In this document: in pieces, positions 1 through 57,929 of the stretch
Numbering within the stretch: the stretch's first letter is position 1
Layout: the number at the start of each line of letters is the position of its first letter
Origin: a virus
Taxonomy: Duplodnaviria > Heunggongvirae > Uroviricota > Caudoviricetes
IMG/VR virus record: IMGVR_UViG_2698536610_000002
DNA: 57,929 bases
Strand: one strand, 5' to 3'
Notes under the pieces: generated by a model
Told to the model about the DNA's origin: nothing
What the model saw: the letters and a program-made list of their open reading frames with translations, nothing else
The model's database searches: none
Translations under genes and position numbers: made by a program

Positions 1-1143
1 CTATGCTGTTTTGATATCTACGATAACCCAGTCTTTACCACGATCATCATTGTATCGGTCGGTCATTTTTCTGGATTTATGGCCTAACAACTTTTGCGTA
101 TCCAGACCCTGTTCCCGATATAACCGTTCTGACAGAGATCGCTGCTCATGAAATGTGGGCGCAGTTCCTTGCTCCCATTTTATGCCACATTTTTCCCTGG
201 CCTTTTTAAAAGCCGTTGTCAGAGTATTTGCAGAAACCTGGTCTCCTCTGTTTGCTTGAGAGGTAGTGTGACGGTAATGGACCAGATATTTACTAACAAC
301 AGCATCCCTGCACTGAGATATAACTTCACGAAGGGTAATATTCAGAGCATCGCATTTCAGGTTAAGCGGAATAGCAAGTTTTGAACCGGTTTTTTCCTGA
401 GTAATGTGCAACATGTCGTCCCATATATCAGAGAATTTCAAATTGCAGATATCGCCTAAACGTTGTCCAGTAACAAGAGCAAGTAGCATGCCGCATTTTA
501 AATAGGGCTGCCGTCTGCTTACGCTTTCAAATATTGCCTGCCATTCGGGCAGTGACAATCTTTGGCGGTTTACTCGATTTCGCGGTTGTTTTGTTGCCTG
601 CGCTGGGTTAAATCCTGGCGGAACATGTCCTGCGTGTTGTGCTTCTTTGAAGACGTCGATCAACACCATTCTCACGACTTGCGCCATCCTGTTATGACCT
701 TCAGCCTTTACAGCATCAATTATTTCGGCAATATCAAGTGCGGTAATATCCTTGAGGTGTTGCATTCCACAATGCTCACGGAAAAGACGAATGGGTTTGC
801 CTTTTTGCCGATAGGAGTTGGGTCTTAGTTCATTATGTTGCAGCCTGTCCTCCTGGATAGAAATATATTTATCAAGCCATTCTGTCACCGTAATGTCTGA
901 GCGCCTGCCTTTCATTCTTTCCAGACGCTCATTGACGCTTAATATTTGTCTGGTACGTTGTTCAGCAATAATGGTATTTGCTTCAGTAGCAACTTGTTTT
1001 GCTTCATTCTCATCAGTTCCTAAGCTATGAAAACGACCGGATAGTGGATGTTTGTATTGCCAATATACCTTTCCGGTTCGCTTATCTAATTTGCAATATA
1101 AATTGGGTATAGAGATTTTGTGAGATCGGGGTCTAGCAGCCAT
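1..1143 (-). CDS. int: Phage tyrosine integrase (lambda Int family)
   Basis: 380-aa ORF; C-terminal FHEQRSLSERLY...LLGHKS...RYNDDRG aligns with the lambda Int catalytic region; overlaps the downstream xis-like gene. Confidence 0.9.
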   Translation of the reverse strand: MAARPRSHKISIPNLYCKLDKRTGKVYWQYKHPLSGRFHSLGTDENEAKQVATEANTIIAEQRTRQILSVNERLERMKGRRSDITVTEWLDKYISIQEDRLQHNELRPNSYRQKGKPIRLFREHCGMQHLKDITALDIAEIIDAVKAEGHNRMAQVVRMVLIDVFKEAQHAGHVPPGFNPAQATKQPRNRVNRQRLSLPEWQAIFESVSRRQPYLKCGMLLALVTGQRLGDICNLKFSDIWDDMLHITQEKTGSKLAIPLNLKCDALNITLREVISQCRDAVVSKYLVHYRHTTSQANRGDQVSANTLTTAFKKAREKCGIKWEQGTAPTFHEQRSLSERLYREQGLDTQKLLGHKSRKMTDRYNDDRGKDWVIVDIKTA

Positions 1144-1369
1144 CAGCGATTATCCGTTGGAGTTTTGGGTTTGCGTTTATTGGGAGTTGCGGTTCTGCCA
1201 GCGTTCCTACAAAACGGGAATTTCGGTCAATCATCCAGTAGCGACCAACTTTTATAGCGGGTGGGGCCATCATTTTCCCTTGCGCGTATTTTTTCAGAAC
1301 TCGCTCACTTGGTGCTAAGTCCCCAAATTCTTCTTTAGCCCAGTCCTGTAAAGTGATTAGTCGAGACAT
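1133..1369 (-). CDS. xis: Excisionase (Xis-like)
   Basis: 78-aa ORF, N-terminus MSRLITLQDW resembles lambda Xis MYLTLQEW; strong SD (gaggagg) upstream; 11-nt overlap with int. Confidence 0.7.
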   Translation of the reverse strand: MSRLITLQDWAKEEFGDLAPSERVLKKYAQGKMMAPPAIKVGRYWMIDRNSRFVGTLAEPQLPINANPKLQRIIADGC

Positions 1370-1508
1370 TTGTCCTCCTCTTAGCTGCTGAGGGAGTTTG
1401 TGACCGATATATCTGACATGATATTAAGCTCATGGCAGGTACATCTCTTGACTGGTCATAGAGATAAATTTAATGCTGAGAAATGCAGTATTGAATTTAT
1501 CAATTTTT

Positions 1509-1748
1509 CTATTTCCTGCGTATGGCACGTAACTTCTTAATGTGTTCTGCCGTTTCGATCTCTTCTGCTATCCGATCTGCATCAGCTTTATTCACAGGTT
1601 CAAAGTCATGATTAAAGCGGAACATGCTGGCGATACATGTTCTGCCTTTTCGGATGTAGTGAACTTTGTTGTGGGTAGAACGCAGGATTTTGCAGGGAGT
1701 GCCGTGGTGGTCGACGTACCAGGTGTTAGGAAAAATGATTCTGAACAT
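1509..1748 (-). CDS. Hypothetical early-region protein
   Basis: 79-aa ORF in the int-exo small-ORF block; no recognisable motif. Confidence 0.4.
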   Translation of the reverse strand: MFRIIFPNTWYVDHHGTPCKILRSTHNKVHYIRKGRTCIASMFRFNHDFEPVNKADADRIAEEIETAEHIKKLRAIRRK

Positions 1749-1795
1749 TTTTACACCTCAGTTGGACGATGTTGAAATTTGCTGCTTTGAGGCCA

Positions 1796-2014
1796 TCACA
1801 ATCCCCATTGTTTGTTCTTAAGTTCGATCTCCTCCTGGCAACTTGCACAAGTCCGACAACCCTGAACGGCCAGGCGTCTTCGTTCATCTATGGGATCGCC
1901 ACACTTACAACAATGAGTGGCAGATATAGCCTGGTGGTTCAGACGACGCATTTTTATTGCTGTATTGCGCTGTAATTCTTCGATTTCTGATGCTGAATCA
2001 ATGATGTCTGCCAT
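1796..2014 (-). CDS. TraR/DksA-family C4 zinc-finger protein
   Basis: 72 aa with CCKCGDPIDERRRLAVQGCRTCASC four-cysteine motif typical of phage TraR-like proteins. Confidence 0.7.
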   Translation of the reverse strand: MADIIDSASEIEELQRNTAIKMRRLNHQAISATHCCKCGDPIDERRRLAVQGCRTCASCQEEIELKNKQWGL

Positions 2015-2112
2015 CTTCCATTAATCCCTGAATTGTTGGTTAATACGCTTGAGGGTGAATGCGAATAATAAAAAAGGAGCCTGTAGCTCCCTGATGATTT
2101 TGCTTTTCATGT

Positions 2113-2328
2113 TCATCGCTCCTTAAAGAAGCCGTTTAACATGCCGATCGCCAGGCTTAAATGAGTCGGTGTGAATCCCATCAGCGTTACCGTTTCGCGG
2201 TGCTTCTTCAGTACGCTACGGCAAATGTCATCGACGTTTTTATCCGGAAACTGCTGTCTGGCTTTTTTGATTTCAGAATTAGCCTGACGGGCAATGCTGC
2301 GAAGGGCGTTTTCCTGCTGAGGTGTCAT
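2113..2328 (-). CDS. Hypothetical protein
   Basis: ORF track 2113-2394; start moved to the internal Met (MTPQQENAL...) because the upstream extension is Cys/His-rich and overlaps the neighbour. Confidence 0.4.
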   Translation of the reverse strand: MTPQQENALRSIARQANSEIKKARQQFPDKNVDDICRSVLKKHRETVTLMGFTPTHLSLAIGMLNGFFKER

Positions 2329-2404
2329 TGAACAAGTCCCATGTCGGCAAGCATAAGCACACAGAATATGAAGCCCGCTGCCAGAAAAATGCATTCAGTG
2401 GTTG

Positions 2405-2596
2405 TCATACCTGGTCTCTCTCATCTGCTTCTGCTTTCGCCACCATCATTTCCAGCTTTTGTGAAAGGGATGCGGCTAACGTATGAAATTCTTCGTCTGT
2501 TTCTACTGGTATTGGCACAAACCTGACTCCAATTTGAGCGAGGCTATGTGCCATCTCGATACTCGTTCTTAACTCAACGGGAGATGCTTTATGCAT
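2405..2596 (-). CDS. Hypothetical protein
   Basis: 63-aa ORF in the small-ORF block between exo and xis. Confidence 0.35.
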   Translation of the reverse strand: MHKASPVELRTSIEMAHSLAQIGVRFVPIPVETDEEFHTLAASLSQKLEMMVAKAEADERDQV

Positions 2597-2757
2597 ACAG
2601 CCCCCCGTTTATTATTTATCTTCTCAGCCAGCCGCTGTGCTTTCAGTGGATTTCTGATAACAGAAAGGCCGGGAAATACCCAGCCTCGCTTTGTAATGGA
2701 GTAGACGAAAGTGATCGCGCCTACCCGGATATTATCGTGAGGATGCGTCATCGCCAT
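2569..2757 (-). CDS. Hypothetical protein
   Basis: 62-aa ORF immediately downstream of exo; overlaps both neighbours, so the call is tentative. Confidence 0.25.
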
Positions 2758-3428
2758 TGCTCCCCAAATACAAAACCAATTTCAGCCAGTGCCTCGTCCA
2801 TTTTTTCGATGAACTCCGGCACCATCTCGTCAAAACTCGCTATGTACTTTTCATCCCGCTCAATCACGACATAATGCAGGCCTTCACGCTTCATGCGCGG
2901 GTCATAGTTGGCAAAGTACCAGGCATCTTTTCGCGTCACCCACATGCTGTACTGCACCTGGGCCATGTAAGCCGATTTTATTGCCTCAAAACCACCGAGC
3001 CGGAATTTCATGAAATCCCGGGAGGTAAACGGGCATTTCAGTTCAAGGCCGTTGCCGTCACTGCATAAACCATCTGGAGAGCAGGCGGTGCGCATACTTT
3101 CGTCGCGATAGATGATCGGGGATTCAGTAACATTCACGCCGGAAGTGAATTCAAACAGGGTTCTGGCGTCGTTCTCGTACTGTTTTCCCCAGGCCAGCGC
3201 CTTAGCATTAACTTCCGGAGCCACACCGGTGCAAACCTCAGCCAGCAGGGTGTGGAAGTAGGACATTTTCATGTCAGGCCACTTCTTTCCTGAGCGGGGC
3301 TTTGCTATCACGTTGTGAACTTCTGAAGCGGTGATGACGCCGAGCCGTAATTTGTGCCATGCATCATCCCCCTGTTCGACAGCTCTCACGTCGATCCCGG
3401 TACGCTGCAGGATAATGTCCGGTGTCAT
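2748..3428 (-). CDS. exo: Lambda-type 5'-3' exonuclease (Red alpha)
   Basis: 226 aa; [36 protein letters not shown]... matches lambda Exo essentially along its whole length (from memory). Confidence 0.95.
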
Positions 3429-4210
3429 GCTGCCACCTTCTGCTCAGTGGCTTTCTGTTTCAGGAATCCAAGAGCTTTCACTGCTTCGGCCTGTGTCAGT
3501 TCTGACGATGCGCGAATGTCGCGGCGAAATATCTGGGAACAGAGCGGCAATAAGTCGTCATCCCATGTTTTATCCAGGGCGATCAGCAGAGTGTTAATCT
3601 CCTGCATGGTTTCATCGTTAACCGGAGTGATGTCGCGTTCCGGCTGACGTTCTGCAGTGTATGCAGTATTTTCGACAATGCGCTCGGCTTCATCCTTGTC
3701 ATAGATACCAGCAAATCCGAAGGCCAGACGGGCACACTGAATCATGGCTTTATGCCGTAACATCCGTTTGGGATGCGACTGCCACGGTCCGGTGATTTCT
3801 CTGCCTTCGCGGGTTTTGAATGGTTCGCGGCGGCATTCATCCATCCACTCGGTAACGCAGATCGGATGATTACGGTCCTTGCGGTAAATCCGGCATGTAC
3901 AGGATTCATTGTCCTGCTCAAAGTCCATGCCATCAAACTGCTGGTTTTCATTGATGATGCGGGACCAGCCATCAACGCCCACCACCGGAACGATGCCGTT
4001 CTGCTTATCAGGGAAGGCGTAAATTTCTTTCGTCCACGGATTAAGGCCGTACTGGTTGGCGACGATCAACAATGCGATGAACTGCGCATCGCTGGCATCA
4101 CCTTTAAATGCCGTCTGGCGAAGAGTGGTGATCAGTTCCTGTGGGTCGACAGAATCCATGCCGACACGTTCAGCCAGCTTCCCTGCCAGCGTTGCGAGTG
4201 CTGTACTCAT
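3425..4210 (-). CDS. bet: Recombinase Bet (Red beta)
   Basis: 261 aa; [48 protein letters not shown]... matches lambda Bet. Confidence 0.95.
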
Positions 4211-4215
4211 CCGTT

Positions 4216-4512
4216 TTATACCTCTGAATCAATATCAACCTGGTGGTGGGCAATAGTTTCAACCATGTACCGGATGTGTTCTGCCATGCGTTCCTGAAAC
4301 TCAACATCGTCATCAAACGCACGGGTAATGGCTTTTTTGCTGGCCCCGTGGCGTTGCAAATGATCGATGCATAGCGATTCAAACAGGTGCTGAGGCAGGC
4401 CTTTTTCCATGTCGTCTGCCAGTTCTGCCTCTTTCTCTTCACGGGCGATCTGCTGGTAGTGACGCGCCCAGCTCTGAGCCTCAAGACGATCCTGAATGTA
4501 ATAAGCGTTCAT
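4216..4512 (-). CDS. gam: Gam, RecBCD inhibitor (short form)
   Basis: 98 aa, [56 protein letters not shown]... equals lambda GamS. Confidence 0.9.
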
Positions 4513-4587
4513 GGCTGAACTCCTGAAAATGGCTGTGAAAATATCGCCCGCGAAATGCCAGGCTGATTAGGAAAACAGGAAAGGGGA

Positions 4588-4998
4588 TTAGTGATTCAGG
4601 CCGTTACCGCGTCCGTCGAGAAAAACTTCCACGAGCAAATCACGGGTATAAGTGCGCTCGATGCCGCGATGCAGATATAGCCGTCCGCGTAAATTAGCTG
4701 ATGCAGTCCAGGTACCATCTTTGTGTTTGACCAGCATTCCTGGCATGACCGCACCTCGATTAACGGTCTGCGTTCCGTAATGTTGATGAACCATAAAAAC
4801 TCCTGCCCGTAAGCTGGGCTGCTGAACATATAGAGACTTCTGCGCGTATTCAGGCGGTGGATGGCCGCCGGTTGTCATAACTAAGCCGCCTCGTTGAAGC
4901 GACTGAGGTATGAGGTGTTGAGTTGATTTCAGCTGGTCACACCGACGTTCACACGTCCGTTTCACCCCTCGCACTCCCCGTAGCCTGCTGAAATTCAA
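4588..4998 (-). CDS. Hypothetical ORF in the N/kil/cIII position (unassigned)
   Basis: 136-aa ORF with Arg-rich N-terminus; no match to lambda N, kil, cIII or ral that I can recognise; may not be a real gene. Confidence 0.2.
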
Positions 4999-5087
4999 GC
5001 TGCAGATCTAAGCGGTCATCGCAACGGTGAAGCGGTAAATCAGAAGATTGCCGCATTCCTGTGCCGTTGTGATGGATTTATAATACC

Positions 5088-5117
5088 CATTGCTATTAAT
5101 CATATCAATACGTATTG
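5088..5117. promoter_or_regulatory. Candidate OL operator half-sites
   Basis: cattgctatta (5088-5098) and aatacgtattg (5107-5117) resemble the operator-like repeats in the cI-cro intergenic region; located in an AT-rich gap left of the immunity genes. Confidence 0.4.
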
Positions 5118-5352
5118 GTATCAATCGATAGCATTTGTTGTTATGCTGTTGATACTGAAAAGAATTTAATGTTGAGGTTTTTTGTGACATTCGACTCAAA
5201 ATGGATTTTGCAATTAAATAACCAATTGATAACAATGAAAACATCACGGAGAACTAGATAGGCCAAATTACTTGCCACGAAGATAGTTGTAAGCGTTGAT
5301 AACAATGGTATTGAGGAGGGATACCCCCGACAATTGCGTCAGGGGGGAGGGA

Positions 5353-5739
5353 TTATTGGGCTTTAATGTAATTTTTCAACTTTGCAGTTTGCTCTACAGC
5401 GCTAGGAATGCATCCAAACATATTTGCGCATGAGGTTTGAACAACAATTTCGTTCTTATCGTTTCCTAAAGGTGTTTTTACAACCTGATATCCAAGCACG
5501 GCACTATTTCCAATAGGAGTGTATGTGGAAATTACCGTTTCATCTGCCATCTGAATTTTCCAACCAGAATTCATTGCTATCCAAGCTTTGGCTCTCGACC
5601 AATATGTATCGCATTGCTCTTTACCTTGACAGTAAACTGGTTGTTGAGCTTGTGCGGCAATTTGGGGATCTATTTTCTGAGCACATCCAGAGATGCTAAT
5701 CAGAATAGCTGCTGTAACGAATAGTTTTCTCATTGACAT
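5353..5739 (-). CDS. Lipoprotein (signal peptide with lipobox ISGC), candidate exclusion/lysogenic-conversion protein
   Basis: 128 aa; MSMRKLFVTAAILISISGC at the N-terminus; AT-rich gene directly downstream of cI on the same strand (the position occupied by rexAB in lambda). Confidence 0.6.
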   Translation of the reverse strand: MSMRKLFVTAAILISISGCAQKIDPQIAAQAQQPVYCQGKEQCDTYWSRAKAWIAMNSGWKIQMADETVISTYTPIGNSAVLGYQVVKTPLGNDKNEIVVQTSCANMFGCIPSAVEQTAKLKNYIKAQ

Positions 5740-5781
5740 TTCCTTTGTTTTGAATATACAACAAATAAATTGGCAAAAAAA

Positions 5782-6474
5782 TTATCCGTGTTTTCTATAT
5801 GTCTGCGGCATGCTTCCAATGACTTTACCGAAGATGAACACCCGGTTCATCTCGTCTTTCTCGATCGGGTCCCACGGTGAGTAGCTCTTGTTATCAGAGA
5901 TAACCAGCAGCTTATCCTTCATCATTTGCAGGCGCTTTACATGGGCTGTGTCGTCGTACAGAAACGCATAGATACCATCACCGTCGAAAGATTTAACAGT
6001 GATATCAACGAACAAAAGATCACCTGGTTCGATCGTTCCTGACATGCTGTCACCGCGTACGTTAATGATGCGGATATTTTCTGCCTTCCTGCCATCGAAC
6101 ATGTGACGAGCATCGTCAAACGAGTACTCAACCGAGCGTAGAACTTCTACAAACTCACGATTGATGACACCCGGCCCGGCACTGACTTCTATATCAAGAA
6201 CGTCAATCTTGAAGTATTTGGAATGGCTGACAGCAGGCTTCCCTGATTGTTGACCGTCATTTCTCATCGGGCCTATGCCTGATGAGAGCCACTCTGTTCG
6301 AACACCCAATGCATTAGCTATTTCAACAATTTTTGTTGAGCCGCGCGCGTTGCCGCTTGTCAGTCTCCAGATTGTGGGTTGAGCTACGCCAGACGCCTTT
6401 GCAAGAGCGCCTTGAGACATTCCAGATTGTTCCATCGCTAGGTTTAAGCGATCAGCAAGAGTTTCTTTTTTCAT
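5782..6474 (-). CDS. cI: CI-type repressor (N-terminal HTH, C-terminal S24 LexA-like peptidase domain)
   Basis: Start set at MKKETLADRL; HTH region SQGALAKASGVAQPTIWRL; C-terminal domain with GDSM Ser motif and VKRL Lys motif typical of autocleaving repressors. Confidence 0.85.
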   Translation of the reverse strand: MKKETLADRLNLAMEQSGMSQGALAKASGVAQPTIWRLTSGNARGSTKIVEIANALGVRTEWLSSGIGPMRNDGQQSGKPAVSHSKYFKIDVLDIEVSAGPGVINREFVEVLRSVEYSFDDARHMFDGRKAENIRIINVRGDSMSGTIEPGDLLFVDITVKSFDGDGIYAFLYDDTAHVKRLQMMKDKLLVISDNKSYSPWDPIEKDEMNRVFIFGKVIGSMPQTYRKHG

Positions 6475-6485
6475 AAGTTTTAATT

Positions 6486-6568
6486 TATACGCTTGCGTAT
6501 TGATGGTCAAAACACGTTTTGCTATTGATTGGGTTAATACGCATTGCTATTATCTATTCATTGCAATA
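6486..6568. promoter_or_regulatory. Candidate OR operators and divergent PRM/PR region
   Basis: Imperfect palindrome tatacgcttgcgtat (6486-6500), taatacgcattgctatta (6535-6552) and cattgcaata (6559-6568) between divergent cI and cro. Confidence 0.5.
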
Positions 6569-6584
6569 CCAATAGGAATTGATA

Positions 6585-6812
6585 ATGACAAATCAAACCA
6601 TTCAACTCGCAATCAGTATTACAGGTAGTCAAAAACGACTGGCAGATCTCTGCGGTGTAGCCCAACCCACGGTTTGGCGTTGGCTACACGGTGGCGGAAT
6701 TGATGCCCGCTATGTAATGAAAATTGTCTCAGCCACTGGTGGAAAGATTAAACCAGCAGATATTCGTCCCGACCTCGCACCATTGTTTAACGTGAGTAAT
6801 TCTTCCGCCTAA
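6585..6812 (+). CDS. cro: Cro-like HTH regulator (YdaS-like)
   Basis: ATG at 6585 with SD aggaa 6 nt upstream; HTH QKRLADLCGVAQPTVWRWL; divergent from cI. Confidence 0.75.
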   Translation: MTNQTIQLAISITGSQKRLADLCGVAQPTVWRWLHGGGIDARYVMKIVSATGGKIKPADIRPDLAPLFNVSNSSA

Positions 6813-6842
6813 TCTGCGGAGTTAACTGATAAGGCAATTACT

Positions 6843-7382
6843 ATGCAACCAATTACATACCAACAGACTAGCGGATTTACCCCGGCTGCGGTGATAAATC
6901 GTTCTCAAACAAAACAGGCGCCAGGCCACGAAAAAATCCGTGATGCCGTTCGCGCCTGGTCGGCTGCAGATAATCAGGATGTTGTTGCCGCACTCATTGT
7001 GAATGAGTATCGGGAGCAGGGCGGCGGCACCATCGATTTCCCTGATGATGTCAGCCGTGCACGCCAGAAGCTGTTCCGCTTCCTCGATAACAAATTCGAT
7101 TCTGAAAAATACCGAAATAACGTGCGTGAACTGACCCCGGCAATTCTGGCGGTACTACCGCTGGAATATCGCGGTTACCTGGTTGAGCAGGATAGCTTCA
7201 TGGCTAGGTTGGCTGAAATGGAAAAGGAACTCAGTGAGGCAAAACAGGCTGTCATTCTCAACGCACCACGCCACCAGAAACTGAAGGAAATTAGTGAAGG
7301 TATTGTGTCGATGTTTCGTGTGGACCCAGATCTGGCTGGTCCATTGATGGCGATGGTTACTACCATGCTGGGGGCGATATGA
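6843..7382 (+). CDS. CII-like regulator (CP76/YdaT family)
   Basis: 179 aa in the cII position; segment LTPAILAVLPLEYR resembles my recollection of YdaT/CII-like prophage regulators; assignment by position and weak memory. Confidence 0.45.
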   Translation: MQPITYQQTSGFTPAAVINRSQTKQAPGHEKIRDAVRAWSAADNQDVVAALIVNEYREQGGGTIDFPDDVSRARQKLFRFLDNKFDSEKYRNNVRELTPAILAVLPLEYRGYLVEQDSFMARLAEMEKELSEAKQAVILNAPRHQKLKEISEGIVSMFRVDPDLAGPLMAMVTTMLGAI

Positions 7383-7468
7383 CAGGTTCAGAAATGGCGA
7401 AAGCCGGTCTGCTGGAACAGAACCGACTTTCAGGTGCAAATCGTAACACACTCATTGCGGGAGGAATT

Positions 7469-8398
7469 ATGGCAAACACTGCTGAGATATTCAATTTTCC
7501 TGTGCCGGATGTGGCACAAAAGGAGCCGCGCGTGGCAGATCTCGATGATGGTTATACGCGCATTGCAAATGAGTTGCTGGAAGCTGTGATGCTGGCCGGA
7601 TTAACACAGCACCAGCTTCTGGTCTTCCTGGCTGTCATGCGCAAAACATATGGCTTTAATAAAAAACTGGATTGGGTGAGCAACGAGCAACTTTCCGAGT
7701 TGACCGGGATATTGCCGCACAAGTGTTCTGCTGCAAAAAGTGTTCTGGTAAAGCGTGGGATTTTTATTCAGAGCGGGCGGAATATCGGCATTAATAATGT
7801 GATCAGTGAATGGTCAACATTACCCGAATCAGGTAAGAAAAATAAAGTTTACCTGAAAGAGGTAAATTTACCTGAATCAGGTAAGAAAAGTTTACCCAAA
7901 TCAGGTAAAGGCGTTTACCCGAATCAGGTAAACACAAAAGACAAACTAACAAAAGACAATATAAAACCTTTTTCGTCCGAGAATTCTGGCGAATCCTCTG
8001 ACCAGCCAGAAAACGATCTTCCTGTGGTGAAACCGGATGCTGCAATTCAGAGCGGCAGCAAGTGGGGGACAGCAGAAGACCTGACCGCCGCAGAGTGGAT
8101 GTTTGACATGGTGAAGACCATCGCGCCATCAGCCAGAAAACCGAATTTTGCAGGGTGGGCTAACGATATCCGCCTGATGCGTGAACGTGACGGACGTAAC
8201 CACCGCGACATGTGCGTGCTGTTCCGCTGGGCATGCCAGGACAACTTCTGGTCCGGTAACGTGCTAAGTCCGGCCAAACTCCGCGACAAGTGGACCCAAC
8301 TCGAAATCAACCGTAACAAGCAACAGGCTGGCGTGACAGCCGGAAAATCAAAACTCGACCTGACAAACACTGACTGGATTTATGGGGTGGATTTATGA
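7469..8398 (+). CDS. O: Replication initiator O
   Basis: Start set at MANTAEIFNF (lambda O starts MTNTAKILNF); N-terminal VADLDDGY...KTYGFNK conserved; iterons embedded in the coding sequence. Confidence 0.9.
   Translation: MANTAEIFNFPVPDVAQKEPRVADLDDGYTRIANELLEAVMLAGLTQHQLLVFLAVMRKTYGFNKKLDWVSNEQLSELTGILPHKCSAAKSVLVKRGIFIQSGRNIGINNVISEWSTLPESGKKNKVYLKEVNLPESGKKSLPKSGKGVYPNQVNTKDKLTKDNIKPFSSENSGESSDQPENDLPVVKPDAAIQSGSKWGTAEDLTAAEWMFDMVKTIAPSARKPNFAGWANDIRLMRERDGRNHRDMCVLFRWACQDNFWSGNVLSPAKLRDKWTQLEINRNKQQAGVTAGKSKLDLTNTDWIYGVDL
7820..7932 (+). repeat. ori iterons (four ~18-19 bp direct repeats) inside O, followed by an AT-rich tract
   Basis: ttacccgaatcaggtaag / tttacctgaaagaggtaaa / tttacctgaatcaggtaag / tttacccaaatcaggtaaa / tttacccgaatcaggtaaa, then aaaagacaaactaacaaaagacaatataaaa. 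Confidence 0.85.
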
Positions 8399-9081
8399 AA
8401 AACATCGCTGCACAGATGATTAACTTTGACCGTGAGCAGATGCGTCGAATCGCCAACAACATGCCGGAACAATACGACGAAAAGCCGCAGGTGCAGCAGG
8501 TGGCGCAGATCATCAACGGTGTGTTCAGCCAGTTACTGGCAACTTTCCCGGCGAGCCTGGCTAACCGCGACCAGAATGAGCTGAACGAAATCCGCCGTCA
8601 GTGGGTTATGGCTTTCCGTGAAAATGGAATTACCACTATGGAGCAGGTTAACGCCGGAATGCGCGTGGCCCGCCGACAGGAGCGACCATTCCTGCCGTCG
8701 CCCGGCCAGTTCGTAGCGTGGTGTAAGCAGAGTGGCGGGGCGTTAGGTATCACTGTTGACCAAGTCATAACCGAATACTGGGATTGGCGTAATCGTTCCT
8801 TCGAATTCACTTCCAGCGAGCATTTCCCGTGGTCACAGCCTGTCATGTACCACATCTGCGTCGAACTGCGCCACCGTAGCATTGAGCGCCAGTTAACGCA
8901 TGGCGAGCTGGCATGCGAGGCTGGTGACCTGCTGGACATGTGGGAGAAGCGCGTCAGTGAGGGCAAACCAATCCCTCCGGTCAGAAAACAAATCTCGGCT
9001 CCGCGCCACGTGCCCGGGCCGACTCCCGCTCAGCTTTTGCTTGAGCAATACAAAGCGCGTAAAGCAGTCGGATTTATTTAA
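8395..9081 (+). CDS. P: Replication protein P (helicase loader)
   Basis: 228 aa; MKNIAAQMINFDREQMRRIANNMPEQYDEKPQVQQVAQIINGVFSQLLATF matches lambda P N-terminus. Confidence 0.9.
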   Translation: MKNIAAQMINFDREQMRRIANNMPEQYDEKPQVQQVAQIINGVFSQLLATFPASLANRDQNELNEIRRQWVMAFRENGITTMEQVNAGMRVARRQERPFLPSPGQFVAWCKQSGGALGITVDQVITEYWDWRNRSFEFTSSEHFPWSQPVMYHICVELRHRSIERQLTHGELACEAGDLLDMWEKRVSEGKPIPPVRKQISAPRHVPGPTPAQLLLEQYKARKAVGFI

Positions 9082-9083
9082 CC

Positions 9084-9668
9084 ATGAACAAGAAATACAC
9101 GTTGATCTAAGCGGATCCGCCCTGGACGTACGAGGATAAATGCAATTCTGGTAAGCGTGGCACCGGGCATAAATACTTGGTTATGACGGTGCAGGATATC
9201 TGCTGGCTGCCAGTAAGGGAGCGGGTTGCAGAAAGCTGCCAGCTGGCGATGTGGTGGTTGCCAACTCAAACGTTCGAGGCGATGAAAGTCGTCGATGCCT
9301 GGGGATTTCGCCTGATCACAATGAAAGGTTTCACTTGGGATAAAACCTACCCGAAGCAAACTGACAAATCGGCGATGGGAATGGGACACCTGATCCGGGC
9401 GAACCGTGAAGATTGTCTTTTCGCGGTAAAGGGTAAGCGGGCACCACAGCAGGACGCCTCGATCATCCAGCACTACACCTCGCCGCGACATGAGCACTCA
9501 CGTAAACCAGACTGCGTGCGTGAAATGCTGGTTCGGTTGCTGGGTAATCTTCCACGTATTGAGCTCTTTGCGCGTAAATCCTCCCACGGTTTCGACGTAT
9601 GGGGAAACAAGTGTGATTCGCCAACCGTATCATTAAGCCCGGCCCGAGTTACTGATGTTTATTCTTAA
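9084..9668 (+). pseudogene. MT-A70-family DNA adenine methyltransferase interrupted by an in-frame TAA at codon 9
   Basis: ATG 9084 MNKKYTLI then TAA (9108-9110), then in-frame ADPPWTYEDK... (DPPW catalytic motif); the longest intact ORF starts only at 9177/9183, downstream of DPPW. Confidence 0.6.
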
Positions 9669-9879
9669 AAGAATTAACTGAAAAGAGGAAGGTTTGATGA
9701 GTTTTTTTACGTGAATTAACACGTAAGACTGCTGGTTATTAAACCATCACATTAGATATCTAAAAATTGTGATCGGTATCTCCCTACTATAAAAAAAAGT
9801 AGTTGAATATACGGTCTATACTTGAAATAAATAAAAGTATTCTTATTTTTTAGATTCTGTGTTGTGAAAAGGAATTTTT

Positions 9880-10911
9880 ATGTCCTCGAATATTTTATCT
9901 GGTGAAAAAGTAATCAATAAAATTGCTGAAAAGTTGAGCGATTATAAATATCCTCCGGCTGAAGGTATGAACTCTGAACATGTCAGCAAATGGATTAAGC
10001 AATTTGCAGTGGAGGATAGACGATTTATCTTAGATGAAACGCTTTATCTACTTAATGCAGGTTACCTATCCGAAAGTCAATATCAACGAAAAATAAAAGC
10101 CATTGCAAGAAGTGAAAAGAACGCGAAATTCTTCAGATATGCAGGTTTTTTAGATATTCAAAAAAAAGGTTCTAGTCAGAAGGAATTGCTTAAATCTCTT
10201 TATGAAACAGTAGGGATCAAATTTAACATCGTTACTGAATCATCAACTCAAGATGAAGTAAATAAATTTGATACATTTGTATATATTGATGATGTGTCGT
10301 TTTCAGGAGAAAAGGCCATCAAATCGATAAGTAATTTTGTTTTAAAATTTAATTTAAGAGATATTAAATTCAATGTATATTTTTTTTCATCTCATACGTT
10401 ATCTGACTATAATATAAAAAGACGATTAGAATATATTTTTAAGGATAGAAACATTTTTGTACACGTGAAGAATGGTGGTATGCGTGAGGTTGAAAACCGA
10501 AAAAGTCGTTCTGCTCAATCAGGTGTTTTCTGGCCAAGGAAATATAGTGTAGATACTCCCGAGAAATTCGAGGAGTGTGAGCTTTACAAAGGCGTATTCA
10601 GAGATGGATATGCCTCTTCTGATAGTTTTAGAAATGAAGCCTCAAGGGATCGTTTCGAATCTATCCTTACTAAAGTCGGCTTTAATATCTTGCTGCACAG
10701 GAAAACCCCTAGTGAGGTGCTCAAACCTCTAGGTTTTTCTACTTTTGACGGTTTGGGTTTTGGGGGAACAACATTTACTTATCGAAATTGCCCGAATAAT
10801 GTGCCGCTGGCTTTTTGGTGGGGAGATTATGAACCAACAGGTGCTCCCGCATTGGACTGCTGGTATCCACTAATGAAGCGGAATGGGTATAATGAGTGGT
10901 ATGAGCTATAG
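9880..10911 (+). CDS. Uncharacterised 343-aa protein, upstream partner of a NADAR gene
   Basis: AT-rich ORF with SD aagga 7 nt upstream; internal FVYIDDVSFSGEKA weakly resembles a PRPP-binding (PRTase) loop; no confident family assignment. Confidence 0.8.
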   Translation: MSSNILSGEKVINKIAEKLSDYKYPPAEGMNSEHVSKWIKQFAVEDRRFILDETLYLLNAGYLSESQYQRKIKAIARSEKNAKFFRYAGFLDIQKKGSSQKELLKSLYETVGIKFNIVTESSTQDEVNKFDTFVYIDDVSFSGEKAIKSISNFVLKFNLRDIKFNVYFFSSHTLSDYNIKRRLEYIFKDRNIFVHVKNGGMREVENRKSRSAQSGVFWPRKYSVDTPEKFEECELYKGVFRDGYASSDSFRNEASRDRFESILTKVGFNILLHRKTPSEVLKPLGFSTFDGLGFGGTTFTYRNCPNNVPLAFWWGDYEPTGAPALDCWYPLMKRNGYNEWYEL

Positions 10912-11512
10912 ATTATATCCGCTACAGAACACAGTTTCCTTCAGGAAAACCACCGAAAAATGGGGGGGGCTTTCCAACATGGCTAAAGGATATCCATTGT
11001 TAATCAATGGGTTGCCTATTCAATCAAGTGAAATCCTTTACCAAGCATGCCGATATCCAGACTATCCGGATATACAAAAGGCCATCATTACTCAAGGAAA
11101 CCCCTATGAAGCCAAGCAGACCGCAAGATCGTTTGAATCCAAAACTCGCGCAGGATGGGATAAGAATCGAGTTTCGATTATGAAGTGGTGTGTATGCGTA
11201 AAATTATGCCAGAACTGGGATACGTTCTTTGCGCTGTTAGACAGTACAGGCGACCATTTCATCGTGGAACACTCAGAGAAGGACCAATTCTGGGGTGCCA
11301 GTAAAGACCCAGAAGGTAACTATTATGGTATGAACGTATTAGGGCGAATTCTCATGGACGTGAGAGGGGTTGCTAGGAAAAAGGGGGCTGATGGGTTTGC
11401 AACAATACCATCGCTATCTTTGGACAAATTTTTTCTCCTAGGCGAAAGAATTAAAGATGTAACATTTGTAGAGCCAACGCCTGGAGCAGGGCAAAGTTTA
11501 TCCTTGTTTTAG
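10883..11512 (+). CDS. NADAR-domain protein (YbiA-like N-glycosidase/ADP-ribose-processing superfamily)
   Basis: 209 aa; N-terminal GGLSNM-type signature (WGGLSNMAKGYPL) and overall YbiA/DUF1768-like layout; overlaps the upstream gene by 29 nt. Confidence 0.7.
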   Translation: MGIMSGMSYRLYPLQNTVSFRKTTEKWGGLSNMAKGYPLLINGLPIQSSEILYQACRYPDYPDIQKAIITQGNPYEAKQTARSFESKTRAGWDKNRVSIMKWCVCVKLCQNWDTFFALLDSTGDHFIVEHSEKDQFWGASKDPEGNYYGMNVLGRILMDVRGVARKKGADGFATIPSLSLDKFFLLGERIKDVTFVEPTPGAGQSLSLF

Positions 11513-11772
11513 CGTTCCATCTGGGGCATTTTCTTCCATAAATTAACTGGCGTACCTCCCTCGGCGTTTTTTTGTTGCCATAAAAGGTTTTTGATTTTCT
11601 ATAATCAACCAGCCATAATCATGTCACCGGAGCCTGAACAACTCCGGTGACTTCTGCGCTAAACGGGGACGTTTATGCGCACATACAATCTAAACTCTCT
11701 TCTCCCGCCACAGATGCAGAAATGCACCTGCGATTTTTTGCATCCAGCGTTTGACCTCTGCGGAGGTGAAGC

Positions 11773-12228
11773 GTGAACCTCCCACAAGACGGCATCAAAC
11801 TTCATCGCGGTAACTTCACCGCTATCGGTCAGCAGCTCCAGCCTTATCTGGAGGACGGCAAGTGCTTCCGCATGGTACTGAAGCCATGGCGCGATAAGCG
11901 CAGCCTGTCTCAAAATAGCTTAAGCCACATGTGGTACACCGAAATCAGCGAATACCTCATCAGCCGGGGTAAGACTTTCGCTACGCCAGAGTGGGTGAAG
12001 GATGCTCTGAAACACACTTATCTCGGTTATGAAACCAAAGAACTGGTTGATGTCGTAACCGGTGATATCACCACTATCCAGTCGTTACGCCATACCTCCG
12101 ATCTTGATACCGGAGAGATGTATGTCTTCCTGTGTAAGGTTGAAGCCTGGGCGATGAATATTGGTTGCCACCTGACTATTCCGCAGCGCTGCGAGTTCCA
12201 GCTGCTGCGCGACAAGCAGGAGGCGTAA
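11773..12228 (+). CDS. ybcN: NinB/YbcN-family protein
   Basis: GTG start with ggagg SD; 151 aa in the ninB position; recalled as a DLP12 YbcN homologue. Confidence 0.7.
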
Positions 12229-12398
12229 TGGCTACACCGCTTATTCGTGTCATGAACGGACACATCTACAAAGTACCAAATCGTCGTAAGCGTAAACCTG
12301 AGCTGAAGCCATCCGAAATACCAACTCTGCTCGGATATACCGCCAGCCTGGTTGATAAAAAATGGTTGCGACTGGCAGCAAGGAGGAATCATGGCTGA
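12228..12398 (+). CDS. ninE: NinE-family protein
   Basis: 56 aa [28 protein letters not shown]...; TAATG overlap with the upstream gene. Confidence 0.65.
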   Translation: MATPLIRVMNGHIYKVPNRRKRKPELKPSEIPTLLGYTASLVDKKWLRLAARRNHG

Positions 12399-12681
12399 TT
12401 TGAGAAAAGCAGCGCGTGGTCGGGAATGCCAGGTAAGAATCCCTGGCGTATGTAATGGCAATTCTGAAACGTCTGTACTGGCACATATCCGGCTGGCTGG
12501 ATTGTGCGGTACCGGTATCAAACCGCCAGACCTGATTGCCACCATTGCATGTTCTGCCTGCCACGACGAAATCGACCGCCGCACACATTTTGTCGATGCT
12601 GCATATGCAAAAGAATGCGCGCTGGAAGGTATGGCGAGAACACAGGTTATCTGGCTGAAAGAGGGGGTTATTAAGGCGTGA
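12391..12681 (+). CDS. ybcO: YbcO-like protein (DUF1364)
   Basis: 96 aa [42 protein letters not shown]... matches DLP12 YbcO from memory. Confidence 0.8.
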
Positions 12682-13040
12682 ATACCTACAGCATCACATT
12701 ACCCTGGCCTCCGAGCAATAATCGCTATTACCGCCATAATCGCGGGCGCACGCACATCAGCGCAGAAGGGCAGGCATACCGCGATAACGTCACCCGAATC
12801 ATTAAAAACGCAATGCTGGATATCGGCCTGGCTATGCCAGTGAAAATCCGTATTGAGTGCCACATGCCGGATCGCCGTCGCCGTGACCTGGATAATCTGC
12901 AAAAAGCCGCTTTTGACGCACTCACCAAAGCAGGTTTCTGGCTGGATGATGCTCTGGTCGTTGATTACCGCGTTGTGAAGATGCCTGTTACCAAAGGTGG
13001 GAGGCTGGAACTGACCATCACCGAAATGGGGAATGAATGA
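12678..13040 (+). CDS. rusA: Holliday-junction resolvase RusA
   Basis: 120 aa [38 protein letters not shown]... with the RusA catalytic DLDN region. Confidence 0.9.
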
Positions 13041-13177
13041 TGTTTGAGTTTTATATGGCAGAACTTCTTCGCCACCGCTGGGGGCATCTGCGCTTATATC
13101 GTTTCCCCGGTTCTGTTTTGACCGATTACCGAATACTGAAGAATTACGCCAAAACCCTGACAGGAGCAGGAGTATGA
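13037..13177 (+). CDS. ylcG: YlcG-like small protein
   Basis: 46 aa [46 protein letters not shown]. Confidence 0.6.
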
Positions 13178-13262
13178 AGTCAGAGATAACAATCAACTAA
13201 TACTGTTTTGTTGATTTTTGCTTGTAATTGGCGTTCTGGTCTGATTTTTGTGGAGTAAGTTG

Positions 13263-13646
13263 ATGCGTGATATTCAGATGGTTCTTGAGCGTTGGGGAGC
13301 GTGGGCGGCTAATAATCATGAAGATGTGACCTGGTCGTCCATTGCCGCCGGTTTTAAGGGATTAATTACTTCAAAAGTAAAATCTCGCCCGCAATGTTGT
13401 GACGATGACGCGATGATTATTTGCGGGTGCATGGCCCGTCTGAAAAAGAACAACAGCGATTTGCACGATTTATTAGTAGATTATTATGTAGTCGGTATGA
13501 CATTCATGTCACTGGCAGGTAAGCATTGCTGCTCTGATGGTTATATCGGGAAAAGGTTACAGAAGGCTGAGGGCATAATTGAAGGGATGTTAATGGCATT
13601 AGATATCCGGTTAGAGATGGATATCGTTGTTAATAACTCTAATTAA
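13263..13646 (+). CDS. quuD: Late-gene antiterminator Q (QuuD-like)
   Basis: ATG 13263 with ggag SD; [24 protein letters not shown]...; sits upstream of the lysis cassette. Confidence 0.8.
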
Positions 13647-13765
13647 TATGCCAATTGTTTACTAAAAATTATTAAAAATGGGGCGTTGCAACGCCCCCAA
13701 AAATAAAGGGTAATATATAACAGAAGGTTTATATAGTTAGAAGCAAGGTTGTGCTCCTAAAGGAA

Positions 13766-13785
13766 GTGGCTTGAGGGAGCCACTT
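13766..13785 (-). terminator. Candidate rho-independent terminator downstream of the porin gene
   Basis: Hairpin agtggc-ttgaggga-gccact followed on the minus strand by uuccuuu; a second hairpin gggaggc-aaa-gcctccc lies at 13794-13810. Confidence 0.4.
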
Positions 13786-13834
13786 ATATGTTGGGGAGGC
13801 AAAGCCTCCCGCAACATATCTTTTAGTAATCAAA

Positions 13835-14917
13835 TTAGAACTGGTAAACCATACCTACAGCAACGATATCATCGGTAGCAACGCCAGATGCTTTCGTGAA
13901 ATCGCTCTTATCAATCAGGTTGATTTTGTAATCAACAAAAGTGGACATATTTTTGTTGAAGTAATAGGTTGCACCTACATCAATATATTCAACCAGGTCC
14001 TGATCACCCCACGCACCCAAGTCTTTTCCTTTAGATTGCAGGTAAGCAACGGACGGACGCAGACCGAAGTCGAACTGATATTGTGCAACTACTTCGAAGT
14101 TTTGTGCTTTGTTGGCAATATGGTTATTACCAAAAACAGTCATGTTCTGGGTTTCAGAATAGGTGGTAGCCAGATAGATGTTGTTCGCATCATATTTCAG
14201 ACCAGCTGCCCATACTTCAGCATTTTGACCAGATGCATTCAGGCTGTTGTTACCGTAGATAACCTGATTATTAGTGCGGTCAGATTTAGCATAGGTTGCA
14301 CCTACACCGAATCCTTCATACTCATAAGTAGTGGAGAAACCGAAACCATCACCATTAGCTTCAGTTACGTCAGTGCGGTCATTTTTACCCTGATACTGAG
14401 CAGCAAAGTTCAGACCATCAACCAGACCAAAGAAGTCGTTGTTACGATAAGTTGCAACACCAGTGGTGCGACCAGTCATGAACACATCTGTTTGGGTCCA
14501 GGTATCGCCACCGAATTCTGGCAGAACGTCAGTCCACGCACCGATGTCATATGCTACACCGTAGTTACGGCCGTAATCGATTGAGCCGTAGTCCCCGAAT
14601 TTCAGGCCTGCAAATGCAAGACGGGTTTTGTCTTTGGAGGAGCCTTGAGATTCAGCGCGGTTGCCTTTGAATTCATATTCCCACTGACCGAAACCAGTCA
14701 GTTGATCGTTGATTTGGGTTTCACCTTTGAAGCCAAGACGGGCATAAGTAGTATCACCATCATCTGCATCATTAGAGGAGAAGTAGTGCTTGGCATTAAC
14801 TTTCCCATATAGATCCAGCTTGTTACTGTCTTTATTATAAATTTCAGCTGCCTGAGCAGACATCGCCATCAGTACTGATGCAGCTACAGCAGAAATTGCC
14901 ACTGTTAATTTTTTCAT
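13835..14917 (-). CDS. nmpC: Outer-membrane porin (NmpC/OmpD-like), intact
   Basis: Start at [23 protein letters not shown] signal peptide; C-terminal ...VAVGMVYQF ending in Phe typical of porins. Confidence 0.9.
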
Positions 14918-15504
14918 CGTGAGCCCTTTTTTTGAACTATTATTAAAAAATGATGTCACTGCGCGATAAATATTCATCTAATCAATGTGATTATTTCAAG
15001 ATGTAAGTTTTAGTTTCTCATTTAATTTGTGAAGTAGATCTCTATTTTTATCTGAACTTTTTCTATCGAAACCTATTTATGGCTCTTATTTGAACAAAAA
15101 TAAACCTATTAGCTAATTTATATTAATGGTTGTTATTTATGGAGGTTCTATAATTCGGCAGTTTAATTTAAATCAACTAAAAATAACGCCTGAAATTATT
15201 TATTGGTTATTTGTTGAGGTTTTCTTATGTATTTGTGGTGGTGTTTTGAACACTCGGTAGCATTCTCATAAATATCATTCAGTGGTTTACGTACGTAAAA
15301 AATTGGTTATGCTGTTAAGAGTGGTTACTTCGTCACACAGCTTAAACCCGCCGTCGAGCTGGTTTTTCCATTTTCTGAGTCTCGATATTAGCTGATAACT
15401 CAATACCTGAGTTATTCACTGACTCCGAGTCTGTTACGTTTCTGCTTTTTTGCGATACGTTGTATTCCCTCAATTTACACCCGCTTTGTCTGCGAGGTGG
15501 GGTT

Positions 15505-15720
15505 ATGAAATCCATGGATAAGTTAACAACGGGTGTCGCCTATGGCACCTCAGCAGGTAGTGCCGGTTACTGGTTTTTACAGCTGCTCGATAAAGTCACG
15601 CCCTCACAGTGGGCAGCAATAGGTGTGCTGGGTAGCCTGGTATTTGGCCTGCTGACGTACCTGACAAACCTTTATTTCAAGATTAAAGAAGATAAGCGCA
15701 AGGCTGCGAGAGGTGAATAA
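15505..15720 (+). CDS. essD: Class I holin with dual-start motif (MKSM)
   Basis: atgaaatccatgg gives Met1-Lys-Ser-Met4; hydrophobic TM segments; 71 aa. Confidence 0.85.
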
Positions 15721-16217
15721 TGCCTCCATCATTACGAAAAGCCGTTGCTGCTGCTATTGGTGGCGGAGCAATTGCTATAGCATCAGTGTTAATCACTGGC
15801 CCAAGTGGTAACGATGGTCTGGAAGGTGTCAGCTACATACCATACAAAGATATTGTTGGTGTATGGACTGTATGTCACGGGCATACAGGAAAAGACATCA
15901 TGCTCGGTAAAACGTATACCAAAGCAGAATGCAAAGCCCTCCTGAATAAAGACCTTGCCACGGTCGCCAGACAAATTAACCCGTACATAAAAGTTGATAT
16001 ACCGGAAACAACGCGCGGCGCTCTTTACTCGTTCGTTTACAACGTGGGCGCTGGCAATTTCAGAACATCGACGCTTCTTCGCAAAATAAACCAGGGCGAT
16101 ATCAAAGGCGCATGTGATCAGCTACGTCGCTGGACATATGCTGGCGGTAAGCAATGGAAAGGTCTCATGACTCGTCGTGAGATTGAGCGTGAAATCTGTT
16201 TGTGGGGTCAGCAATGA
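15720..16217 (+). CDS. rrrD: Phage lysozyme (endolysin)
   Basis: 165 aa; start overlaps holin stop (TAATG); sequence matches DLP12/phage 21-type lysozyme from memory. Confidence 0.9.
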
Positions 16218-16675
16218 ACAGAGTAACCGCGATTATCTCCGCTCTGGTTATCTGCATCATCGTCTGCCTGTCATGGGCTGTTAATCATTACCGTGATAAC
16301 GCCATTACCTACAAAGCCCAGCGCGACAAAAATGCCAGAGAACTGAAGCTGGCGAACGCGGCAATTACTGACATGCAGATGCGCCAGCGTGATGTTGCTG
16401 CACTGGATGAAAAATACACGAAGGAGTTAGCTAATGCGAAAGCTGAAAATGATGCTCTGCGTGATGATGTTGCCGCTGGTCGTCGTCGGTTGCACATCAA
16501 AGCAGTCTGTCAGTCAGTGCGTGAAGCCACCACCGCCTCCGGCGTGGATAATGCAGCCTCCCCCCGACTGGCAGACACCGCTGAACGGGATTATTTCACC
16601 CTCAGAGAGAGGCTGATCACTATGCAAAAACAACTGGAAGGAACCCAGAAGTATATTAATGAGCAGTGCAGATAG
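16214..16675 (+). CDS. rzpD: Rz-like spanin (inner-membrane subunit)
   Basis: [20 protein letters not shown]-terminal TM, coiled-coil remainder; overlaps the lysozyme stop. Confidence 0.85.
16434..16616 (+). CDS. rzoD: Rz1-like spanin lipoprotein embedded in the +1 frame of Rz
   Basis: 60 aa [20 protein letters not shown] lipobox, Pro-rich [13 protein letters not shown]. Confidence 0.8.
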
Positions 16676-16706
16676 AGCTGCCCATGTCGATGGGCAACTC
16701 ATGCAA

Positions 16707-17000
16707 TTATTGTGAGCAATACACCCGCGCTTCCAGCGGAGTATAAATGCCTAAAGTAATAAAACCGAGCAATCCATTTACGAATGTTTGCTGGGTTTCT
16801 GTTTTAACAACATTTTCTGCGCCGCCACAAATTTTGGCTGCATCAACAGTTTTCTCCTGTCCAATTCCCGAAACGAAGAAATGATGGGTGATGGTTTCCT
16901 TTGGTGTTACTGCTGTCGGTTTGTTTCCAACAGTAAACGTCTGTTGAGCACATCCTGTAATAAGCATTGCCAGAGCGGCAGAAAACAACATTTTTTTCAT
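16707..17000 (-). CDS. bor: Bor lipoprotein (serum-resistance family)
   Basis: Start at MKKMLFSAALAMLITGC; 97 aa matching Bor/Iss family from memory. Confidence 0.9.
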   Translation of the reverse strand: MKKMLFSAALAMLITGCAQQTFTVGNKPTAVTPKETITHHFFVSGIGQEKTVDAAKICGGAENVVKTETQQTFVNGLLGFITLGIYTPLEARVYCSQ

Positions 17001-17365
17001 CTTATTATCCTGCATTGTTAAAAACGGCAGAATCCTATGTGACAACAATTAAACGATAGTTAAATGGATTGATGAAAATTAAAACTAAAACTATATAGGT
17101 GGATGCTCAGCCTATTGGATGAGGGGGGCACTCAGAATCCTGTGGAATGAAATAAACCGCTCTATCTGTCCATTACCCTTTTAGCTGCGCTGTATCGTCG
17201 CCGTATTCCCGCATTAACCATGACCGTAGCCCGACGGGGAATTCCTTCTGCGTGAGTGTGCGGGAATAATCAAAAACGATGCACACCGGGTTTTACTGTG
17301 CTGACAGACGCAGGGTTACCCTCATAGTCGCTTTTCCGGTGCGATGGTGGAAGAAACCGGGATGT

Positions 17366-17560
17366 TTATTCATCATCACTTTGGATTGATGTATATGCTC
17401 TCTTTTCTGACGTTAGTCTCCGACGGCAGGCTTCAATGACCCAGGCTGAGAAATTCCCAGCCCCTTTTTGCTCAAGAGCGATGTTAATTTGTTCAATCAT
17501 TTGGTTAGGAAAGCGGATGTTGCGGGTTGTTGTTCTGCGGGTTCTGTTCTTCGTTGACAT
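17366..17560 (-). CDS. Small hypothetical protein
   Basis: 64 aa; Arg-rich N-terminus; lies between bor and cos. Confidence 0.45.
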   Translation of the reverse strand: MSTKNRTRRTTTRNIRFPNQMIEQINIALEQKGAGNFSAWVIEACRRRLTSEKRAYTSIQSDDE

Positions 17561-17759
17561 GAGGTTGCCCCGTATTCAGTGTCGCTGATTTGTATTGTCT
17601 GAAGTTGTTTTTACGTTAAGTTGATGCAGATCAATTAATACGATACCTGCGTCATAATTGATTATTTGACGTGGTTTGATGGCGTAGATGCACGTTGTGA
17701 CATGTAGATGATAATTATTATCATTTTGCGGGTCCTTTCCGGCGATCCGACAGGTTACG

Positions 17760-17771
17760 GGGCGGCGACCT
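17760..17771. other. cosN cohesive-end site of the prophage (gggcggcgacct) with flanking cosQ/cosB
   Basis: ...cgatccgacaggttacg gggcggcgacct cgcgggttttcgctatttatgaaaattttccggtttaagg... identical in layout to the lambda cos region; Nu1 starts 178 nt downstream. Confidence 0.9.
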
Positions 17772-17948
17772 CGCGGGTTTTCGCTATTTATGAAAATTTT
17801 CCGGTTTAAGGCGTTTCCGTTCTTCTTCGTCGTAACTTAATGTTTTTATTTAAAATACCCCCTAAAAAGAAAGGAAACGACAGGTGCTGAAAACGAACTT
17901 TTGGGCCTCTGTCGTTTCCTTTCTCTGTTTTTGGCCGTGGAATGAACA

Positions 17949-18468
17949 ATGGAAGTCAACAAAAAGCAGCTGGCTGACATTTTCGGTGCGAGTATCCGTA
18001 CCATTCAGAACTGGCAGGAACAGGGAATGCCCGTTCTGCGAGGCGGTGGCAAGGGTAATGAGGTGCTTTATGACTCTGCCGCCGTTATAAGATGGTATGC
18101 CGAAAGGGATGCTGAAATTGAGAACGAAAAGCTGCGCCGGGAAGTTGAAGAACTGCGGCGGGCCAGCGAGACAGATCTCCAGCCAGGGACTATTGAGTAC
18201 GAACGCCATCGACTTACGCGTGCGCAGGCCGACGCACAGGAGCTGAAAAATGCCAGAGACTCCGCTGAAGTGGTGGAAACCGCATTCTGTACTTTCGTGC
18301 TGTCGCGGATCGCAGGTGAAATTGCCAGTATTCTCGACGGGATCCCCCTGTCGGTGCAGCGGCGTTTTCCGGAACTGGAAAACCGACATGTTGATTTCCT
18401 GAAACGGGATATCATCAAAGCCATGAACAAAGCAGCCGCGCTGGATGAACTGATATCGGGGTTGCTGA

Positions 18469-18494
<26 letters not shown>
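17949..18494 (+). CDS. Nu1: Terminase small subunit Nu1
   Basis: 181 aa MEVNKKQLADIFGASIRTIQNWQEQGMPVLRGGGKGNEV... matches lambda Nu1. Confidence 0.95.
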
Positions 18495-21475
<2,981 letters not shown>

Positions 21476-21552
21476 AACCCTTGCTGCGTCTGGAATGTCG
21501 TTTTCCATGCTTTTGATGACCGTTCATCACCCTTCCAGTTTTTCGCGGTTTT

Positions 21553-21604
21553 GTGTATTGCAATGTGTATTGCAAATTGGCGATCGGGATGGGTGTGTAT
21601 TGCA
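21553..21604 (+). repeat. Three direct copies of gtgtattgca next to the left junction (candidate integrase arm-type sites)
   Basis: gtgtattgca at 21553-21562, 21565-21574, 21595-21604, just upstream of the island int start (21624). Confidence 0.5.
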
Positions 21605-21623
21605 AATCTCTTGAGGGCTTTTA

Positions 21624-22865
21624 ATGGCTATTGAAAACAAACTCAGTGACAAACTGTTAAAGAGTCTTGTCGGAAAACGGCAGGACAAACAAAAAACAAT
21701 AGCGGATGGGCGCGGGTTGTCTGTGCGTGTAAGCATGGTTGGGGGGATCAGCTTTGTTTTTTACTATCGTCTTGGTGGCAGGGAATCCCCTCCGGTATGG
21801 CTTACACTTGGTCGCTATCCTGACATGTCTCTTGCAACGGCCAGGCGCATGCGTGATCAGTGCCGTGAATGGCTAGCTGAAAATCTGGACCCCCGCAGGC
21901 AAATAAAACTTGCTGCCGAAAAAACTATGCAACCAGTGACCGTAAGGGATGCGCTGTTTTACTGGTACGACAATCACGCCACAACAGCCAGAAAAGAGCA
22001 TGAATATTTAATAAAACGATTTGAAAAGCATATCTTCCCCTATATCGGTGATATGGCTATAGAACAGTGCAAATTACACACATGGCTTACCGTCTTTGAC
22101 AGGATCAAAAAAAATGCGCCTGTTATGTCTGGTGCAATTTTTCTTGATATCAAACAGGCGTTGCGTTTTTGTCGCGTCAGGCAATACATCGCGTGCGATC
22201 CCTTTGGAGATATTAACGTAAGTTATGTCGGGCGCTCATCCGGTATAAGGGATCGCGTTCTTAATATCAATGAAACCGCTGATGTATGGTCTTATGCTTA
22301 CGGTAATAATTTGCTAACTCTGTCATCAATATATAACCGAAGAATAATGGTTATCTGCCTGGTGTTTGGTTGCCGACAGCAGGAGGCGAGGCTATCCACC
22401 TGGGACGAATGGGATTTAAAAAACTGGGTATGGACAGTCCCAAAAGAGCACAGCAAAAACAAGGAGGCTATAGTAAGGCCTGTTCCTGACGGAATAAAAC
22501 AATGGATCGTTAATCTTTACGCAGAAACAAAAAATCGCGGTTATGTTGTCGGTTGTGCTTTGCAAAGGGCGACAATAACAGGGGCTGCAAACAGAATATG
22601 CAGGCGTCTTGGTCATGATACTAATGGCTTGTGGTGCATACATGATTTCAGGCGCACATTTTCCACTACGCTTAATGATATGGGGGCGGATCCTTATATT
22701 GTCGAACTTCTTTTAGGTCATAAAGTGAAAGGGGTTGCTGGTGTTTACAATAAAAGCAGGCATATAAAGAAAAAACTTGAGGTGCTTAATATGTGGGTTA
22801 ATTACCTTAATACGATAGCAGGATTTAACAACAACGTTATCGAGCTTAATAAAGAGGTGGTGTGA
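21624..22865 (+). CDS. int: P4-type tyrosine integrase
   Basis: 413 aa; N-terminal arm-binding-like region GRGLSVRVSMVGGISFVFYYR; C-terminal HDFRRTF...LLGHK...GVYNKS catalytic motifs. Confidence 0.9.
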   Translation: MAIENKLSDKLLKSLVGKRQDKQKTIADGRGLSVRVSMVGGISFVFYYRLGGRESPPVWLTLGRYPDMSLATARRMRDQCREWLAENLDPRRQIKLAAEKTMQPVTVRDALFYWYDNHATTARKEHEYLIKRFEKHIFPYIGDMAIEQCKLHTWLTVFDRIKKNAPVMSGAIFLDIKQALRFCRVRQYIACDPFGDINVSYVGRSSGIRDRVLNINETADVWSYAYGNNLLTLSSIYNRRIMVICLVFGCRQQEARLSTWDEWDLKNWVWTVPKEHSKNKEAIVRPVPDGIKQWIVNLYAETKNRGYVVGCALQRATITGAANRICRRLGHDTNGLWCIHDFRRTFSTTLNDMGADPYIVELLLGHKVKGVAGVYNKSRHIKKKLEVLNMWVNYLNTIAGFNNNVIELNKEVV

Positions 22866-22866
22866 T

Positions 22867-23124
22867 ATGGCAATTTATTCTCTTGTTGATGAAAACGATT
22901 TGCGCACAATGAAGGACATTGATCGGTTCATTCGTGAAAAAGAGTGCATAGCACTTACCACGCTGGCAAACTCAACACGCTGGAAAATGGAGCAGGCAGG
23001 TAAATTCCCGCGACGTATCAAGATCGGTGAACGTGCTGCAGGGTATCGACTTTCAGAGGTTCAGGCATGGATCCGTGGTGAGTGGCATCCTGGATGGAAA
23101 CCTGGAAAAACAAAACAGCAATAA
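22867..23124 (+). CDS. alpA: AlpA-family transcriptional regulator/excisionase-like protein
   Basis: 85 aa; KFPRRIKIGERAAGYRLSEVQAWIRGEW pattern typical of AlpA. Confidence 0.7.
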   Translation: MAIYSLVDENDLRTMKDIDRFIREKECIALTTLANSTRWKMEQAGKFPRRIKIGERAAGYRLSEVQAWIRGEWHPGWKPGKTKQQ

Positions 23125-23180
23125 CCAGTAAATAATGCCCCTCATCACGAGGGGTTTTTTGTCTATAAGGTAAAAACGCG

Positions 23181-23759
23181 ATGAATAAAAATATTGCCGT
23201 GACGGGCAAGGGGTACGCTCGTCCAGTGAAAAAATTCTGCGATATTCGTGATCTCGTCGTTCTGCGCTTTGATAGTGTGAACGTTCGTGTGGTGTATCTG
23301 AACGGCGATCCGTGGTTTGTTGCAAAAGATGTTTGTGCTGCGCTGGAACTAACCAATTCGCGTACGGCGTTGCAGATGCTTGATGATGATGAAAAGGGAG
23401 TAAATTTAACTTACACCCCAGGAGGAAATCAGAATATGAGAATTATCTCTGAGTCAGGTTTCTACAAACTAATAGCCCGCAGCCGCAAAGCAACGACGCC
23501 TGGCACATTTGCTCATCGTTTCAGTAACTGGGTATTCAGAAATGTGATACCAGGTATCAGAAAAACGGGGACTTATGGTATCCCGTGGGGTGCATTACAG
23601 GATTTTTCCCGCCGTAAAGAGCAATATCAAATAAGTGCCAGCGAGAAGGGGAGGGAGCTACAGGCATGTAAGCGCAAAAAGCGTGAGCTGGAGGAAGAAG
23701 AAAAAACGCTGATACGTGAATATCAGCCTGAGTTTTACTTTGGTAACCGCATTCAGTGA
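23181..23759 (+). CDS. Bro-N domain protein (antirepressor-like)
   Basis: VRVVYLNGDPWFVAKDVCAALELTNSRTALQMLDDDEKG is a canonical Bro-N signature. Confidence 0.7.
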   Translation: MNKNIAVTGKGYARPVKKFCDIRDLVVLRFDSVNVRVVYLNGDPWFVAKDVCAALELTNSRTALQMLDDDEKGVNLTYTPGGNQNMRIISESGFYKLIARSRKATTPGTFAHRFSNWVFRNVIPGIRKTGTYGIPWGALQDFSRRKEQYQISASEKGRELQACKRKKRELEEEEKTLIREYQPEFYFGNRIQ

Positions 23760-24092
23760 CAAAACAAAGGCGACCGCAAAAGGGTCGCCAGTGGGAACAA
23801 GGGAAAACAAAAGCATCACCAACAATGCCACATTTGCGGCTGGTGGGCAATGTGATCAGTCAGATTTGGTTCGTTCCAAGGTTTGCAACGAGAGCTTTTT
23901 CCTGTGCTCTTTAAGGAATTTCTCAAGAGCAAACGAACAAGGTGCGAATCTTTCTGATTCATGTTCATGCGCTATATTTTTGCGTCGTCTCTTACGAGTT
24001 GGTGATGGTGTTTTGGTTGATTCTGTGTCGCTCATGGTGCTGTCCTGTAAAGCAATGCGCCTGCGTTCCTCAAACTATGGCGCTGATATTGG

Positions 24093-24398
24093 CTATTCAT
24101 GCTCTTTGACCTTGCGTCGCTGGAGTTCTTCACGCGCGACGGTGACGAGTTGCCCGATCTCCTCGGCTGCTTTGATGCCGATTTGTTCGACCTTAGCCAG
24201 GGCATCCAGTGACGACACAAGGGGATTTTCTCCGCTGCCTTCTGCTTGGCGGCGGGCTATTTCTCCGCGCATGGCGGTTACGATAAATCCGGCATTGCTT
24301 TCACCGTCCAGCTTAACGGATTCCATCCCTTGCATAACATCTAGTGGGACTCTGACAGTTGTCAGTTGTGATTTTGCGTTTTTGTTAGCCGTTGCCAT
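24093..24398 (-). CDS. Hypothetical protein divergent from the small-ORF operon (possible regulator)
   Basis: 101-aa ORF; start codon confirmed at 24396-24398; lies opposite a promoter/operator region. Confidence 0.45.
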   Translation of the reverse strand: MATANKNAKSQLTTVRVPLDVMQGMESVKLDGESNAGFIVTAMRGEIARRQAEGSGENPLVSSLDALAKVEQIGIKAAEEIGQLVTVAREELQRRKVKEHE

Positions 24399-24459
24399 TT
24401 CTGAAACTCCTAATCATCGGTGTGTTTCAGTATACACAAAAAAAGAAATACAAAAAGCC

Positions 24460-24497
24460 TTGACGTGTGTTTCATGCGCTCATAACATGAAACACAC
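24460..24497 (+). promoter_or_regulatory. Sigma70-like promoter overlapped by an inverted repeat (candidate operator)
   Basis: ttgacg (24460-24465), 17-nt spacer, taacat (24483-24488); inverted repeat gtgtgtttcatg ... catgaaacacac spans the -10 element. Confidence 0.5.
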
Positions 24498-24588
24498 CGA
24501 AAGGATTGTTGAAATACAAAGAGCAACGCCCCGCAGTGCTGGGAACACATACGGGGCGTCTAACCAACAACGTAAACTAGGAGCCGTT

Positions 24589-24786
24589 ATGGTTGCTGTA
24601 AATCATATACCACACCTTGTACACACACAAACGGCCTTTGTGTGGCGTTTTCTGGCACTGAGTGCCGGAGAATCTCAAATCATCCACGTAACCGCCTGGA
24701 CGGAACGCGAAGCGCGTAGCCGTTGCCCGTCCGGTTGTGTTGCTGTATTCGCTGCAAAAATCCGCCAGGGAGTGAGTCATGCTTAA
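24589..24786 (+). CDS. Small hypothetical protein (first gene of the island operon)
   Basis: 65-aa ORF with SD aggag 7 nt upstream; stop overlaps next ORF start. Confidence 0.45.
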   Translation: MVAVNHIPHLVHTQTAFVWRFLALSAGESQIIHVTAWTEREARSRCPSGCVAVFAAKIRQGVSHA

Positions 24787-24964
24787 AACCTTCCGTGTAT
24801 TTGCCCGAGCTGTTAACCCAATAGGCCACGCAATTGGTATCGCTCAGAATGTGAAGGCTGTTAATGTTCAGACGGCTATTGCTGCGGTGAGAAGCGAATC
24901 ATCAGAATATGGCTTATCACAAGTCATTATTTCAGCAGTGTATGAATTAAAAGAGGTGCATTAA
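24779..24964 (+). CDS. Small hypothetical protein
   Basis: 61-aa ORF; start/stop overlap neighbours (translationally coupled chain). Confidence 0.4.
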   Translation: MLKTFRVFARAVNPIGHAIGIAQNVKAVNVQTAIAAVRSESSEYGLSQVIISAVYELKEVH

Positions 24965-25155
24965 TGCAGGAAATTACATTACACGAAGCCGCTGAACGTG
25001 CGCACCAGACAGAAATTATTTGCCGCCTTCTTGAGGTATACCCGAACAAAATTACAGATGCTGATATATCCGCACTGGCGAGCCTACTGGCGCGTCTTTC
25101 GGGAAGTGTCGCTAGTTTTTTGATTGAGGAAGAAAGTAAGCTGGTGGGGGATTAA
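24964..25155 (+). CDS. Small hypothetical protein
   Basis: 63-aa ORF in the coupled chain. Confidence 0.4.
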   Translation: MQEITLHEAAERAHQTEIICRLLEVYPNKITDADISALASLLARLSGSVASFLIEEESKLVGD

Positions 25156-25377
25156 ATGAATACAGAACGGGAAGTCTTTTTTAAATTGTTAGCATGTGCA
25201 GAAAGTTCATTAACTTTAAATAATTCAGCAAAAGCAATATTAAATATGTGGCTTGATTGCATAAATGACAATGAAGATGCAAATATTGCTTATGGCCTGT
25301 TGTCACTTATTGATGAATCAGCAGAAAAACTCAATGACGCAATAAATAGTGCCCTGCTATCAAATAAGTCGAGTTAA
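25156..25377 (+). CDS. Small hypothetical protein
   Basis: 73-aa AT-rich ORF in the coupled chain. Confidence 0.4.
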   Translation: MNTEREVFFKLLACAESSLTLNNSAKAILNMWLDCINDNEDANIAYGLLSLIDESAEKLNDAINSALLSNKSS

Positions 25378-25394
25378 GTCGAGGAATAAATAAT

Positions 25395-25694
25395 ATGGAA
25401 ATGAAAAATTCTGGCTTTATTGCCAGCGGCCCCGCTCGAACTGAATTTATGAACGGCGATATTTACCGCGATAAATACGGCGGCACGGTAACGATTAAAG
25501 GCGTGGCAGAACGGCGCATCACTTACCGCCGTGAGGGGTATAGCTATGACTGCGTGATGCCTGTTTATCAGTTCCGGCGTGATTTTTCCCTGGTATATGC
25601 CACACCCCGCAGTAAGCCCATCAGCAGGGAAAAAGCGTGGGGAAATATCCAGAAAATGAAAACCATGATTAACGGATTCAGAGGTAAAAAATGA
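25395..25694 (+). CDS. Hypothetical protein
   Basis: 99-aa ORF; stop overlaps the primase start. Confidence 0.45.
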   Translation: MEMKNSGFIASGPARTEFMNGDIYRDKYGGTVTIKGVAERRITYRREGYSYDCVMPVYQFRRDFSLVYATPRSKPISREKAWGNIQKMKTMINGFRGKK

Positions 25695-27445
25695 AACTGG
25701 CACCGAACGTAAAACAGCAGTCACGCGGCATAAAACACAAAGGAACAGAAGTCATTATTTTTGCGGGTAGTGATGCCTGGGCACACGCGAAACAATGGCA
25801 GGAACATGATGCGCGTATGGCCGGAGATAATGAGCCTCCTGTGTGGCTTGGGGAGCAGCAGCTATCCGAACTGGATAATCTGCAAATTGTGCCGGAAGGC
25901 CGAAAATCAGCACGCATATACAGGGCCGGATATCTTGCGCCTGTAATGATAAAGGCGATTGGTCAGAAGCTGGCGGCAGCAGGCGTACAGGATGCAAATT
26001 TTTATCCTGAGGGTATGCACGGCCAGGAGGTGCAGAACTGGCGCGAATATCTGGCCCGTGAACGCCAGAATCTTTCTGATGGTCTGGTCATTGAGCTTCC
26101 GGTAAAGCAAAAGGCGCAACTTTCGCAGATGGCGGACAGTGAGCGCGCGCAGTTGCTTGCCGATCGCTTTGATGGCGTTTGCGTACATCCTGAAAGTGAA
26201 ATCGTTCACGTATGGCGCGGCGGGGTATGGTGTCCGGTCAGCACAATGGAACTTAGCCGCGAAATGGTGGCGATCTATTCAGAGCACAGGGCCACTTTCA
26301 GCAAGCGCGTAATCAATAACGCCGTGGAAGCGTTAAAAGTTATTGCCGAACCAATGGGCGAGCCGTCTGGCGATTTGCTGCCGTTCGCCAATGGTGCGCT
26401 TGACCTGAAAACGGGGGAATTTTCCCCGCACACGCCGGAGGACTGGATCACCACGCACAACGGCATTGAGTACACGCCACCAGCACCAGGGGAGAACATC
26501 CGCGATAACGCGCCAAACTTTCATAAATGGCTTGAGCACGCAGCCGGAAAAGACCCGCGCAAGATGATGCGTATATGTGCCGCGCTGTACATGATTATGG
26601 CGAACCGGTACGACTGGCAGATGTTTATTGAGGCCACCGGAGACGGCGGGAGCGGTAAAAGTACATTCACACACATAGCCAGCCTTCTGGCAGGGAAACA
26701 GAACACGGTAAGCGCTGAAATGACATCGCTTGATGATGCTGGTGGACGTGCGCAGGTTGTCGGGAGTCGTCTTATCGTCCTGGCTGACCAGCCGAAATAT
26801 ACAGGCGAAGGAACGGGCATCAAGAAAATCACAGGCGGCGACCCCGTGGAAATTAACCCGAAATATGAAAAGCGTTTCACGGCGGTAATCAGGGCGGTGG
26901 TGCTGGCGACCAACAACAACCCGATGATATTCACCGAACGGGCCGGAGGTGTGGCACGTCGTCGCGTGATTTTCCGTTTCGACAATATCGTCAGTGAGGC
27001 CGAAAAAGACAGGGAGCTACCGGAAAAGATTGCGGCTGAAATCCCCGTTATTATCCGCCGATTGCTGGCGAACTTTACCGACCCTGAGAAGGCACGGGCT
27101 TTACTACTGGAACAGCGTGACGGTGATGAAGCACTGGCAATAAAGCAACAGACGGATCCGGTTATTGAGTTTTGCCAGTTCCTGAATTTTCTGGAGGAAG
27201 CGCGCGGCCTGATGATGGGTGGCGGTGGTGATTCAGTGAAGTACACGACCAGGAACAGCCTTTACCGCGTCTATCTGGCGTTTATGGCATACGCGGGCAG
27301 GAGCAAACCGCTAAACGTGGCTGAGTTCAGCAAGGCCATGAAGCCAGCGGCGAAAGTTTACGGGCATGAATATATTACGCGAAAAGTTAAGGGAGTAACG
27401 CAGACCAACGCAATTACAACAGACGATTGCGACGCGTTTTTATAA
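25691..27445 (+). CDS. P4-alpha-like primase-helicase (D5/P4-family C-terminal NTPase)
   Basis: 584 aa; Walker A TGDGGSGKST and Walker B-like RLIVLAD; size and position typical of satellite replication proteins. Confidence 0.85.
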   Translation: MKLAPNVKQQSRGIKHKGTEVIIFAGSDAWAHAKQWQEHDARMAGDNEPPVWLGEQQLSELDNLQIVPEGRKSARIYRAGYLAPVMIKAIGQKLAAAGVQDANFYPEGMHGQEVQNWREYLARERQNLSDGLVIELPVKQKAQLSQMADSERAQLLADRFDGVCVHPESEIVHVWRGGVWCPVSTMELSREMVAIYSEHRATFSKRVINNAVEALKVIAEPMGEPSGDLLPFANGALDLKTGEFSPHTPEDWITTHNGIEYTPPAPGENIRDNAPNFHKWLEHAAGKDPRKMMRICAALYMIMANRYDWQMFIEATGDGGSGKSTFTHIASLLAGKQNTVSAEMTSLDDAGGRAQVVGSRLIVLADQPKYTGEGTGIKKITGGDPVEINPKYEKRFTAVIRAVVLATNNNPMIFTERAGGVARRRVIFRFDNIVSEAEKDRELPEKIAAEIPVIIRRLLANFTDPEKARALLLEQRDGDEALAIKQQTDPVIEFCQFLNFLEEARGLMMGGGGDSVKYTTRNSLYRVYLAFMAYAGRSKPLNVAEFSKAMKPAAKVYGHEYITRKVKGVTQTNAITTDDCDAFL

Positions 27446-27454
27446 TTTTTTGTA

Positions 27455-27700
27455 AAAGCCATCTACCCCATCTACCTGAACAAAATAAACTCATATTATT
27501 CAACATGATAAGTGGGTATAGGGCTAGGTAGAAGGCTAATAAAAGCTCTCTACCTCTTCTACCTGATTTTATCAGTTTCAGGTAGCAGGGTAGACGGCAG
27601 GTAGAGGAGTCAAAAAGCTATCTACCCGCTGAAAGCCGCGCCATTACTGACATGATGAGCATTCGGGTAGATGGGTAGAGGGGGGGAGGCACAACTAAAA
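27455..27700. repeat. Iteron cluster (repeated ctacc/ggtag-containing motifs) downstream of the primase: candidate island ori
   Basis: catctaccccatctacctg, gctaggtagaagg, ctctacctcttctacctg, caggtagcagggtagacggcaggtagagg, ctatctacccg, cgggtagatgggtagaggg. Confidence 0.6.
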
Positions 27701-27731
27701 ACTTTTTAAACGAGGGGGGGGGTGAAAATAA

Positions 27732-28046
27732 ATGCGCATACATAAAAATCACTTAACAAACATGCCAGCCGAAAACATGAATCAGGGGCGACAAATGACC
27801 AAAATTCGCAGAGACAGAACACAGGCAAAATATAAAGCGTTAGACATGACAGAGCTTTCCTTAAAGGTGGCAATCAAAGCGATAGACCACCACACACGGG
27901 CAGGATACGCGAAGGAACATCCCGACCTGATAAGCGCATTCATGACCACAGCAGCGGCAAACTTTGCCACGCTGACAGAACGGGAGATTGCCGAAGCGGA
28001 ACAGGTGACAACCATCAATGTTAAAACCGGAGAGCAGACAGCATGA
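27732..28046 (+). CDS. Hypothetical protein
   Basis: 104-aa ORF preceded by a G9 homopolymer (27714-27722). Confidence 0.4.
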   Translation: MRIHKNHLTNMPAENMNQGRQMTKIRRDRTQAKYKALDMTELSLKVAIKAIDHHTRAGYAKEHPDLISAFMTTAAANFATLTEREIAEAEQVTTINVKTGEQTA

Positions 28047-28465
28047 CAGCACAGATAGCGGCTTACGGGCGGCTGGTGGCTGACCCGCAGTTAAAGACCA
28101 CCAGCAAAGGGACACAAATGGCGATGGCGAGTATGGCGGTTCCCCTGCCGTGCAGCCAGGCAGATGACGGAACGGCGACGATGTGGTTATCCGTCCTGGC
28201 GTTTGGCAGACAGGCCGACGCACTGGCAAAACACCACAAAGGCGAACTGGTGAGCGTGGCGGGTAACATGCAGGTAAGCCAGTGGACAGGCCAGAACGGC
28301 GAAACGCGGCGGGGCTGGCAGGTTATCGCAGACAGCGTAATCAGTGCGCGAACGGCGCGACCGGGCGGCAAAAAAGGCCAGCAGGGGCAGGCCACTGACG
28401 CACTGAACAGGGCAAAACAACAGTCGGGGAATGATGATCCGTACGGCGATAATATACCGTTTTAA
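28043..28465 (+). CDS. SSB-like single-stranded DNA-binding protein
   Basis: 140 aa; Gly/Gln-rich tail ending in the acidic DDPYGDNIPF motif characteristic of SSB C-termini. Confidence 0.55.
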   Translation: MTAQIAAYGRLVADPQLKTTSKGTQMAMASMAVPLPCSQADDGTATMWLSVLAFGRQADALAKHHKGELVSVAGNMQVSQWTGQNGETRRGWQVIADSVISARTARPGGKKGQQGQATDALNRAKQQSGNDDPYGDNIPF

Positions 28466-28676
28466 ATTCTACAAACAAAAAGATGCCGGAAAAAAATAGA
28501 TTTTCCGGCATGCTACATAAATCCCGACCAAAGGAAGTAAATACATTAACACGAATTATCAGCACTGAAGTTGTTACGGCATATTTTATACAACATTGCA
28601 CTTGGTTGCATGTATTCGCATAGCAGACATCGGTAATAGAATATATTCACAATTATTTGTAATGAATGTAAAGAGG

Positions 28677-29723
28677 ATGAGTATGGTTGATTTATATTCG
28701 CCTACACAGCTTGTGCAGGTGGCTAATGCTGAAGATGTGCAAAAAAAATTAAATGCGTTGTTTACCAGTTTGTTTTTCACTCGCTCGGTAATGTTTGAAT
28801 CGAGAGACATTATTCTTGATACGATCGACGATCCAAATATCCCGATCGCGGCGTTTTGCTCTCCTATGGTGGGCAGTAAAGTTTCACGAGATGAGGGATA
28901 CGAATCAAAAACAATTCGTCCAGGTTATATGAAGCCGAAAAGCAGCATTGATCCAAATAAGTTAGCTGTGCGCCCTGCTGGTGTGTCACCTGAGCAATAC
29001 AATGCTTTTGGGGCGCGTAATATTAAAGTTAAACAGGCGATTGTAAATCAGGCTAAAGCTATTCGTGCACGTATTGAATGGCTTGCTGTTCAGGCAATCA
29101 CAACGGGGAAAAATATCATTGAGGGCGATGGTATTGAACGTTATGAGCTGGACTGGAATATAAAACCACAAAATATCATCACTCAGTCTGGCGGTACTGA
29201 GTGGTCAGGTAAGGATAAAGAAACTTTTGATCCAAATGATGATATTGAGAGCTACGCAGAATTTAGTGAGGGCGTCACTAATATCATCATTATGGGTGGT
29301 AATGTATGGAAGAAATACCGTTCATTCAGAGCGATAAAAGAGGCTTTGGATACCCGTCGTGGTTCTAATTCCGAACTGGAAACGGCCCTTAAAGACCTTG
29401 GTGATTCGGTGAGTTTTAAAGGGTATATGGGCGATGTTGCGATTGTTGTTTACAGCGGGCGTTATACCGACGAGGACGGAACAGAAAAACATTTCCTTGA
29501 TCCTGATTTGATGGTGCTTGGCAATACGGCTCTTCAGGGGATTGTCGCCTATGGCGGTATTCAGGATCCGGAGCTAATCCGAATGGGGCTGACTAAAGCC
29601 GAACTTGCACCGAAAAACTATATTGTGCCTGGTGATCCGGCTATTGAATATGTGCAGACACATTCAGCACCACAGCCAATACCGGCCCGCATCAATCGTT
29701 TTGTTACCGTTCGCATTGGCTAA
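28677..29723 (+). CDS. Major capsid protein E homologue (island copy)
   Basis: Starts MSM like lambda gpE; blocks ITQSGGTEWS, LDTRRGSNSELETALKDLG and YMGDVAIVVYSG align with the helper gpE at 34793-35818. Confidence 0.8.
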   Translation: MSMVDLYSPTQLVQVANAEDVQKKLNALFTSLFFTRSVMFESRDIILDTIDDPNIPIAAFCSPMVGSKVSRDEGYESKTIRPGYMKPKSSIDPNKLAVRPAGVSPEQYNAFGARNIKVKQAIVNQAKAIRARIEWLAVQAITTGKNIIEGDGIERYELDWNIKPQNIITQSGGTEWSGKDKETFDPNDDIESYAEFSEGVTNIIIMGGNVWKKYRSFRAIKEALDTRRGSNSELETALKDLGDSVSFKGYMGDVAIVVYSGRYTDEDGTEKHFLDPDLMVLGNTALQGIVAYGGIQDPELIRMGLTKAELAPKNYIVPGDPAIEYVQTHSAPQPIPARINRFVTVRIG

Positions 29724-29732
29724 GGGGGAGCA

Positions 29733-30074
29733 ATGCCTACTCATTACACTGAACTCATGGCTGGCACTGAAGCACTGGTGACTACGCTGGGGATATTTTC
29801 AGCTAATAAAGGGGTAATTCCTGCATTTACGCCACTGATGCAGGAAGATGCAACAGGTGCACTGGTGGTATGGGATGGTTCGAGCGTAGGTAAAGCGGTT
29901 TATGTTTCCGCTGTACAAATCGACACAGCGAAAAAAACACAGGCACAGGTTTATAAGACAGGTGTTTTAAATGTTGATGCTCTGAACTGGCCTGAGTCTG
30001 TAAAAGAACTGTCGGCAAAGGTTGCCGCGTTTGTTGGCTCAGGTATTTCTGTTCAGCCGCTGGCTCGTGTGTAA
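29733..30074 (+). CDS. Head decoration protein D homologue (island copy)
   Basis: 113 aa; FTPLMQEDATGALVVWDGSSVGKAVYVSAV and AAFVGSGISV align with lambda gpD ([30 protein letters not shown] ... AFAGTAISI). Confidence 0.8.
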   Translation: MPTHYTELMAGTEALVTTLGIFSANKGVIPAFTPLMQEDATGALVVWDGSSVGKAVYVSAVQIDTAKKTQAQVYKTGVLNVDALNWPESVKELSAKVAAFVGSGISVQPLARV

Positions 30075-30085
30075 AGGGGGATACA

Positions 30086-30469
30086 ATGCAGAATCATTAC
30101 AATGACCTTAAGCCAATTGCCGAAATGATGTATCCGGATCCAGCAGTAGAGGAATTAAAGGCTATTGCTGACAAAATGCGTTTAAGTGAACGCCTTGTTG
30201 ATATGAATCAGGTGATGGAACTTACTACCCTTAGCCGTCGCACATTGCTAAACCTTGAGGCTCGCGGAGAGTTCCCCGAACGCGTACAGGTTACGGAAGG
30301 GCGTAAGGCCTGGTATTTAAGTGAAGTGATCGACTGGATAAACAATATTCCTCGATCTTCTGAATATTGCCGCGTATCTGTCCCAAAAAAGCCAGATGCG
30401 GCGCTATGCCTCAAGATTGAGCGTGTACGTCGCAATGCACGGGATGGTCGCTATAAGTTGATTGGTTGA
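30086..30469 (+). CDS. HTH protein (AlpA/MerR-like) upstream of the island cos
   Basis: 127 aa; LTTLSRRTLLNLEARGEFPERVQV...WYLSEVIDWINN resembles an AlpA-type HTH. Confidence 0.45.
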   Translation: MQNHYNDLKPIAEMMYPDPAVEELKAIADKMRLSERLVDMNQVMELTTLSRRTLLNLEARGEFPERVQVTEGRKAWYLSEVIDWINNIPRSSEYCRVSVPKKPDAALCLKIERVRRNARDGRYKLIG

Positions 30470-30525
30470 TGAAATTAGGGCCCGTTCTGGCTGGCGGGTC
30501 CTTTCCGGCGATCCGGTAGGCTACG

Positions 30526-30537
30526 GGGCGGCGACCT
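30526..30537. other. Second cosN (gggcggcgacct) belonging to the island
   Basis: gggtcctttccggcgatccggtaggctacg gggcggcgacct cgcgggttttcgctatttatga: near-identical to the helper cos for ~75 nt, then diverges in the cosB region. Confidence 0.8.
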
Positions 30538-30685
30538 CGCGGGTTTTCGCTATTTATGAGCCTTTTTCGGGTGCTGGTGGTGGTTTTGTTGTTCGCTCTA
30601 TCTCTATGAATAAAAAGGAAAAGATAAAGCCAATACACCAACCTGAAACATTACTTAAGTGGGGATATTGATGAAATCGCACCTG

Positions 30686-31213
30686 ATGAACAAAAAAAAC
30701 ATGGCGCAAAGCTGCCGTGTAAGTGCGACAGCGTTCGACAAGTGGGGAGTGACTCCCGTTGAACGTAAAGGCCGCGAGGCGTTTTATGATGTTGCCAGCG
30801 TAATAGACAATCGGGTTAGCAATGCAATTAACCAGATTACAGACGACAAAGGCGAGATTGATGATGATGAACTCCTACGAGTCAGGATCAGATTGCTGAC
30901 AGCACAGGCAGAGGCGCAGGAGCTTAAAAACGAGCGCGAACGCGGCGACGTTATTGATACAGCGTTTTGTATATACGTGCTTTCAAAATTGGCGAGTCAG
31001 ATTTCTTCAATCATGGACAGCCTGCCGCTTGCCATGACAAGGAAGTTTCCCGACATGAAGCCGTCTATGCTGGATGGACTGAAAAAAGAAGTTATCAGAG
31101 CCTGTAACGCATGCGCAAAACTTGACGAAAACATACCGCTGATGCTGTCCGATTATCTGATGGAAACTGCCGGAAACGTACCGGATAAGTTGCAGCCGAA
31201 TAAAGATAAGTAA
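30686..31213 (+). CDS. Nu1-like small terminase subunit (island copy, divergent N-terminal DNA-binding domain)
   Basis: Start set at MNKKNMAQ (Nu1 MEVNKKQLA); C-terminal ELKNERERGDVIDTAFCIYVLSKLASQISSIMDSLPLAMTRKFP aligns with Nu1 ELKNARDSAEVVETAFCTFVLSRIAGEIASILDGIPLSVQRRFP. Confidence 0.8.
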   Translation: MNKKNMAQSCRVSATAFDKWGVTPVERKGREAFYDVASVIDNRVSNAINQITDDKGEIDDDELLRVRIRLLTAQAEAQELKNERERGDVIDTAFCIYVLSKLASQISSIMDSLPLAMTRKFPDMKPSMLDGLKKEVIRACNACAKLDENIPLMLSDYLMETAGNVPDKLQPNKDK

Positions 31214-31224
31214 CGTAGTACGCT

Positions 31225-31506
31225 ATGACTGAATCCGAAATACTGCGATTAATCCGCCGTGCTTGTGGAATCAGCAAGCAGCATGACGAACAGGCCACGC
31301 AGCCGGACAGCGTGACCGCAGATAATTATGTGCGTGTAGTGGCTGAGGTGATGCGCCGTGACGGTATTGAGCTTAACGGCGTGGATATGCGCAACATACG
31401 AACAAGAGTCCTTGAGTTGCTGGCATATCGTCGCCGTTCTCAACAACGGAGGGAGAGCGCGAAAAATACTTACCAGTGGAAGAAGCCGGAACGATTGCGG
31501 CGGTAA
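31225..31506 (+). CDS. Hypothetical protein
   Basis: 93-aa ORF, Arg-rich C-terminus. Confidence 0.4.
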   Translation: MTESEILRLIRRACGISKQHDEQATQPDSVTADNYVRVVAEVMRRDGIELNGVDMRNIRTRVLELLAYRRRSQQRRESAKNTYQWKKPERLRR

Positions 31507-31521
31507 CTTGCTGATATTCCC

Positions 31522-31879
31522 GATAACGCAAAATTGCGCTGGCTGACTTGTTGCATTGCAAAAAGTTAAGCAGGAAGGCACGGCCTGTAAGATGGGATGC
31601 AGTAAGTAGTTCAAGGCTACCTTGTGCTGGCACGCACAGTTAAGCCGTCGGTGCTGGATATCCCCCACTGGGGGAAAAGCTGGCTACATCCCTCACATCT
31701 GAGGACTGATAACGCGACATTGCGCTGGCTGGCAAAGTGCAAAATTGCACGATGGCCTAACCCATTGATTATTTCGAAAACCTGCAATGCAGGAAATCGG
31801 GGAAGTAAGCCTAAGCTATTAATTGTTTCGAAAACCCCCATTGGGGGATGTCGGGAAAGTAAGACTAACCCATTGATTC
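31522..31879. repeat. Non-coding array of repeated hairpin-containing modules
   Basis: gataacgc(a/g)a(a/c)attgcgctggctg twice (31522, 31708); tandem ~55-bp units tt(a/g)tttcgaaaacc[hairpin]g(a/g)tcggg(g/a)aagtaag(c/a)ctaa at 31770 and 31825; cccattgatt flanks at 31761 and 31870. Confidence 0.55.
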
Positions 31880-32220
31880 TTCCACAATCCTCAATTTGAG
31901 GAGGCCGGAACGTCTACATAGCTGCATCGCCGTAATGATGATTCAGCCCACCAGCCAAATCAGCACAGCAACGACAGAATAGCCCGACACAGAAAAACCA
32001 CGAATATGGGGTTTTTGTTATGACATGGTCATGATGACCACTCATACAAAACAGGTAAAGCCCACCAGCCTGATTAAAGGTTAACCGGAAAAAAGCCAGG
32101 TATCCAATCTCGATATGGGGATCCCTATATCGACATTAACGCCCACTAAAACTGTGCATATATGCATAGAAAAAGCATCCACCAGCTTTATGACGGATGC
32201 CGCTCATCTTATAAATAATC

Positions 32221-32242
32221 GTGTATTGCAGTGTGTATTGCG
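32221..32242 (+). repeat. Two copies of gtgtattgc(a/g) next to the right junction
   Basis: gtgtattgca 32221-32230 and gtgtattgcg 32233-32242, same motif as at the left end. Confidence 0.5.
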
Positions 32243-32321
32243 ACTCCTTTAAACGATAGGTCTGAGCATTCGTAATGTACTGTTTTTAAATTTTATTTTT
32301 TCCTGTCTTTTCATAAAGGCG

Positions 32322-33095
32322 ATGTATGCCGCCACCATTGAGAGTGAGCTGGATACGCAGTCAGCGATGGATTTTATTCTGGGCGCGAACAGTCAGGAGC
32401 AGCGGGAAAGGCTGACCGGCTGGATTGGTGAAATTGCCGCGTATTACGCCGCAGCACCGGTCCGTCTGGGAGGCGCAAAAGTGCCGCACCTGATGCCGGG
32501 GGACTCACTGAACCTGCAGACGGCTCAGGACACGGATAACGGCTACTCCGTGTTTGAGCAGTCACTGTTGCGGTATATCGCTGCCGGGCTGGGTGTCTCG
32601 TATGAGCAGCTTTCCCGGAATTACGCCCAGATGAGCTACTCCACGGCACGGGCCAGTGCGAACGAGTCGTGGGCGTACTTTATGGGGCGGCGAAAATTCG
32701 TCGCATCCCGTCAGGCGAGCCAGATGTTTCTGTGCTGGCTGGAAGAGGCCATCGCTCGCCGCGTGGTGACGTTACCTTCAAAAGCGCGCTTCAGTTTTCA
32801 GGAAGCCCGAAGTGCCTGGGGGAACTGCGACTGGATAGGCTCCGGTCGTATGGCCATCGATGGTCTGAAAGAAGTACAGGAAGCGGTGATGCTGATAGAA
32901 GCCGGACTGAGTACCTACGAGAAAGAGTGCGCAAAACGCGGTGACGACTATCAGGAAATTTTTGCCCAGCAGGTCCGTGAAACGATGGAGCGCCGTGCAG
33001 CCGGTCTTAAACCGCCCGCCTGGGCGGCTGCGGCATTTGAATCCGGACTGCGACAATCAACAGAGGAGGAGAAGAGTGACAGCAGAGCTGCGTAA
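32322..33095 (+). pseudogene. B: Portal protein B, C-terminal 257 codons, separated from the N-terminal part by the island
   Basis: MYAATIESELDTQSAMDFILGANSQEQRERLTGW... continues lambda gpB exactly from the residue after ...SAIVKA. Confidence 0.85.
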
Positions 33096-34395
33096 TCTCC
33101 CGCATATTGCCAGCATGGCTTTTAATGAGCCGCTGATGCTTGAACCCGCCTATGCGCGGGTTTTCTTTTGTGCGCTTGCAGGCCAGCTTGGGATCAGCCG
33201 CCTGACGGATGCAGTATCCGGCGACAGCCTGACTGCCGGAGAGGCACCCGCGGCGCTGGCGTTATCCGGTGATGATGACGGACCACGACAGGCCCGCAGT
33301 TATCAGGTCATGAACGGCATCGCCGTGCTGCCAGTGTCCGGTACGCTGGTCAGCCGGACGCGGGCGCTGCAGCCGTATTCGGGAATGACCGGTTACAACG
33401 GCATTATCGCCCGTCTGCAACAGGCTGCCAGCGATCCGATGGTGGACGGCATTCTGCTGGATATGGACACACCGGGCGGGATGGTGGCGGGAGCATTTGA
33501 CTGTGCTGACATCATCGCCCGTGTGCGTGACATAAAACCGGTATGGGCGCTGGCCAACGACATGAACTGCAGTGCAGGTCAGCTGCTTGCCAGCGCCGCC
33601 TCCCGGCGTCTGGTCACGCAGACCGCCCGGACAGGCTCCATCGGCGTCATGATGGCTCACAGTAATTACGGTGCTGCGCTGGAGAAACAGGGCGTGGAAA
33701 TCACGCTGATTTACAGCGGCAGCCATAAGGTGGATGGCAACCCCTACAGCCATCTTCCGGATGACGTCCGGGAGACACTGCAGTCCCGGATGGATGCAAC
33801 CCGCCGGATGTTTGCGCAGAAGGTGTCGGCATATACCGGCCTGTCCGTGCAGGCTGTGCTGGATACCGAGGCTGCAGTGTACAGCGGTCAGGAGGCCATT
33901 GATGCCGGACTGGCTGATGAACTTGTTAACAGTACCGATGCGATCACCGTTATGTGTGATGCACTGGATGCACGTAAATCCCGTCTCTCAGGAGGGCGAA
34001 TGACCAAAGAGACTCAATCAACAACTGTTTCAGCCACTGCTTCGCAGGCTGACGTTACTGACGTGGTGCCAGCGACGGAGGGCGAAAACGCCAGCGCGGC
34101 GCAGCCGGACGTGAACGCGCAGATCACCGCTGCGGTTGCGGCAGAAAACAGCCGCATTATGGGGATCCTCAACTGTGAGGAGGCTCACGGACGCGAAGAA
34201 CAGGCCCGCGTGCTGGCAGAAACCCCCGGTATGACCGTGGAAACGGCCCGCCGCATTCTGGCCGCAGCACCACAGAGTGCACAGGCGCGCAGTGACACTG
34301 CGCTGGATCGTCTGATGCAGGGGGCACCGGCACCGCTGGCTGCAGGTAACCCGGCATCTGATGCCGTTAACGATTTGCTGAACACACCAGTGTAA
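33076..34395 (+). CDS. C: Head protease/minor capsid protein C (scaffold Nu3 nested in frame)
   Basis: GTG start at 33076 giving (M)TAELRNLPHIASMAFNEPLMLEP... as in lambda C; the upstream ATG at 32941 lies inside B. Confidence 0.9.
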   Translation: MTAELRNLPHIASMAFNEPLMLEPAYARVFFCALAGQLGISRLTDAVSGDSLTAGEAPAALALSGDDDGPRQARSYQVMNGIAVLPVSGTLVSRTRALQPYSGMTGYNGIIARLQQAASDPMVDGILLDMDTPGGMVAGAFDCADIIARVRDIKPVWALANDMNCSAGQLLASAASRRLVTQTARTGSIGVMMAHSNYGAALEKQGVEITLIYSGSHKVDGNPYSHLPDDVRETLQSRMDATRRMFAQKVSAYTGLSVQAVLDTEAAVYSGQEAIDAGLADELVNSTDAITVMCDALDARKSRLSGGRMTKETQSTTVSATASQADVTDVVPATEGENASAAQPDVNAQITAAVAAENSRIMGILNCEEAHGREEQARVLAETPGMTVETARRILAAAPQSAQARSDTALDRLMQGAPAPLAAGNPASDAVNDLLNTPV

Positions 34396-34404
34396 GGGAT
34401 GTTT

Positions 34405-34737
34405 ATGACGAGCAAAGAAACCTTTACCCATTACCAGCCGCTGGGCAACAGTGACCCGGCTCATACCGCAACCGCGCCCGGCGGATTGAGTGCGAAAGCG
34501 CCTGCAATGACCCCGCTGATGCTGGACACCTCCACCCGTAAGCTGGTTGCGTGGGATGGCACCACCGACGGTGCTGCCGTTGGCATTCTTGCAGTTGCTG
34601 CTGACCAGACCAGCACCACACTGACGTTCTACAAGTCCGGCACGTTCCGTTATGAGGATGTGCTCTGGCCGGAGGCTGCCAGCGACGAGACGAAAAAACG
34701 GACCGCGTTTGCCGGAACGGCAATCAGCATCGTTTAA
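34405..34737 (+). CDS. D: Head decoration protein D
   Basis: [43 protein letters not shown]... matches lambda gpD. Confidence 0.95.
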
Positions 34738-34792
34738 CCTGACCCTTCATCACTAAAGGCCGCCTGTGCGGCTTTTTTTACGGGATTTTTTT

Positions 34793-35818
34793 ATGTCGAT
34801 GTACACAACCGCCCAGCTGCTGGCGGCAAATGAGCAGAAATTTAAGTTTGATCCGCTGTTTCTGCGTCTCTTTTTCCGTGAGAGCTATCCCTTCACCACG
34901 GAGAAAGTCTATCTCTCACAAATTCCGGGACTGGTAAACATGGCGCTGTACGTTTCGCCGATTGTTTCCGGTGAGGTTATCCGTTCCCGTGGCGGCTCCA
35001 CCTCTGAATTTACGCCGGGATATGTCAAGCCGAAGCATGAAGTGAATCCGCAGATGACCCTGCGTCGCCTGCCGGATGAAGATCCGCAGAATCTGGCGGA
35101 CCCGGCTTACCGCCGCCGTCGCATCATCATGCAGAACATGCGTGACGAAGAGCTGGCCATTGCTCAGGTCGAAGAGATGCAGGCAGTTTCTGCCGTGCTT
35201 AAGGGCAAATACACCATGACCGGTGAAGCCTTCGATCCGGTTGAGGTGGATATGGGCCGCAGTGAGGAGAATAACATCACGCAGTCCGGCGGCACGGAGT
35301 GGAGCAAGCGTGACAAGTCCACGTATGACCCGACCGACGATATCGAAGCCTACGCGCTGAACGCCAGCGGTGTGGTGAATATCATCGTGTTTGATCCGAA
35401 AGGCTGGGCGCTGTTCCGTTCCTTCAAAGCCGTCAGGGAGAAGCTGGATACCCGTCGTGGCTCTCATTCCGAGCTGGAGACAGCGGTGAAAGACCTGGGT
35501 AAAGCGGTGTCCTATAAGGGGATGTATGGCGATGTGGCCATCGTCGTGTATTCCGGACAGTACGTGGAAAACGGCGTCAAAAAGAACTTCCTGCCGGACA
35601 ACACGATGGTGCTGGGTAACACTCATGCACGCGGTCTGCGCACCTATGGCTGTATTCAGGATGCGGATGCATTGAGTGAGGGTATTAATGCGTCTCCCCG
35701 TTATCCGAAAAACTGGAAGACATCCGGCGATCCGGCGCGAGAGTTCACCATGATTCAGTCAGCACCGCTGATGCTGCTGGCTGATCCTGATGAGTTCGTG
35801 GCCGTTCAACTGGCGTAA
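34793..35818 (+). CDS. E: Major capsid protein E
   Basis: MSMYTTAQLLAANEQKFKFDPLFLRLFFRESYPF... matches lambda gpE. Confidence 0.95.
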   Translation: MSMYTTAQLLAANEQKFKFDPLFLRLFFRESYPFTTEKVYLSQIPGLVNMALYVSPIVSGEVIRSRGGSTSEFTPGYVKPKHEVNPQMTLRRLPDEDPQNLADPAYRRRRIIMQNMRDEELAIAQVEEMQAVSAVLKGKYTMTGEAFDPVEVDMGRSEENNITQSGGTEWSKRDKSTYDPTDDIEAYALNASGVVNIIVFDPKGWALFRSFKAVREKLDTRRGSHSELETAVKDLGKAVSYKGMYGDVAIVVYSGQYVENGVKKNFLPDNTMVLGNTHARGLRTYGCIQDADALSEGINASPRYPKNWKTSGDPAREFTMIQSAPLMLLADPDEFVAVQLA

Positions 35819-35859
35819 TCATGGCCCTTCGGGGCCATTTTCTCTCTGTGGAGGAGTCC

Positions 35860-36258
35860 ATGACGAAAGATGAACTGATTGCCCGTCTCCGCTCGCTGGG
35901 TGAACAACTGAACCGTGATGTCAGCCTGACGGGGACGAAAGAAGAACTGGCGCTCCGTGTGGCAGAGCTGGAAGAGGAGCTTGATGACACGGATGAAACT
36001 GCCGGTCAGGACACCCCTCTCAGCCGGGAAAATGTGCTGACCGGACATGAAAATGAGGTGGGATCAGCGCAGCCGGATACCGTGATTCTGGATACGTCTG
36101 AACTGGTCACGGTCGTGGCACTGGTGAAGCTGCATACTGATGCACTTCACGCCACGCGGGATGAACCTGTGGCATTTGTGCTGCCGGGAACGGCGTTTCG
36201 TGTCTCTGCCGGTGTGGCAGCCGAAATGACAGAGCGCGGCCTGGCCAGAATGCAATAA
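35860..36258 (+). CDS. FI: DNA-packaging protein FI
   Basis: MTKDELIARLRSLGEQLNRDVSLTGTKEELALRVAELEEELDD... matches lambda gpFI. Confidence 0.9.
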   Translation: MTKDELIARLRSLGEQLNRDVSLTGTKEELALRVAELEEELDDTDETAGQDTPLSRENVLTGHENEVGSAQPDTVILDTSELVTVVALVKLHTDALHATRDEPVAFVLPGTAFRVSAGVAAEMTERGLARMQ

Positions 36259-36269
36259 CGGGAGGCGCT

Positions 36270-36623
36270 GTGGCTGATTTCGATAACCTGTTCGATGCTG
36301 CCATTGCCCGCGCCGATGAAACGATACGCGGGTACATGGGAACGTCAGCCACCATGACATCCGGTGAGCAGTCAGGTGCGGTGATACGTGGTGTTTTTGA
36401 TGACCCTGAAAATATCAGCTATGCCGGACAGGGCGTGCGCGTTGAAGGCTCCAGCCCGTCCCTGTTTGTCCGGACTGATGATGCGCGGCAGCTGCGGCGT
36501 GGAGACACGCTGACCATCGGTGAGGAAAATTTCTGGGTAGATCGGGTTTCGCCGGATGATGGCGGAAGTTGTCATCTCTGGCTTGGACGGGGCGTACCGC
36601 CTGCCGTTAACCGTCGCCGCTGA
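36270..36623 (+). CDS. FII: Head-tail connector FII
   Basis: MADFDNLFDAAIARADETIRGYMGTSA... matches lambda gpFII. Confidence 0.9.
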   Translation: MADFDNLFDAAIARADETIRGYMGTSATMTSGEQSGAVIRGVFDDPENISYAGQGVRVEGSSPSLFVRTDDARQLRRGDTLTIGEENFWVDRVSPDDGGSCHLWLGRGVPPAVNRRR

Positions 36624-36634
36624 AAGGGGGATGT

Positions 36635-37213
36635 ATGGTCATAAAAGGTCTTGAGCAGGCCGTTGAAAACCTCAGCCGTATCAGCAAAACGGCGGTGCCT
36701 GGTGCCGCCGCAATGGCCATTAACCGCGTTGCTTCATCCGCGATATCGCAGTCGGCGTCACAGGTTGCCCGTGAGACAAAGGTACGCCGGAAACTGGTAA
36801 AGGAAAGGGCCAGGCTGAAAAGGGCCACGGTCAAAAATCCGCAGGCCAGAATCAGGGTTAACCGGGGGGATTTGCCCGTAATAAAGCTGGGTAACGCGCG
36901 GATTGTCCTGTCCCGACGCAGGCATCGTAAAAAGGGGCAGCGTTCAGCCCTGAAAGGTGGCGGCAGCGTGCTTGTGGTGGGAAACCGTCGTATTCCCGGC
37001 GCGTTTATTCAGCAACTGAAAAATGGCCGCTGGCATGTCATGCAGCGTGTGGCCGGGAAAAACCGTTACCCCATTGATGTGGTGAAAATCCCGATGGCGG
37101 TGCCGCTGACCACGGCGTTTAAACAGAATATTGAACGGATACGGCGTGAACGTCTTCCGAAAGAGCTGGGCTATGCGCTGCAGCATCAACTGAGAATGGT
37201 AATAAAGCGATGA
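36635..37213 (+). CDS. Z: Tail completion protein Z
   Basis: 192 aa in lambda order; sequence consistent with gpZ. Confidence 0.85.
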   Translation: MVIKGLEQAVENLSRISKTAVPGAAAMAINRVASSAISQSASQVARETKVRRKLVKERARLKRATVKNPQARIRVNRGDLPVIKLGNARIVLSRRRHRKKGQRSALKGGGSVLVVGNRRIPGAFIQQLKNGRWHVMQRVAGKNRYPIDVVKIPMAVPLTTAFKQNIERIRRERLPKELGYALQHQLRMVIKR

Positions 37214-37605
37214 AACATACTGAACTCCGTGCAGCCGTACTGGATGCACTGGAGAAGCATGACACCGGGGCGACGCTTTTTGATGGTCGCCCCGCTGTTT
37301 TTGATGAGGCGGATTTTCCGGCAATTGCCGTTTATCTCACCGGCGCTGAATACACGGGCGAAGAGCTGGACAGCGATACCTGGCAGGCGGAGCTGCATAT
37401 TGAAGTTTTCCTGCCTGCTCAGGTGCCGGATTCAGAGCTGGATTCGTGGATGGAGTCCCGGATTTATCCGGTGATGAGCGATATCCCGGCACTGTCAGAT
37501 TTGATCACCAGTATGGTGGCCAGCGGCTATGACTACCGGCGCGACGATGATGCGGGCCTGTGGAGTTCAGCCGATCTGACTTATGTCATTACCTATGAAA
37601 TGTGA
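37210..37605 (+). CDS. U: Tail terminator U
   Basis: 131 aa [48 protein letters not shown]... matches lambda gpU. Confidence 0.9.
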
Positions 37606-37612
37606 GGACGCT

Positions 37613-38353
37613 ATGCCTGTACCAAATCCTGTAATGCCGGTGAAAGGTGCCGGGACCACCCTGTGGGTTTATAAGGGAAGCGGTGACCCTTATGCGAATC
37701 CGCTTTCAGACGTTGACTGGTCGCGTCTGGCAAAAGTTAAAGACCTGACGCCCGGCGAACTGACCGCTGAGTCCTATGACGACAGCTATCTCGATGATGA
37801 AGATGCAGACTGGACTGCGACCGGGCAGGGGCAGAAATCTGCCGGAGATACCAGCTTCACGCTGGCGTGGATGCCCGGAGAGCAGGGGCAGCAGGCGCTG
37901 CTGGCGTGGTTTAATGAAGGTGATACCCGTGCTTATAAAATCCGCTTCCCGAACGGCACGGTCGATGTGTTCCGTGGCTGGGTCAGCAGTATCGGTAAGG
38001 CGGTGACGGCGAAGGAAGTGATTACCCGCACGGTGAAGGTCACCAATGTGGGACGTCCGTCGATGGCAGAAGATCGCAGCACGGTGACGGCGACAACCGG
38101 CATGACTGTGACGCCTGCCAGCACCTCGGTGGTGAAAGGGCAGAGCACCACGCTGACCGTGGCATTCCAGCCGGAAGGCGCAACCGACAAGAGCTTCCGT
38201 GCGGTGTCAGCGGATAAAACAAAAGCCACCGTGTCGGTCAGTGGTATGACCATCACCGTGAAAGGTGTTGCTGCAGGCAAGGTCAACATTCCGGTCGTAT
38301 CCGGTAATGGTGAACTTGCTGCGGTTGCAGAAATCACCGTCACCGCCAGTTAA
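37613..38353 (+). CDS. V: Major tail protein V
   Basis: Start at [31 protein letters not shown]...; C-terminal Ig-like domain region present. Confidence 0.9.
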
Positions 38354-38368
38354 TCCGGGGAGTCAGAG

Positions 38369-38791
38369 ATGTTCCTGAAAACCGAATCATTTGAACATAA
38401 CGGTGTGACCGTCACGCTTTCTGAACTGTCAGCCCTGCAGCGTATTGAGCATCTTGCCTGGTTGAAAGAGCAGGAAAAAAAGGCTGAATCCAGTGGCAAC
38501 CTGCAGGTGTCTGTAGAGGAGCTTATCAGAGGCGGGGCGTTTCTGGTGGCGATGTCTCTGTGGCATAACCATCCACAGAAGACAAAGCTGCCGTCCATGA
38601 ATGAAGCCATTACGCAGATTGAGCAGGAAGTGCTTACCACCTGGCCCACGGAGGCAATTGCTCAGGCTGAAAACGTGGTGTTACGTCTGTCCGGAATGTC
38701 TGAGTTTGTGGTGAATAATGCCCCTGAACAGACAGAGGACGCCGGGCCTGCAGAGCCTGTTTCTGCGGGAAAGTTTTCGACGGTGAGCTGA
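38369..38791 (+). CDS. G: Tail assembly chaperone G
   Basis: MFLKTESFEHNGVTVTLSELSALQRIEHLAW...; slippery heptamer gggaaag at 38767-38773 near the 3' end. Confidence 0.9.
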   Translation: MFLKTESFEHNGVTVTLSELSALQRIEHLAWLKEQEKKAESSGNLQVSVEELIRGGAFLVAMSLWHNHPQKTKLPSMNEAITQIEQEVLTTWPTEAIAQAENVVLRLSGMSEFVVNNAPEQTEDAGPAEPVSAGKFSTVS

Positions 38792-39207
38792 GTTTTGCCC
38801 TGAAACTGGCGCGTGAGATGGGGCGACCCGACTGGCGTGCCATGCTTGCCGGGATGTCATCCACGGAGTATGCCGACTGGCACCGCTTTTACAGTACCCA
38901 TTATTTTCATGATGTTCTGCTGGATATGCACTTTTCCGGGCTGACGTACACCGTGCTCAGCCTGTTTTTCAGCGATCCGGATATGCATCCGCTGGATTTC
39001 AGTTTGCTGAACCGGCGTGAGGCTGACGAAGAGCCTGAAGATGATGTGTTGATGCAGAAAGCGGCAGGGCTTGCCGGAGGTGTCCGCTTTGGCCCGGACG
39101 GGAATGAAGTTATCCCTACTTCCCCGGATGTGGCGGACATGACGGAGGATGACGTAATGCTGATGACAGTATCAGAAGGGATCGCAGGAGGAGTCCGGTA
39201 TGGCTGA
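38773..39207 (+). CDS. T: T segment of the G-T tail assembly chaperone, expressed by -1 frameshift from G
   Basis: The -1 frame is open from the gggaaag slip site and reads GKVFDGELSFALKLAREMGRPDWRAML... Confidence 0.8.
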   Translation, partial: VFDGELSFALKLAREMGRPDWRAMLAGMSSTEYADWHRFYSTHYFHDVLLDMHFSGLTYTVLSLFFSDPDMHPLDFSLLNRREADEEPEDDVLMQKAAGLAGGVRFGPDGNEVIPTSPDVADMTEDDVMLMTVSEGIAGGVRYG

Positions 39208-41761
39208 ACCGGTAGGCGATCTGGTCGTTGATTTGAGTCTGGATGCGGCCAGATTTGACGAGCAGATGGCCAGAGTCAGGCGTCATTTTTCCGGTACGGA
39301 AAGTGATGCGAAAAAAACAGCGGCAGTCGTTGAACAGTCGATGAACCGGCAGGCGCTGGCTGCACAGAAAGCGGGAATTTCCGTCGGGCAGTATAAAGCC
39401 GCCATGCGTATGCTGCCTGCGCAGTTCACTGACGTGGCCACGCAGCTTGCAGGCGGGCAAAGTCCGTGGCTGATCCTGCTGCAACAGGGGGGTCAGGTGA
39501 AGGACTCCTTCGGCGGGATGATCCCCATGTTCCGGGGGCTTGCCGGTGCGATCACCCTGCCGATGGTGGGGGCCACCTCGCTGGCGGTGGCGACCGGTGC
39601 GCTGGCGTATGCCTGGTATCAGGGCAACTCAACCCTGTCCGATTTCAACAAAACGCTGGTCCTTTCCGGCAATCAGTCGGGGCTGACGGCAGATCGCATG
39701 CTGGTCCTGTCCAGAGCCGGGCAGGCGGCAGGGCTGACGTTTAACCAGACCAGCGAGTCACTCAGTGCACTGGTTAAGGCGGGGGTAAGCGGTAAGGCTC
39801 AGATTGCGTCCATCAGCCAGAGTGTGGCGCGTTTCTCCTCTGCATCCGGTGTGGAGGTGGACAAGGTCGCTGAAGCCTTCGGGAAGCTGACCACTGACCC
39901 GACGTCGGGGCTGACGGCGATGGCACGCCAGTTCCATAACGTGACGGCGGAGCAGATTGCGTATGTTGCTCAGTTGCAGCGTTCCGGCGATGAAGCCGGG
40001 GCATTGCAGGCGGCGAACGAGGCCGCAACGAAAGGGTTTGATGACCAGACCCGCCGCCTGAAAGAGAACATGGGCACGCTGGAGACCTGGGCAGACAGGA
40101 CAGCGCGGGCATTCAAATCCATGTGGGATGCGGTGCTGGATATTGGTCGTCCTGATACCGCGCAGGAGATGCTGATTAAGGCAGAGGCTGCGTTTAAGAA
40201 AGCAGACGACATCTGGAATCTGCGCAAGGATGATTATTTTGTTAACGATGAAGCGCGGGCGCGTTACTGGGATGATCGTGAAAAGGCCCGTCTTGCGCTT
40301 GAAGCCGCCCGAAAGAAGGCTGAGCAGCAGACTCAACAGGACAAAAATGCGCAGCAGCAGAGCGATACCGAAGCGTCACGGCTGAAATATACCGAAGAGG
40401 CGCAGAAGGCTTACGAACGGCTGCAGACGCCGCTGGAGAAATATACCGCCCGTCAGGAAGAACTGAACAAGGCACTGAAAGACGGGAAAATCCTGCAGGC
40501 GGATTACAACACGCTGATGGCGGCGGCGAAAAAGGATTATGAAGCGACGCTGAAAAAGCCGAAACAGTCCGGCGTGAAGGTGTCTGCGGGCGATCGTCAG
40601 GAAGACAGTGCTCATGCTGCCCTGCTGACGCTTCAGGCAGAACTCCGGACGCTGGAGAAGCATGCCGGAGCGAATGAGAAAATCAGCCAGCAGCGCCGGG
40701 ATTTGTGGAAGGTAGAAAGTCAGTTCGCGGTACTGGAGGAGGCGGCACAACGTCGCCAGCTGTCCGCACAGGAGAAATCCCTGCTGGCGCATAAAGATGA
40801 GACGCTGGAGTACAAACGCCAGCTGGCTGCACTTGGCGACAAGGTTACGTATCAGGAGCGCCTGAACGCGCTGGCGCAGCAGGCGGATAAATTCGCACAG
40901 CAGCAACGGGCAAAACGGGCCGCCATTGATGCGAAAAGCCGGGGGCTGACTGACCGGCAGGCAGAACGGGAAGCCACGGAACAGCGCCTGAAGGAACAGT
41001 ATGGCGATAATCCGCTGGCGCTGAATAACGTCATGTCAGAGCAGAAAAAGACCTGGGCGGCCGAAGACCAGCTTCGCGGGAGCTGGATGGCAGGCCTGAA
41101 GTCCGGCTGGAGTGAGTGGGAAGAGAGCGCCACGGACAGTATGTCGCAGGTTAAAAGTGCAGCCACGCAGACCTTTGATGGTATTGCACAGAATATGGCG
41201 GCGATGCTGACCGGCAGTGAGCAGAACTGGCGCAGCTTCACCCGTTCCGTGCTGTCCATGATGACAGAAATTCTGCTTAAGCAGGCAATGGTGGGGATTG
41301 TCGGGAGTATCGGCAGCGCCATTGGCGGTGCTGCCAGTGGTGGAGCATCCGCGTCAGGCGGTACAGCCATTCAGGCCGCTGCGGCGAAATTCCATTTTGC
41401 GACCGGGGGATTTACGGGAACCGGCGGCAAATATGAGCCAGCGGGGATTGTTCACCGTGGTGAATTTGTCTTCACGAAGGAGGCAACCAGCCGGATTGGT
41501 GTCGGCAACCTGTACCGCCTGATGCGGGGCTATGCGGAAGGTGGTTATGTGGGCGGTGCCGGAAGTCCGGCGCAGATGCGGCGGGCTGAAGGCATTAATT
41601 TTAATCAGAACAATCACGTGGTGATTCAGAACGACGGTACGAATGGTCTGCCAGGTCCACAGATGATGAAGGCAGTGTATGACATGGCCCGCAAGGGTGC
41701 CCGTGATGAAATTCAGACACAGATGCGTGATGGTGGCCTGTTCTCCGGAGGTGGACGATGA
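39200..41761 (+). CDS. H: Tail tape measure protein H
   Basis: 853 aa, same length and position as lambda gpH; coiled-coil rich with Gly-rich C-terminal segment. Confidence 0.95.
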   Translation: MAEPVGDLVVDLSLDAARFDEQMARVRRHFSGTESDAKKTAAVVEQSMNRQALAAQKAGISVGQYKAAMRMLPAQFTDVATQLAGGQSPWLILLQQGGQVKDSFGGMIPMFRGLAGAITLPMVGATSLAVATGALAYAWYQGNSTLSDFNKTLVLSGNQSGLTADRMLVLSRAGQAAGLTFNQTSESLSALVKAGVSGKAQIASISQSVARFSSASGVEVDKVAEAFGKLTTDPTSGLTAMARQFHNVTAEQIAYVAQLQRSGDEAGALQAANEAATKGFDDQTRRLKENMGTLETWADRTARAFKSMWDAVLDIGRPDTAQEMLIKAEAAFKKADDIWNLRKDDYFVNDEARARYWDDREKARLALEAARKKAEQQTQQDKNAQQQSDTEASRLKYTEEAQKAYERLQTPLEKYTARQEELNKALKDGKILQADYNTLMAAAKKDYEATLKKPKQSGVKVSAGDRQEDSAHAALLTLQAELRTLEKHAGANEKISQQRRDLWKVESQFAVLEEAAQRRQLSAQEKSLLAHKDETLEYKRQLAALGDKVTYQERLNALAQQADKFAQQQRAKRAAIDAKSRGLTDRQAEREATEQRLKEQYGDNPLALNNVMSEQKKTWAAEDQLRGSWMAGLKSGWSEWEESATDSMSQVKSAATQTFDGIAQNMAAMLTGSEQNWRSFTRSVLSMMTEILLKQAMVGIVGSIGSAIGGAASGGASASGGTAIQAAAAKFHFATGGFTGTGGKYEPAGIVHRGEFVFTKEATSRIGVGNLYRLMRGYAEGGYVGGAGSPAQMRRAEGINFNQNNHVVIQNDGTNGLPGPQMMKAVYDMARKGARDEIQTQMRDGGLFSGGGR

Positions 41762-42087
41762 AAACCTTCCGCTGGAAAGTGAAACCCGGTATGGATGTGG
41801 CTTCGGCCCCTTCTGTAAGAAAGGTGCGCTTTGGTGATGGCTATTCCCAGCGAGCGCCTGCCGGGCTGAATGCCAACCTGAAAACGTACAGCGTGACGCT
41901 TTCTGTCCCCCGTGAGGAGGCCACGGTACTGGAGTCGTTTCTGGAAGAGCACGGGGGCTGGAAAGCCTTTCTGTGGACGCCGCCTTATGAGTGGTGGCAG
42001 ATAAAGGTGACCTGCGCAAAATGGTCGTCGCGGGTCAGTATGCTGCGTGTTGAGTTCAGCGCAGAGTTTGAACAGGTGGTGAACTGA
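41758..42087 (+). CDS. M: Tail tip protein M
   Basis: 109 aa in lambda gene order. Confidence 0.9.
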   Translation: MKTFRWKVKPGMDVASAPSVRKVRFGDGYSQRAPAGLNANLKTYSVTLSVPREEATVLESFLEEHGGWKAFLWTPPYEWWQIKVTCAKWSSRVSMLRVEFSAEFEQVVN

Positions 42088-42785
42088 TGCAGGATATCCG
42101 GCAGGAAACACTGAATGAATGCACCCGTGCGGAGCAGTCGGCCAGCGTGGTGCTCTGGGAAATCGACCTGACAGAGGTCGGTGGAGAACGTTATTTTTTC
42201 TGTAATGAGCAGAACGAAAAAGGTGAGCCGGTCACCTGGCAGGGGCGACAGTATCAGCCGTATCCCATTCAGGGGAGTGGTTTTGAACTGAATGGCAAAG
42301 GCACCAGTACGCGCCCCACGCTGACGGTTTCTAACCTGTACGGTATGGTCACCGGGATGGCGGAAGATCTGCAGAGTCTGGTCGGCGGAACGGTGGTCCG
42401 GCGTAAGGTTTACGCCCGTTTTCTGGATGCGGTGAACTTCGTCAACGGAAACAGTGACGCCGATCCGGAGCAGGAGGTGATCAGCCGCTGGCGCATCGAG
42501 CAGTGCAGCGAACTGAGCGCGGTGAGTGCCTCCTTTGTACTGTCCACGCCGACGGAAACAGATGGCGCTGTTTTTCCGGGACGTATCATGCTGGCCAACA
42601 CCTGCACCTGGACCTATCGCGGCGATGAGTGCGGTTATCACGGTCCGGCGGTCGCGGATGAATATGACCAGCCAACGTCCGATATCACGAAGGATAAATG
42701 CAGCAAATGCCTGAGTGGCTGTAAGTTTCGCAATAACGTCGGCAACTTTGGCGGCTTCCTTTCCATTAACAAACTTTCGCAGTAA
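42087..42785 (+). CDS. L: Tail tip protein L
   Basis: 232 aa in lambda gene order. Confidence 0.9.
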   Translation: MQDIRQETLNECTRAEQSASVVLWEIDLTEVGGERYFFCNEQNEKGEPVTWQGRQYQPYPIQGSGFELNGKGTSTRPTLTVSNLYGMVTGMAEDLQSLVGGTVVRRKVYARFLDAVNFVNGNSDADPEQEVISRWRIEQCSELSAVSASFVLSTPTETDGAVFPGRIMLANTCTWTYRGDECGYHGPAVADEYDQPTSDITKDKCSKCLSGCKFRNNVGNFGGFLSINKLSQ

Positions 42786-42790
42786 ATCCC

Positions 42791-43534
42791 ATGACACAGA
42801 CAGAATCAGCGATTCTGGCGCACGCCCGGCGATGTGCGCCAGCGGAGTCGTGCGGCTTCGTGGTAAGCACGCCGGAGGGGGAAAGATATTTCCCCTGCGT
42901 GAATATCTCCGGTGAGCCGGAGGCGTATTTCCGTATGTCGCCGGAGGACTGGCTGCAGGCAGAAATGCAGGGTGAGATTGTGGCACTGGTCCACAGCCAC
43001 CCCGGTGGTCTGCCCTGGCTGAGTGAGGCCGACCGGCGGCTGCAGGTGCAGAGTGATTTGCCGTGGTGGCTGGTCTGCCGGGGGACGATTCATAAGTTCC
43101 GCTGTGTGCCGCATCTCACCGGGCGGCGCTTTGAGCACGGGGTGACGGACTGTTACACGCTGTTCCGGGATGCTTATCATCTGGCGGGGATTGAGATGCC
43201 GGATTTTCATCGCGGGGATGACTGGTGGCGTCACGGTCAGAATCTCTATCTTGACAATATGGAGGCGACTGGTTTTTACCGTGTCGCACTGACAGAGGCG
43301 CAGCCTGGCGACGTGCTGCTGTGCTGCTTTGGTTCATCGGTGCCGAATCATGCCGCCATTTACTGTGGTGACGGCGAGCTGCTGCACCATATTCCTGGAC
43401 AACTGAGTAAACGAGAGAGGTATACCGACAAATGGCAGCGACGCACACACTCACTCTGGCGTCACCGGGCATGGCGCGCATCTGCCTTTACGGGAATTTG
43501 CAACGATTTGGCCGCCGCATCGACCTTCGTGTGA
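42791..43534 (+). CDS. K: Tail tip assembly protein K (JAMM/MPN plus NlpC/P60-like); start uncertain
   Basis: HSHPGGLPWLSEAD is a JAMM HxHx7Sx2D motif; the ORF as tracked is 247 aa; an internal Met at about 42935 is an alternative start. Confidence 0.8.
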   Translation: MTQTESAILAHARRCAPAESCGFVVSTPEGERYFPCVNISGEPEAYFRMSPEDWLQAEMQGEIVALVHSHPGGLPWLSEADRRLQVQSDLPWWLVCRGTIHKFRCVPHLTGRRFEHGVTDCYTLFRDAYHLAGIEMPDFHRGDDWWRHGQNLYLDNMEATGFYRVALTEAQPGDVLLCCFGSSVPNHAAIYCGDGELLHHIPGQLSKRERYTDKWQRRTHSLWRHRAWRASAFTGICNDLAAASTFV

Positions 43535-44103
43535 AAACGGGGGCTGAAGCCATCCGCGCACTGGCCACACAGCTCCCGGCGTTTCGTCAGAAACTGAGCG
43601 ACGGCTGGTATCAGGTACGGATTGCCGGGCGGGACGTCAGCACGTCCGGGTTAACGGCGCAGTTACATGAGACTCTGCCTGACGGCGCTGTGATTCATAT
43701 TGTTCCCAGAGTCGCCGGGGCCAAGTCAGGTGGCGTATTCCAGATTGTCCTGGGGGCTGCCGCCATTGCCGGATCATTCTTTACCGCCGGAGCCACCCTT
43801 GCAGCATGGGGGGCAGCCATTGGGGCCGGTGGTATGACCGGCATCCTGTTTTCTCTCGGTGCCAGTATGGTGCTCGGTGGTGTGGCGCAGATGCTGGCAC
43901 CGAAAGCCAGAACTCCCCGTACACAGACAACGGATAACGGCAAACAGAACACCTATTTCTCCTCACTGGATAACATGGTTGCCCAGGGCAATGTTCTGCC
44001 TGTTCTGTACGGTGAAATGCGCGTGGGGTCACGTGTGGTTTCTCAGGAGATCAGCACGGCAGACGAAGGGGATGGTGGTCAGGTTGTGGTGATTGGTCGC
44101 TGA
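43432..44103 (+). CDS. I: Tail tip assembly protein I
   Basis: 223 aa MAATHTLTLASPGMARICLYGNLQRFGRRIDLRVKTG... matches lambda gpI; overlaps the end of K. Confidence 0.9.
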   Translation: MAATHTLTLASPGMARICLYGNLQRFGRRIDLRVKTGAEAIRALATQLPAFRQKLSDGWYQVRIAGRDVSTSGLTAQLHETLPDGAVIHIVPRVAGAKSGGVFQIVLGAAAIAGSFFTAGATLAAWGAAIGAGGMTGILFSLGASMVLGGVAQMLAPKARTPRTQTTDNGKQNTYFSSLDNMVAQGNVLPVLYGEMRVGSRVVSQEISTADEGDGGQVVVIGR

Positions 44104-44160
44104 TGCAAAACATTTTATGTGAAACCGCCTCCGGGCGGTTTTATCGTTTATGGAGCATGA

Positions 44161-47562
<3,402 letters not shown>

Positions 47563-47628
47563 ATTTTATAACCCAGAACGGGCGTCAGAAATGACGCCTT
47601 TTTTATTGCAGAAAAGCGAGAGGTAATT

Positions 47629-48228
47629 ATGCGTAAACTTTATGCCGCCATTTTGTCCGCAGCCATTTGTCTGGCCGTATCCGGTGCGCCTGCATGGGCG
47701 TCTGAACATCAGTCCACGCTGAGCGCGGGGTATCTTCATGCCCGGACGAACGTTCCCGGCAGTGATGATCTGAACGGGATTAACGTGAAATACCGTTATG
47801 AGTTTACGGACACACTGGGGATGGTGACGTCATTCAGCTATGCAGGAGACAAGAATCGTCAGCTGACCCGTTACAGCGATACCCGCTGGCATGAAGATTC
47901 CGTTCGTAACCGCTGGTTCAGCGTGATGGCGGGGCCGTCTGTGCGCGTGAATGAATGGTTCAGCGCGTATGCGATGGCGGGTGTGGCTTACAGCCGTGTG
48001 TCGACTTTTTCCGGGGATTATCTCCGCGTAACTGACAATAAGGGGAAAACGCACGATGTGCTGACCGGAAGTGATGACGGTCGCCACAGCAACACGTCTC
48101 TGGCGTGGGGGGCTGGCGTGCAGTTTAACCCGACCGAATCCGTGGCCATTGATATTGCTTATGAAGGCTCCGGCAGTGGTGACTGGCGCACTGACGGTTT
48201 CATCGTGGGTGTCGGTTATAAATTCTGA
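47629..48228 (+). CDS. lom: Outer-membrane protein Lom (Ail/OmpX family)
   Basis: 199 aa with signal peptide MRKLYAAILSAAICLAVSGAPAWA and C-terminal ...GVGYKF. Confidence 0.9.
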   Translation: MRKLYAAILSAAICLAVSGAPAWASEHQSTLSAGYLHARTNVPGSDDLNGINVKYRYEFTDTLGMVTSFSYAGDKNRQLTRYSDTRWHEDSVRNRWFSVMAGPSVRVNEWFSAYAMAGVAYSRVSTFSGDYLRVTDNKGKTHDVLTGSDDGRHSNTSLAWGAGVQFNPTESVAIDIAYEGSGSGDWRTDGFIVGVGYKF

Positions 48229-48286
48229 TTAGCCAGGTAACACAGTGTTATGACAGCCCGCCGGTTCAGGCGGGCTTTTTTGTGGG

Positions 48287-51200
48287 GTGAATATGGCAGT
48301 AAAGATTTCAGGTGTACTGAAAGACGGCACAGGAAAACCGGTACAGAACTGCACAATCCAGCTGAAAGCAAAACGTAACAGCACCACGGTGGTGGTGAAC
48401 ACGCTGGCCTCAGAAAATCCGGATGAAGCCGGGCGTTACAGCATGGACGTTGAGTACGGGCAGTACAGCGTTATTCTGTTGGTGGAGGGATTCCCGCCGT
48501 CACATGCCGGGACCATCACCGTGTATGAAGATTCCCGACCCGGTACGCTGAATGATTTTCTCGGTGCCATGACGGAGGATGATGCCCGTCCTGAGGCACT
48601 GCGCCGTTTTGAACTGATGGTGGAAGAGGTGGCGCGTAACGCGTCCGCGGTGGCACAGAACACGGCAGCCGCGAAGAAGTCAGCCAGCGATGCCAGCACA
48701 TCAGCCCGTGAGGCGGCAACCCATGCGACTGATGCTGCAGGCTCAGCACGCGCAGCCAGCACGTCAGCCGGACAGGCCGCGTCGTCGGCTCAGTCAGCAT
48801 CTTCCAGCGCAGGAACGGCATCAACAAAGGCCAGTGAAGCATCGAAAAGTGCTGCTGCTGCAGAGTCCTCAAAAAGCGCGGCAGCTACCAGTGCCGCTAC
48901 GGCGAAAACGTCAGAAACGAATGCGGCAGCGTCACAACAATCAGCAGCCACTTCTGCATCCGCCGCGACCACGAAGGCGTCAGAAGCAGCCACCTCAGCC
49001 CGGGATGCGGCGGCCTCAAAAGAGGCAGCGAAATCATCAGAAACGAACGCATCATCAAGCGCCAGTAGTGCCGCTTCCTCGGCAACGGCAGCAGGCAATT
49101 CCGCGAAGGCGGCAAAGACGTCCGAGACAAACGCCAGGTCTTCTGAAACGGCAGCGGGACAGAGCGCCTCGGCTGCGGCAGGCTCAAAAACAGCGGCTGC
49201 GTCGTCTGCCAGTGCAGCGTCAACAAGTGCCGGGCAGGCCTCAGCCAGTGCTAGCGCCGCCGGAAAATCGGCAGAAAGCGCCGCATCGTCCGCTTCAACA
49301 GCCACAACGAAGGCTGGCGAAGCCACTGAACAGGCCAGCGCAGCAGCGAGGTCAGCTTCCGCAGCGAAGACATCCGAAACGAACGCGAAAGCGTCGGAAA
49401 CCAGCGCAGAATCCTCAAAAACGGCTGCCGCATCGTCCGCCAGTTCGGCGGCGTCATCGGCCTCATCGGCGTCTGCTTCAAAAGATGAGGCGACCAGACA
49501 AGCGTCAGCAGCGAAGGGCAGCGCCACGACGGCATCCACGAAGGCAACAGAGGCTGCTGGCAGTGCGACGGCGGCATCTCAGAGCAAAACTACTGCTGAA
49601 TCCGCTGCGACCCGTGCGGAAGCTGCTGCTGATCGTGCTGAAGAGATTGCCGGTGCAGTTGCGATGGAAGACGCAAGCCTTACAACTAAAGGTGTTGTGA
49701 AACTTAGCAGTGCTGTTGATAGCACCAGTGAATCGCTGGCCGCAACGCCAAAAGCAGTTAAAGCAGCCAATGACAATGCGAATAGCAGGGTGCCATCTAA
49801 CCGAAAAGTTAACGGAAAAGCACTGACTGCGGATATAACATTAACGCCGAAAGATATTGGTACTTTAAATTCAGTAACGATGTCTTTCTCTGGCGGGGCT
49901 GGGTGGTTCAAACTGGCTACGGTTACCATGCCACAAGCGAGTTCCATCGTTTACATCGCATTGATTGGTGGCGCTGGTTACAACGTCGGTTCCCCACATC
50001 AGGCAGGCATTTCAGAACTGGTTCTACGAGCAGGCAATGGAAACCCCAAAGGAATTACCGGGGCTTTGTGGAAGCGTACAGCCGTCGGATTAACGAATTT
50101 CGCCTGGATCAACACATCCGGCGATACATATGATATTTACGTTGAGATTGGCAATTATGCGACGAGTGTAAATATCCATTGGGATTGTACTGCAAATGCG
50201 TCAGTTTCTGTTTATACCTCGCCAACATATTCAGCGAGTAAGCCTTCCAGCGTTACCTATGGTGTTGTTTATACGATGTATAGCTCACATCAGAAACCTA
50301 CACCATCAGATATTGGAGCACTGCCAACAACCGGAGGAACAGTTTCAGGTCCGTTGTCTGTTACAGGTGGATTAACTGGTTCATTGAATGGTAATGCAAG
50401 TACAGCCACGAAATTGCAGACGGCAAGATCTATCGGTGGAGTTGTTTTCGACGGTTCTGCAAATATTAACCTTCCAGGTGTAAACACTACGGGTAATCAG
50501 AACACCACTGGTAATGCTGCAACTGCTACAAAACTTCAGACTGCAAGAAAAATATCCGGTGTTCCATTTGATGGTTCTACTGATATCACTTTAACCGCCG
50601 CGCATGTGGCTGCTTTTGCCAGAAGGGCAACGGATACATATGCCGATGCGGATGGTGGCGTTCCCTGGAATGCCGAATCAGGCGCTTACAATGTCACCCG
50701 CTCTGGCGACACCTATATTCTGGTTAACTTCTATACCGGAGTCGGAAGTTGCCGGACCCTGCAGATGAAGGCGCATTACAGAAATGGAGGTCTGTTCTAC
50801 CGTTCCTCAAGAGATGGCTATGGTTTTGAGGAAGGCTGGGCAGAAGTTTATACCTCGAAAAATCTTCCACCAGAAAGCTACCCAGTTGGCGCACCAATCC
50901 CGTGGCCATCAGATACCGTTCCGTCTGGTTATGCCCTGATGCAGGGGCAGACTTTTGACAAATCTGCTTACCCGAAACTTGCAGCCGCTTATCCGTCAGG
51001 CGTGATCCCTGATATGCGTGGCTGGACGATTAAGGGCAAACCTGCCAGTGGTCGGGCCGTATTGTCTCAGGAACAGGACGGCATTAAATCGCATACCCAC
51101 AGCGCCAGCGCATCCAATACAGATTTGGGGACGAAAACCACATCGTCGTTTGATTACGGCACTAAATCCACGAATAACACCGGGGCACATACACACAGTG

Positions 51201-51520
51201 TTAGCGGTACGGCTGCTTCAGCCGGTGCACATACCCATTCGATGACATTTGTTTCAGGTGGTTCCAGTGGTGCTCCGGGAAGTGGATCACCTGATTATTC
51301 TAAATACAGTGTTAACACTTCTTCTGCAGGCGCTCATACGCACTCTGTATCGGGTACTGCTGCAAGCGCAGGTGCACATGCACATACTGTCGGTATTGGT
51401 GCTCATACGCACTCTGTTGCGATTGGCTCACATGGACACACTATCACCGTTAACGCTGCTGGTAACGCGGAAAACACCGTCAAAAACATCGCATTTAACT
51501 ACATTGTGAGGCTTGCATAA
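48287..51520 (+). CDS. stf: Side tail fibre Stf with expanded Ala/Ser-rich repeat region and His-rich C-terminal repeats
   Basis: 1077 aa; repeated AKTSETNA-type units; C-terminal GAHTHS/GSHGHT repeats typical of tail-fibre receptor-binding tips. Confidence 0.85.
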
Positions 51521-52104
51521 TGGCATTCAGAATGAGTGAACAACCACGGACCATAAAAATTTATAATCTGCTGGCCGGAACTAATGAATTTATTGGTGAA
51601 GGTGACGCATATATTCCGCCTCATACAGGTCTGCCTGCAAACAGTACCTATATTGCACCGCCAGATATTCCGGCTGGTTTCGTGGCTGTTTTCAACAGTG
51701 ATGAGGCATCGTGGCATCTCGTTGAAGATCATCGGGGTAAAACGGTTTATGACGTGGCTTCCGGCGACGCGTTATTTATTTCTGAACTCGGCTCATTACC
51801 GGAAAATGTCACTTGGTTATCCCCGGAAGGGGAGTTTCAGAAGTGGAACGGCACAGCCTGGGTGAAGGATACGGAAGCAGAAAAACTGTTCCGGATCCGG
51901 GAGGCGGAAGAAACAAAAAACAGCCTGATGCAGGTAGCCAGTGAGCATATTGCGCCGCTTCAGGATGCTGCAGATCTGGAAATCGCAACGGAGGAAGAAA
52001 CCTCGTTGCTTGAAGCCTGGAAGAAGTATCGGGTGTTGCTGAATCGTGTTGATACATCAACTGCACCTGATATTGAGTGGCCCGCAATCCCTGTTATGGA
52101 ATAA
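51520..52104 (+). CDS. tfa: Tail fibre assembly chaperone Tfa
   Basis: 194 aa [48 protein letters not shown]... matches lambda Tfa. Confidence 0.9.
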
Positions 52105-52437
52105 TAGTTTTGTGATATGCCGCAGAAACGTTATATGCAATAACGTGCTGCGGTTGGCTGATGTACTTTCGAGAGTGTATTGAATAATTTCCAACCGTCA
52201 TTAATTTTATTTATTTTTTGTATGAGAGGATTTGAACCTCCGAGCCTCGACACCTTATGACAACGCGATATTGCCTTGATGACCGCCATGTGCCAAAATA
52301 ACCAATTGATAAATAAGTTGATTTTAATTGGTTGGAAGCAAGTCAGGTCAAATTCAGCATTCCGCTCTCTGTATCGGATAGTTAAATTTTTCTATAACTG
52401 ATAGTAATATGTTAAAACTCACACAGATAAATTATCA

Positions 52438-54420
52438 TTGCTCAACAAGTATAATGGAGTTCCCGTGGATACAGCAGAACATGATGGCAAGTTTGCTTGG
52501 GCTAGTTTTTATGAGGCTTTTGCCAACGCGTTACTGACTTGGCGAAATCGTAGAGATGAATTAGTCAAAGGTATTCATCTAATTGCCTCGGGTGTGGAAG
52601 GAATGTCCCATCTGCAGGACAAATCTATTATGGGAGAGATCTTTCCCTTAAAAGACATTTGTCCGTTTACTACTATGGGCTTGTTCAATCGTAACTTGAC
52701 CGACAGCAATCGCAAAATTATTGCTGCCAAGCTAGCGAATTTGTTGGGCGTGAACGAACCGATTCCTGACTCCTTTGCCGGAATCCCTCTGTTGAATAAC
52801 CAAAAATCTTGGTTCTTTGGTTATGAAAAGTCACGCGACCCTAATGACATTGAATGCTTGTGGGAAATGTTCTCACAGGCAATGACCTTTGCGGATAACC
52901 AGAATACTAACTCTGCAGACTTCACTGCCGCATATGACATCGCTTCTACAGTAATGAATGTCGGTTGGAATCTCACCATGGGGTTGTACTGGACCCGTCC
53001 TTGGTTCTACCCCACTTTAGATAGCCAGTCGCAGTATTACATTCAGACAGTGTTAAACATTAAGATCATTAAAAACGGGGCAAAAGGTCGCTGTAGTGGA
53101 CAAAGTTACCTGAGTCTTATGCGGGCGCTGAACGAGGTCTTTACCCAACCAAACTATCCGGTTCATTCTTTCCCAGAACTTTCCTTATCAGCGTGGAATA
53201 CAGATCTTAGCCAGTCTAAAGATGAGGTGGCAAATAGAACGTGGAAAGCCTCTTTACTGAATAAAATTAAGGCGTTATGCCTGAAAAAAAATGGCCCTTA
53301 TTTCACTGCTTCGGAGTTGGAAGAAAACTACTTGGACGTTTTCAAGGTAGAGCATCCTGAGAGCAAAACTGTTACAAGCTCAATCTACTTTTATCTACAG
53401 AAACTATGCAATGATGATGAGTTAAAGTCCCTCGAGTCCGGAAATTATGAATACCTGAATTTTGAGAAAAACGAATCCCAGACGATAACTGAGGAAACTG
53501 TCGAAGAGAGTGCGCTGTCGCCAAAACTCACCCACGTTCCTTATGACATCAGTCATCTGGTGCAGGATGGCTGTTTCTTGGAAGAGGCTAAGATCCAACT
53601 CACACTTCAGCGCCTGATCGACAAGAAAAACCTGATATTACAAGGACCACCCGGAACTGGAAAAACTTGGTTAGCGCGACGTCTGGCGTACTGCTTGATG
53701 GGAGAAAAAGCACCTGAGCGTATTAGCGCGGTGCAATTTCACCCGAACCTCTCTTACGAAGACTTTATTCGCGGCTGGCGTCCAGGTAAAGAAGGGCAAT
53801 TGACGCTAATTGATGGACCTTTTGTAAATGCAATCAAAACTGCAGTCAATAATCCTACCTCGAAATATGTGGTGATAATTGAAGAGATTAATCGTGGCAA
53901 TCCGGCGCAAATCTTCGGTGAAACACTCACGTTGATGGAAGCAGATAAACGCACGCCGACTGAGGCATTATCTCTTTCCTATCCTAAAAATGCTGATGAA
54001 AAAATATACATTCCTGAGAATCTATATATCATCGGTACGATGAATATTGCAGACCGCTCACTCGCACTACTTGACCTAGCGCTGCGCCGTCGTTTCGCGT
54101 TTATCGATCTAAAGCCAGCTTTTAATGACGCGTGGAGAAACTGGGTAAATTATAATTACGCAATTGATTTTGACATGTTAGCATTCATCAAATCTCGACT
54201 GACGGTATTAAACGATATGCTGGCAAAAGATGTTACCTTAGGACCACAGTTTTGTATCGGTCACAGCTATGTCACCCCAGCTATCGGCCAAAAAATCAAC
54301 GATGCCCAGGCTTGGTATGAACAAGTCGTTGATACAGAGATCTGCCCTTTGCTCGCCGAATATTGGTTCGATGCTCCAAATAAAGTCGATGAAGCCAGAA
54401 AAGTGTTATTAGCAAAATGA
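52438..54420 (+). CDS. McrB-like AAA+ GTPase with a long (~400 aa) N-terminal domain; start codon uncertain (TTG 52438 or GTG 52465)
   Basis: C-terminal half aligns with E. coli McrB: LILQGPPGTGKTWLARRLAY, VVIIEEINRGNPAQIFGE, YIIGTMNIADRSLALLDLALRRRFAFIDL. Confidence 0.8.
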   Translation: MLNKYNGVPVDTAEHDGKFAWASFYEAFANALLTWRNRRDELVKGIHLIASGVEGMSHLQDKSIMGEIFPLKDICPFTTMGLFNRNLTDSNRKIIAAKLANLLGVNEPIPDSFAGIPLLNNQKSWFFGYEKSRDPNDIECLWEMFSQAMTFADNQNTNSADFTAAYDIASTVMNVGWNLTMGLYWTRPWFYPTLDSQSQYYIQTVLNIKIIKNGAKGRCSGQSYLSLMRALNEVFTQPNYPVHSFPELSLSAWNTDLSQSKDEVANRTWKASLLNKIKALCLKKNGPYFTASELEENYLDVFKVEHPESKTVTSSIYFYLQKLCNDDELKSLESGNYEYLNFEKNESQTITEETVEESALSPKLTHVPYDISHLVQDGCFLEEAKIQLTLQRLIDKKNLILQGPPGTGKTWLARRLAYCLMGEKAPERISAVQFHPNLSYEDFIRGWRPGKEGQLTLIDGPFVNAIKTAVNNPTSKYVVIIEEINRGNPAQIFGETLTLMEADKRTPTEALSLSYPKNADEKIYIPENLYIIGTMNIADRSLALLDLALRRRFAFIDLKPAFNDAWRNWVNYNYAIDFDMLAFIKSRLTVLNDMLAKDVTLGPQFCIGHSYVTPAIGQKINDAQAWYEQVVDTEICPLLAEYWFDAPNKVDEARKVLLAK

Positions 54421-55538
54421 CGACAATAACCGGGAGTGAGCAACATACAGCATCACGTATTCCCATGCGAAATATCTGGATGCTGATGCTGTACGCTTCA
54501 GATCTGTTTCGCCAGTTAGGGCGCAATCAGATCGCAGTAGAAGATAACCCAGCAGAAATCCCCGACCTGGTGGCGACAATCCTCCTTCATGAGATTACGC
54601 TGCGCCGACGTCGCAATTTAAATATGGGATACCAAACTTGTCATGCGGCCCTGAACCGGGTGAGAGGGCGCATTGACATACTGTATACTGCCAGTCATCA
54701 ACTGCTGGAACGGGGACAGGTTGCCTGCCATTTTCAAGACATAACCCTCAACACCCCCCGAAATCGCTATGTTCGCTGTGCGTTAGAACGTCTGGCCTCA
54801 ATCATAGTGAAACCGTCTTTGGCGGCAGATTGCCATTTTATGGCAATATCACTTCGCCGTGAGGGGATAAATGGAGGATATCCTGCCCCCCACGAATTAC
54901 CCTCAGTGTGGCGTTTTGGACGCCATGATGCCGCAGATAAACCGATGGTCGATGCCGCACGATTAGCTTTTGAACTGCTGATGCCGACCGAAGATCAAGG
55001 CCAATATCTTTTACCTGCGCCCTCAAATAACCTTTACTGGATGAGAAGACTATTTGAAAAAGGTATCGCTGGCTTATATCGTGTACACCTTGACAAAACA
55101 ACTTGGCAGGTCTCTGCAGGGAAAGAGCTGAAATGGGCGTTGAGCGATCAAAGTGCAGGTAGTGCAGAGATTTTCCCGACAATGAAGTCAGACATTATTC
55201 TGGAACACAAGACTGCCCAGCGGCGTATTATTATCGATACCAAATTTAATTCGATTCTGACAAAGGGTTGGCATCGGGAGCAATCACTACGTAATGGCTA
55301 TATTTATCAGCTATATACCTACCTTAGAACACAGGAGAACAAGACGGATCCGCTTTCGCTCAATGCCGCTGGTCTTCTACTTCATCCAGCTGTTGGCTAT
55401 ATGCTTAATGAGTATGTTGTCACTCAGGGACATAAGATCCATTTTGCTACAGTAGATATGACGGTAGATGCTAAAGCAATTAAAAAACAATTGCTGGCAA
55501 TAGCCCATGATTGTGCAGGAGTCGCGGTTGATGACTAA
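54417..55538 (+). CDS. McrC-like nuclease subunit
   Basis: 373 aa; ATGA start/stop overlap with the McrB-like gene; PD-(D/E)xK-like IIIDTKFN and QLYTYL motifs in the C-terminal half. Confidence 0.75.
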   Translation: MTTITGSEQHTASRIPMRNIWMLMLYASDLFRQLGRNQIAVEDNPAEIPDLVATILLHEITLRRRRNLNMGYQTCHAALNRVRGRIDILYTASHQLLERGQVACHFQDITLNTPRNRYVRCALERLASIIVKPSLAADCHFMAISLRREGINGGYPAPHELPSVWRFGRHDAADKPMVDAARLAFELLMPTEDQGQYLLPAPSNNLYWMRRLFEKGIAGLYRVHLDKTTWQVSAGKELKWALSDQSAGSAEIFPTMKSDIILEHKTAQRRIIIDTKFNSILTKGWHREQSLRNGYIYQLYTYLRTQENKTDPLSLNAAGLLLHPAVGYMLNEYVVTQGHKIHFATVDMTVDAKAIKKQLLAIAHDCAGVAVDD

Positions 55539-56238
55539 CCATCCTATAGGGCACTGGCTGTAATATAATCAATAGTTTCAATTAAGTAGCTGTTATCCGT
55601 GCTTAGTCATCATATGACGCACCACGGTCTAATTTTCCTGCTCATACATTGATATATCCTTGTCGTGCCCGGAAAGTCGCAGTCCACTATGAGGTATACC
55701 GATTGCCAGCACCAAAAGCTTCTTTGTGATTATTATATCGGGGAATGCCTATTTTTTTAGTGACAATATCAGATAGCAATTAATAAGCGGTGCCGGTAAT
55801 GGATGTTATGTTTAATGTATAGACACAGCCATCATAAACTAAACGTCTGTTGTTCGCTCATAACCGACATTTATCTCAGTTATGGAGGATAATTATGTAT
55901 GCAGATAATGGGGCAGACAGTCGTGGAGTAAACAAGGTTTTGCACTGCTTGGCGGCATCGTTATCTTATTTTTAATTATGTGCCTCTTAACATAAGTTGG
56001 GACAAAACAGAGACACATAAGGTCTCACAAAGGTCTGCAAGGCCTCACATGTATTGAGATGTTAATAAAATGTAGACTTGTAATTTGGATATAAATGGTA
56101 GAGAAAACCTTTCCCCAAAATAAAAACGAACGTCAATGAAATCAAACGGTTGAATAAAGTTAATTTTGGCTAATAAAAAGACAATAAAATAATTTTTATC
56201 ATTAAATATCAATGACTTGAATTCATGGTTTTTATATA

Positions 56239-56403
56239 CTGCTGCGCCATATGGGCTGGACTGAAGCCGCAGACCTGATTGTTAAAGGTATGGAAGGCGC
56301 AATCAATGCGAAGACCGTAACCTATGACTTCGAGCGTCTGATGGAAGGCGCTAAACTGCTGAAATGTTCAGAATTTGGTGATGCGATCATCAAGAACATG
56401 TAA
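56239..56403 (+). pseudogene. icd: 3' fragment of isocitrate dehydrogenase gene (icd'), displaced copy marking a phage attachment site
   Basis: Translates [54 protein letters not shown], the Icd C-terminus; in-frame stop 6 codons upstream shows it is only a fragment. Confidence 0.8.
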
Positions 56404-56426
56404 TCACTACATGTGTTTAATATTGC

Positions 56427-56449
56427 AACGGGCGTATAACACGCCCGTT
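56427..56449 (+). terminator. Rho-independent terminator after icd' (aacgggcgt-ataac-acgcccgtt then T-run)
   Basis: Perfect 9-bp stem followed by gttttatttat; a degenerate second copy occurs at 57287-57309. Confidence 0.75.
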
Positions 56450-56505
56450 GTTTTATTTATGTAGGTATTATTAATAGCATATCGAGCATATTTATATAAA
56501 ACCCT

Positions 56506-56829
56506 TTACTTGAGCCCATATGGGCATATTTTTATAATGCAACTATTATGCAAACATTTATTTGTTATTTTGCTTTCTCCTGGAGGACACTCTTGACTGC
56601 TTTTGAGTAGACTCCATAAATCCTTGTTGAATGGTGCGATGTTATAAATAGTAATAGGATATTCTTTATCTTTAAGGATAATTCCAGATTTAACCGGTGT
56701 AAATATACTGCCAGGAGGGAGAAATATAGTAGATTGATACCAGATGATCATTTTCATATTACCCCATATGGCTGAAAAAGATATGCCGCATGAAGGTTGA
56801 ATTATCGTGTCAATTACTATCCACTTCAT
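56506..56829 (-). CDS. Hypothetical ORF in an AT-rich islet between the two terminator copies
   Basis: 107-aa ORF, very AT-rich; no recognisable motif. Confidence 0.25.
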
Positions 56830-57524
56830 TTGTTATGTCTTATCCCACGGTATTTAATATAGTTCATTTGGATGTTCATTTCTTTATTTTGCATATGAGT
56901 ATATTACCCCTTCAAAAAATAAATTAATTAAAACGATTGCTTATATAAAACAAAATTTAAAGCAAGGAATCTCAATGGATGTTAAACAAAATGAGATTTA
57001 GTGAAAACAATAAATTATTCACTTCGTTTTAGATTTGTTTAGCTATAATGTTATACATTCAAATGACTGAACATCCTGTAATTAAAACATAGCCTTTATG
57101 CTACTTTGTGCCAATTTGCTAAACATTATGGTTGCCTTTTTATATAACGATAATAATGAATATAAGCATGACATGAGAATAAGGTTTCAATTTTTGAGTT
57201 ATATAGGAAAGGTTTAACCTGTTCCTGGCTAAAATACATATAACTGGATGATGACTAAACCAAAACACATGTGCGTTAAGTATTGAAACGGGCGTATGGC
57301 ACACCCGTTGTTTTTATAAATATATTAACCGTTATAAAATAACGTATAGAAAGTCAAGTGATCACATTTCAAATATCAATTTGATAGTATTGGCATGGTG
57401 ATTATTTATGGGTAGCAATAAAAGGACAGTATTTATCATCCATAGGTATAGTCTCTGTACTTTTATTCCCATTATGCTAATGCCTTACTGAATTATGAAG
57501 CATTTCTTAAGCATCCAACTTTAG

Positions 57525-57929
57525 CTAGATTAATGGTTTATTATTTTCTACATCTTCAATATATAAAAGCGTATTATCAATGGCGTAGTAACTGCGTTTG
57601 TTATGATTAACATCAGTAACCCACCGGAAAACGCCCGCGCCTGCTAGTGTTGAACAGTATTCCCGAAATGTAGATTTTCCGCAAATATGAAGCAATGCGG
57701 CCTCTTTTATTTTAGCAGGGTTCTTGGTCGTACTAACTTTTAACAGGTTCCTGGTTCCTCTTAATAACAAAACCGTGTCATCGTGAGTAATAATTCTGAT
57801 GTTATCCGTAGCCAGATAATAAATGTAATGTGCAATACGGTGATGTTTTAATTCTGAATAAAACCAGGAGAAGTTTTGCTCTTTTCTCACTTGCTCAAAC
57901 ATCTTTTGAAAAACAACGACCTGATCCAT
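57525..57929 (-). CDS. Hypothetical protein, possibly extending beyond the window end
   Basis: 134-aa ORF whose first Met is at the last codon of the window; 5' end may be truncated by the window. Confidence 0.4.
   Translation of the reverse strand: MDQVVVFQKMFEQVRKEQNFSWFYSELKHHRIAHYIYYLATDNIRIITHDDTVLLLRGTRNLLKVSTTKNPAKIKEAALLHICGKSTFREYCSTLAGAGVFRWVTDVNHNKRSYYAIDNTLLYIEDVENNKPLI

Follow-up and report, generated by a model that had tools for sequence, protein, structure and literature searches.

A non-coding leader and a KilR-type kil gene in the place of N, nutL, tL1 and cIII in a lambda-like early left operon

The kil gene and the annotation of the locus

The window, that is, the whole 57,929-nucleotide stretch of caudoviral DNA that was analysed (IMG/VR record IMGVR_UViG_2698536610_000002), carries a lambda-like early left region on its minus strand (Table 1). 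We studied the span between gam and a lipoprotein-like moron, positions 4513–5352. An earlier note had described this span as lying between gam and the left operators and as containing only two overlapping minus-strand ORFs. Both ORFs are present, at 4588–4998 (136 aa, TTG start) and 4596–4829 (77 aa). The placement needs revision: the repeats shared by OL and OR and the pL promoter itself fall inside the span, and only about 561 nt are transcribed from the pL start (around 5073) to gam.

Table 1 Features of the early region in and around the studied span
Feature	Position	Strand	Basis and remarks
int	1–1143	−	Early-left region, lambda-like
xis	1133–1369	−	Early-left region, lambda-like
exo	2748–3428	−	Early-left region, lambda-like
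bet	3425–4210	−	Early-left region, lambda-like
gam, 98 aa	4216–4512	−	Pfam Gam PF06064, E = 3.4e-65; Gam in RefSeq and phage records; left border of studied span
kil–gam spacer, 75 nt	4513–4587	−	Homologous to lambda
kil, 68 aa	4588–4794	−	KilR/phi80-type FtsZ inhibitor family; ATG at 4794, AGGAG just before
Stretch from upstream ATG to kil	4795–4878	−	ATG at 4878–4876, in frame with kil; 28 codons into kil
Structured module, last ~120 nt of leader	4912–4795	−	blastn, nhmmer; hairpins A and B span 4853–4912
Leader core, ~125 nt	4913–5037	−	Lineage-specific, non-coding, single copy; G-rich then C-rich
Predicted 5'-terminal hairpin of pL transcript, first 56 nt	5018–5073	−	Fold; AUCACAACGG...CCGUUGCGAU
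OL operator repeats	5067–5125		Common to OR (6483–6585); repeat families D1, D3, I1, I3, I4, I21
pL promoter, TTGATA-17-TATTAT	5080–5108	−	−35 at 5108–5103, −10 at 5085–5080; promoter scan, 10/12 matches
AT-rich spacer	5126–5352		Repeat families D4, D8; sequence read directly
Lipoprotein-like moron	5353–5739		Right of studied span
cI	5782–6510		LexA-type
cro	6585–6812		YdaS-like
cII	6843–7382		YdaT-like
O, P, nin genes, then Q	Q at 13248–13646		Right of cII

By profile comparison, the 136-aa ORF ends in a 68-codon kil gene of the KilR/phi80 type. Residues 60–136 match PHROG 294 ('Kil protein'; E = 2.5e-38, profile positions 4–80 of 83), the same family into which Rac KilR and phi80 Kil fall in this library. 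Residues 69–136 match NCBIfam NF008465 ('FtsZ inhibitor protein'; E = 9.5e-17, profile positions 1–70 of 73), with a score of 60.8 bits that lies under the curated 92-bit cut-off, which was built on Rac KilR. In identical prophages, the RefSeq CDS WP_000233576.1, 'phage encoded cell division inhibitor protein', corresponds exactly to 4588–4794. Homologues were found at 79–100% identity in 33 phage records and at 38–58% in 12 more. Rac KilR is an inhibitor of FtsZ and cell division (PMC12482147), and the family annotation suggests the same activity for the Kil of the window. No homologue of lambda Kil (47 aa, PHROG 3924) was found among the ORFs of 4513–5352 with Pfam or PHROGs, and lambda Kil itself was detected as a control. 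The earlier note, which reported neither N nor kil nor cIII here, was therefore mistaken about kil; the profile search of the 136-aa ORF that it proposed returned Kil families.

The remaining coding potential does not correspond to genes. The upstream half of the 136-aa ORF contains an in-frame TAG in PhiR34_1, IdasGreatGrand, PhiR5_1 and PhiR68_2 and a 5-nt indel in some viral contigs, which shows that it is not conserved as coding sequence. Neither the 77-aa ORF nor the smaller ORFs matched any family in Pfam, NCBIfam or PHROGs. We conclude that the upstream half of the 136-aa ORF and the 77-aa ORF are not genes. An Arg-rich N-terminus of the 136-aa ORF was considered as a cryptic N and ruled out by the stop codons and the 5-nt indel in relatives.

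Annotation of this locus is inconsistent among the records of PhiR34_1, PhiR68_2, Turner, 1W, 3W, Perceval and PhiR47_2, where it appears as an out-of-frame 77-aa 'hypothetical protein', as a 'membrane carboxypeptidase' or as a 128–139-aa 'Kil' that includes non-coding leader. All of these calls cover the 68-aa kil plus non-coding leader and can be corrected on this basis. Some records annotate a 96-aa form of Kil that begins at the upstream ATG.

The pL transcript and its leader

The pL promoter is embedded in the operator repeats, and its transcript is predicted to start at about 5073 with a 279-nt untranslated leader, followed by kil, gam, bet and exo. The short spacer between kil and gam holds a weak hairpin and T-run at 4563–4546 in a terminator-like scan, and its sequence is common to lambda and all relatives. 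In related phages, −35 and −10 elements of their own lie at the same distance from the conserved start ATCGCAAC. When eight phages are aligned, conservation of the leader begins at the first base, although the operators and repressors that precede it represent at least four immunity types. Among at least 15 phages that differ in their immunity regions, the leader core is 96–98% identical, and 76 viral contigs contain 44 sequence variants of the leader. Its 5' 160 nt were found, always unannotated, in 2210 of the 5426 complete E. coli genomes (41%). In the phage, viral-contig and E. coli collections that were searched, all copies recovered were near-identical, at 86% identity or above in the 5' part. 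Conservation from +1 over at least four immunity types, together with the presence of the 5' part in 2210 genomes, exceeds what a passive spacer would need. A literature search for leader sequences found no publication describing this one. The prophage sRNA svsR (PMC12803456), considered as a possible match, lies inside cI and is unrelated to the leader.

The earlier note had suggested folding the minus-strand transcript. A 5'-terminal hairpin is indeed predicted, the stem base of which is kept in relatives as AUCGCAAC/GUUGCGAU; the leader as a whole folds with an unremarkable energy (z −0.95). Two viral-contig variants lack the hairpin, and the promoter there abuts TTCACCG. RNAalifold, applied to eight leaders, returned no compensatory pairs for the 5' 160 nt, as these sequences differ too little from one another, and the 76 viral contigs contributed further variants but no informative covariation.

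The structured module at the 3' end of the leader has matches (blastn, nhmmer) in phi80, HK225, HK639, Salmonella phage S9-5 and Enterobacter phage CobraSix. Hairpin A (37 nt, 4912–4876) encloses the upstream AUG in its outer pairs, CAUA/UAUG, and the same fold is found in five versions with differing stem sequences, that is, with compensatory changes. Hairpin B (4869–4853) reads GGCGG-CCAUCCA-CCGCC. The ATG corresponding to the upstream ATG opens a separate uORF of 20–21 codons in phi80, HK225 and HK639 (21 codons in phi80), whereas in the window it is in frame with kil. The nucleotides around the ATG are nevertheless kept across different reading frames (CobraSix, HK639), which indicates that the module is conserved at the RNA or DNA level. 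Each of these five phages has an intrinsic terminator whose T-run directly precedes the module: the annotated tL1A downstream of N in phi80, and one of the two terminators annotated downstream of the putL-like RNA in HK639. This terminator is missing in the window, where the leader core abuts the module at CATACC.

The layout of leader, kil, gam, bet and exo recurs at 96–98% identity in Perceval, 4A7, Lambda_4C10, the PhiR series, Turner and IdasGreatGrand. This bears on the possibility, raised in the earlier note, that the early left operon is degenerate. A decayed remnant of a defective prophage that had lost N would account for the lack of N, cIII, ral, sieB and ea10 relative to lambda. However, the phages that share the layout were recovered as particles or plaques (isolated or induced), kil, gam, bet and exo are intact, and Kil is 100% identical in all of the best 80 of 537 viral-contig matches. 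Since the architecture is found in viable phages and the 5' part of the leader in 41% of E. coli genomes, the operon is not degenerate, and decay is a highly improbable explanation. The absence of N and cIII is real, yet ordinary for a very common, viable prophage lineage.

Upstream of pL and OL, the AT-rich spacer contains two exact direct copies of the 12-bp sequence TTGATAACAATG (5226–5237 and 5296–5307, 70 bp apart) and a 25-nt stretch at 5208–5232 with 72% identity to part of OR (6561–6585). These elements may be extra repressor or Cro sites. ORFs of 79 and 54 aa in the spacer gave no family matches in Pfam or PHROGs. A GC-rich inverted repeat at 5324–5347, just after the stop codon of the upstream gene, was considered as a terminator of the cI-moron transcript and rejected, as it lacks a U-tract and was not called by the terminator scan.

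Search for an N-type or put-type antitermination system

Among the ORFs of at least 30 aa in 4513–5352, no match to N, Nun or cIII was found in Pfam, NCBIfam or PHROGs, in agreement with the earlier note. The PHROG library recognised all positive controls, namely lambda N (PHROG 271), HK022 Nun, lambda cIII and lambda Kil. The span holds no protein like HK022 Nun (PHROG 5632; control HK022 Nun, E = 2e-70) and, by Pfam and PHROGs, no homologue of lambda CIII (54 aa, PHROG 550). No boxA-like GCTCTTTAA with up to one mismatch occurs on the transcribed strands of 4400–7500, and the gap between cro and cII is only 30 nt, which leaves no room for nutR and tR1 on the right side. In lambda, the N/nutL/tL1 gate occupies the same map place, between OL/pL and the recombination genes. 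Relative to lambda, then, the window is without N, nutL and its boxA, tL1, sieB, ral, ea10, cIII and a lambda-type Kil, and its right operon is without the nutR/tR1 interval and tR2; N, nutL, tL1, sieB, ral, ea10 and cIII are all replaced by the leader-kil module.

A divergent trans-acting antiterminator, unlike known N proteins and encoded elsewhere in the early region, could in principle act on the leader. N proteins are very divergent, phi80 N sits in a PHROG of unknown function, and the pR operon includes two genes of unknown function (9880–10911 and 10883–11512) that could be considered. We regard such a protein as improbable: neither a boxA nor a boxB-like nut element was seen downstream of pL or cro, there is no room for nutR, no ORF at the position of N is kept open in relatives, and no candidate gene has any supporting feature. 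The divergent antitermination protein envisaged in the earlier note thus finds no candidate in the span, where kil, with its in-frame upstream ATG, is the only ORF kept open in relatives.

Lambdoid phages that lack N are common, and put RNA is usually assumed for them, as stated for phage LLS (PMC12315714), and the earlier note had likewise pointed to put RNAs as in HK022. We built a put covariance model from seven sequences (HK022 putL and putR, HK639, CobraSix, S9-5, phiEt88 and PdC23), which describe a two-stem RNA of about 70 nt with stem I GAACGGC...GUCGG and stem II GGCGGG...AGGA...GGCAAU. As a control, the model recovered the phiEt88 putR outside the training set with 58.3 bits. With filters off, it gave no match at E ≤ 10 in positions 1–12000, which include the leader (5073–4795), and none in 20 related loci. 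An Rfam scan of 3500–8000 at E ≤ 10 likewise returned nothing in 4513–5352. A second leader copy downstream of pR, which would be the analogue of putR, was not found in the window by nhmmer or local alignment. In sequence and structure, the HK022-type put explanation is refuted.

A degenerate member of the put family deserves separate mention. The predicted transcript carries AGGAA-N3-GGCAAU at +14 to +27, enclosed by a 3-bp stem, and over its first 35 nt (…CACAGGAAUGCGGCAAU…) it is similar to the apex of put stem II; the kil module downstream is common to put-carrying phages. However, stem I is wholly absent; in put RNA, which acts on the zinc-binding domain of the RNA polymerase β' subunit and is blocked by rpoC mutations, this stem bears the platform for that domain (PMC9378689). 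In addition, the non-canonical GGCGGG/CAAU pairs are not reproduced. The motif is not kept in the closest relatives, which have ACAACGAUACGGCAAC instead, and the loose pattern, expected about once per window by chance, was found three times. Given also that the put model is blank here at E ≤ 10 even with its speed filters off, we assign a degenerate put next to no probability. The resemblance at +10 to +27, being unconserved and lacking both stem I and a model score, is attributed to chance. Tested in one of the most widespread prophage lineages of E. coli, the put assumption for N-less lambdoids therefore does not hold.

Expression of the operon without an N-type gate

To place the leader-kil module, we compared it with known systems. 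HK022 and HK639, like the window, are lambdoids that lack N and whose pL transcript opens with an RNA element, and HK639, CobraSix and S9-5 share the post-terminator module and a KilR-type kil with it. In contrast to HK022 and HK639, the window has no put, no Nun, no second element downstream of pR and no terminator between leader and kil. The early left region of phi80 is arranged as pL-nutL-N-tL1A-[module]-tL1B-orfs-kil, with a homologous Kil (41% identity) and the same module, including its ATGACAACCGGCGGCCATCCACCG core, upstream of the kil region. The N, nutL and tL1A of phi80, the last of these immediately before the module, are all missing from the window. The shared module sits just upstream of tL1B, which is annotated as Rho-dependent. 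On the minus strand of phi80 (JX871397), an unannotated hydrophobic ORF of about 70 codons (MSDLELGLKIYALWFVGTFLL...) at ~2130–2339 spans the annotated tL1B.

The Rac prophage, with its racR-ydaS-ydaT immunity, offers another parallel. The window shares its Kil family (PHROG 294), has a YdaS-like Cro and a YdaT-like CII, and likewise lacks an N gene; Rac kilR, like the kil of the window, is preceded by a long non-coding stretch. The two leaders are not homologous: no homology was found between the leader and the Rac kilR 5'UTR or KilS, the sRNA derived from this 5'UTR (PMC8175672). Rac also differs in having sieB, ydaF and ydaG between repressor and kilR and in using recET for recombination, whereas in the window kil comes first and is followed by the lambda-type gam-bet-exo. 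Rac kilR is kept silent by NusG and Rho, and its toxicity is unmasked on NusG depletion (PMC5793797); silencing of horizontally acquired genes by NusG is attributed to Cardinale et al. 2008, as cited in PMC5793797.

In prophages of Citrobacter, Kluyvera, Enterobacter and Silvania, too, kil is the gene nearest to a pL-like promoter; their leaders are unrelated to that of the window, and put is absent. In a set of loci from such prophages and a MAG contig (L019–L025), the leader region lies within about 330 nt upstream of kil. These leaders start with ATCG(C/A)(G/C)AAC right after the −10 element and share the core GTTCCGCCAGCCTGGCGACAAGGGCAAAG, and some of them have an extra long hairpin of about 110 nt. 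In one of the contigs, L024, HK022-like operators are followed by a leader of this kind where putL would be.

Intrinsic terminators were sought with a simple pattern search, which is blind to Rho-dependent sites. From pL to the end of exo it found only weak hairpin/T-run sites, and from pR to Q only weak terminator-like sites, with no convincing intrinsic terminator; the lambda tR2 sequence has no counterpart in the right operon. Given these weak sites and the absence of both tR2 and a nutR/tR1 interval, the promoter-proximal early genes look reachable without N. Between exo and xis/int, however, the minus strand retains two lambda terminator-like sequences unchanged, at 2687–2665 and 2092–2074, the counterparts of which lie at ~31,287 and ~30,691 in lambda. 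We take the one at 2687–2665 to be lambda tL3. In lambda, pL transcripts pass these terminators only when N-modified.

Our preferred explanation, which we hold with roughly even credence, is that the proximal operon is N-independent and free of terminators, and that a regulatory 5'UTR for the toxic kil now stands where the N/tL1 gate would be. The cI-controlled pL would start an RNA near 5073 that runs through the leader straight into kil, gam, bet and exo. After loss of the repressor, RNA polymerase would reach kil-gam-bet-exo as well as O-P-Q without meeting a strong terminator, and no N-type gate would be needed. The leader would act as the regulatory 5'UTR of kil, in which hairpin A may occlude the upstream AUG in frame with kil. 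Within the untranslated leader, C/G is 1.4–1.7 over about 100 nt (4953–4850), and this C-rich stretch and the module resemble a Rho entry region. Expression of kil and the genes downstream could then be tuned by translation-coupled escape from Rho, with no dedicated antiterminator. A Rho-sensitive, translation-coupled control of kil is a reasonable inference from the C-rich stretch, the position of the module next to tL1B in phi80 and the NusG/Rho precedent of Rac. Rho dependence, the transcription start and the use of the upstream AUG are all predictions.

Four observations count against the N-independent, regulatory 5'UTR. The fold energy of the whole leader is ordinary, and its 5' part lacks covariation. 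The conservation of the leader from +1 over at least four immunity types, with its 5' part in 2210 genomes, goes beyond the needs of a passive spacer. The leader of contig L024 sits exactly in the place of putL. Finally, the retained terminators, crossed in lambda only by N-modified transcripts, leave the expression of xis and int for excision unaccounted for.

The main rival is a new cis-acting RNA. The conserved leader (core 5037–4913, with or without the 3' module) might render RNA polymerase resistant to termination and so be an analogue of put without similarity to it. Such an element would be needed in the left operon only, which alone retains lambda-type terminators before xis/int; none is recognisable in the right operon. 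Consistent with this, the leader begins at +1 of pL, as putL does, is kept over the different immunity types and in a large share of E. coli genomes, and has an analogue in L024 that replaces putL behind HK022-like operators; moreover, put and the kil module occur together in HK639, CobraSix and S9-5. On the other hand, the leader resembles neither put by covariance model nor any Rfam family, its 5' 160 nt show no compensatory pairs, its fold energy is ordinary, the 5' hairpin is dispensable in some variants, and the leaders of other genera are not homologous. On balance, we consider an antiterminator leader unlikely. We also asked whether Q might load at pL, and found no similarity between pL or the leader and the region downstream of Q.

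With similar reserve, we suggest that the leader could represent a new class of regulatory RNA, either a cis-acting processive antiterminator that replaces both N/nut and put and carries pL transcription past the retained lambda terminators to xis/int, or a Rho- and translation-gated riboregulator of kil. If it acts as an antiterminator or as a Rho-gated switch, thousands of genomes would contain a new and unannotated regulatory RNA before a gene that is lethal to the host once derepressed. If the leader is only a 5'UTR, as in the N-independent operon that we favour, the lineage shows that a lambda-like phage can do entirely without the timing gate of N/tL1 and tR1/tR2.

Three further elements were noted outside the studied span. 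A gap of 140 nt upstream of xis contains, at 1463–1501, an AT-rich inverted repeat of 16 bp (GATAAATTTAATGCTG...CAGTATTGAATTTATC), which may serve as an operator or as a bidirectional terminator and bears on the expression of xis and int without N. On the plus strand at 11591–11651, a promoter-like TTGATT-17-CATAAT precedes a perfect 10-bp hairpin (GTCACCGGAG/CTCCGGTGAC) that lacks a U-tract; this element lies in a 260-nt gap upstream of ninB, the place of tR2 in lambda. The interval 13680–14977, between Q and the lysis genes, holds on the opposite strand a gene for a 380-aa protein of unknown function (PHROG 410) together with a strong terminator (GGGGCGTTGCAACGCCCC and a T-run, 13697–13680), a moron in the pR' region.

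What the first reader, a model, noticed from the sequence alone, without database searches (positions are those of the whole stretch)
9669..11772. Low-GC two-gene cassette (unknown 343-aa protein plus NADAR-domain protein) inserted between replication and nin genes
Between the methyltransferase remnant and ninB lies an AT-rich segment, clearly different in composition from its flanks, with two overlapping genes: a 343-aa protein with no family I can assign (a weak PRPP-binding-loop-like FVYIDDVSFSGEKA motif) and a NADAR/YbiA-like protein. NADAR enzymes cleave N-glycosidic ribosyl linkages, including ADP-ribose on guanine, and act as antitoxins to DNA ADP-ribosyltransferases. The arrangement (effector first, 29-nt overlap, reversing enzyme second) at a known prophage cargo hotspot fits a toxin-antitoxin, abortive-infection or NAD/ADP-ribose counter-defence module that may be undescribed. 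A 10-bp-stem hairpin (11623-11651) follows the cassette.
Basis: partly seen in the sequence, partly recalled or inferred. Interest (0 to 1): 0.85.

Follow-up and report, generated by a model that had tools for sequence, protein, structure and literature searches.

The report
Known DS-32 anti-phage gene pair
This low-GC two-gene insert in a lambdoid prophage is the already published and validated E. coli phage-defence system DS-32 (a PRPP-type phosphoribosyltransferase plus a NADAR N-glycosidase), whose mechanism is still unknown but whose relatives point to DNA as its target.

Summary
The two genes exist and are real, but they are not undescribed. Gene 1 (9880-10911) is 343/343 identical to DS-32A. 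Gene 2 (10901-11512) is 202/203 identical to DS-32B. DS-32 is a defence system validated in the DefensePredictor study (bioRxiv 2025, Science 2026). Both proteins pass NCBIfam equivalog cut-offs, and recent RefSeq annotation already calls them anti-phage proteins.

- Gene 1 has a family (Pfam PRTase-CE), and the PRPP-loop guess was right.
- The overlap is 11 nt, not 29.
- The hairpin belongs to the phage-82/DLP12 backbone, not to the cassette.
- "ninB" is a YbcN-family gene.

The mechanism is unpublished. In 79 of 79 evaluable loci from many phyla, the PRTase is followed directly by this NADAR. The NADAR active site is invariant. In 30 of the 80 surveyed loci the NADAR is fused to a type I restriction specificity subunit or to a DNA methyltransferase. 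Other relatives carry HhH, HRDC, LRR or FGE-sulfatase-like domains, or fuse the two enzymes into one chain.

My best inference is a PRPP-dependent writer/eraser pair acting on DNA bases, analogous to DarT1-NADAR. PRPP depletion is the main rival. Novelty: already known. Interest is moderate, because of the open mechanism.

The parts
9669..9879 (+). AT-rich leader of the cassette (27.5% GC). Left junction with the MT-A70 pseudogene. Holds a weak sigma-70-like site (TTGAAA-16-TATTTT, 9822-9849) and an AGGA Shine-Dalgarno at 9870-9873, 6 nt before the ATG.
   Evidence: Sequence; GC. The promoter scan gave 9/12 matches, which is not above chance (6 found, 6.2 expected), so the promoter is inferred only.
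9880..10911 (+). DS-32A: PRTase-CE family phosphoribosyltransferase-like protein, 343 aa. PRPP loop at residues 133-146 (FVYIDDVSFSGEKA). Family-specific C-terminal block including YRNCPNNVPLAFWWG (residues 301-315) and WYPL (328-331).
10901..11512 (+). DS-32B: YbiA-subfamily NADAR N-glycosidase, 203 aa. Overlaps gene 1 by 11 nt. Active-site residues E44, R51, E123, D128, W131. Conserved extension to about residue 190 and a disordered tail from 193 to 203.
   Evidence: 202/203 identical to WP_032260665.1, differing by E191K. PF08719 E = 5.7e-23. NF053876 257.4 bits against a 240-bit cut-off. Start codon supported. Active-site conservation. Model pLDDT 92.7, with best PDB matches YbiA 2b3w (TM 0.74) and 8bau.
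11513..11588 (+). 3' end of the inserted DNA, up to the right junction with the lambdoid backbone. Contains a weak terminator-like site at 11514-11527 and a T7 run.
   Evidence: Sequence; scan. The junction is set by where the roughly 2,890-genome backbone match begins (query position about 1921 of 9669-11772).
11591..11651 (+). NOT part of the cassette. Backbone promoter-like site (TTGATT-17-CATAAT, 11591-11619) followed by the 10-bp-stem hairpin (11623-11651). These correspond to the putative -35/-10 and 'possible regulator-binding site' of phage 82, upstream of orf33 (11675-11776) and ybcN/orf151 (11773-12228).
9084..9668 (+). NOT part of the cassette. Left flank: MT-A70 family DNA methyltransferase pseudogene with an internal stop.
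   Evidence: PF05063 E = 2.2e-18 on the 9177-9668 ORF. RefSeq pseudogene in the DNA-identical genomes.

Best explanation
SHOWN. The cassette is the DS-32 anti-phage system, carried as cargo in the P-to-ybcN slot of a DLP12/82-like lambdoid prophage integrated at icd. It encodes DS-32A, a PRTase-CE phosphoribosyltransferase-like protein with an intact PRPP-binding loop. It also encodes DS-32B, a YbiA-subfamily NADAR N-glycosidase with an intact active site. The two genes overlap by 11 nt, consistent with translational coupling.

INFERRED MECHANISM. The pair works as a writer and an eraser. DS-32A is the regulated effector. It uses PRPP to attach ribose-5-phosphate through an N-glycosidic bond to a target, most likely a nucleobase in DNA, which blocks replication of the phage (and of the cell if unchecked). 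DS-32B hydrolyses that bond, the same chemistry NADARs perform on guanine-N2-ADP-ribose and on 5-phosphoribosylamino-pyrimidines, and so keeps host DNA clean until infection tips the balance. This would make DS-32 a PRPP-dependent analogue of DarT1-NADAR.

UNKNOWN. The infection trigger is not known for the stand-alone E. coli form.

Confidence in the identity as DS-32 is about 0.97. Confidence that the PRTase is the effector and the NADAR the protective partner is about 0.65. Confidence that DNA is the target is about 0.4 to 0.45. The single figure given (0.5) is for the mechanism as a whole.
For: IDENTITY. Gene 1 is 343/343 and gene 2 is 202/203 identical to the DS-32 construct. Both pass NCBIfam equivalog cut-offs. 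RefSeq assigns the same accession, WP_000097610.1.

OBLIGATE PAIR. A NADAR gene lies directly downstream on the same strand in 79 of 79 evaluable loci from many phyla. It is also present next to the LRR-, FGE-sulfatase- and HRDC-fused PRTase variants. A single-chain PRTase-CE::NADAR fusion exists (P0338).

BOTH ENZYMES LOOK ACTIVE. The PRPP loop and the candidate PPi-loop residues are invariant. NADAR residues E44, R51, E123, D128 and W131 are 96-100% conserved; they map to the residues shown to be catalytic in PMC11543638.

PRTASE AS THE REGULATED EFFECTOR. Ligand-sensor-type domains (LRR, FGE-sulfatase-like) are fused to the PRTase, not to the NADAR. The homologous Retron-Eco11 PRTase is the effector, and its PRPP motif is required for defence (PMC12746101). 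The PRTase diverges much faster than the NADAR: 52% against 85% identity between the two E. coli alleles, and a median of 29% against 45% across 72 of 72 loci.

NADAR AS THE PROTECTIVE, DNA-DIRECTED PARTNER. In 26 of 80 loci the NADAR is fused to the only HsdS of a tightly coupled hsdM-PRTase-NADAR::hsdS-hsdR operon. In 4 loci it is fused to a DUF1156 DNA methyltransferase next to an SNF2/NOV_C helicase-nuclease. Other relatives carry a HhH domain. It is never fused to the nuclease or helicase subunit. One PRTase carries an HRDC nucleic-acid-binding domain.

CHEMISTRY. DS-32B is closest to E. coli YbiA. YbiA is reported to cleave N-glycosidic bonds of riboflavin-pathway intermediates, and to remove ADP-ribose from guanine in DNA in vitro (PMC11543638 and PMC11125620). 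That those riboflavin intermediates are N-(5-phosphoribosyl)amines is from my own knowledge.
Confidence: 0.5

Rival explanations
1. Metabolic abortive infection. DS-32A consumes PRPP by transferring ribose-5-phosphate to a small-molecule acceptor. DS-32B hydrolyses the product back to base plus ribose-5-phosphate. Either this detoxifies the product (NADAR as antitoxin) or it closes a futile cycle whose net reaction is PRPP hydrolysis, starving the phage of nucleotides.
For: Activation of the homologous Retron-Eco11 PRTase lowers PRPP by about 50% and is linked to abortive infection. ShosT and the Ophion OpnC PRTase are read as nucleotide-metabolism effectors. DS-32B is closest to YbiA, a small-molecule N-glycosidase. 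Strict co-occurrence, gene coupling and a single-chain PRTase::NADAR fusion are typical of consecutive enzymes. A strongly conserved NADAR fits a fixed small substrate.
Against: This does not explain why the NADAR is repeatedly fused to DNA-recognition or DNA-modification proteins (HsdS, DUF1156 methyltransferase, HhH), nor why a PRTase carries HRDC. No acceptor is known for any defence PRTase. A fall in PRPP would also follow from macromolecular phosphoribosylation with turnover.
Confidence: 0.27
2. Guard of a restriction system (PrrC-EcoprrI logic). The PRTase-NADAR module is a second-line effector held silent by an intact R-M complex and released when a phage anti-restriction protein attacks that complex. 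The stand-alone E. coli form would be a derivative that guards something else or senses directly.
For: 26 loci have hsdM-PRTase-NADAR::hsdS-hsdR with the fused HsdS as the only S subunit and overlapping stop/start codons. A further 4 loci use a DUF1156 methyltransferase with a helicase-nuclease. The precedent of PrrC embedded in the EcoprrI type I locus is established knowledge, from memory.
Against: The window's cassette has no adjacent R-M gene other than a dead MT-A70 methyltransferase. DS-32 defended when cloned on its own in MG1655. 40 of the 43 short-form loci have no R-M-like gene detected in the roughly 6-kb flanks. This rival concerns the trigger, not the chemistry, so it can coexist with either chemistry.
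Confidence: 0.12
3. Reversed roles. The NADAR is the toxic effector, an N-glycosidase that destroys nucleotides or de-bases nucleic acid. The PRTase is its antidote (re-making nucleotides from base and PRPP) or its sensor.
For: N-glycosidase effectors are known in defence, for example the Retron-Sen2 N-glycosidase effector named. The NADAR is the more conserved partner. Sensor-type domains are attached to the PRTase.
Against: In retrons the homologous PRTase is the effector, and its PRPP motif is needed for trigger-dependent toxicity. Characterised NADARs are antitoxins or repair enzymes. The NADAR is fused to the protective R-M components (S subunit, methyltransferase) and never to nucleases. 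The gene order matches the DefensePredictor authors' TA-partner-swap suggestion.
Confidence: 0.06
4. Prophage counter-defence or housekeeping cargo. The pair protects the phage against host ADP-ribose or NAD-based immunity, or is a nucleotide or riboflavin salvage and damage-control moron with no defence role.
For: Phage NADARs are proposed to counter host ADP-ribose signals or DNA ADP-ribosylation. DS-32B nearly reaches the riboflavin-fusion TIGR02464 cut-off (70.5 against 73.7 bits).
Against: The DS-32 construct (identical gene 1, gene 2 differing at one residue) gave reproducible anti-phage protection in a heterologous host. No phage genome in the 50,697-record collection carries the cassette. 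Relatives sit in R-M operons and chromosomal loci, not in riboflavin or purine operons.
Confidence: 0.03

Closest known systems
DS-32 (DefensePredictor; DS-32A WP_000097610.1 plus DS-32B WP_032260665.1; NCBIfam NF053875/NF053876)
   Same: It is this system. Gene 1 is identical, gene 2 differs by one residue (E191K in the low-confidence tail region), and the gene order is the same. The E. coli copies examined sit in the same prophage slot.
   Different: Only the E191K substitution. The reference paper reports the phenotype and domain content, and I found no mechanism there. I also found no mention there of the R-M-embedded and sensor-fused relatives.
DarT1-NADAR (DarTG1) and YarT-YbiA toxin-antitoxin pairs
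   Same: A two-gene module in which a NADAR N-glycosidase is paired with a transferase that makes an N-glycosidic ribosyl linkage. In those systems the NADAR is the antitoxin and DNA guanine is the target. DarTG is reported to protect against phages.
   Different: The transferase here is a type I PRTase fold with a PRPP loop, not an ART, so the expected donor is PRPP and not NAD+. DS-32B belongs to the YbiA subfamily (Glu in the last strand), not the DarT1-linked BC4488 subfamily (Asp). Toxin-antitoxin behaviour is untested.
Retron type III-A effector PRTase (Retron-Eco11)
   Same: Homologous PRTase-CE domain along its length (PADLOC PRTase_III-A, E = 7.5e-11), a shared PRPP loop and the family-specific PNNxP block. 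It is a defence effector, and defence requires its PRPP motif.
   Different: There is no reverse transcriptase, no ncRNA and no winged-helix C-terminal domain here. The partner is a NADAR enzyme instead of RT-msDNA.
ShosTA and Ophion (other PRTase-containing defence systems)
   Same: A PRPP-binding PRTase acts as the toxic or effector component of a phage-defence system.
   Different: ShosT has a fused pyrophosphatase and a DprA-like antitoxin. Ophion pairs its PRTase with radical-SAM and PHP enzymes. Neither has a NADAR. DS-32A matched no ShosT model in PADLOC.
PrrC-EcoprrI (effector embedded in a type I R-M locus)
   Same: Relatives of DS-32 are embedded inside type I R-M operons in the same way: hsdM-PRTase-NADAR::hsdS-hsdR.
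   Different: Here one partner is covalently fused to HsdS. The effector is a PRTase, not an anticodon nuclease. The window's own copy is not R-M-associated.

Membership tests
DS-32 anti-phage system | Gene 1 matches the DS32_1 equivalog model above its curated cut-off | tested here: met
   NF053875: 312.7 bits against a 250-bit cut-off, covering 12-334 of the protein and 2-322 of 322 model positions. 343/343 identical to the reference protein.
DS-32 anti-phage system | Gene 2 matches the DS32_2 equivalog model above its curated cut-off | tested here: met
   NF053876: 257.4 bits against a 240-bit cut-off. 202/203 identical to the reference.
DS-32 anti-phage system | The two genes are adjacent, on the same strand, with the PRTase first | tested here: met
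   9880-10911 then 10901-11512. The same order holds in 79 of 79 related loci.
DS-32 anti-phage system | Confers protection against phages | not testable with these tools
   Published for the reference construct: Bas26 -log EOP 3.7, RB69 1.6. This allele differs by E191K and has not itself been tested.
Type I phosphoribosyltransferase superfamily | PRPP-binding loop (hydrophobic run, two acidic residues, then [ST]-G) | tested here: met
   FVYIDDVSFSGEKA. D137, D138, F141 are invariant and G143 is at least 90% conserved in 36 homologues.
Type I phosphoribosyltransferase superfamily | Rossmann-like PRTase core fold | tested here: met
Type I phosphoribosyltransferase superfamily | PRPP-dependent transferase activity on a defined acceptor | not testable with these tools
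Retron type III-A (PRTase effector) | PRTase-CE domain with the retron-type PNNxP block | tested here: met
   PF24390 E = 5.9e-39. PADLOC PRTase_III-A E = 7.5e-11. NCPNNVP has invariant R302, N303, P305, N306 and P309. Motif definition from PMC12746101.
Retron type III-A (PRTase effector) | Adjacent reverse transcriptase and msr/msd ncRNA | tested here: not met
   No RT ORF between 9000 and 12300. No Rfam match at E <= 1. The neighbour is a NADAR gene instead.
NADAR superfamily, YbiA subfamily | NADAR domain above the Pfam gathering score | tested here: met
   PF08719: 82.4 bits against a 35.1-bit cut-off. Foldseek TM 0.74 to YbiA 2b3w and 0.66-0.70 to 8bau.
NADAR superfamily, YbiA subfamily | Catalytic Glu and Lys, plus the subfamily-defining Glu in the last strand | tested here: met
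   E44 and E123 are 100% conserved. The Lys position is an invariant Arg (R51) in this family. D128 and W131 are conserved. Residue roles are from PMC11543638 and PMC11125620. In the DarT1-linked NADAR, the K-to-R change retained in-vitro activity but no longer rescued cells from DarT1 toxicity.
DarTG1 (DarT1-NADAR) toxin-antitoxin | Toxin is a DarT-type ADP-ribosyltransferase | tested here: not met
   Gene 1 matches only PRTase-CE in Pfam and PRTase_III-A in PADLOC. It has a PRTase fold. The DefensePredictor authors also found no similarity to DarT.
DarTG1 (DarT1-NADAR) toxin-antitoxin | NADAR of the BC4488 subfamily (Asp replaces the last-strand Glu) | tested here: not met
   E123 is Glu. 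The PDB sequence match to YbiA is 2e-11. The only other NADAR entries matched are also non-DarT1-linked, and no DarT1-linked NADAR reached significance.
Toxin-antitoxin system (generic) | Gene 1 alone is toxic and gene 2 neutralises it | not testable with these tools
   I did not find this in the DefensePredictor text or the supplementary tables I read. Only gene order, coupling and the fusion partners bear on it.

The most novel reading that the evidence does not exclude
DS-32 and its relatives may catalyse a DNA modification not yet described: PRPP-dependent N-phosphoribosylation of nucleobases by the PRTase-CE enzyme, erased by a dedicated YbiA-type NADAR. In many phyla this writer/eraser pair is built into restriction enzymes by fusing the eraser to the type I specificity subunit or to a DNA methyltransferase. 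It would then act as a second layer of DNA-level immunity, or as a guard, riding on R-M complexes.
Probability: 0.35. Interest if true: 0.85.

Novelty: already known. Interest (0 to 1): 0.4.

Why it matters
As an annotation, the finding is settled: this is DS-32, a published defence system. What remains open is how a phosphoribosyltransferase kills or blocks a phage, a question shared with type III-A retrons, ShosTA and Ophion.

The comparative evidence gathered here consists of the strict PRTase-NADAR linkage, an invariant N-glycosidase active site, and fusions to HsdS, DNA methyltransferase, HhH, HRDC, LRR and FGE-sulfatase-like domains. It turns that question into a direct experiment: does DS-32A put ribose-5-phosphate on DNA, and does DS-32B take it off?

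A positive answer would add PRPP to NAD+ as a donor for reversible DNA base modification. It would also reveal a new class of accessory module in restriction enzymes.

Tried and rejected
- **Phage genome search.** Only the backbone flank matched. The cassette is absent from 50,697 phage records at megablast sensitivity.
- **PDB sequence search with the DS-32A profile.** No hits, so no solved close relative exists.
- **Hairpin as the cassette's terminator.** Rejected. It has no T-run and is a conserved backbone element annotated in phage 82.
- **Promoter scan.** Hits were not above the shuffle expectation, so no promoter claim is made.
- **Retron hypothesis.** No RT ORF and no Rfam hit.
- **ShosT and DarT membership.** No matching models.
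- **Literature searches.** 'PRTase-CE', NADAR with HsdS, DUF1768 with restriction, and PRPP with anti-phage and phosphoribosylation found nothing relevant. The library omits most subscription papers, so absence there does not prove novelty.
- **Phrase search of the tab-separated phenotype table.** It failed, so the table was read directly instead.
- **Complex prediction.** A DS-32A/DS-32B complex could not be modelled with the single-chain tool.
Full report
**What is in the sequence**

Between 9669 and about 11588 lies a 1.9-kb segment of 37.6% GC. The window averages 50.0% GC (z = -2.1), and only about 2% of equal-sized windows are as low. The leader is 27.5% GC, gene 1 is 35.6% (GC3 29%) and gene 2 is 43.6%, against 52-54% in the flanks. 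The segment holds two same-strand ORFs, 9880-10911 (343 aa) and 10883-11512.

- The left flank is replication gene P followed by an MT-A70 methyltransferase pseudogene.
- The right flank is a conserved lambdoid backbone: a putative promoter, a 29-nt inverted repeat, orf33 and ybcN/orf151.
- The window as a whole is a lambdoid prophage at the icd site. It runs from the integrase (1-1143) through the O/P genes, the nin/Q region and a prophage porin to a McrBC-like pair at 52438-55538.

**Identity**

Gene 1 matches Pfam PF24390 PRTase-CE (E = 5.9e-39) and the NCBIfam equivalog NF053875, "DS32_1 phosphoribosyltransferase-like anti-phage protein" (312.7 bits, cut-off 250). Gene 2 matches PF08719 NADAR (E = 5.7e-23) and NF053876, "DS32_2 NADAR family anti-phage protein" (257.4 bits, cut-off 240).

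DS-32 is one of the systems validated in the DefensePredictor study (bioRxiv 10.1101/2025.01.08.631726; Science 2026, PMC13092281). The cloned construct, "NADR", came from an E. coli genome (GCF_003333945.1) and encodes WP_000097610.1 and WP_032260665.1. Compared with the sequences printed in that paper's supplement, the window's gene 1 is 343/343 identical. Gene 2, read from ATG 10901, is 202/203 identical, differing by E191K. RefSeq gives the same accession to gene 1 in DNA-identical genomes, and the newest PGAP annotations already say "anti-phage protein".

In that paper's screen, DS-32 reduced plating of Bas26 by 10^3.7, RB69 by 10^1.6, SECphi18 by 10^0.9 and T5 by 10^0.6. All gave small plaques. 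The finding is therefore an already described system, not a new one.

- **Overlap.** The conserved start of gene 2 is ATG 10901. RefSeq and the published protein start there. In the diverged E. coli allele the PRTase stop codon sits two bases before this Met. The overlap is therefore 11 nt, not 29.
- **Hairpin.** The hairpin at 11623-11651 is real but lies outside the inserted DNA. It is the "possible regulator-binding site" annotated in phage 82 after a putative -35/-10 (X92588), on backbone DNA present in about 2,890 of 5,426 complete E. coli genomes.
- **Downstream gene.** It is YbcN-family; its NinB Pfam score is below the cut-off.
- **PRPP loop.** D137, D138, F141 and G143 are invariant or nearly so.

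**Distribution in E. coli**

The cassette is rare. 19 of 5,426 complete genomes carry this allele at 99.4% identity or higher, and 43 carry a diverged allele. No phage record carries it. Both alleles occupy the same slot, after P (with or without MT-A70) and before orf33/ybcN of DLP12/82-like prophages, so the "cargo hotspot" idea holds. Between the two alleles the NADAR is 85% identical but the PRTase only 52%.

**The two proteins**

*DS-32B.* It models at pLDDT 92.7. It resembles only YbiA-subfamily structures: E. coli YbiA at TM 0.74 and 27% identity, and the Phytophthora NADAR at TM 0.66-0.70. At sequence level it matches YbiA at 2e-11. Its active site is intact and invariant across 75 family members: E44, R51 (always Arg at the Lys position), the YbiA-type E123, D128 and W131. 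The catalytic roles of the equivalent residues were established for other NADARs. It is thus a YbiA-type NADAR rather than the DarT1-linked subtype, a nuance relative to the DefensePredictor text.

**Comparative genomics**

I did not find the following described in the DefensePredictor text or in any paper the searches returned.

*Strict linkage.* A scan of about 100,000 species genomes found 174 relatives of DS-32A, and 80 loci were retrieved. They span Proteobacteria, Myxococcota, Planctomycetota, Chloroflexota, Acidobacteriota, Thermodesulfobacteriota, Actinomycetota, Patescibacteria and others. A DS-32B-type NADAR gene lies immediately downstream on the same strand in 79 of 79 evaluable loci; the one exception ends at a contig edge. 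The NADAR is more conserved than the PRTase in 72 of 72 comparisons, with medians of 45% and 29% identity. An exhaustive profile search finds 1,218 cluster representatives, 614 of them at E <= 1e-30, among 1.84 billion. The family is rare but broad.

*Operon architectures among the 80 loci:*

| Architecture | Loci | Details |
|---|---|---|
| Stand-alone pair, as in E. coli | 43 | 40 have no R-M-like gene detected in the roughly 6-kb flanks |
| NADAR fused to the N-terminus of a complete type I R-M specificity subunit | 26 | The fusion is the only HsdS in the locus. Operon is hsdM-PRTase-NADAR::hsdS-hsdR, with 4-nt stop/start overlaps between hsdM and the PRTase gene in 15 loci. |
| NADAR fused to a DUF1156 DNA methyltransferase | 4 | An SNF2/NOV_C helicase-nuclease lies alongside |
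| NADAR with a 120-130-aa extension | 3 | Helix-hairpin-helix domain in L071; L010 and L054 unidentified |
| NADAR present but not ORF-called, or contig end | 4 | NADAR confirmed by tblastn in 3; L049 ends at a contig edge |

*Fusions on the PRTase side.* Variants carry N-terminal leucine-rich repeats, an N-terminal FGE-sulfatase-like domain, or a C-terminal HRDC domain. Each still has a NADAR gene directly downstream. One protein is a single-chain PRTase-CE::NADAR fusion.

**How it most likely works**

*Shown.* The pair is obligate, both active sites are under strong constraint, and the DS-32 construct (identical gene 1, gene 2 differing at one residue) defends against phage.

*Inferred, step 1: the PRTase is the regulated effector.*
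- Ligand-sensor-type domains attach to it.
- It diverges fast.
- Its retron homologue is the effector, and that effector's PRPP motif is required for defence.

*Inferred, step 2: the NADAR is the protective partner.*
- Characterised NADARs are antitoxins or damage-control enzymes.
- It is fused only to the protective arms of R-M systems (S subunit, methyltransferase) and never to nuclease or helicase subunits.

*Inferred, step 3: the substrate is probably DNA.*
- HsdS, DNA methyltransferase, HhH and HRDC are all nucleic-acid modules.
- NADARs, including E. coli YbiA, remove ADP-ribose from guanine in DNA.

*Chemistry.* A PRTase makes an N-(5-phosphoribosyl) linkage. That matches the bond YbiA-type NADARs hydrolyse; the identity of YbiA's riboflavin-pathway substrates as N-(5-phosphoribosyl)amines is from my own knowledge. 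The model is therefore a PRPP-dependent writer/eraser on DNA bases, a PRPP analogue of DarT1-NADAR. The trigger is unknown for the stand-alone form.

*Confidence.* Identity about 0.97. Role assignment about 0.65. DNA target about 0.4 to 0.45.

**Rivals**

- **PRPP depletion (main rival).** Retron-Eco11 activation lowers PRPP by about 50%. PRTase plus NADAR could also form a futile cycle that hydrolyses PRPP. This fits the strict linkage and the single-chain fusion, but not the DNA-module fusions.
- **Guard of an R-M complex.** A PrrC-EcoprrI-like model fits the R-M-embedded forms. It concerns the trigger and cannot apply as such to the window's stand-alone copy.
- **Reversed roles** (NADAR as toxin), **counter-defence**, and **housekeeping** readings are poorly supported.

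**Limits**

- No experiment was possible. I found no report of toxicity or rescue.
- ORF starts in the 80 loci are upper bounds.
- The literature library omits most subscription journals, so failing to find a prior description of the NADAR::HsdS fusions does not prove there is none.
- Native expression of the cassette in the lysogen is inferred only.

**Verdict**

Novelty: already known. Interest is moderate (0.4) because the mechanism is open and the comparative evidence makes a specific, unusual hypothesis directly testable.

Noticed in passing
L008, L009, L025, L027, L033, L034, L038, L041, L042, L048, L053, L057-L061, L063, L067-L069, L073-L076, L081, L082 (NADAR ORF at about 6900-9200 in most of these loci): In 26 genomes from several phyla the DS-32B-type NADAR domain is fused to the N-terminus of the only HsdS subunit of a type I R-M operon (hsdM-PRTase-NADAR::hsdS-hsdR, with overlapping stop/start codons). 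No description of this was found in the searchable literature.
   Followed up: yes
L021, L062, L077, L079 (NADAR ORFs of 1178-1398 aa); L065: The NADAR is fused to a DUF1156 domain plus a DNA methyltransferase, next to an SNF2/NOV_C helicase-nuclease (and, in L077, a DUF3644/EC042_2821 REase-like protein). In L065 the same genes are present but not fused.
   Followed up: partly
P0338, P0350 (L085-L087), P0328 (L088-L090), P0258, P0207, L071:6938-7903: Other architectures of the same core: a single-chain PRTase-CE::NADAR; LRR::PRTase; FGE-sulfatase-like::PRTase; PRTase::HRDC; and NADAR::HhH. The three PRTase variants checked all keep a NADAR gene immediately downstream.
   Followed up: partly
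window 11591-11651: A promoter-like site followed by a perfect 10-bp-stem inverted repeat. These match the putative -35/-10 and 'possible regulator-binding site' of phage 82, conserved upstream of orf33/ybcN in about 2,890 of 5,426 E. coli genomes. Its regulator is not identified.
   Followed up: partly
window 9084-9668: An MT-A70 family DNA methyltransferase pseudogene (internal stop) lies immediately upstream of the cassette in the two examined E. coli genomes that carry this allele. The examined copy of the diverged allele lacks it. This is probably coincidental to the R-M association seen elsewhere.
   Followed up: partly
window 52438-55538: A second defence-type locus at the right end of the prophage: an AAA_5 (McrB-like) ATPase of 660 aa plus a McrC-family protein of 373 aa. 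It is followed by a low-GC region (55200-57929) holding host genes near icd (iraM, ycgX).
   Followed up: partly
window 6843-7382: A YdaT toxin-domain protein (PF06254, E = 8.6e-30) is encoded between the cro/cII-like HTH gene and replication gene O.
   Followed up: no
window 13835-14977 (minus strand), with a low-GC island at about 14300-15900: A prophage-borne OmpC/NmpC-type porin gene (Porin_1, E = 3.7e-153) sits between Q and the lysis genes, with a low-GC upstream region.
   Followed up: no
L083:6233-7866 (E. coli STN0717-20) compared with window 9880-11512: A second E. coli allele sits in the same prophage slot. Its NADAR is 85% identical but its PRTase only 52%, and the two genes are separated by 2 nt instead of overlapping. 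The asymmetry suggests diversifying selection on the PRTase.
   Followed up: partly
L003:6001-9671 (Enterobacter mori): Two PRTase-CE genes lie in one locus. An orphan copy 76% identical to DS-32A lies about 1 kb (two ORFs) upstream of a second 341-aa ORF, likely the 52%-identical PRTase P0009, that directly precedes the NADAR.
   Followed up: no
L083:1019-2592 and L084:1-1001: Related prophages carry other defence cargo next to the repressor gene. One is DUF3037 plus a HipA-family kinase, with the same accessions as DefensePredictor DS-6. The other is a SIR2-family protein.
   Followed up: no
window 10901-11512: PADLOC gives a weak match of DS-32B to PDC-M42C (E = 1.5e-8), a component of another candidate defence system that contains a NADAR-like protein. 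The relationship was not explored.
   Followed up: no

Follow-up and report, generated by a model that had tools for sequence, protein, structure and literature searches.

The closest described system is DS-32, a PRTase gene paired with a NADAR gene, which was validated by cloning in the DefensePredictor study (DeWeirdt et al., bioRxiv 10.1101/2025.01.08.631726; Science 2026, PMC13092281). Phage protection is reported in the supplementary tables of that work for the cloned DS-32, which is near-identical to the pair described here (DeWeirdt et al., PMC13092281). For DS-32 the authors suggest a possible toxin-antitoxin "partner swapping" with reference to DarTG (bioRxiv 10.1101/2025.01.08.631726). 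In systems of the DarTG kind, the place of the Macro domain is taken by NADAR domains (PMC9503650), and the substrates described for NADAR proteins are riboflavin intermediates for YbiA and ADP-ribosyl adducts for others (PMC9503650; PDB 2B3W). DarT-NADAR and DarTG resemble the pair studied here in that a NADAR-type N-glycosidase stands beside a transferase with the potential to form an N-ribosyl linkage. They differ in the partner, which is an ADP-ribosyltransferase in those systems and a PRTase-CE protein (PF24390) in ours, where toxicity and its reversal are putative.

Phase-variable contingency loci with poly-G/C tracts are well known from Neisseria, Haemophilus and Campylobacter, as are phase-variable restriction-modification genes. 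Like them, the locus examined here has its homopolymer in the 5' portion of the coding sequence of a gene linked to defence, and a length change of one base there switches the reading frame. In contrast to those loci, its run is short, strains show no length polymorphism, the tract is not conserved and host mismatch repair (MMR) is active. The best measured hot spots of the same length and base in E. coli are the G8 runs of the tRNA-Leu genes leuP, leuQ, leuV and leuT, which the mutation-accumulation literature treats as outliers (PMC8510543). Ten MMR-defective experiments, covering about 250,000 generations, yielded 95 indels in these four runs (PMC8510543).

We analysed a window of 57,929 nucleotides, the whole of IMG/VR virus record IMGVR_UViG_2698536610_000002, in which a run of eight G lies inside a NADAR gene directly behind a PRTase gene. 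Our main conclusion is that this G8 run is probably an incidental by-product of codon choice in the NADAR gene of DS-32, a weak point for slippage and no phase-variation switch. The features of the module are as follows.

9791 to 9798, plus strand: intergenic run of eight A upstream of the PRTase gene; seven A in strain TW11681 (L001).
9880 to 10911, plus strand: PRTase-CE gene, DS-32A, 343 aa (Pfam PF24390, 134.9 bits; NCBIfam NF053875 DS32_1_antiphage, 312.7 bits).
10160 to 10167, plus strand: run of eight A in the PRTase gene, with a frameshift product from a natural A8-to-A7 change (P0026) on record.
10380 to 10387, plus strand: run of eight T in the PRTase gene, read from the window sequence.
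10901 to 11512, plus strand: NADAR gene, DS-32B, 203 aa (Pfam PF08719, 82.4 bits; NCBIfam NF053876 DS32_2_antiphage, 257.4 bits).
10962 to 10969, plus strand: G8 homopolymer, made of the third base of TGG and of GGG GGG; Trp21-Gly22-Gly23 of the 203-aa NADAR protein.
10979 to 10981, plus strand: in-frame ATG within the NADAR gene, coding for Met27 of the 203 residues and lying 9 nt past the G run; annotated as the start on 166 contig records.

Judged by its sequence, the gene pair is the already published anti-phage system DS-32. Both NCBIfam DS32 equivalog models were exceeded by the window pair (cut-offs 240 bits for NF053876 and 250 bits for NF053875), and the PF08719 match, set against a Pfam gathering score of 35.1, spanned profile positions 2-159 of 163, the N-terminal motif included. 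The window PRTase was identical to cloned DS-32A (WP_000097610.1), and the window NADAR was one residue apart from cloned DS-32B (WP_032260665.1), at E191K. The cloned fragment (NZ_QOXQ01000027.1, 48629-50261) is exactly as long as 9880-11512, at 1,633 nt. There was no substantive difference between the window pair and DS-32; the DS-32 paper is silent on the G run.

The two genes are adjacent on the plus strand and operonic, the PRTase stop overlapping the NADAR start by 11 nt, and the same order of PRTase followed by NADAR was found in 62 E. coli genomes and in four other genera. The NADAR start, ATG 10901, is conserved in all other alleles and is the one used by PGAP; two further in-frame ATGs lie upstream, at 10883 and 10892. 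A lambdoid prophage carries the module, which is flanked by replication gene P (with an MT-A70 pseudogene) on one side and ybcN/ninE on the other. A search of INPHARED phages with the module DNA gave zero matches. The MT-A70 family methyltransferase remnant occupies 9177-9668, just upstream of DS-32, and PGAP annotates its homologue in 504239, TW11681 and 23CRST001 as a pseudogene with an internal stop.

The PRTase would make N-linked ribose-5-phosphate, and the NADAR protein would hydrolyse N-ribosyl bonds and so oppose the chemistry of its partner. Because these predicted activities are chemically opposed, they fit a modifier/reverser pair, and the hypothesis that NADAR serves as the antitoxin of the PRTase was also raised by the DS-32 authors. 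Among proteins of solved structure, the window NADAR was closest in sequence to YbiA (2B3W) and the NADAR protein 8BAU. With E. coli YbiA, the closest (E = 2e-11), the segment WGGLSNM aligned with YGDFSNF, the second Gly being Asp in YbiA. Unlike the window protein, YbiA is a stand-alone housekeeping metabolic N-glycosidase without a PRTase partner.

The sequence-only reading had placed a G8 run, written tgg ggg ggg, in the N-terminal NADAR motif, and direct inspection of the window confirmed this description. Bases 10962-10969 read GGGGGGGG, eight G, flanked by ACCACCGAAAAATG on the 5' side and nCTTTCCAACATGGC on the 3' side. The codons around the run are ACC GAA AAA TGG GGG GGG CTT TCC AAC ATG; in the frame of the ORF 10883/10901..11512, TGG (10961-63), GGG (10964-66) and GGG (10967-69) encode the W-G-G of RKTTEKWGGLSNMAKG. 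The run falls in the invariant N-terminal NADAR motif EKWGGLSNM.

Judged on composition alone, a G8 run in this window is not remarkable. An i.i.d. model predicts about 1.06 G runs of at least eight in the 58-kb window. Dinucleotide-preserving shuffles gave a mean of 1.51 G8 matches, counted on both strands, and the three observed matches, which overlap, were equalled in 25 of 100 shuffles. The NADAR run was the only G/C run of at least seven placed within coding sequence in the window, the G7 at 27680 and the G9 at 27714 being intergenic. GGG is the commonest Gly codon of the NADAR gene (8 of 17; 6 of 15 without the two G8 codons). Given the W-G-G peptide and the gene's own Gly codon usage, GGG-GGG is expected with a probability of about 0.16, or about one time in six.

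The peptide was conserved across lineages, whereas the run was not. W21, G22 and G23, and the L-S-N-M-A-K that follow them, did not vary among six lineages with identities as low as 58%. The G tract, in contrast, was not kept up across alleles and orthologues, most of which use GGT, GGC or GGA codons. The codons used for Gly-Gly were as follows.

E. coli, the window's allele: GGG GGG.
E. coli, allele 2, most copies (42 of the 62 complete genomes with the locus): GGT GGT.
E. coli, allele 2, two copies (one among the complete genomes): GGG GGT, an in-frame G7.
IMG/VR contig L046, a 98%-identical homologue with an N-terminus like that of Klebsiella aerogenes cluster members: GGT GGT.
L012/L047, an 86%-identical relative: GGT GGT.
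IMG/VR lineages: GGC GGT and GGC GGG.
Citrobacter: GGT GGC.
Enterobacter: GGC GGG.
Serratia: GGA GGA.
Aggregatibacter MAG: GGG GGG, independent.

A pattern scan of genome contigs gave zero matches; a protein-based scan then gave the four other genera. By parsimony, G8 would be the derived state of one narrow clade. The Aggregatibacter case is a NADAR homologue of 58% identity in an Aggregatibacter segnis MAG (L040, 3053-3060), which reads TGG GGG GGG and is preceded by a PRTase-like ORF. Taken with the allele-2 G7, it might reflect some bias, or selection, in favour of G at these third positions, in a sample too small to decide.

Length variation was assessed in public genomes. The locus was present in 62 of 5,426 complete E. 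coli genomes, and 19 of these carried the window's allele (99.4-100% identity over 1.9 kb). All 19 had the in-frame G8: over the 70 nt around the run 18 were identical, and the nineteenth had one synonymous change outside the run. DNA was read from 38 further contigs beyond these genomes. A pattern with 4-10 free bases matched 22 contigs (5 metagenome, 17 viral), all of which had 7 free bases, so that close strains showed no length polymorphism in either the 19 complete genomes or these 22 contigs.

At the protein level, the exact full-length NADAR protein was found on 685, 713 and 19 contig records according to start choice, counts that are redundant across sources, and a protein look-up found a 177-aa form beginning at Met 10979 on the 166 records mentioned above. 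Widespread frameshifting as the source of these shorter calls was rejected: DNA from ten sampled calls showed the in-frame G8 in nine, which were artefacts of start choice with the upstream frame open, and G9 in one. This G9 contig (L034; GCA_043296785.1, contig DAYIQY010000052.1, position 353-361) was the only length variant found. Its extra G was the sole gap in 3,403 aligned bases against the window, and the contig ends within the PRTase gene at window position 10610. Gene callers seem to be drawn to the internal ATG by the G8 run, which resembles a Shine-Dalgarno element and lies 9 nt 5' of it. Five predicted G7/G9 N-terminal peptides had 0 exact matches in a collection of 15 billion proteins, an uninformative result given that such short ORFs are rarely called.

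These counts bear on the central proposal of the sequence-only reading, which had suggested run length in related genomes as a check. In the assemblies, which as consensus sequences are blind to mixtures within a culture, uniformity held for 19 of 19 genomes and 22 contigs and failed for L034. The proposal that the gene could switch off at appreciable frequency was not supported, the run being unvarying in these genomes and contigs and not conserved beyond them. Variant-free assemblies fit either a low slippage rate or a lethal off state and cannot separate the two.

The same reading was right about the effect of a slip, in that a one-base length change at G8 destroys the NADAR protein. Counted from ATG 10883, G7 leaves 39 aa and G9 leaves 34 aa (28-33 residues from ATG 10901), and both shifted frames stop after 5-10 codons. 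ATG 10979 is a likely restart point in a frameshifted allele. In the G9 frame a TAA stop lies two codons past this ATG, and restart there could give a G9 allele a 177-aa protein without the invariant F14-N26.

Its description of such runs as slippage hot spots also agrees with the tRNA-Leu data: from the 95 indels we computed a G8 indel rate of 9.5e-5 per run per generation in MMR-defective lines (PMC8510543). Those runs lie in RNA genes of MMR-defective lines, whereas the window run is coding and its rate is obtained by proxy. Lee et al. are said to have found in 2012 that MMR reduces indel rates by about two orders of magnitude (about 100-300-fold). Scaled by this effect, the extrapolated slip rate of G8 in repair-proficient E. 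coli is probably about 1e-7 to 1e-6 per generation.

The E. coli substitution rate is about 2.2e-10 per base per generation. Over 1.9 kb, about 15 substitutions were found between the 18 other complete genomes and the window. This corresponds roughly, with wide error margins, to tens of millions of generations, in which some ten neutral G8 slips would be expected. Since about ten slips were expected under neutrality and none was seen in complete genomes, frameshifted NADAR alleles appear to be selected against; the estimate, within the same wide margins, suggests purifying selection. Among the 19 complete genomes, the only indel over the 1.9-kb module was the change from A8 to A7 at 9791 in TW11681. 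This indel fell in the intergenic A8 and spared all three 8-base runs that are coding, which is consistent with selection on the latter.

Inactivating events were found elsewhere in the module. The PRTase gene is AT-rich (36% G+C) and has two 8-base runs of its own, and the A8-to-A7 frameshift product noted above (P0026, WP_250261640.1) is a protein of 110 aa found on two contigs. In 23CRST001 (NZ_AP045758.1) the PRTase gene is interrupted, about 200 nt past its start, by the IS4-like element ISVsa5. A diverged allele (L025/L063, IMGVR_UViG_2617271072_000006) has a NADAR frameshift from A7 to A6 and, upstream of it, an intact PRTase ORF that differs from sister alleles by at most one residue. 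A broken PRTase gene with intact NADAR was thus seen in 23CRST001 and for the 110-aa product, and broken NADAR with intact PRTase in L063; in L034 the contig end cuts the PRTase gene. If it is no sequencing error, L063 provides a counter-example from nature to NADAR being obligatory as an antitoxin, and in this one natural genome the window-type pair departs from DarT-NADAR and DarTG.

The run could instead act as a contingency locus, in which G8 is kept for reversible switching by slipped-strand events that silence the NADAR "antitoxin" in some cells and would unleash the PRTase or alter the defence state. The tract does lie towards the 5' end of the gene, so early that a single slip abolishes the protein, and the one G9 allele on record (L034) and the recurrence of G8 in the Aggregatibacter homologue would suit such a switch. 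G8 runs are also genuine hot spots (PMC8510543), and it has been proposed that genes are switched off through homopolymer tracts at their 5' ends (PMC2831843). We nevertheless consider this reading improbable: length polymorphism was zero across the 19 complete genomes and 22 further contigs, and most alleles and species have the same peptide without the tract. Eight bases in an MMR-proficient species should moreover slip at rates far under those of classical phase variation, and with its own A8 and T8 in the PRTase gene the module is without an asymmetric design. That G8 is a true contingency element of DS-32, in which slips would remove NADAR, restart at 10979 would yield a truncated form and rare lysogens would face an unopposed PRTase, is highly improbable. 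Were the contingency reading true, the run might provide a suicide or addiction trigger or a tuning of the defence state, especially in mutator backgrounds. A role of the run as a translational signal, namely a Shine-Dalgarno-like element 9 nt 5' of ATG 10979 that would drive a 177-aa isoform or a restart after frameshifting, has an equally slim chance. Spacing and sequence fit, and gene callers pick this ATG on 166 contig records despite the in-frame G8. Against it, the truncated product would be without F14-N26, most alleles have GGGGTGG instead, and the preference of gene callers does not count as evidence of initiation.

Programmed -1 ribosomal frameshifting or transcriptional slippage at G GGG GGG, giving an alternative protein, was considered on the strength of a heptamer, G_GGG_GGG, that stands in the slippery X_XXY_YYZ register and of a modest hairpin beginning 11 nt downstream (-18.9 kcal/mol, z = -1.6). 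The shifted frames stop too soon to leave an alternative product, the downstream fold is unexceptional (12 of 200 shuffles fold as well) and the heptamer is missing from most homologues. With such short shifted frames and so unremarkable an RNA fold, programmed frameshifting was rejected as having a negligible probability. Likewise, an artefact of sequencing or assembly has hardly any probability as the source of the run in the window. Some platforms are prone to errors in homopolymers, but this run is in frame, 18 independent complete genomes were identical across it, and 16 other G8 loci were identical as well (7 from pattern scans and 9 from protein look-up, some of them maybe from the same strains). 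The concordance of independent assemblies led us to reject an artefact.

Understood as an incidental by-product of codon choice, the run would have arisen when TGG GGG GGG came to encode the invariant Trp-Gly-Gly in a single narrow DS-32 allele, at least 99.4% identical among its copies, that appears to have spread recently. Like any 8-base G/C run, it would then form a weak point for replication slippage, at which a slip of +1 or -1 would truncate NADAR. In repair-proficient cells the rate would be low and frameshifted NADAR copies would be purged by selection. The effect of the tract would be a slightly raised rate of loss of function, reaching about 1e-4 per generation in mutator strains. 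The locus being the published DS-32 and the run an ordinary coding homopolymer, the run probably matters little for the biology of the system. Should the PRTase be toxic, spontaneous self-intoxication through this run would occur at no less than about 1e-7 to 1e-6 per generation, a rate too low to affect how populations behave. Where DS-32 is kept in mutator or long-passaged strains, inactivating slips should be looked for in G8 and also in the A8 and T8 of the PRTase gene.

The window contains two further G runs, G7 (27680-27686) and G9 (27714-27722), with 27 nt between them. Both are intergenic, lying between a 584-aa ORF (25691-27445), putatively primase/helicase-like, and a 104-aa ORF that begins at 27732. 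The G9 run is longer than the NADAR run and ends 9 nt 5' of ATG 27732, a possible promoter or RBS position.

Follow-up and report, generated by a model that had tools for sequence, protein, structure and literature searches.

Probable arm-type sites of a satellite integrase

Five co-oriented repeat units near the two ends of a 10.9-kb phage satellite very probably are the arm-type sites of the satellite's own integrase. The window, i.e., the whole stretch of viral DNA analyzed here (57.9 kb), contains exact copies of GTGTATTGCA at positions 21553-21562, 21565-21574, 21595-21604, and 32221-32230, all on the plus strand, and a fifth plus-strand copy at 32233-32242 (GTGTATTGCG) with one mismatch. 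The initial annotation had recognized the same 10-bp repeat near both ends of the island, and five copies are indeed present; it had treated all of them as identical, which holds for four but not for the copy at 32233. Its placement of three copies 20-70 bp upstream of the integrase gene (int) agrees with the measured distances, as these 10-mers end 20 bp and start 71 bp before the ATG at 21624, and the two copies described as lying about 80-100 bp inside the right junction were located 74-102 bp inside the right identity block.

The true repeat unit comprises 12 nucleotides (TGTGTATTGCAA), and consecutive units start 12 and then 30 bp apart at the left end and 12 bp apart at the right end. 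On the int-proximal arm, P'1 (21552-21563) and P'2 (21564-21575, 12 bp after P'1) are the two halves of a doubled motif, which is followed by a third, single site, P'3 (21594-21605), 30 bp after P'2; all three have the sequence TGTGTATTGCAA. The end of P'3 lies 19 bp before the int start codon and adjoins the ribosome-binding site (RBS). The far-end arm carries P1 (32220-32231; cGTGTATTGCAg) and, 12 bp after it, P2 (32232-32243; TGTGTATTGCGa, one mismatch), and all five units are on the plus strand. Elsewhere in the 57.9 kb, matches to GTGTATTGCA with at most one mismatch are restricted to unrelated single copies at 16715 (minus strand) and 52175 (plus strand). The number of copies alone is unexceptional: 16 of 100 shuffled sequences reached seven hits with at most one mismatch, and 18 other 10-mers are present at least four times in the window. 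Their clustering is exceptional, since none of 200 dinucleotide shuffles contained any 10-mer three times within 60 bp, and a chance origin of the cluster was rejected because the shuffles did not reproduce it. The repeat is a real and very probably functional feature.

The gene next to the three int-proximal sites codes for a tyrosine integrase of the HE-PICI clade (21624-22865, plus strand; Pfam Arm-DNA-bind_3, E=3e-17, and Phage_integrase, E=1.7e-14). Residues 7-94 (21642-21905) constitute an arm-type DNA-binding domain (PF13356), which is the proposed reader of the motif. The arm-binding domains in PDB entries 3ju0 and 3jtz match residues 11-107 (E about 1e-6), and the AlphaFold model of the N-terminal domain consists of a beta-sheet and a helix (pLDDT 86-89) with predicted strands at residues 24-27, 32-36, 42-48, and 58-65. 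Directly after int follows a gene for an AlpA-family protein (22867-23124, plus strand; Pfam Phage_AlpA, E=5e-14), which probably is a directionality factor or an activator.

The satellite and its helper prophage

The island is a helper-embedded PICI (HE-PICI). It interrupts the helper prophage's lambda-type portal gene, with which it is co-oriented (the Nu1-A-W-B strand), and measures 10,900 bp from identity block to identity block. The left attL/attR identity block, AAGGCGAT at 21416-21423, marks the crossover region within the portal gene, and the right block, also AAGGCGAT, is located at 32316-32323 (both on the plus strand). The interrupted gene, a cognate of gpB, is split into a 5' ORF at 20594-21423 and a 3' ORF at 32322-33095, both on the plus strand. 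Uninterrupted portal genes match the window up to position 21428, and thousands of E. coli genomes carry the 5' part with the annotation phage portal protein. The junction between element and portal gene was found in 63 of 5,426 complete E. coli genomes and the uninterrupted portal gene in thousands, and Phage_portal_2 fragments occur on both sides of the homologous elements in two of the related loci (L001 and L004). Apart from the integrase and AlpA, the element encodes a Bro-N protein, a D5_N/DUF5906 primase, an SSB, gpE-like capsid and gpD-like decoration proteins, a second AlpA-like protein, and a Nu1-like small terminase. A complete lambda-type cos copy within the satellite (30494-30560) is near-identical to the cos site of the helper (17728-17794), including GGGCGGCGACCT; it lies directly upstream of the Nu1-like small terminase gene, and the same 65 bp of cos also match positions without annotation in thousands of E. 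coli genomes, K-12 among them. Iteron-like repeats, both direct and inverted (AAAAGCnnTCTACC...), lie directly downstream of the primase gene, at 27454-27632, and probably represent the replication origin of the satellite.

Joining of 32312-32323 to 21424-21432 yields the reconstructed attP core CATAAA-GGCGA-TTTATG, a perfect inverted repeat at the crossover, of which the attB in the intact portal gene contains an imperfect version. The elements CATAAA and TTTATG are probable candidates for the core-type sites of the integrase, and the core AAGGCGAT with these flanks is unrelated in sequence to the arm motif. Between the core and the int-proximal sites, a palindrome (TGATGAccgtTCATCA; 21514-21529, plus strand) is partly conserved in the portal-site subclade. 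As a candidate site for an accessory protein, such as AlpA or a host bending protein, it is only a lead. For the IHF consensus, inspection by eye revealed a perfect WATCAANNNNTTR in the relatives L006 and L007, located between core and proximal sites, and none in the window.

Agreement with the published HE-PICI motif

The motif and its geometry are already known. HE-PICIs were described by Tommasini, Mageeney and Williams (2023, NAR Genom Bioinform 5:lqad036; PMC10111431), who reported that this integrase clade inserts at 14 sites within late genes of prophages and that a doubled motif, tgTGTATTGCantgTGTATTGCa, occurs in two co-oriented copies, one located 81±2 bp upstream of the attP centre and the other 132±2 bp downstream of it. 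According to these authors, the motif is unique to HE-PICIs and does not resemble IHF sites, and its binder was left undecided among the integrase arm domain, which was named first, AlpA, and a further DNA-binding protein of unknown identity (PMC10111431). In the window, positions 21552-21575 match tgTGTATTGCantgTGTATTGCa, with its tandem TGTATTGC cores, exactly, and positions 32220-32243 deviate by one mismatch at a less conserved position. As in the published elements, the copies are co-oriented on both sides of the attP centre. The downstream distance amounts to 132.5 bp (from the block centre at 21419.5 to the motif start at 21552) and the upstream distance to 77.5 bp (from the motif end at 32242 to the block centre at 32319.5), or 78-100 bp depending on the reference point; from doublet to doublet, the reconstructed attP of the window spans 232 bp. 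The gene order int-alpA-Bro-primase-late zone, embedded and co-oriented in a prophage late gene, is shared as well, with int and alpA (21624-23124) residing in the same-strand portal gene. Because the window fits the published geometry, the finding is a rediscovery. It differs from the published description in two respects. In the window and its portal-site relatives, the int-proximal pair is followed 30 bp downstream by a further, single copy, which is unmentioned there; and the motif sequence is unique to HE-PICIs, but the 12-bp doublet architecture is common to hpt-side, fis, and other PICIs, in which it has other sequences.

Conservation in class A relatives

A single-protein locus search of genome contigs yielded no relative; an alignment-based search, which proved necessary, returned 80 loci with integrases 31-70% identical. 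The initial annotation had named the absence of the repeats from related elements as an observation that would speak against its reading; in the comparison of att arms, the repeats were present in the relatives. The motif is invariant in 15 elements, referred to as class A, whose integrases are 49-88% identical to that of the window and whose flanking DNA has diverged. They stem from Escherichia, Edwardsiella, Serratia, Erwinia, Citrobacter, Klebsiella, Kosakonia, Cedecea, Rahnella, Kluyvera, and Arsenophonus. In a graded series of eight integrase homologues from Edwardsiella, Serratia, Erwinia, Citrobacter, E. coli, Klebsiella, and metagenomes (88, 81, 77, 70, 69, 55, 54, and 51% identity), the motif is located directly upstream of int in every case. 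P'1 is invariant in the six portal-site elements and in all 15 class A loci, P'2 is conserved likewise, and the co-oriented tandem pair at the far end (P1/P2) is kept in L001, L004, and every class A locus in which that end was reached. The targets in the series of eight homologues are two different portal genes, the capsid E gene, and a protease-capsid gene. When the att regions are aligned, invariance is essentially confined to the motif copies, and five different crossover sequences all go with a distance of 231-235 bp from doublet to doublet in the reconstructed attP. The third, single copy is found in all six portal-site elements 30 bp downstream (31 bp in L009) and adjoins the int RBS; P'3 occupies the same offset in L001, L002, L004, and L009 and has one mismatch in L013. 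In other subclades, the int-proximal pair ends about 12 bp before the int start codon.

Two loci from Serratia quinivorans (L002 and L003) consist of int-alpA and the three arm sites in a truncated portal gene, where MFS transporter and type VI secretion genes have taken the place of the helper late region and of all other parts of the satellite. They are decayed remnants that retain intact motif copies. Another copy of the 8-nt motif core, TGTATTGC, is located within the int gene of the window (22180-22189, minus strand; int +557) and is shared with L001 and L004. It may reflect mere coding conservation; phage P4 likewise has an annotated arm repeat inside int.

Doublet architecture in sister integrase clades

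At integrase identities of at least 38%, nearly all loci contain a doublet with a 12-bp period 30-60 bp upstream of int, whose sequence differs by integrase clade. Six motif classes were distinguished: class A (tGTGTATTGCA, 15 loci), class B (cGGTGTATCA, 15 loci), class C (GGTGTAGTC, 13 loci), class D (TGTATAAACA, 19 loci), class E (GGTGGGGTA, 5 loci), and class F (GGGGTACATG, 4 loci), where the counts refer to the loci scored in the association tests; the full class call comprises up to 23 loci in class D and 6-7 in class F. Far-end copies outside class A were found in L028, L029, L071, and L076, which thus have doublets on both arms. In L029, a fis PICI, and in L071, which lies next to fis, the far-end doublets are at int +9348 and +6307, respectively. 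The fis-site PICIs are said to lack the HE motif (PMC10111431); these two carry, on both arms, a doubled motif that is analogous but differs in sequence. Since sister clades share the doublet layout with other sequences, the sequence of the motif is specific for HE-PICIs and the architecture is not. An intact class B attP is present in L076 (3480-3760), with two GGTGTATCA pairs 232 bp apart around ATGAAACAT. This locus is a 12.7-kb contig binned as a Bacillota MAG, which probably is an excised circular enterobacterial PICI that was mis-binned.

The link between motif class and integrase clade also bears on the view that a host or helper factor recognizes the repeats or that they have a part in replication or packaging, as iterons or as accessory sites of pac or cos. 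Short tandem repeats would suit such roles, and the published account allows for an unknown binder (PMC10111431). The motif does not resemble IHF sites (PMC10111431), however, and it changes with the integrase clade even within the same host genera, which argues against a host factor site; this explanation is extremely unlikely. A function as iterons or packaging site was rejected, as the satellite has separate ori-like repeats (27454-27632) and its own cos copy (30494-30560).

Integrase or AlpA as the reader of the motif

The initial annotation had assigned the repeats to the integrase or to its directionality factor, with AlpA as the probable candidate for the latter. The first part, arm-type sites, is supported by the Arm-DNA-bind_3 domain, the fixed spacing in attP, the invariant sequence blocks, and the layout shared with P4. 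Binding by AlpA, either as an excisionase that bends the arms or as an activator of int-alpA, would be an alternative, since alpA directly follows int and is kept in all class A elements; an activator of the int promoter would need a site before the gene. Tandem direct repeats are also bound by winged-helix proteins of the AlpA type, which a 12-bp period would suit. Moreover, members of the AlpA family are excisionases or regulators that can act on int promoters, and AlpA was reported to activate the int promoter in some Gram-negative PICIs (PMC10111431, introduction); P4 Vis and TorI have been described in similar terms as excisionases or regulators (PMC2951348).

The motif class, however, follows the N-terminal domain of the integrase and is uncoupled from AlpA. 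Among pairs of loci whose integrase N-domains are at least 80% identical, 134 of 134 share the motif class (AUC 0.985), whereas only 111 of 249 pairs with AlpA at least 80% identical do so, both figures being uncorrected for phylogeny. The AlpA cores of L012 (class B) and L037 (class D) are 100% identical, but their integrase N-domains are 62% identical and their motifs are different. Conversely, the class B motif is common to L012, L029, and L039, although the AlpA proteins of the latter two are only 49% identical to that of L012, and L018 keeps the exact class A motif despite a diverged AlpA recognition helix. Within class A, where AlpA is 56-79% identical to that of the window in local alignments (74-90 residues, without L018) and 49-76% in global alignments, int and alpA are always adjacent and co-inherited, and the discrimination between the two proteins therefore rests on the sister classes B and D and on L018.

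The arrangement of the copies also differs from that of directionality factor sites. Known sites of this kind, such as those of lambda Xis, sit on one arm. Here, a pair on the far arm is combined with a pair plus a single copy on the int-proximal arm, the copies are outermost on both arms instead of lying on one arm between the arm sites and the core, and their sequence does not follow AlpA identity; the same layout in P4 is annotated as arm repeats. Taken together, it is very unlikely that the repeats are sites of AlpA and not of the integrase, and the AlpA site proper is more likely to be found elsewhere. Assignment to the integrase is consistent with its separate N-terminal arm domain, with repeats on both arms that are unlike the core, and with the covariation of motif and N-domain.

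In L006, L007, and L010 (class A, integrases 51-55% identical), the N-domain is 64-69% conserved, compared to 46-53% for the rest of the protein, a pattern that would match an unchanged arm motif combined with changed core targets. The six motif classes correspond to six N-domain signatures, a qualitative assignment from class consensus sequences. The residues that distinguish the classes (30, 44-48, and 55-60) are located in or beside the predicted strands 42-48 and 58-65. When residues were strictly required to be class-specific and at least 85% conserved within all six classes, none remained, and a mutual-information filter retained position 57 only; the signatures are therefore described qualitatively.

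Comparison with P4, lambda, and KplE1

The closest parallel in layout is phage P4, which has a P4-family integrase with an arm-binding N-domain. In its sequence record, the core is flanked on either side by co-oriented, 12-bp tandem pairs annotated as 'attP arm sequence repeat' (TGGGGGCATA), of which the int-proximal pair is placed 16-39 bp upstream of the int start; the overall layout is shared by the window. P4 differs in the motif sequence, in the distance from doublet to doublet (about 209 bp versus 232 bp in the window), in an extra inverted copy over the int start, and in the position of vis, which is not adjacent to int. The target of P4 is a tRNA-Leu gene, unlike the phage late gene targeted in the window. 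In lambda, attP contains the arm sites P1, P2, P'1, P'2, and P'3, two on one arm and three on the other, and a heterobivalent tyrosine integrase, which bridges arm and core, binds them with its N-terminal domain. The window shares the arrangement of two plus three arm sites with lambda, where, however, the sites of the P arm point the opposite way to the P' sites and int is oriented differently relative to attP. Sites for Xis, IHF, and Fis have been mapped in lambda, whereas no counterpart was identified in the window.

By analogy to lambda and P4, the attP of the excised circle would contain, in this order, P1-P2, about 94 bp, AAGGCGAT, about 138 bp, P'1-P'2, P'3, and the int start. Each integrase protomer would place its N-terminal domain on one TGTGTATTGCA arm unit and its core-binding and catalytic domains on the core. 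Such bridging of arm and core may lead to a tetrameric recombination complex that performs integration into, or excision from, the helper portal gene.

The position of P'2 and P'3, which directly abut the int RBS, suggests an effect on transcription in addition. In KplE1 (CPS-53), which encodes IntS and TorI, attL overlaps the region upstream of int, so that the arm sites double as negative operators, and IntS was reported to repress its own gene at such sites; the P4 integrase, too, was reported to repress its own gene by binding arm sites (PMC2951348). Bound integrase in the window might likewise damp transcription that enters int-alpA, a possibility that we rate somewhat below even. A mapped promoter overlaps the sites in KplE1, whereas in the window the arm sites abut the int RBS and a scan of positions 21400-21700 found no sigma-70-like promoter and no terminator. 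The latter result is compatible with read-through of helper late transcription into the satellite, which has been proposed for HE-PICIs (PMC10111431) and by which int in the window is perhaps reached, in a further difference from KplE1.

The three int-proximal copies could even be regarded mainly as a transcriptional operator of int-alpA, with the far-end pair being incidental. The end of P'3 19 bp before the ATG, the position of the pair about 12 bp before the ATG in other subclades, and the precedent of negative autoregulation in KplE1 and P4 (PMC2951348) would fit this explanation. It is extremely unlikely, however, because the far-end pair is equally conserved and at a fixed distance from the core and no sigma-70-like promoter was found in 21400-21700. 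Operator function is better understood as a secondary role of the same integrase sites than as a rival to their role as arm sites.

Possible implications for satellite excision and target switching

As arm-type sites of the integrase, the motif copies would be part of the machinery that allows the satellite to live inside an essential late gene of its helper, to leave it precisely, and to restore the portal gene. The identity of the reader matters for the timing of excision and for the way in which an integrase clade gains new late-gene targets. A more comprehensive, tentative reading, which is rather unlikely to hold as a whole, would combine a fixed arm scaffold, an integrase-occupied gate on read-through, and a clade-specific doublet code. 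The integrase N-domain together with the doubled motif spanning about 232 bp would then let a clade switch among helper late genes through core recognition alone. The int-proximal sites including P'3 would gate read-through from the helper late operon into int-alpA, which, if true, would set a delayed timing for satellite excision and hence for repair of the portal gene. Finally, each clade of P4-like and PICI integrases would have its own 12-bp doublet 'code', legible from the beta-sheet of the N-domain; if so, arm specificity would be predictable and swappable. Relative to the published work, the comparative evidence for the integrase over AlpA is a modest addition, and the motif can now be seen as one dialect of a doublet architecture common to P4 and many Gram-negative PICIs. 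This contribution leaves the picture of the field unchanged.

Other repeats in the window

Two further repeat arrays were noted. Within the satellite, three tandem 54-nt repeats (31755-31916; 100, 78, and 61% identity) each contain a small hairpin whose stem changes in a compensatory manner (CCTGCAATGCAGG, CCCCCATTGGGGG, and CCTCAATTTGAGG); an Rfam search of the island, these repeats included, matched no RNA family. In the helper prophage, four copies of AATCAGGTAA at 7827-7931 are arranged in palindromic units of the type TTACC...AATCAGGTAA. This array, possibly an origin or an operator array, is the only other 10-mer cluster in the window that was never reproduced by the shuffles.

Follow-up and report, generated by a model that had tools for sequence, protein, structure and literature searches.

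A candidate ribbon-helix-helix repressor and a putative five-site operator at the replication operon of a Gram-negative PICI

In the present picture of Gram-negative PICIs, AlpA acts as an activator that is switched on by an unknown helper signal, and the question of a repressor is open (PMC6092414). Overexpression of AlpA alone induces replication of EcCICFT073, in which no repressor was found; the same study named AlpA as the activator and left the repressor "unclear" (PMC6092414). Published accounts of PICIs mention the YlcI/YnfO gene only as an accessory "prophage-associated protein," and our literature searches found no paper that assigns YlcI/YnfO a function in satellites. In P4, the left operon runs in the order P_LE, seqA, CI RNA, kil/eta, epsilon, orf151, orf106, and alpha.

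The island described here lies within a window, by which we mean the whole stretch of viral DNA that was analyzed, of 57,929 nt. It is a Gram-negative PICI of the helper-embedded subtype within a lambda-like prophage, occupying ~10.9 kb between the two halves of the helper portal gene (amino acids 1-279 at 20594-21430 and amino acids 273-533 at 32310-33092), with the terminase and W genes upstream. The same kind of split in a prophage late gene has been described for helper-embedded PICIs (PMC10111431). At its left end, int (21624-22865) and alpA (PF05930, E 5e-14) are co-oriented, and a replication module with a P4-type primase follows. Searches by tblastn with P4 proteins recovered relatives of alpha, vis, and int only, and given that no homologues of sid, psu, delta, or epsilon were found in these searches, the island is not a P4-like satellite. 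Such elements are common: parts of the module were matched in 1565 of 5426 complete E. coli genomes. The features discussed below are collected in Table 1.

Table 1. Features of the replication operon and its divergent partner, in window coordinates
Feature	Position	Strand	Remarks
Terminator-like hairpin and T-run	23769-23789	-	7 pairs (6 G-C), then TTTGTTTTGT; would end the leftward operon
59-aa basic ORF	23856-24035	-	Downstream of the candidate repressor gene in the leftward operon
101-aa YlcI/YnfO-family protein	24093-24398	-	Candidate repressor
Putative operator site S1, TGTGTTTCA	24421-24429		Overlies the putative leftward promoter at its -10 edge and start; within-class conservation 0.93
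Putative leftward promoter -10, TATACT	24429-24434	-	Between S1 and S2
Putative operator site S2, AGAAATACA	24444-24452		Inverted and degenerate; falls within the leftward promoter spacer
Rightward promoter -35, TTGACG	24460-24465	+	Conservation 0.97; TTGAC-type hexamer kept in all classes
Putative operator site S3, TGTGTTTCA	24466-24474		Lies between the rightward -35 and -10; supplies the left arm of the 12-bp repeat; conservation 0.97, versus 0.57 in the adjoining spacer
Rightward promoter -10, TAACAT	24483-24488	+	17-nt spacer from the -35
Putative operator site S4, TGAAACACA	24488-24496		Covers the -10 edge and the expected +1; supplies the right arm of the 12-bp repeat; within-class conservation 0.96
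Site S5, TGAAATACA	24510-24518		Early transcribed leader; conservation 0.83
Structured leader RNA	24517-24566	+	Ahead of ORF1
ORF1, 65 aa, Icd-like	24589-24786	+	Same family as P4 Kil, P1 Icd type
ORF2, 61 aa	24779-24964	+	8-nt overlap with the end of ORF1; phrog_3672, E 8e-45
ORF3, 63 aa	24964-25155	+	TAATG, 1-nt overlap with ORF2; phrog_1478, E 2.5e-34
ORF4, 73 aa	25156-25377	+	ATG abuts the ORF3 stop; phrog_2196, E 1e-28
ORF5, 99 aa, DUF4222	25395-25694	+	PF13973, E 2e-23; 17-nt gap after ORF4
P4-family primase/helicase, 584 aa	25691-27445	+	Last operon gene; 4-nt ATGA overlap with ORF5

Predicted divergent promoters and a five-site array

The original prediction placed a TTGACG/TAACAT promoter with 17-nt spacing under a 12-bp inverted repeat, and a 101-aa gene diverging from it on the other strand; both are present as described, and the intergenic region between the divergent genes is 190 bp. 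The rightward hexamers make 9 of 12 matches to the sigma-70 consensus, with a spacer in the range of 16 to 18 nt. Taken alone, this match is within chance, given that the region 23000-28000 holds 4 promoter-like sites compared to 6.5 ± 2.3 in shuffles. Among related loci, a TTGAC-type -35 and a -10 stand at the same place in all 11 of 11 allele classes, with the -10-like hexamer of the other classes at equal distance (TATAAT in class 2, for example). The putative leftward promoter is without a good -35; in 10 of the 11 allele classes, a TAnnnT hexamer occurs at the matching position, 29 to 32 nt ahead of the start codon.

The 12-bp repeat is perfect (GTGTGTTTCATG at 24465-24476 pairs with 24486-24497) and can be lengthened to 26 nt at 81%. 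Inverted repeats of this kind, perfect over 12 bp and with a loop of ≤30 nt, occur at 2 places in the 57.9-kb window, compared to a mean of 0.07 in simulated windows, only 5% of which have any. The idea of an operator-overlapped promoter holds for this repeat, and what had been overlooked is its extent: the repeat forms part of an array of five 9-bp sites, spaced 22 to 23 bp apart, that bracket the -10 elements of both divergent promoters. Four matches to the TGTGTTTCA-type site cluster within 98 bp, including three of the four exact copies in the window. The S2 position, degenerate in this island, holds a perfect class-specific copy in other classes; the Xenorhabdus and Photorhabdus members have a weaker S5 or none.

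The divergent gene and its allele classes

The 101-aa protein scores 63.3 bits against the YlcI/YnfO family NF041551 over amino acids 9-50 (NCBIfam cutoff, 30). It is predicted to carry an N-terminal ribbon-helix-helix (RHH) domain at about amino acids 10-53, with a beta-strand followed by two helices that resemble solved RHH proteins in structure, and a long C-terminal helix at amino acids 59-100. By sequence it belongs to none of the Pfam RHH families, the best being PF07704 (E 0.022; 16 bits against a cutoff of 28). PDB profile searches matched no RHH protein, and hhalign against Mnt aligned 14 columns only.

Downstream in the leftward operon, the 59-aa ORF falls in phrog_21027 (E 5e-15), and EcCICFT073 has a homologous small ORF at the same place. 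Another reading is that the 101-aa protein is an RHH antitoxin acting with the 59-aa ORF, with the repeats serving autoregulation only and any control of the icd-primase operon being incidental. We consider this unlikely. The 59-aa ORF matches no Pfam or NCBIfam family, toxin families included; 51 of 72 class-1 loci have it but only 3 of 37 class-2 loci do, so that the conserved toxin gene beside the RHH gene that would mark a type II toxin-antitoxin system is lacking. Moreover, three of the five sites lie on the rightward promoter and leader, at conserved positions in every class.

The array was compared across 168 related loci, in which the RHH protein occurs as 11 N-terminal alleles. Every allele is accompanied by a 9-mer of its own, which recurs at the same positions (-40, -17, +6, +28, and +50 from the -35), and there are at least 9 distinct site sequences among the 11 alleles. 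The alleles of other classes include QISIRI and SLTARI. Across the 168 loci, the DNA-binding allele covaries perfectly with the repeated sites, while the C-terminal 40 amino acids are common to different classes. One class extends from Escherichia to Xenorhabdus and Photorhabdus; within it, conservation is 0.93 to 0.97 for the sites and promoter hexamers, compared to 0.57 for the spacer. Given its predicted RHH fold and this covariation of allele and site, the divergent gene is the best repressor candidate, although the covariation between an N-terminal allele and the sites adjacent to it could in part reflect physical linkage. The covariation also lends indirect support to binding of the usual RHH type, in which a dimer would place a two-stranded sheet in the major groove of the repeated sites.

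The same comparison bears on two other proteins that might bind the repeats. Site class does not track the AlpA or primase allele: one AlpA allele is found with up to three site classes, and at least six AlpA alleles turn up beside one and the same class. We consider it highly improbable that the repeats are sites for AlpA or another activator that switches the operon on. AlpA does activate PICI genes in EcCICFT073 (PMC6092414), and AlpA-family genes are always near, but identical AlpA alleles accompany two or three site classes, the AlpA alleles found with one class range from 35 to 100% identity, and the location of the sites over the spacer, -10, and +1 suits repression rather than activation. 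On this mixing of alleles we reject AlpA itself as the repeat binder. Even less credence can be given to the 22-bp phased repeats as origin iterons bound by the primase/helicase. Iterons typically show such phasing, and the operon itself encodes the replicase, but the inverted pairs are centered on -10 elements, and a single site class accompanies primases of 20 to 100% identity, no detected primase, or a replicase of a different type. The EcCICFT073 ori has also been placed elsewhere, with the rep gene region (PMC6092414). The repeats do not covary with the replicase, and on this mixing we reject the iteron reading.

The leader RNA and the operon up to the primase

Between the array and ORF1 lies a leader hairpin with an outer stem (24526-24533 with 24552-24559), an inner stem (24536-24538 with 24546-24548), and a near-invariant tail, UCUAACCA. 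In an alignment of 24 distinct leader sequences, 88.5% of cells were paired, compared to 31 to 51% in slid controls; six pairs show compensatory changes, and the covariation score was reached by 0 of 500 shuffles. The folding energy of the whole leader is ordinary (z -0.77); the evidence for the hairpin is its covariation and not its stability. Each island carries one copy, and the second copy that would be expected for a nut-like signal was not found elsewhere in the island. This structured leader was absent from the original prediction.

Rfam scans of the whole window and of 24300-24900 matched the leader to no family, including C4 and isrK. The C4-type models (RF01695, RF01394, and RF03163) were searched at E values of up to 10 in 24300-24900 and at the gathering score across the window, with P4 (74.9 and 60.8 bits) and the O103 island as positive controls, and these scans rule out a P1/P4-type immunity RNA. 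By inspection, the hairpin loop has no consistent complementarity to the icd ribosome-binding site. A short hairpin at the Shine-Dalgarno sequence is clear in other variants and negligible in the window (-0.1 kcal/mol), and blastn of 24400-24800 against phage genomes gave zero matches.

Five small ORFs of 61 to 99 aa had been proposed ahead of the primase, overlapping start to stop, and the five are there (65, 61, 63, 73, and 99 aa); the description fits four of the five junctions, with the ORF4/ORF5 gap as the exception. A Shine-Dalgarno-like motif precedes every start codon in the operon. ORF1 scores 63.7 bits against NF033153 (cutoff, 25), alongside 76.1 bits (E 1.6e-21) for the P4 kil ORF and 69.9 bits for the EcCICFT073 ORF, and ORF1 and P4 kil both fall in phrog_1743. 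Given that ORF1 is Icd-like, as is P4 kil, the operon corresponds to the P4 left operon, a homology that the original prediction had missed. Neither PHROG nor tblastn similarity links ORFs 2-5 to P4 epsilon, orf151, or orf106. A terminator-like hairpin inside ORF1 (24624-24644) was discarded as a candidate since other icd types do not conserve it.

The cargo formed by ORFs 2-4 is variable, and most loci that share the operator class lack it: ORF2 is missing from 45 of 72 such loci, and the presence of ORF3 and ORF4 varies among related loci. ORF4 is also AT-rich (32% GC, versus 47% for the island). ORF5 has its own Shine-Dalgarno motif and is a conserved partner just upstream of the replicase; a DUF4222 gene precedes the primase/helicase in EcCICFT073, CT265, and the O103 and O157 islands. 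With an Icd-like ORF1, a DUF4222 ORF5, and variable cargo in between, the suggestion that the small proteins include derepression or helper-interference factors is unsupported. The primase matches D5_N (3e-16) and DUF5906 (5e-10) in Pfam, is 40% identical to P4 alpha over amino acids 324-756, and falls just below the cutoff of TIGR01613 (108.5 versus 108.7 bits).

A proposed switch and its relation to known systems

We propose, with a probability of about 0.62, that this region is a PICI immunity/replication switch in which the RHH protein likely represses the operon through the five sites. The leftward promoter would drive expression of the RHH protein and then the 59-aa ORF, and the rightward promoter that of the leader RNA, the Icd-like protein, the three variable small ORFs, DUF4222, and the P4-type primase. 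RHH dimers would most likely bind the five 9-bp sites, about two helical turns apart. Binding at S1 and S2, which bracket the leftward -10, would provide autoregulation; with S3 and S4 bracketing the rightward -10 and S5 just downstream, bound protein would deny RNA polymerase access to the replication operon in the quiescent island. Specificity may reside in the N-terminal beta-strand region, which would be exchanged with the sites as one cassette, giving rise to heteroimmune classes. The common C-terminal helix probably links RHH dimers, a role that is uncertain given that the EcCICFT073 protein is without this helix and the 23-bp site spacing is still kept. Once repression is lifted, the packed ORFs would be translated in series up to the primase. 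Candidates for lifting it are an anti-repressor (the island Bro-N protein, 23181-23759, or a helper protein), AlpA-dependent events, and, since the island is embedded in its helper, read-through from helper late transcription. What the analysis shows is the sequence anatomy, the family memberships, a predicted fold, and covariation both of sites with alleles and within the leader RNA; DNA binding, repression, promoter use, translational coupling, and the induction route are all steps that we infer. The original prediction of a repressed early/replication operon therefore stands as to the operon, its operator-overlapped promoter, and the divergent gene as the best repressor candidate; the repression itself, and with it the reading of the region as an immunity module in which a protein represses PICI replication, is inferred from the comparison of loci.

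Plasmids are known to use RHH proteins as repressors of rep operons. The sites also cover the promoter of the RHH protein itself, and the protein could instead act after induction as a CopG-like controller of copy number or feedback, with quiescence resulting mainly from the absence of AlpA. We regard this as a good deal less probable than maintenance repression, though it is the most serious of the competing readings. AlpA was necessary and sufficient for induction of EcCICFT073, with no repressor identified (PMC6092414), and any repressor model must explain how AlpA bypasses the repressor. Against a feedback controller, the near-consensus -35, the sites over the -10 and +1, and the classes of heteroimmune type have the look of an immunity repressor. 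Sequence alone cannot separate the two roles.

A broader proposal, which we put forward tentatively and hold to be somewhat short of an even chance, is that the YlcI/YnfO RHH proteins are the missing master repressors of enterobacterial PICIs, the functional counterparts of SaPI Stl, with at least nine heteroimmune classes that each have a phased five-site operator of their own. In the operon homologous to the P4 left operon, these proteins would stand in for the CI-RNA immunity of P4. Induction would then consist of the repressor being inactivated or overrun, by a helper or island anti-repressor or by read-through of helper late transcription, and the leader hairpin with UCUAACCA would be a new regulatory RNA element. 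We found no description of the operator array, the allele classes, or the leader RNA in the PICI papers searched, and a divergent RHH repressor of this kind, here a candidate, is most likely new for these PICIs. A protein repressor with class-specific operators would, if true, supply the missing "off" half of the PICI switch and could allow related islands in one cell to be controlled independently. The array gives concrete DNA sites and protein alleles for such a repressor. Control of an operon running from an Icd-like gene to a primase could lie with an RNA cassette for immunity, as it does in P4 and some islands, or else with a protein cassette, and a swap between the two would mean that phage satellites exchange their control systems as modules.

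Among known RHH repressors, omega (pSM19035), Arc and Mnt (both P22), and CopG are cooperative binders of repeated sites; they combine a beta-alpha-alpha fold with short direct or inverted sites over promoters, as predicted here, and Mnt shares the arrangement of an N-terminal RHH domain with a C-terminal helical extension. The sites of this island are 22 to 23 bp apart, however, compared to the contiguous heptads of omega and the 11-bp half-sites of Arc, and the 101-aa protein gives no more than weak alignments, without detectable membership in a sequence family of such repressors. The SaPI Stl/Str pair of Gram-positive PICIs is likewise divergent in a phage satellite, with the repressor gene opposite the replication operon, but Stl belongs to the helix-turn-helix proteins, has no relation to RHH, and is inactivated by defined helper proteins. 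The immI region of P1/P7 (c4 RNA, icd, ant) also has an icd-type first ORF after a structured RNA and translationally linked to what lies downstream; there, the downstream gene encodes an antirepressor rather than replication functions, and the leader of the island has no C4 match. P4 shares the early promoter, leader, Icd-like first ORF, small ORFs, and P4-family primase, with an AlpA/Vis homologue upstream. Immunity in P4 is due to an RNA (C4-family CI and isrK-like seqA, neither found here), whereas this island has a divergent candidate protein repressor with putative operators and a different leader hairpin. The closest likeness is to EcCICFT073 and other Gram-negative PICIs, which have in common with this island the order int-alpA, variable zone, YlcI/YnfO divergent from an Icd-like gene, small ORFs, DUF4222, and primase, followed by a late zone with capsid homologues; EcCICFT073, the PICI that has been studied by experiment, also carries the same leader hairpin (46.9 bits) and repeats that flank the -10.

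A five-site array over probable divergent promoters

The described layout was borne out: -35 and -10 hexamers 17 nt apart are overlapped by a 12-bp inverted repeat, and the divergent 101-aa gene is present on the opposite strand. The hexamer match alone is within chance (4 sites versus 6.5 ± 2.3 in shuffles), unlike the perfect inverted repeat GTGTGTTTCATG, which runs from the spacer across the -10 to the expected start. Just two places in the window have a perfect 12-bp inverted repeat with a short loop, compared to a mean of 0.07 in simulated windows. The other such repeat of at least 12 bp (AAAGGAAACGACAG...), just upstream of the terminase genes, is probably a cos-proximal hairpin of the lambdoid prophage.

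The inverted repeat is a portion of a larger array of five putative 9-bp operator sites, S1 to S5, which match TGTGTTTCA or its complement with no more than two mismatches at spacings of 23, 22, 22, and 22 bp. S3 and S4 flank the rightward -10, while S1 and S2 flank a minus-strand TATACT that is likely the -10 of the 101-aa gene's own promoter. The hexamer at this position is kept in 10 of 11 classes, each class being a set of loci with the same N-terminal allele of the 101-aa protein and its 9-mer site.

The 101-aa protein scores 63.3 bits against NCBIfam YlcI/YnfO_N (cutoff, 30). A ribbon-helix-helix (RHH) fold is predicted, not proven; the AlphaFold model has an extended N-terminal segment, two helices (residues 19-28 and 35-52), and a further, long helix (59-100), the PF07704 match is weak (E 0.022), and sequence-family evidence is otherwise weak. 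The C-terminal half, which is common to the operator classes, unchanged, carries the conserved motif PLVSSLDALxxVExIGxKAAEEI. The motif matches the Hef (HhH)2 domain weakly, in helix-hairpin-helix-like fashion (1x2i, E 0.0037), but the region is a single long helix in the AlphaFold model.

Features of the window, with coordinates
Feature	Position	Remark
cos-proximal repeat (probable)	17870-17925	
Portal residues 1-279	20594-21430	
Island	about 21431-32309	
Terminator-like hairpin	23137-23155	bidirectional
Bro-N gene	23181-23759	
101-aa gene	24093-24398 (-)	
C-terminal half, 101-aa gene	24093-24270	
S1 to S5	24421, 24444, 24466, 24488, 24510	
TATACT	24434-24429	minus strand
-35 TTGACG	24460-24465	
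-10 TAACAT	24483-24488	17 nt from -35
Inverted repeat arms	24465-24476, 24486-24497	
Leader hairpin region	24517-24566	between promoter and ORF1
Outer stem	24526-24533 / 24552-24559	
Inner stem	24536-24538 / 24546-24548	
Hairpin within ORF1	24624-24644	
ORF4	25156-25377	
Second AlpA-family gene	30086-30469	
Portal residues 273-533	32310-33092	
IS009 match	51863-52061 (+)	

Variation of sites and proteins across loci

We compared 168 loci with relatives of the 101-aa protein, drawn from genomes, metagenomes, and viral contigs. Their proteins have 11 alleles of the beta-strand region (e.g., LTTVRV, MTTIRV, SLTARI, QISIRI, MKNIRF, and QLNARF), and the last 40 residues are common across classes. 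Every class has a TTGAC-type -35 in the same position and 9-mer repeats at -40, -17, +6, +28, and about +50 relative to it, with a 9-mer sequence that is class-specific (TGTGTTTCA, TGTATATCA, TGTAAGACA, TGTGATTCA, GGTATTCAC, GGGATTCA, or AAATACACAC-type). EcCICFT073, an experimentally studied Gram-negative PICI, encodes a 59-aa short relative and has GTGGGCCACACC repeats 23 bp apart across the -10. The window's class extends to Xenorhabdus and Photorhabdus; conservation within it is 0.93 to 0.97 for the sites and hexamers and just 0.57 for the spacer from S3 to the -10.

We considered that the repeats could be AlpA sites or iterons. Identical AlpA proteins occur with up to three site classes, at least six AlpA alleles are found with a single class, and primases of 20 to 100% identity are found with one class. 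Both identities are disfavored since site class tracks neither the AlpA allele nor the primase. The pattern is as would be predicted if a repressor and its operators were swapped as one specificity cassette, with the caveat that the N-terminal coding region is physically linked to the sites.

The operon and its leader RNA

Five ORFs of 65, 61, 63, 73, and 99 aa precede the 584-aa primase gene. ORF2 overlaps ORF1 by 8 nt and ORF3 overlaps ORF2 by 1 nt; ORF4 directly abuts ORF3, ORF5 starts after a 17-nt gap, and the primase gene overlaps ORF5 by 4 nt. The genes are thus tightly packed, though not with an overlap at every junction. ORF1 is Icd-like (NF033153, 63.7 bits). In P4, a satellite phage with CI/C4 RNA immunity, a 65-aa ORF (the kil frame within the legacy "cI" ORF, just upstream of epsilon) matches NF033153 with E 1.6e-21, and this ORF and ORF1 both belong to phrog_1743. 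The primase and P4 alpha share 40% identity over the C-terminal two thirds of the latter. Given the matches of ORF1 to kil and of the primase to alpha, the operon is the counterpart of the P4 left operon. In P4, kil is preceded by an isrK-type seqA and a C4-family CI RNA, whereas neither was found in the window. The Icd-like families phrog_1743, phrog_6196, and phrog_6928 carry the label "transcriptional repressor," which traces to the legacy P4 "cI gene product" annotation, is misleading, and should not be taken as function; P4 immunity resides in RNA.

ORF5 is a DUF4222 protein, regularly encoded just before the replicase in related islands. ORFs 2 to 4 are variable, being missing from 45 to 46 of 72 same-class loci, and none is similar to P4 epsilon. 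ORF4, with 32% GC compared to 47% for the island, is missing from most related loci and looks like recently acquired cargo within the operon. A terminator-like hairpin within ORF1 (CACACAAA..TTTGTGTG, then GCGTTTT) is probably a coincidence given that it is not conserved among other icd types; its T-run codes for conserved WRF residues.

The leader hairpin is followed on its 3' side by a near-invariant UCUAACCA. Across 24 distinct leader sequences, 88.5% of cells pair, compared to 31 to 51% with slid partners; compensatory changes occur in six pairs, and the covariation score was reached by 0 of 500 shuffles. With a covariance model, each island gave exactly one copy and P4 gave none. The loop is not conserved, the folding energy is unremarkable, and the hairpin lacks both a U-tract and an Rfam relative; it might serve in processing, in stabilization, or as an antitermination signal. 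EcCICFT073 also has the hairpin, as does an O103 island without a YlcI gene. The E. coli O103 ML775 island at tRNA-Pro has a composite control region (L175, 3430-3945) with, in order, a TTGACA promoter that carries two ATGGTAATTACC repeats, the same leader hairpin, a truncated icd, an isrK-type element, a C4-type RNA, and another icd-like gene, this one intact. This region amounts to two immunity cassettes stacked in tandem, and the presence of both leader kinds in one island shows that control cassettes are interchangeable modules.

Proposed control and comparison with known systems

The island (~10.9 kb) interrupts a lambda-like portal gene, ~7 codons of which are present twice, once at each junction; the terminase large subunit and W genes lie upstream. 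Its gene order, int, alpA (PF05930), Bro-N gene, divergent pair, primase (D5_N, DUF5906), SSB, and capsid and decoration homologues, is the same as that of Gram-negative PICIs such as EcCICFT073, and its arrangement is that of "helper-embedded" PICIs (Tommasini et al., PMC10111431). The island lacks P4 sid, psu, delta, and epsilon. Strain CT265 has a near-identical regulatory module, but its host island interrupts the major capsid gene. The strong terminator-like hairpin lies directly after alpA, with the Bro-N gene next. A second, longer AlpA-family protein (127 aa), encoded in the island late zone, is 37.5% identical to P4 Vis and nearer to Vis than the int-adjacent alpA product. The distal prophage part holds a full-length Rfam IS009 match (220.9 bits).

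Most likely, the RHH protein would be produced in small amounts from a weak promoter of its own and occupy S1 to S5. Its binding would block access to both -10 elements, shut down the operon from the Icd-like gene to the primase, and limit synthesis of the protein itself. Once repression is lifted, the rightward transcript would be translated serially via the packed ORFs to the primase, leading to island replication. In EcCICFT073, induction requires AlpA, which is also sufficient for it, and the helper triggers AlpA expression (PMC6092414). The only ground for viewing the island Bro-N protein as a candidate anti-repressor is its family name, and its gene is in only about half of same-class loci. 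The island has the same orientation as the helper late gene in which it sits, so antiterminated helper late transcription could also read through the switch, as we infer from PMC10111431.

AlpA has been described as the regulator, with a repressor left "unclear" (PMC6092414). In the literature searched, YlcI/YnfO is given only as an accessory protein, C4/isrK RNAs are mentioned for some PICIs, and no description of the operator array, allele classes, or leader hairpin was found. A divergent repressor with operators on a satellite replication operon is a familiar kind of system; what appears novel here is a predicted RHH-type repressor with a phased five-site design, which would replace RNA immunity in a P4-homologous operon.

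Follow-up and report, generated by a model that had tools for sequence, protein, structure and literature searches.

A probable EcCICFT073-family replication origin bordered by a length-variable Shine-Dalgarno G-run in a satellite island of a lambdoid prophage

The analysed DNA, a stretch of 57,929 bases referred to as the window, carries a satellite island of ~11 kb (about 21480-32315) that splits the portal gene of a lambdoid prophage and is co-oriented with it. The N-terminal part of the portal is encoded at 20594-21475 and the C-terminal part at 32322-33095; in the annotation of E. coli NZ_AP045067 the gene is divided in this way as well. The terminase (17949-20394) lies upstream, and protease, gpD and capsid follow downstream in relatives. 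The island presents in order an integrase, AlpA, a Bro-N protein, an Icd-like protein, a DUF4222 protein, pri, the ori spacer, a small ORF, SSB, a lambda-E-like capsid protein, a gpD-like protein, a second AlpA-like protein, a lambda cosN and a Nu1-like gene. A location inside a prophage late gene and in its orientation is characteristic of helper-embedded PICIs, for which the published site list includes B:Phage_portal_2:241 (Tommasini, Mageeney & Williams 2023). The island is inserted in the cognate of lambda B (portal), the C-terminal portal fragment begins at position 238 of the Pfam profile, in agreement with this site, and the zone order int-alpA / Bro / replication / late showed no notable difference. 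The origin of these elements was not dissected in that study.

Further elements were observed at the borders and in the late zone of the island. A short crossover identity, AAGGCGAT(T/G)TATG, is present at about 21420 and about 32315. Repeats of GTGTATTGC occur three times beside int (21573-21603) and twice near the right end (32220-32241), and look like arm-type integrase binding sites of attL/attR. A lambda cosN/cosB-like sequence, GGGCGGCGACCTCGCGGGTTTTCGCTATTTATGA, at 30524-30560 is located upstream of the Nu1-like gene (30659-31213), whose match to the Nu1 profile is confined to the C-terminal half; this is what one would expect of an Rpp-type packaging redirector. Decaying island copies were encountered in two loci, L002 (NZ_CP119441) and L014 (NZ_AP022177), with IS1 flanking or interrupting pri and the capsid gene and one ssb containing an internal stop. 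The sole RNA family match at gathering score in the window was Rfam IS009 at 51863-52061 (220.9 bits).

The replication initiator gene of the island, pri (25691-27445, + strand), encodes a protein of 584 aa with D5_N/DUF5906 SF3-helicase domains, additional matches to Pfam Pox_D5 and TIGR01613, and a C-terminal P4-alpha-like origin-binding domain (residues 488-576). The helicase core matches PDB 7OLA (E=4e-15), residues 488-576 match PDB 1KA8, the origin-binding domain of P4 alpha (E=8.5e-6), and over residues 141-573 the identity to P4 alpha (residues 324-756) is 40%. By the 1KA8 match and this identity Pri is an alpha-type initiator with a C-terminal winged-helix origin-binding domain, but the first ~320 residues of P4 alpha, with the N-terminal primase region and its EGYATA motif, have no counterpart in Pri. 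The window Pri is homologous to Pri of EcCICFT073, with 97.6% identity over 584 aa and 97.1% in the C-terminal 105 aa. The most variable part is formed by the N-terminal 134 residues, which share 61% identity with RepA-type initiators. A small, weakly Toprim-like fold is predicted for this domain; it seems to be devoid of catalytic acidic residues, and on visual inspection other residues seem to stand in place of the Toprim glutamate and the DxD motif. The N-terminus was also considered as the domain that sets iteron specificity. Two loci with a mismatch of origin and N-terminus ruled this out: L004 has a window-type ori, yet its N-terminus is 67%-identical, and L008 has a CFT073-type ori, yet its N-terminus is 97%-identical.

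Immediately behind pri lies a cluster of short repeats. The first-pass annotation, made from the sequence alone, had reported at least ten copies of a ctacc/ggtag motif in both orientations after the primase gene, and this is borne out by 11 exact CTACC/GGTAG cores at 27463-27678, five on the + strand and six on the - strand. Over the whole window of 57,929 bases the core is in no excess over chance with a total of 48 copies, from which ~0.2 cores are expected per 216 bp vs. the 11 seen. The longer word TCTACCY, which fits ten of the 11 cores in 27462-27679, occurs 15 times in the window against an expectation of 6.4 +/- 2.5, a count that 0 of 100 shuffles reached. Ten of these 15 copies fall in 27462-27679 and just five elsewhere in the 58 kb; a second TCTACCY cluster or a further TCTACCY site was not found elsewhere in the island. 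The iteron cluster is therefore real and strongly non-random. Its first iteron starts 17 nt past the pri stop codon, placing the site directly 3' of the initiator gene as in PICI origins. By strand, the order is two +, an AT-rich gap, one or two -, two +, three -, one +, a 37-bp gap and two -, with a spacing of 8-11 bp between neighbouring iterons inside a group.

The origin of replication was assigned to the whole iteron-bearing spacer between pri and the ribosome binding site of the next gene (27446-27713), on the basis of its homology to the cloned Pri-dependent CFT073 spacer. Conservation was assessed in an alignment of 13 E. coli spacer alleles that are 71-96% identical and aligned throughout. 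Iterons 1 and 2 (TCTACCC and TCTACCT, 27462-27477, + strand) are direct repeats 9 bp apart, and their TCTACC is invariant in 13/13 alleles. They are followed by an AT-rich stretch of 80-84% A+T in 25-bp windows (27476-27511), found at the same position in all relatives and a likely candidate for the melting site. Inverted copies come next, so that two iteron sets surround an AT-rich region. A degenerate twelfth copy, GGTATA (27515-27520, - strand), reads GGTAGA in relatives, and iteron 3 (AGGTAGA, 27526-27532, - strand) was found in 7/13 alleles. Iterons 4 and 5 (TCTACCT twice, 27549-27564, + strand) are again direct and 9 bp apart and are kept in 11/13 and 10/13 alleles, respectively. In the group of iterons 6-8 (AGGTAGC, GGGTAGA and AGGTAGA, 27580-27605, - strand) the first is lineage-specific (2/13 alleles), the others are present in 13/13 and 12/13. 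Iteron 9 (TCTACCC, 27621-27627, + strand) is invariant in 13/13 alleles and borders a conserved non-iteron box, GCTGAAAGCCGCGCCATTACTG (27628-27649), nearly invariant over the 13 alleles, whose CTGAAA is also present at the matching relative place in P4 crr units. Iterons 10 and 11 (GGGTAGA twice, 8 bp apart, 27665-27679, - strand) are kept in all alleles. G-run 1 (G7, 27680-27686, + strand) abuts the last iteron; in other ori alleles an A or T breaks it up. The box AAAAACTTTTTAAAC (27697-27711), an A-tract, a C and a T-tract, is invariant in the 13 alleles and is followed by GA and G-run 2 (G9; together 27712-27722, + strand), an enlarged form of an ancestral GAGGGGG that serves ATG 27732 as its Shine-Dalgarno stretch. 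In total, nine iteron positions are kept in nearly all 13 alleles and two are lineage-specific; 68% of the iteron-core columns are invariant vs. 21% of the other columns (Fisher p=6e-12).

Some motifs of the spacer recur beyond this alignment. In the origins from E. coli, Serratia and Morganella the last inverted iteron pair is followed by a box A4-8(C/G)T4-6. One P4 crr unit has this box too; the other has an A8T6 tract without the central C/G. E. coli and P4 also have in common a CTGAAA placed between the + iteron and the last pair. Iterons 10 and 11 together with the G7 constitute a canonical G-quadruplex motif, GGGTAGATGGGTAGAGGGGGGG (G3N5G3N4G3N1G3, 27665-27686), restricted to alleles with an uninterrupted G7 or G8. 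Neither a sigma-70 promoter nor a terminator was predicted in the segment, and no Rfam family was detected there apart from a lone chance match to a plant miRNA (E=0.5). A scan of 27430-27760 revealed no DnaA box, IHF site or GATC; an origin driven by host initiators is thus without support.

A stretch of 601 bases spanning the segment had matches in 1,221 of 5,426 complete E. coli genomes, and in 347 of them the match covered 80% or more of its length. Among Gram-negative PICIs the model island is EcCICFT073, which was located at NC_004431 1377930-1388654 (locus L017). Its gene order is the same (DUF4222, pri, spacer, small ORF, ssb, capsid, decoration protein), and its spacer of 288 bp aligns end to end with the window ori. 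Both share the TCTACC iteron core and the layout of a direct pair, an AT-rich stretch and then inverted sets, as well as the invariant boxes and the ending GAGGGGG-TAAAAATAAA-ATG. The spacer DNA, however, is only about 74% identical to the window allele. Two iteron positions differ (27526 and 27580 in the window, an extra + copy in CFT073), the window G-runs are expanded to G7 and G9 vs. an interrupted run and G5 in CFT073, the downstream ORF of the window has a 63-nt 5' extension, and the CFT073 island occupies a chromosomal site between roxA and phoQ instead of a prophage portal gene. A hairpin TTACTGGC/GCCAGTAA in the conserved box is present in the CFT073 type and absent in the window allele, and was rejected as a family feature.

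For these islands the origin has been mapped directly 3' of pri, with two iteron sets around an AT-rich region; plasmid maintenance needed pri and was lowered significantly by deletion of ori (Fillol-Salom 2018, ISME J, PMC6092414). The CFT073 'primase-ori' has since served as a conditional origin whose replication depends on the primase gene in trans, and the plasmids in the supplement carry exactly the CFT073 spacer, from just after the pri stop to GAGGGGGTAAA (Brödel 2024, Nature, PMC11338833). The window segment is homologous to this functionally tested fragment, with nine iteron positions and two invariant boxes conserved. The proposal of the first-pass annotation that the repeats form a satellite origin is supported by this relationship, and the cloning test it had suggested has in effect been performed on the sister allele, since the CFT073 spacer was cloned in the published work. 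Dependence of replication on Pri and the spacer is experimental for the CFT073 allele; for the window allele it would follow by homology.

Initiators and iterons of more distant relatives were compared as well. The search for Pri in genome contigs gave only three loci, enough for a small covariation test and too few for statistics. Relatives from Serratia (iterons TGTTCAC) and Morganella (TGTTCAT) have P4-type words in the same layout after the initiator gene. Their helicase cores are 60-62% identical to the window Pri vs. 44-47% to P4 alpha, whereas their C-terminal domains are 47-51% identical to P4 alpha vs. 33-38% to the window Pri. The iteron word therefore follows the C-terminal domain, a covariation that rests on five systems. 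Where E. coli islands encode a RepA-type helicase in place of Pri, the repeats at this position read GTGGGGA, upstream of the same small ORF. These comparisons support a specific recognition of the iterons by the C-terminal domain of the initiator, for which TCTACC would be the predicted binding word.

In phage P4 the element directly 3' of alpha is crr, with TGTTCACC repeats in both orientations according to the GenBank annotation. The island resembles P4 in having iterons of both orientations right behind the initiator gene, in a homologous helicase and C-terminal origin-binding domain (40% identity), and in the order inside a crr unit (+ iteron, CTGAAA, two - iterons, A/T box), which is matched by the 3' half of the cluster. 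It differs from P4 in its iteron, TCTACC(C/T) vs. the type 1 iteron TGTTCACC, in the absence of 120-bp duplicated units, and in a Pri that is missing the first ~320 residues of alpha with the EGYATA primase motif. In P4, ori and crr are split and lie about 4.5 kb apart; the island has one cluster and therefore a single origin. The SaPIs, Gram-positive PICIs, have likewise an origin immediately 3' of the initiator gene with two iteron sets around an AT-rich region (PMC6092414) and a related helicase core (PDB 7OLA match), but their iteron sequences and DNA-binding domain are unrelated to those of the window, and pri and rep are separate genes in many SaPIs.

Downstream of the spacer, a small ORF of PHROG 1231 (27732-28046, + strand) encodes 104 aa from ATG 27732 or 83 aa from ATG 27795 and overlaps by 4 nt the start of the gene for the island-encoded single-strand DNA-binding protein of the replication zone (28043-28465, + strand; Pfam SSB, TIGR00621). 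Members of the CFT073 clade offer no start for the small ORF other than the ATG after GAGGGGG-TAAAAATAAA, which identifies G-run 2 as its Shine-Dalgarno stretch. In the window clade ATG 27732 is kept in frame, and a 63-nt extension precedes the second ATG 27795 with its own AGGGG. PGAP places the start at the equivalent of 27795 in the window clade and of 27732 in the CFT073 clade; PGAP, PHROG 1231 and the RepA-type islands all favour 27795 as the usual start of the family, and 27732 and 27795 are both candidate starts. The in-frame extension (27732-27794) is specific to the window ori clade; the 6-7 substitutions in it among relatives are all non-synonymous, and a recombination breakpoint with RepA-type islands is situated at about 27788-27795. 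The extension may be an untranslated leader that belongs to the ori module.

Three G/C runs of at least 7 occur in the window, a number not above chance: G-run 1, which ends 45 nt before ATG 27732, G-run 2 at 27714-27722, which ends 9 nt before it, and a G8 at 10962-10969. The first-pass annotation had placed the G9 correctly and the G7 one base off (about 27681-27687 instead of 27680-27686), and had suggested that slippage in both runs could modulate expression of the next ORF unless their lengths proved invariant. They vary. Over 34 loci with the window ori allele, G-run 2 has lengths of 5 (14 loci), 6 (3), 7 (10), 8 (5), 9 (the window) and 10 (1), and G-run 1 of 7 (27) and 8 (7). The G-rich patch that G-run 1 forms beside the last iteron is lineage-specific. 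Loci that differ from the window at up to 7 positions per 535 bp of flank all have a G-run 2 of 6-10, and the 14 loci beyond that distance all have 5; within haplotypes of identical 800-bp flanks its lengths are 8, 8, 7, 6, 6, in another 7, 7, 9 and in a third 10, 7, and it is therefore hypermutable. This variation shows mutability, not function. A contingency device, in which slippage tunes or switches the small ORF, ssb and the late genes, could explain five lengths of G-run 2 (6-10; G-run 1 7-8) among 18 near-identical loci with at most 6 differences in the 535-bp flank, and the position of the run 9 nt upstream of the ATG whose Shine-Dalgarno it forms; we nevertheless regard it as quite improbable. 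The tract lies upstream of the ATG and outside any ORF, no predicted promoter straddles it, and a promoter-spacer role was dropped because the promoter/terminator scan found nothing. Expansion leaves the 3' edge of the run and its spacing to the ATG unmoved. In a folding/anti-SD model, crude and with an assumed mRNA 5' end, the duplex energy (-11.6 to -12.2 kcal/mol) and the accessibility of the ribosome binding site (0.52-0.59) are flat from G5 to G12, and the window clade has a second possible start at ATG 27795 with its own AGGGG. Outside the window lineage 60 of 62 alleles have G5 (46 of 47 of the CFT073-type, 14 of 15 diverged window-type loci); G5 is therefore the stable ancestral and by far commonest state, expanded in one recent lineage, which fits a runaway expansion better than a switch. 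Of the slippage idea the length variation is thus retained, while modulation of expression finds no support in the model, and G-run 2 looks unlikely as an expression switch. That the length differences are sequencing or assembly artefacts of homopolymers is rather unlikely as well. Many complete E. coli genomes are long-read assemblies, prone to miscount long homopolymers, and variation is confined to runs of at least 6, where such errors also rise; yet the same spread of 5-10 was obtained in IMG/VR contigs, whose ids suggest isolate and metagenome projects, match lengths are common to hits of similar source (598 in several avian/APEC, 599 in several chicken GPEC hits), and a G-run 1 of 7 or 8 tracks haplotype groups. 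The polymorphism is real at the assembly level and probably neutral.

Other functions of the repeats were weighed against that of an origin. Inverted pairs upstream of the ssb/capsid operon are operator-like, and AlpA, the Bro-N protein or a helper factor might act there as a transcription regulator of the downstream operon. We give next to no weight to this, since the repeat word switches with the type and the C-terminal domain of the adjacent initiator while the downstream gene is constant, supplying Pri alone is enough for the homologous spacer to replicate, and the promoter prediction was negative; as a secondary role, Pri bound at the iterons might damp read-through. Hardly more credible is a P4-crr-like cis enhancer only, with the true initiation elsewhere in the island: the P4 element directly 3' of alpha is annotated as crr, not ori, and the 3' half of the cluster is co-linear with a crr unit, but the island has no second TCTACCY cluster and the CFT073 spacer alone suffices as a plasmid origin. 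A further reading, a long shot, starts from the missing primase region of Pri. Priming by an R-loop or hybrid G-quadruplex at a G-run is known from ColE1 and mitochondrial CSB II; likewise, read-through RNA from pri could serve as primer in an R-loop or hybrid G-quadruplex, stabilised by the G-rich non-template strand right after the last iterons (27665-27686, then the G9). If so, the G-run polymorphism would tune the copy number of the satellite rather than translation.

It is highly probable that 27446-27713 is a PICI origin of the EcCICFT073 family operated by Pri and its iterons, with a length drift of G-run 2 that is most likely without consequence. Pri would act as an SF3 (D5-type) helicase whose C-terminal winged-helix domain is homologous to the P4 alpha origin-binding domain. 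The 11-12 TCTACC(C/T) iterons, in oppositely oriented pairs 8-11 bp apart, would be bound by Pri, binding would open the AT-rich stretch 27476-27511, and Pri would load itself as replicative helicase; we infer these three steps because the components are homologous to characterised systems. The excised circle would then be copied by host enzymes. The 3' end of the segment carries the signals from which translation of the next gene (the small ORF, then ssb) would start, and there the Shine-Dalgarno stretch GAGGGGG appears to have grown to G6-G10 in the window lineage, prone to slippage and drifting in length. This model of binding and melting leaves the conserved boxes 27628-27649 and 27697-27711 unaccounted for.

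The origin family is already known: it was mapped in 2018 and is in use as conditional replicons in engineered phage particles, so the segment is no new kind of element. The present case confirms that a reader of the sequence alone can spot a satellite origin. The analysis adds a residue-level map of one more allele and a Shine-Dalgarno G-run that turned hypermutable in one recent lineage. It also adds comparative evidence that iteron specificity follows the P4-alpha-like C-terminal domain and not the helicase core, a link useful for designing orthogonal primase-ori pairs.
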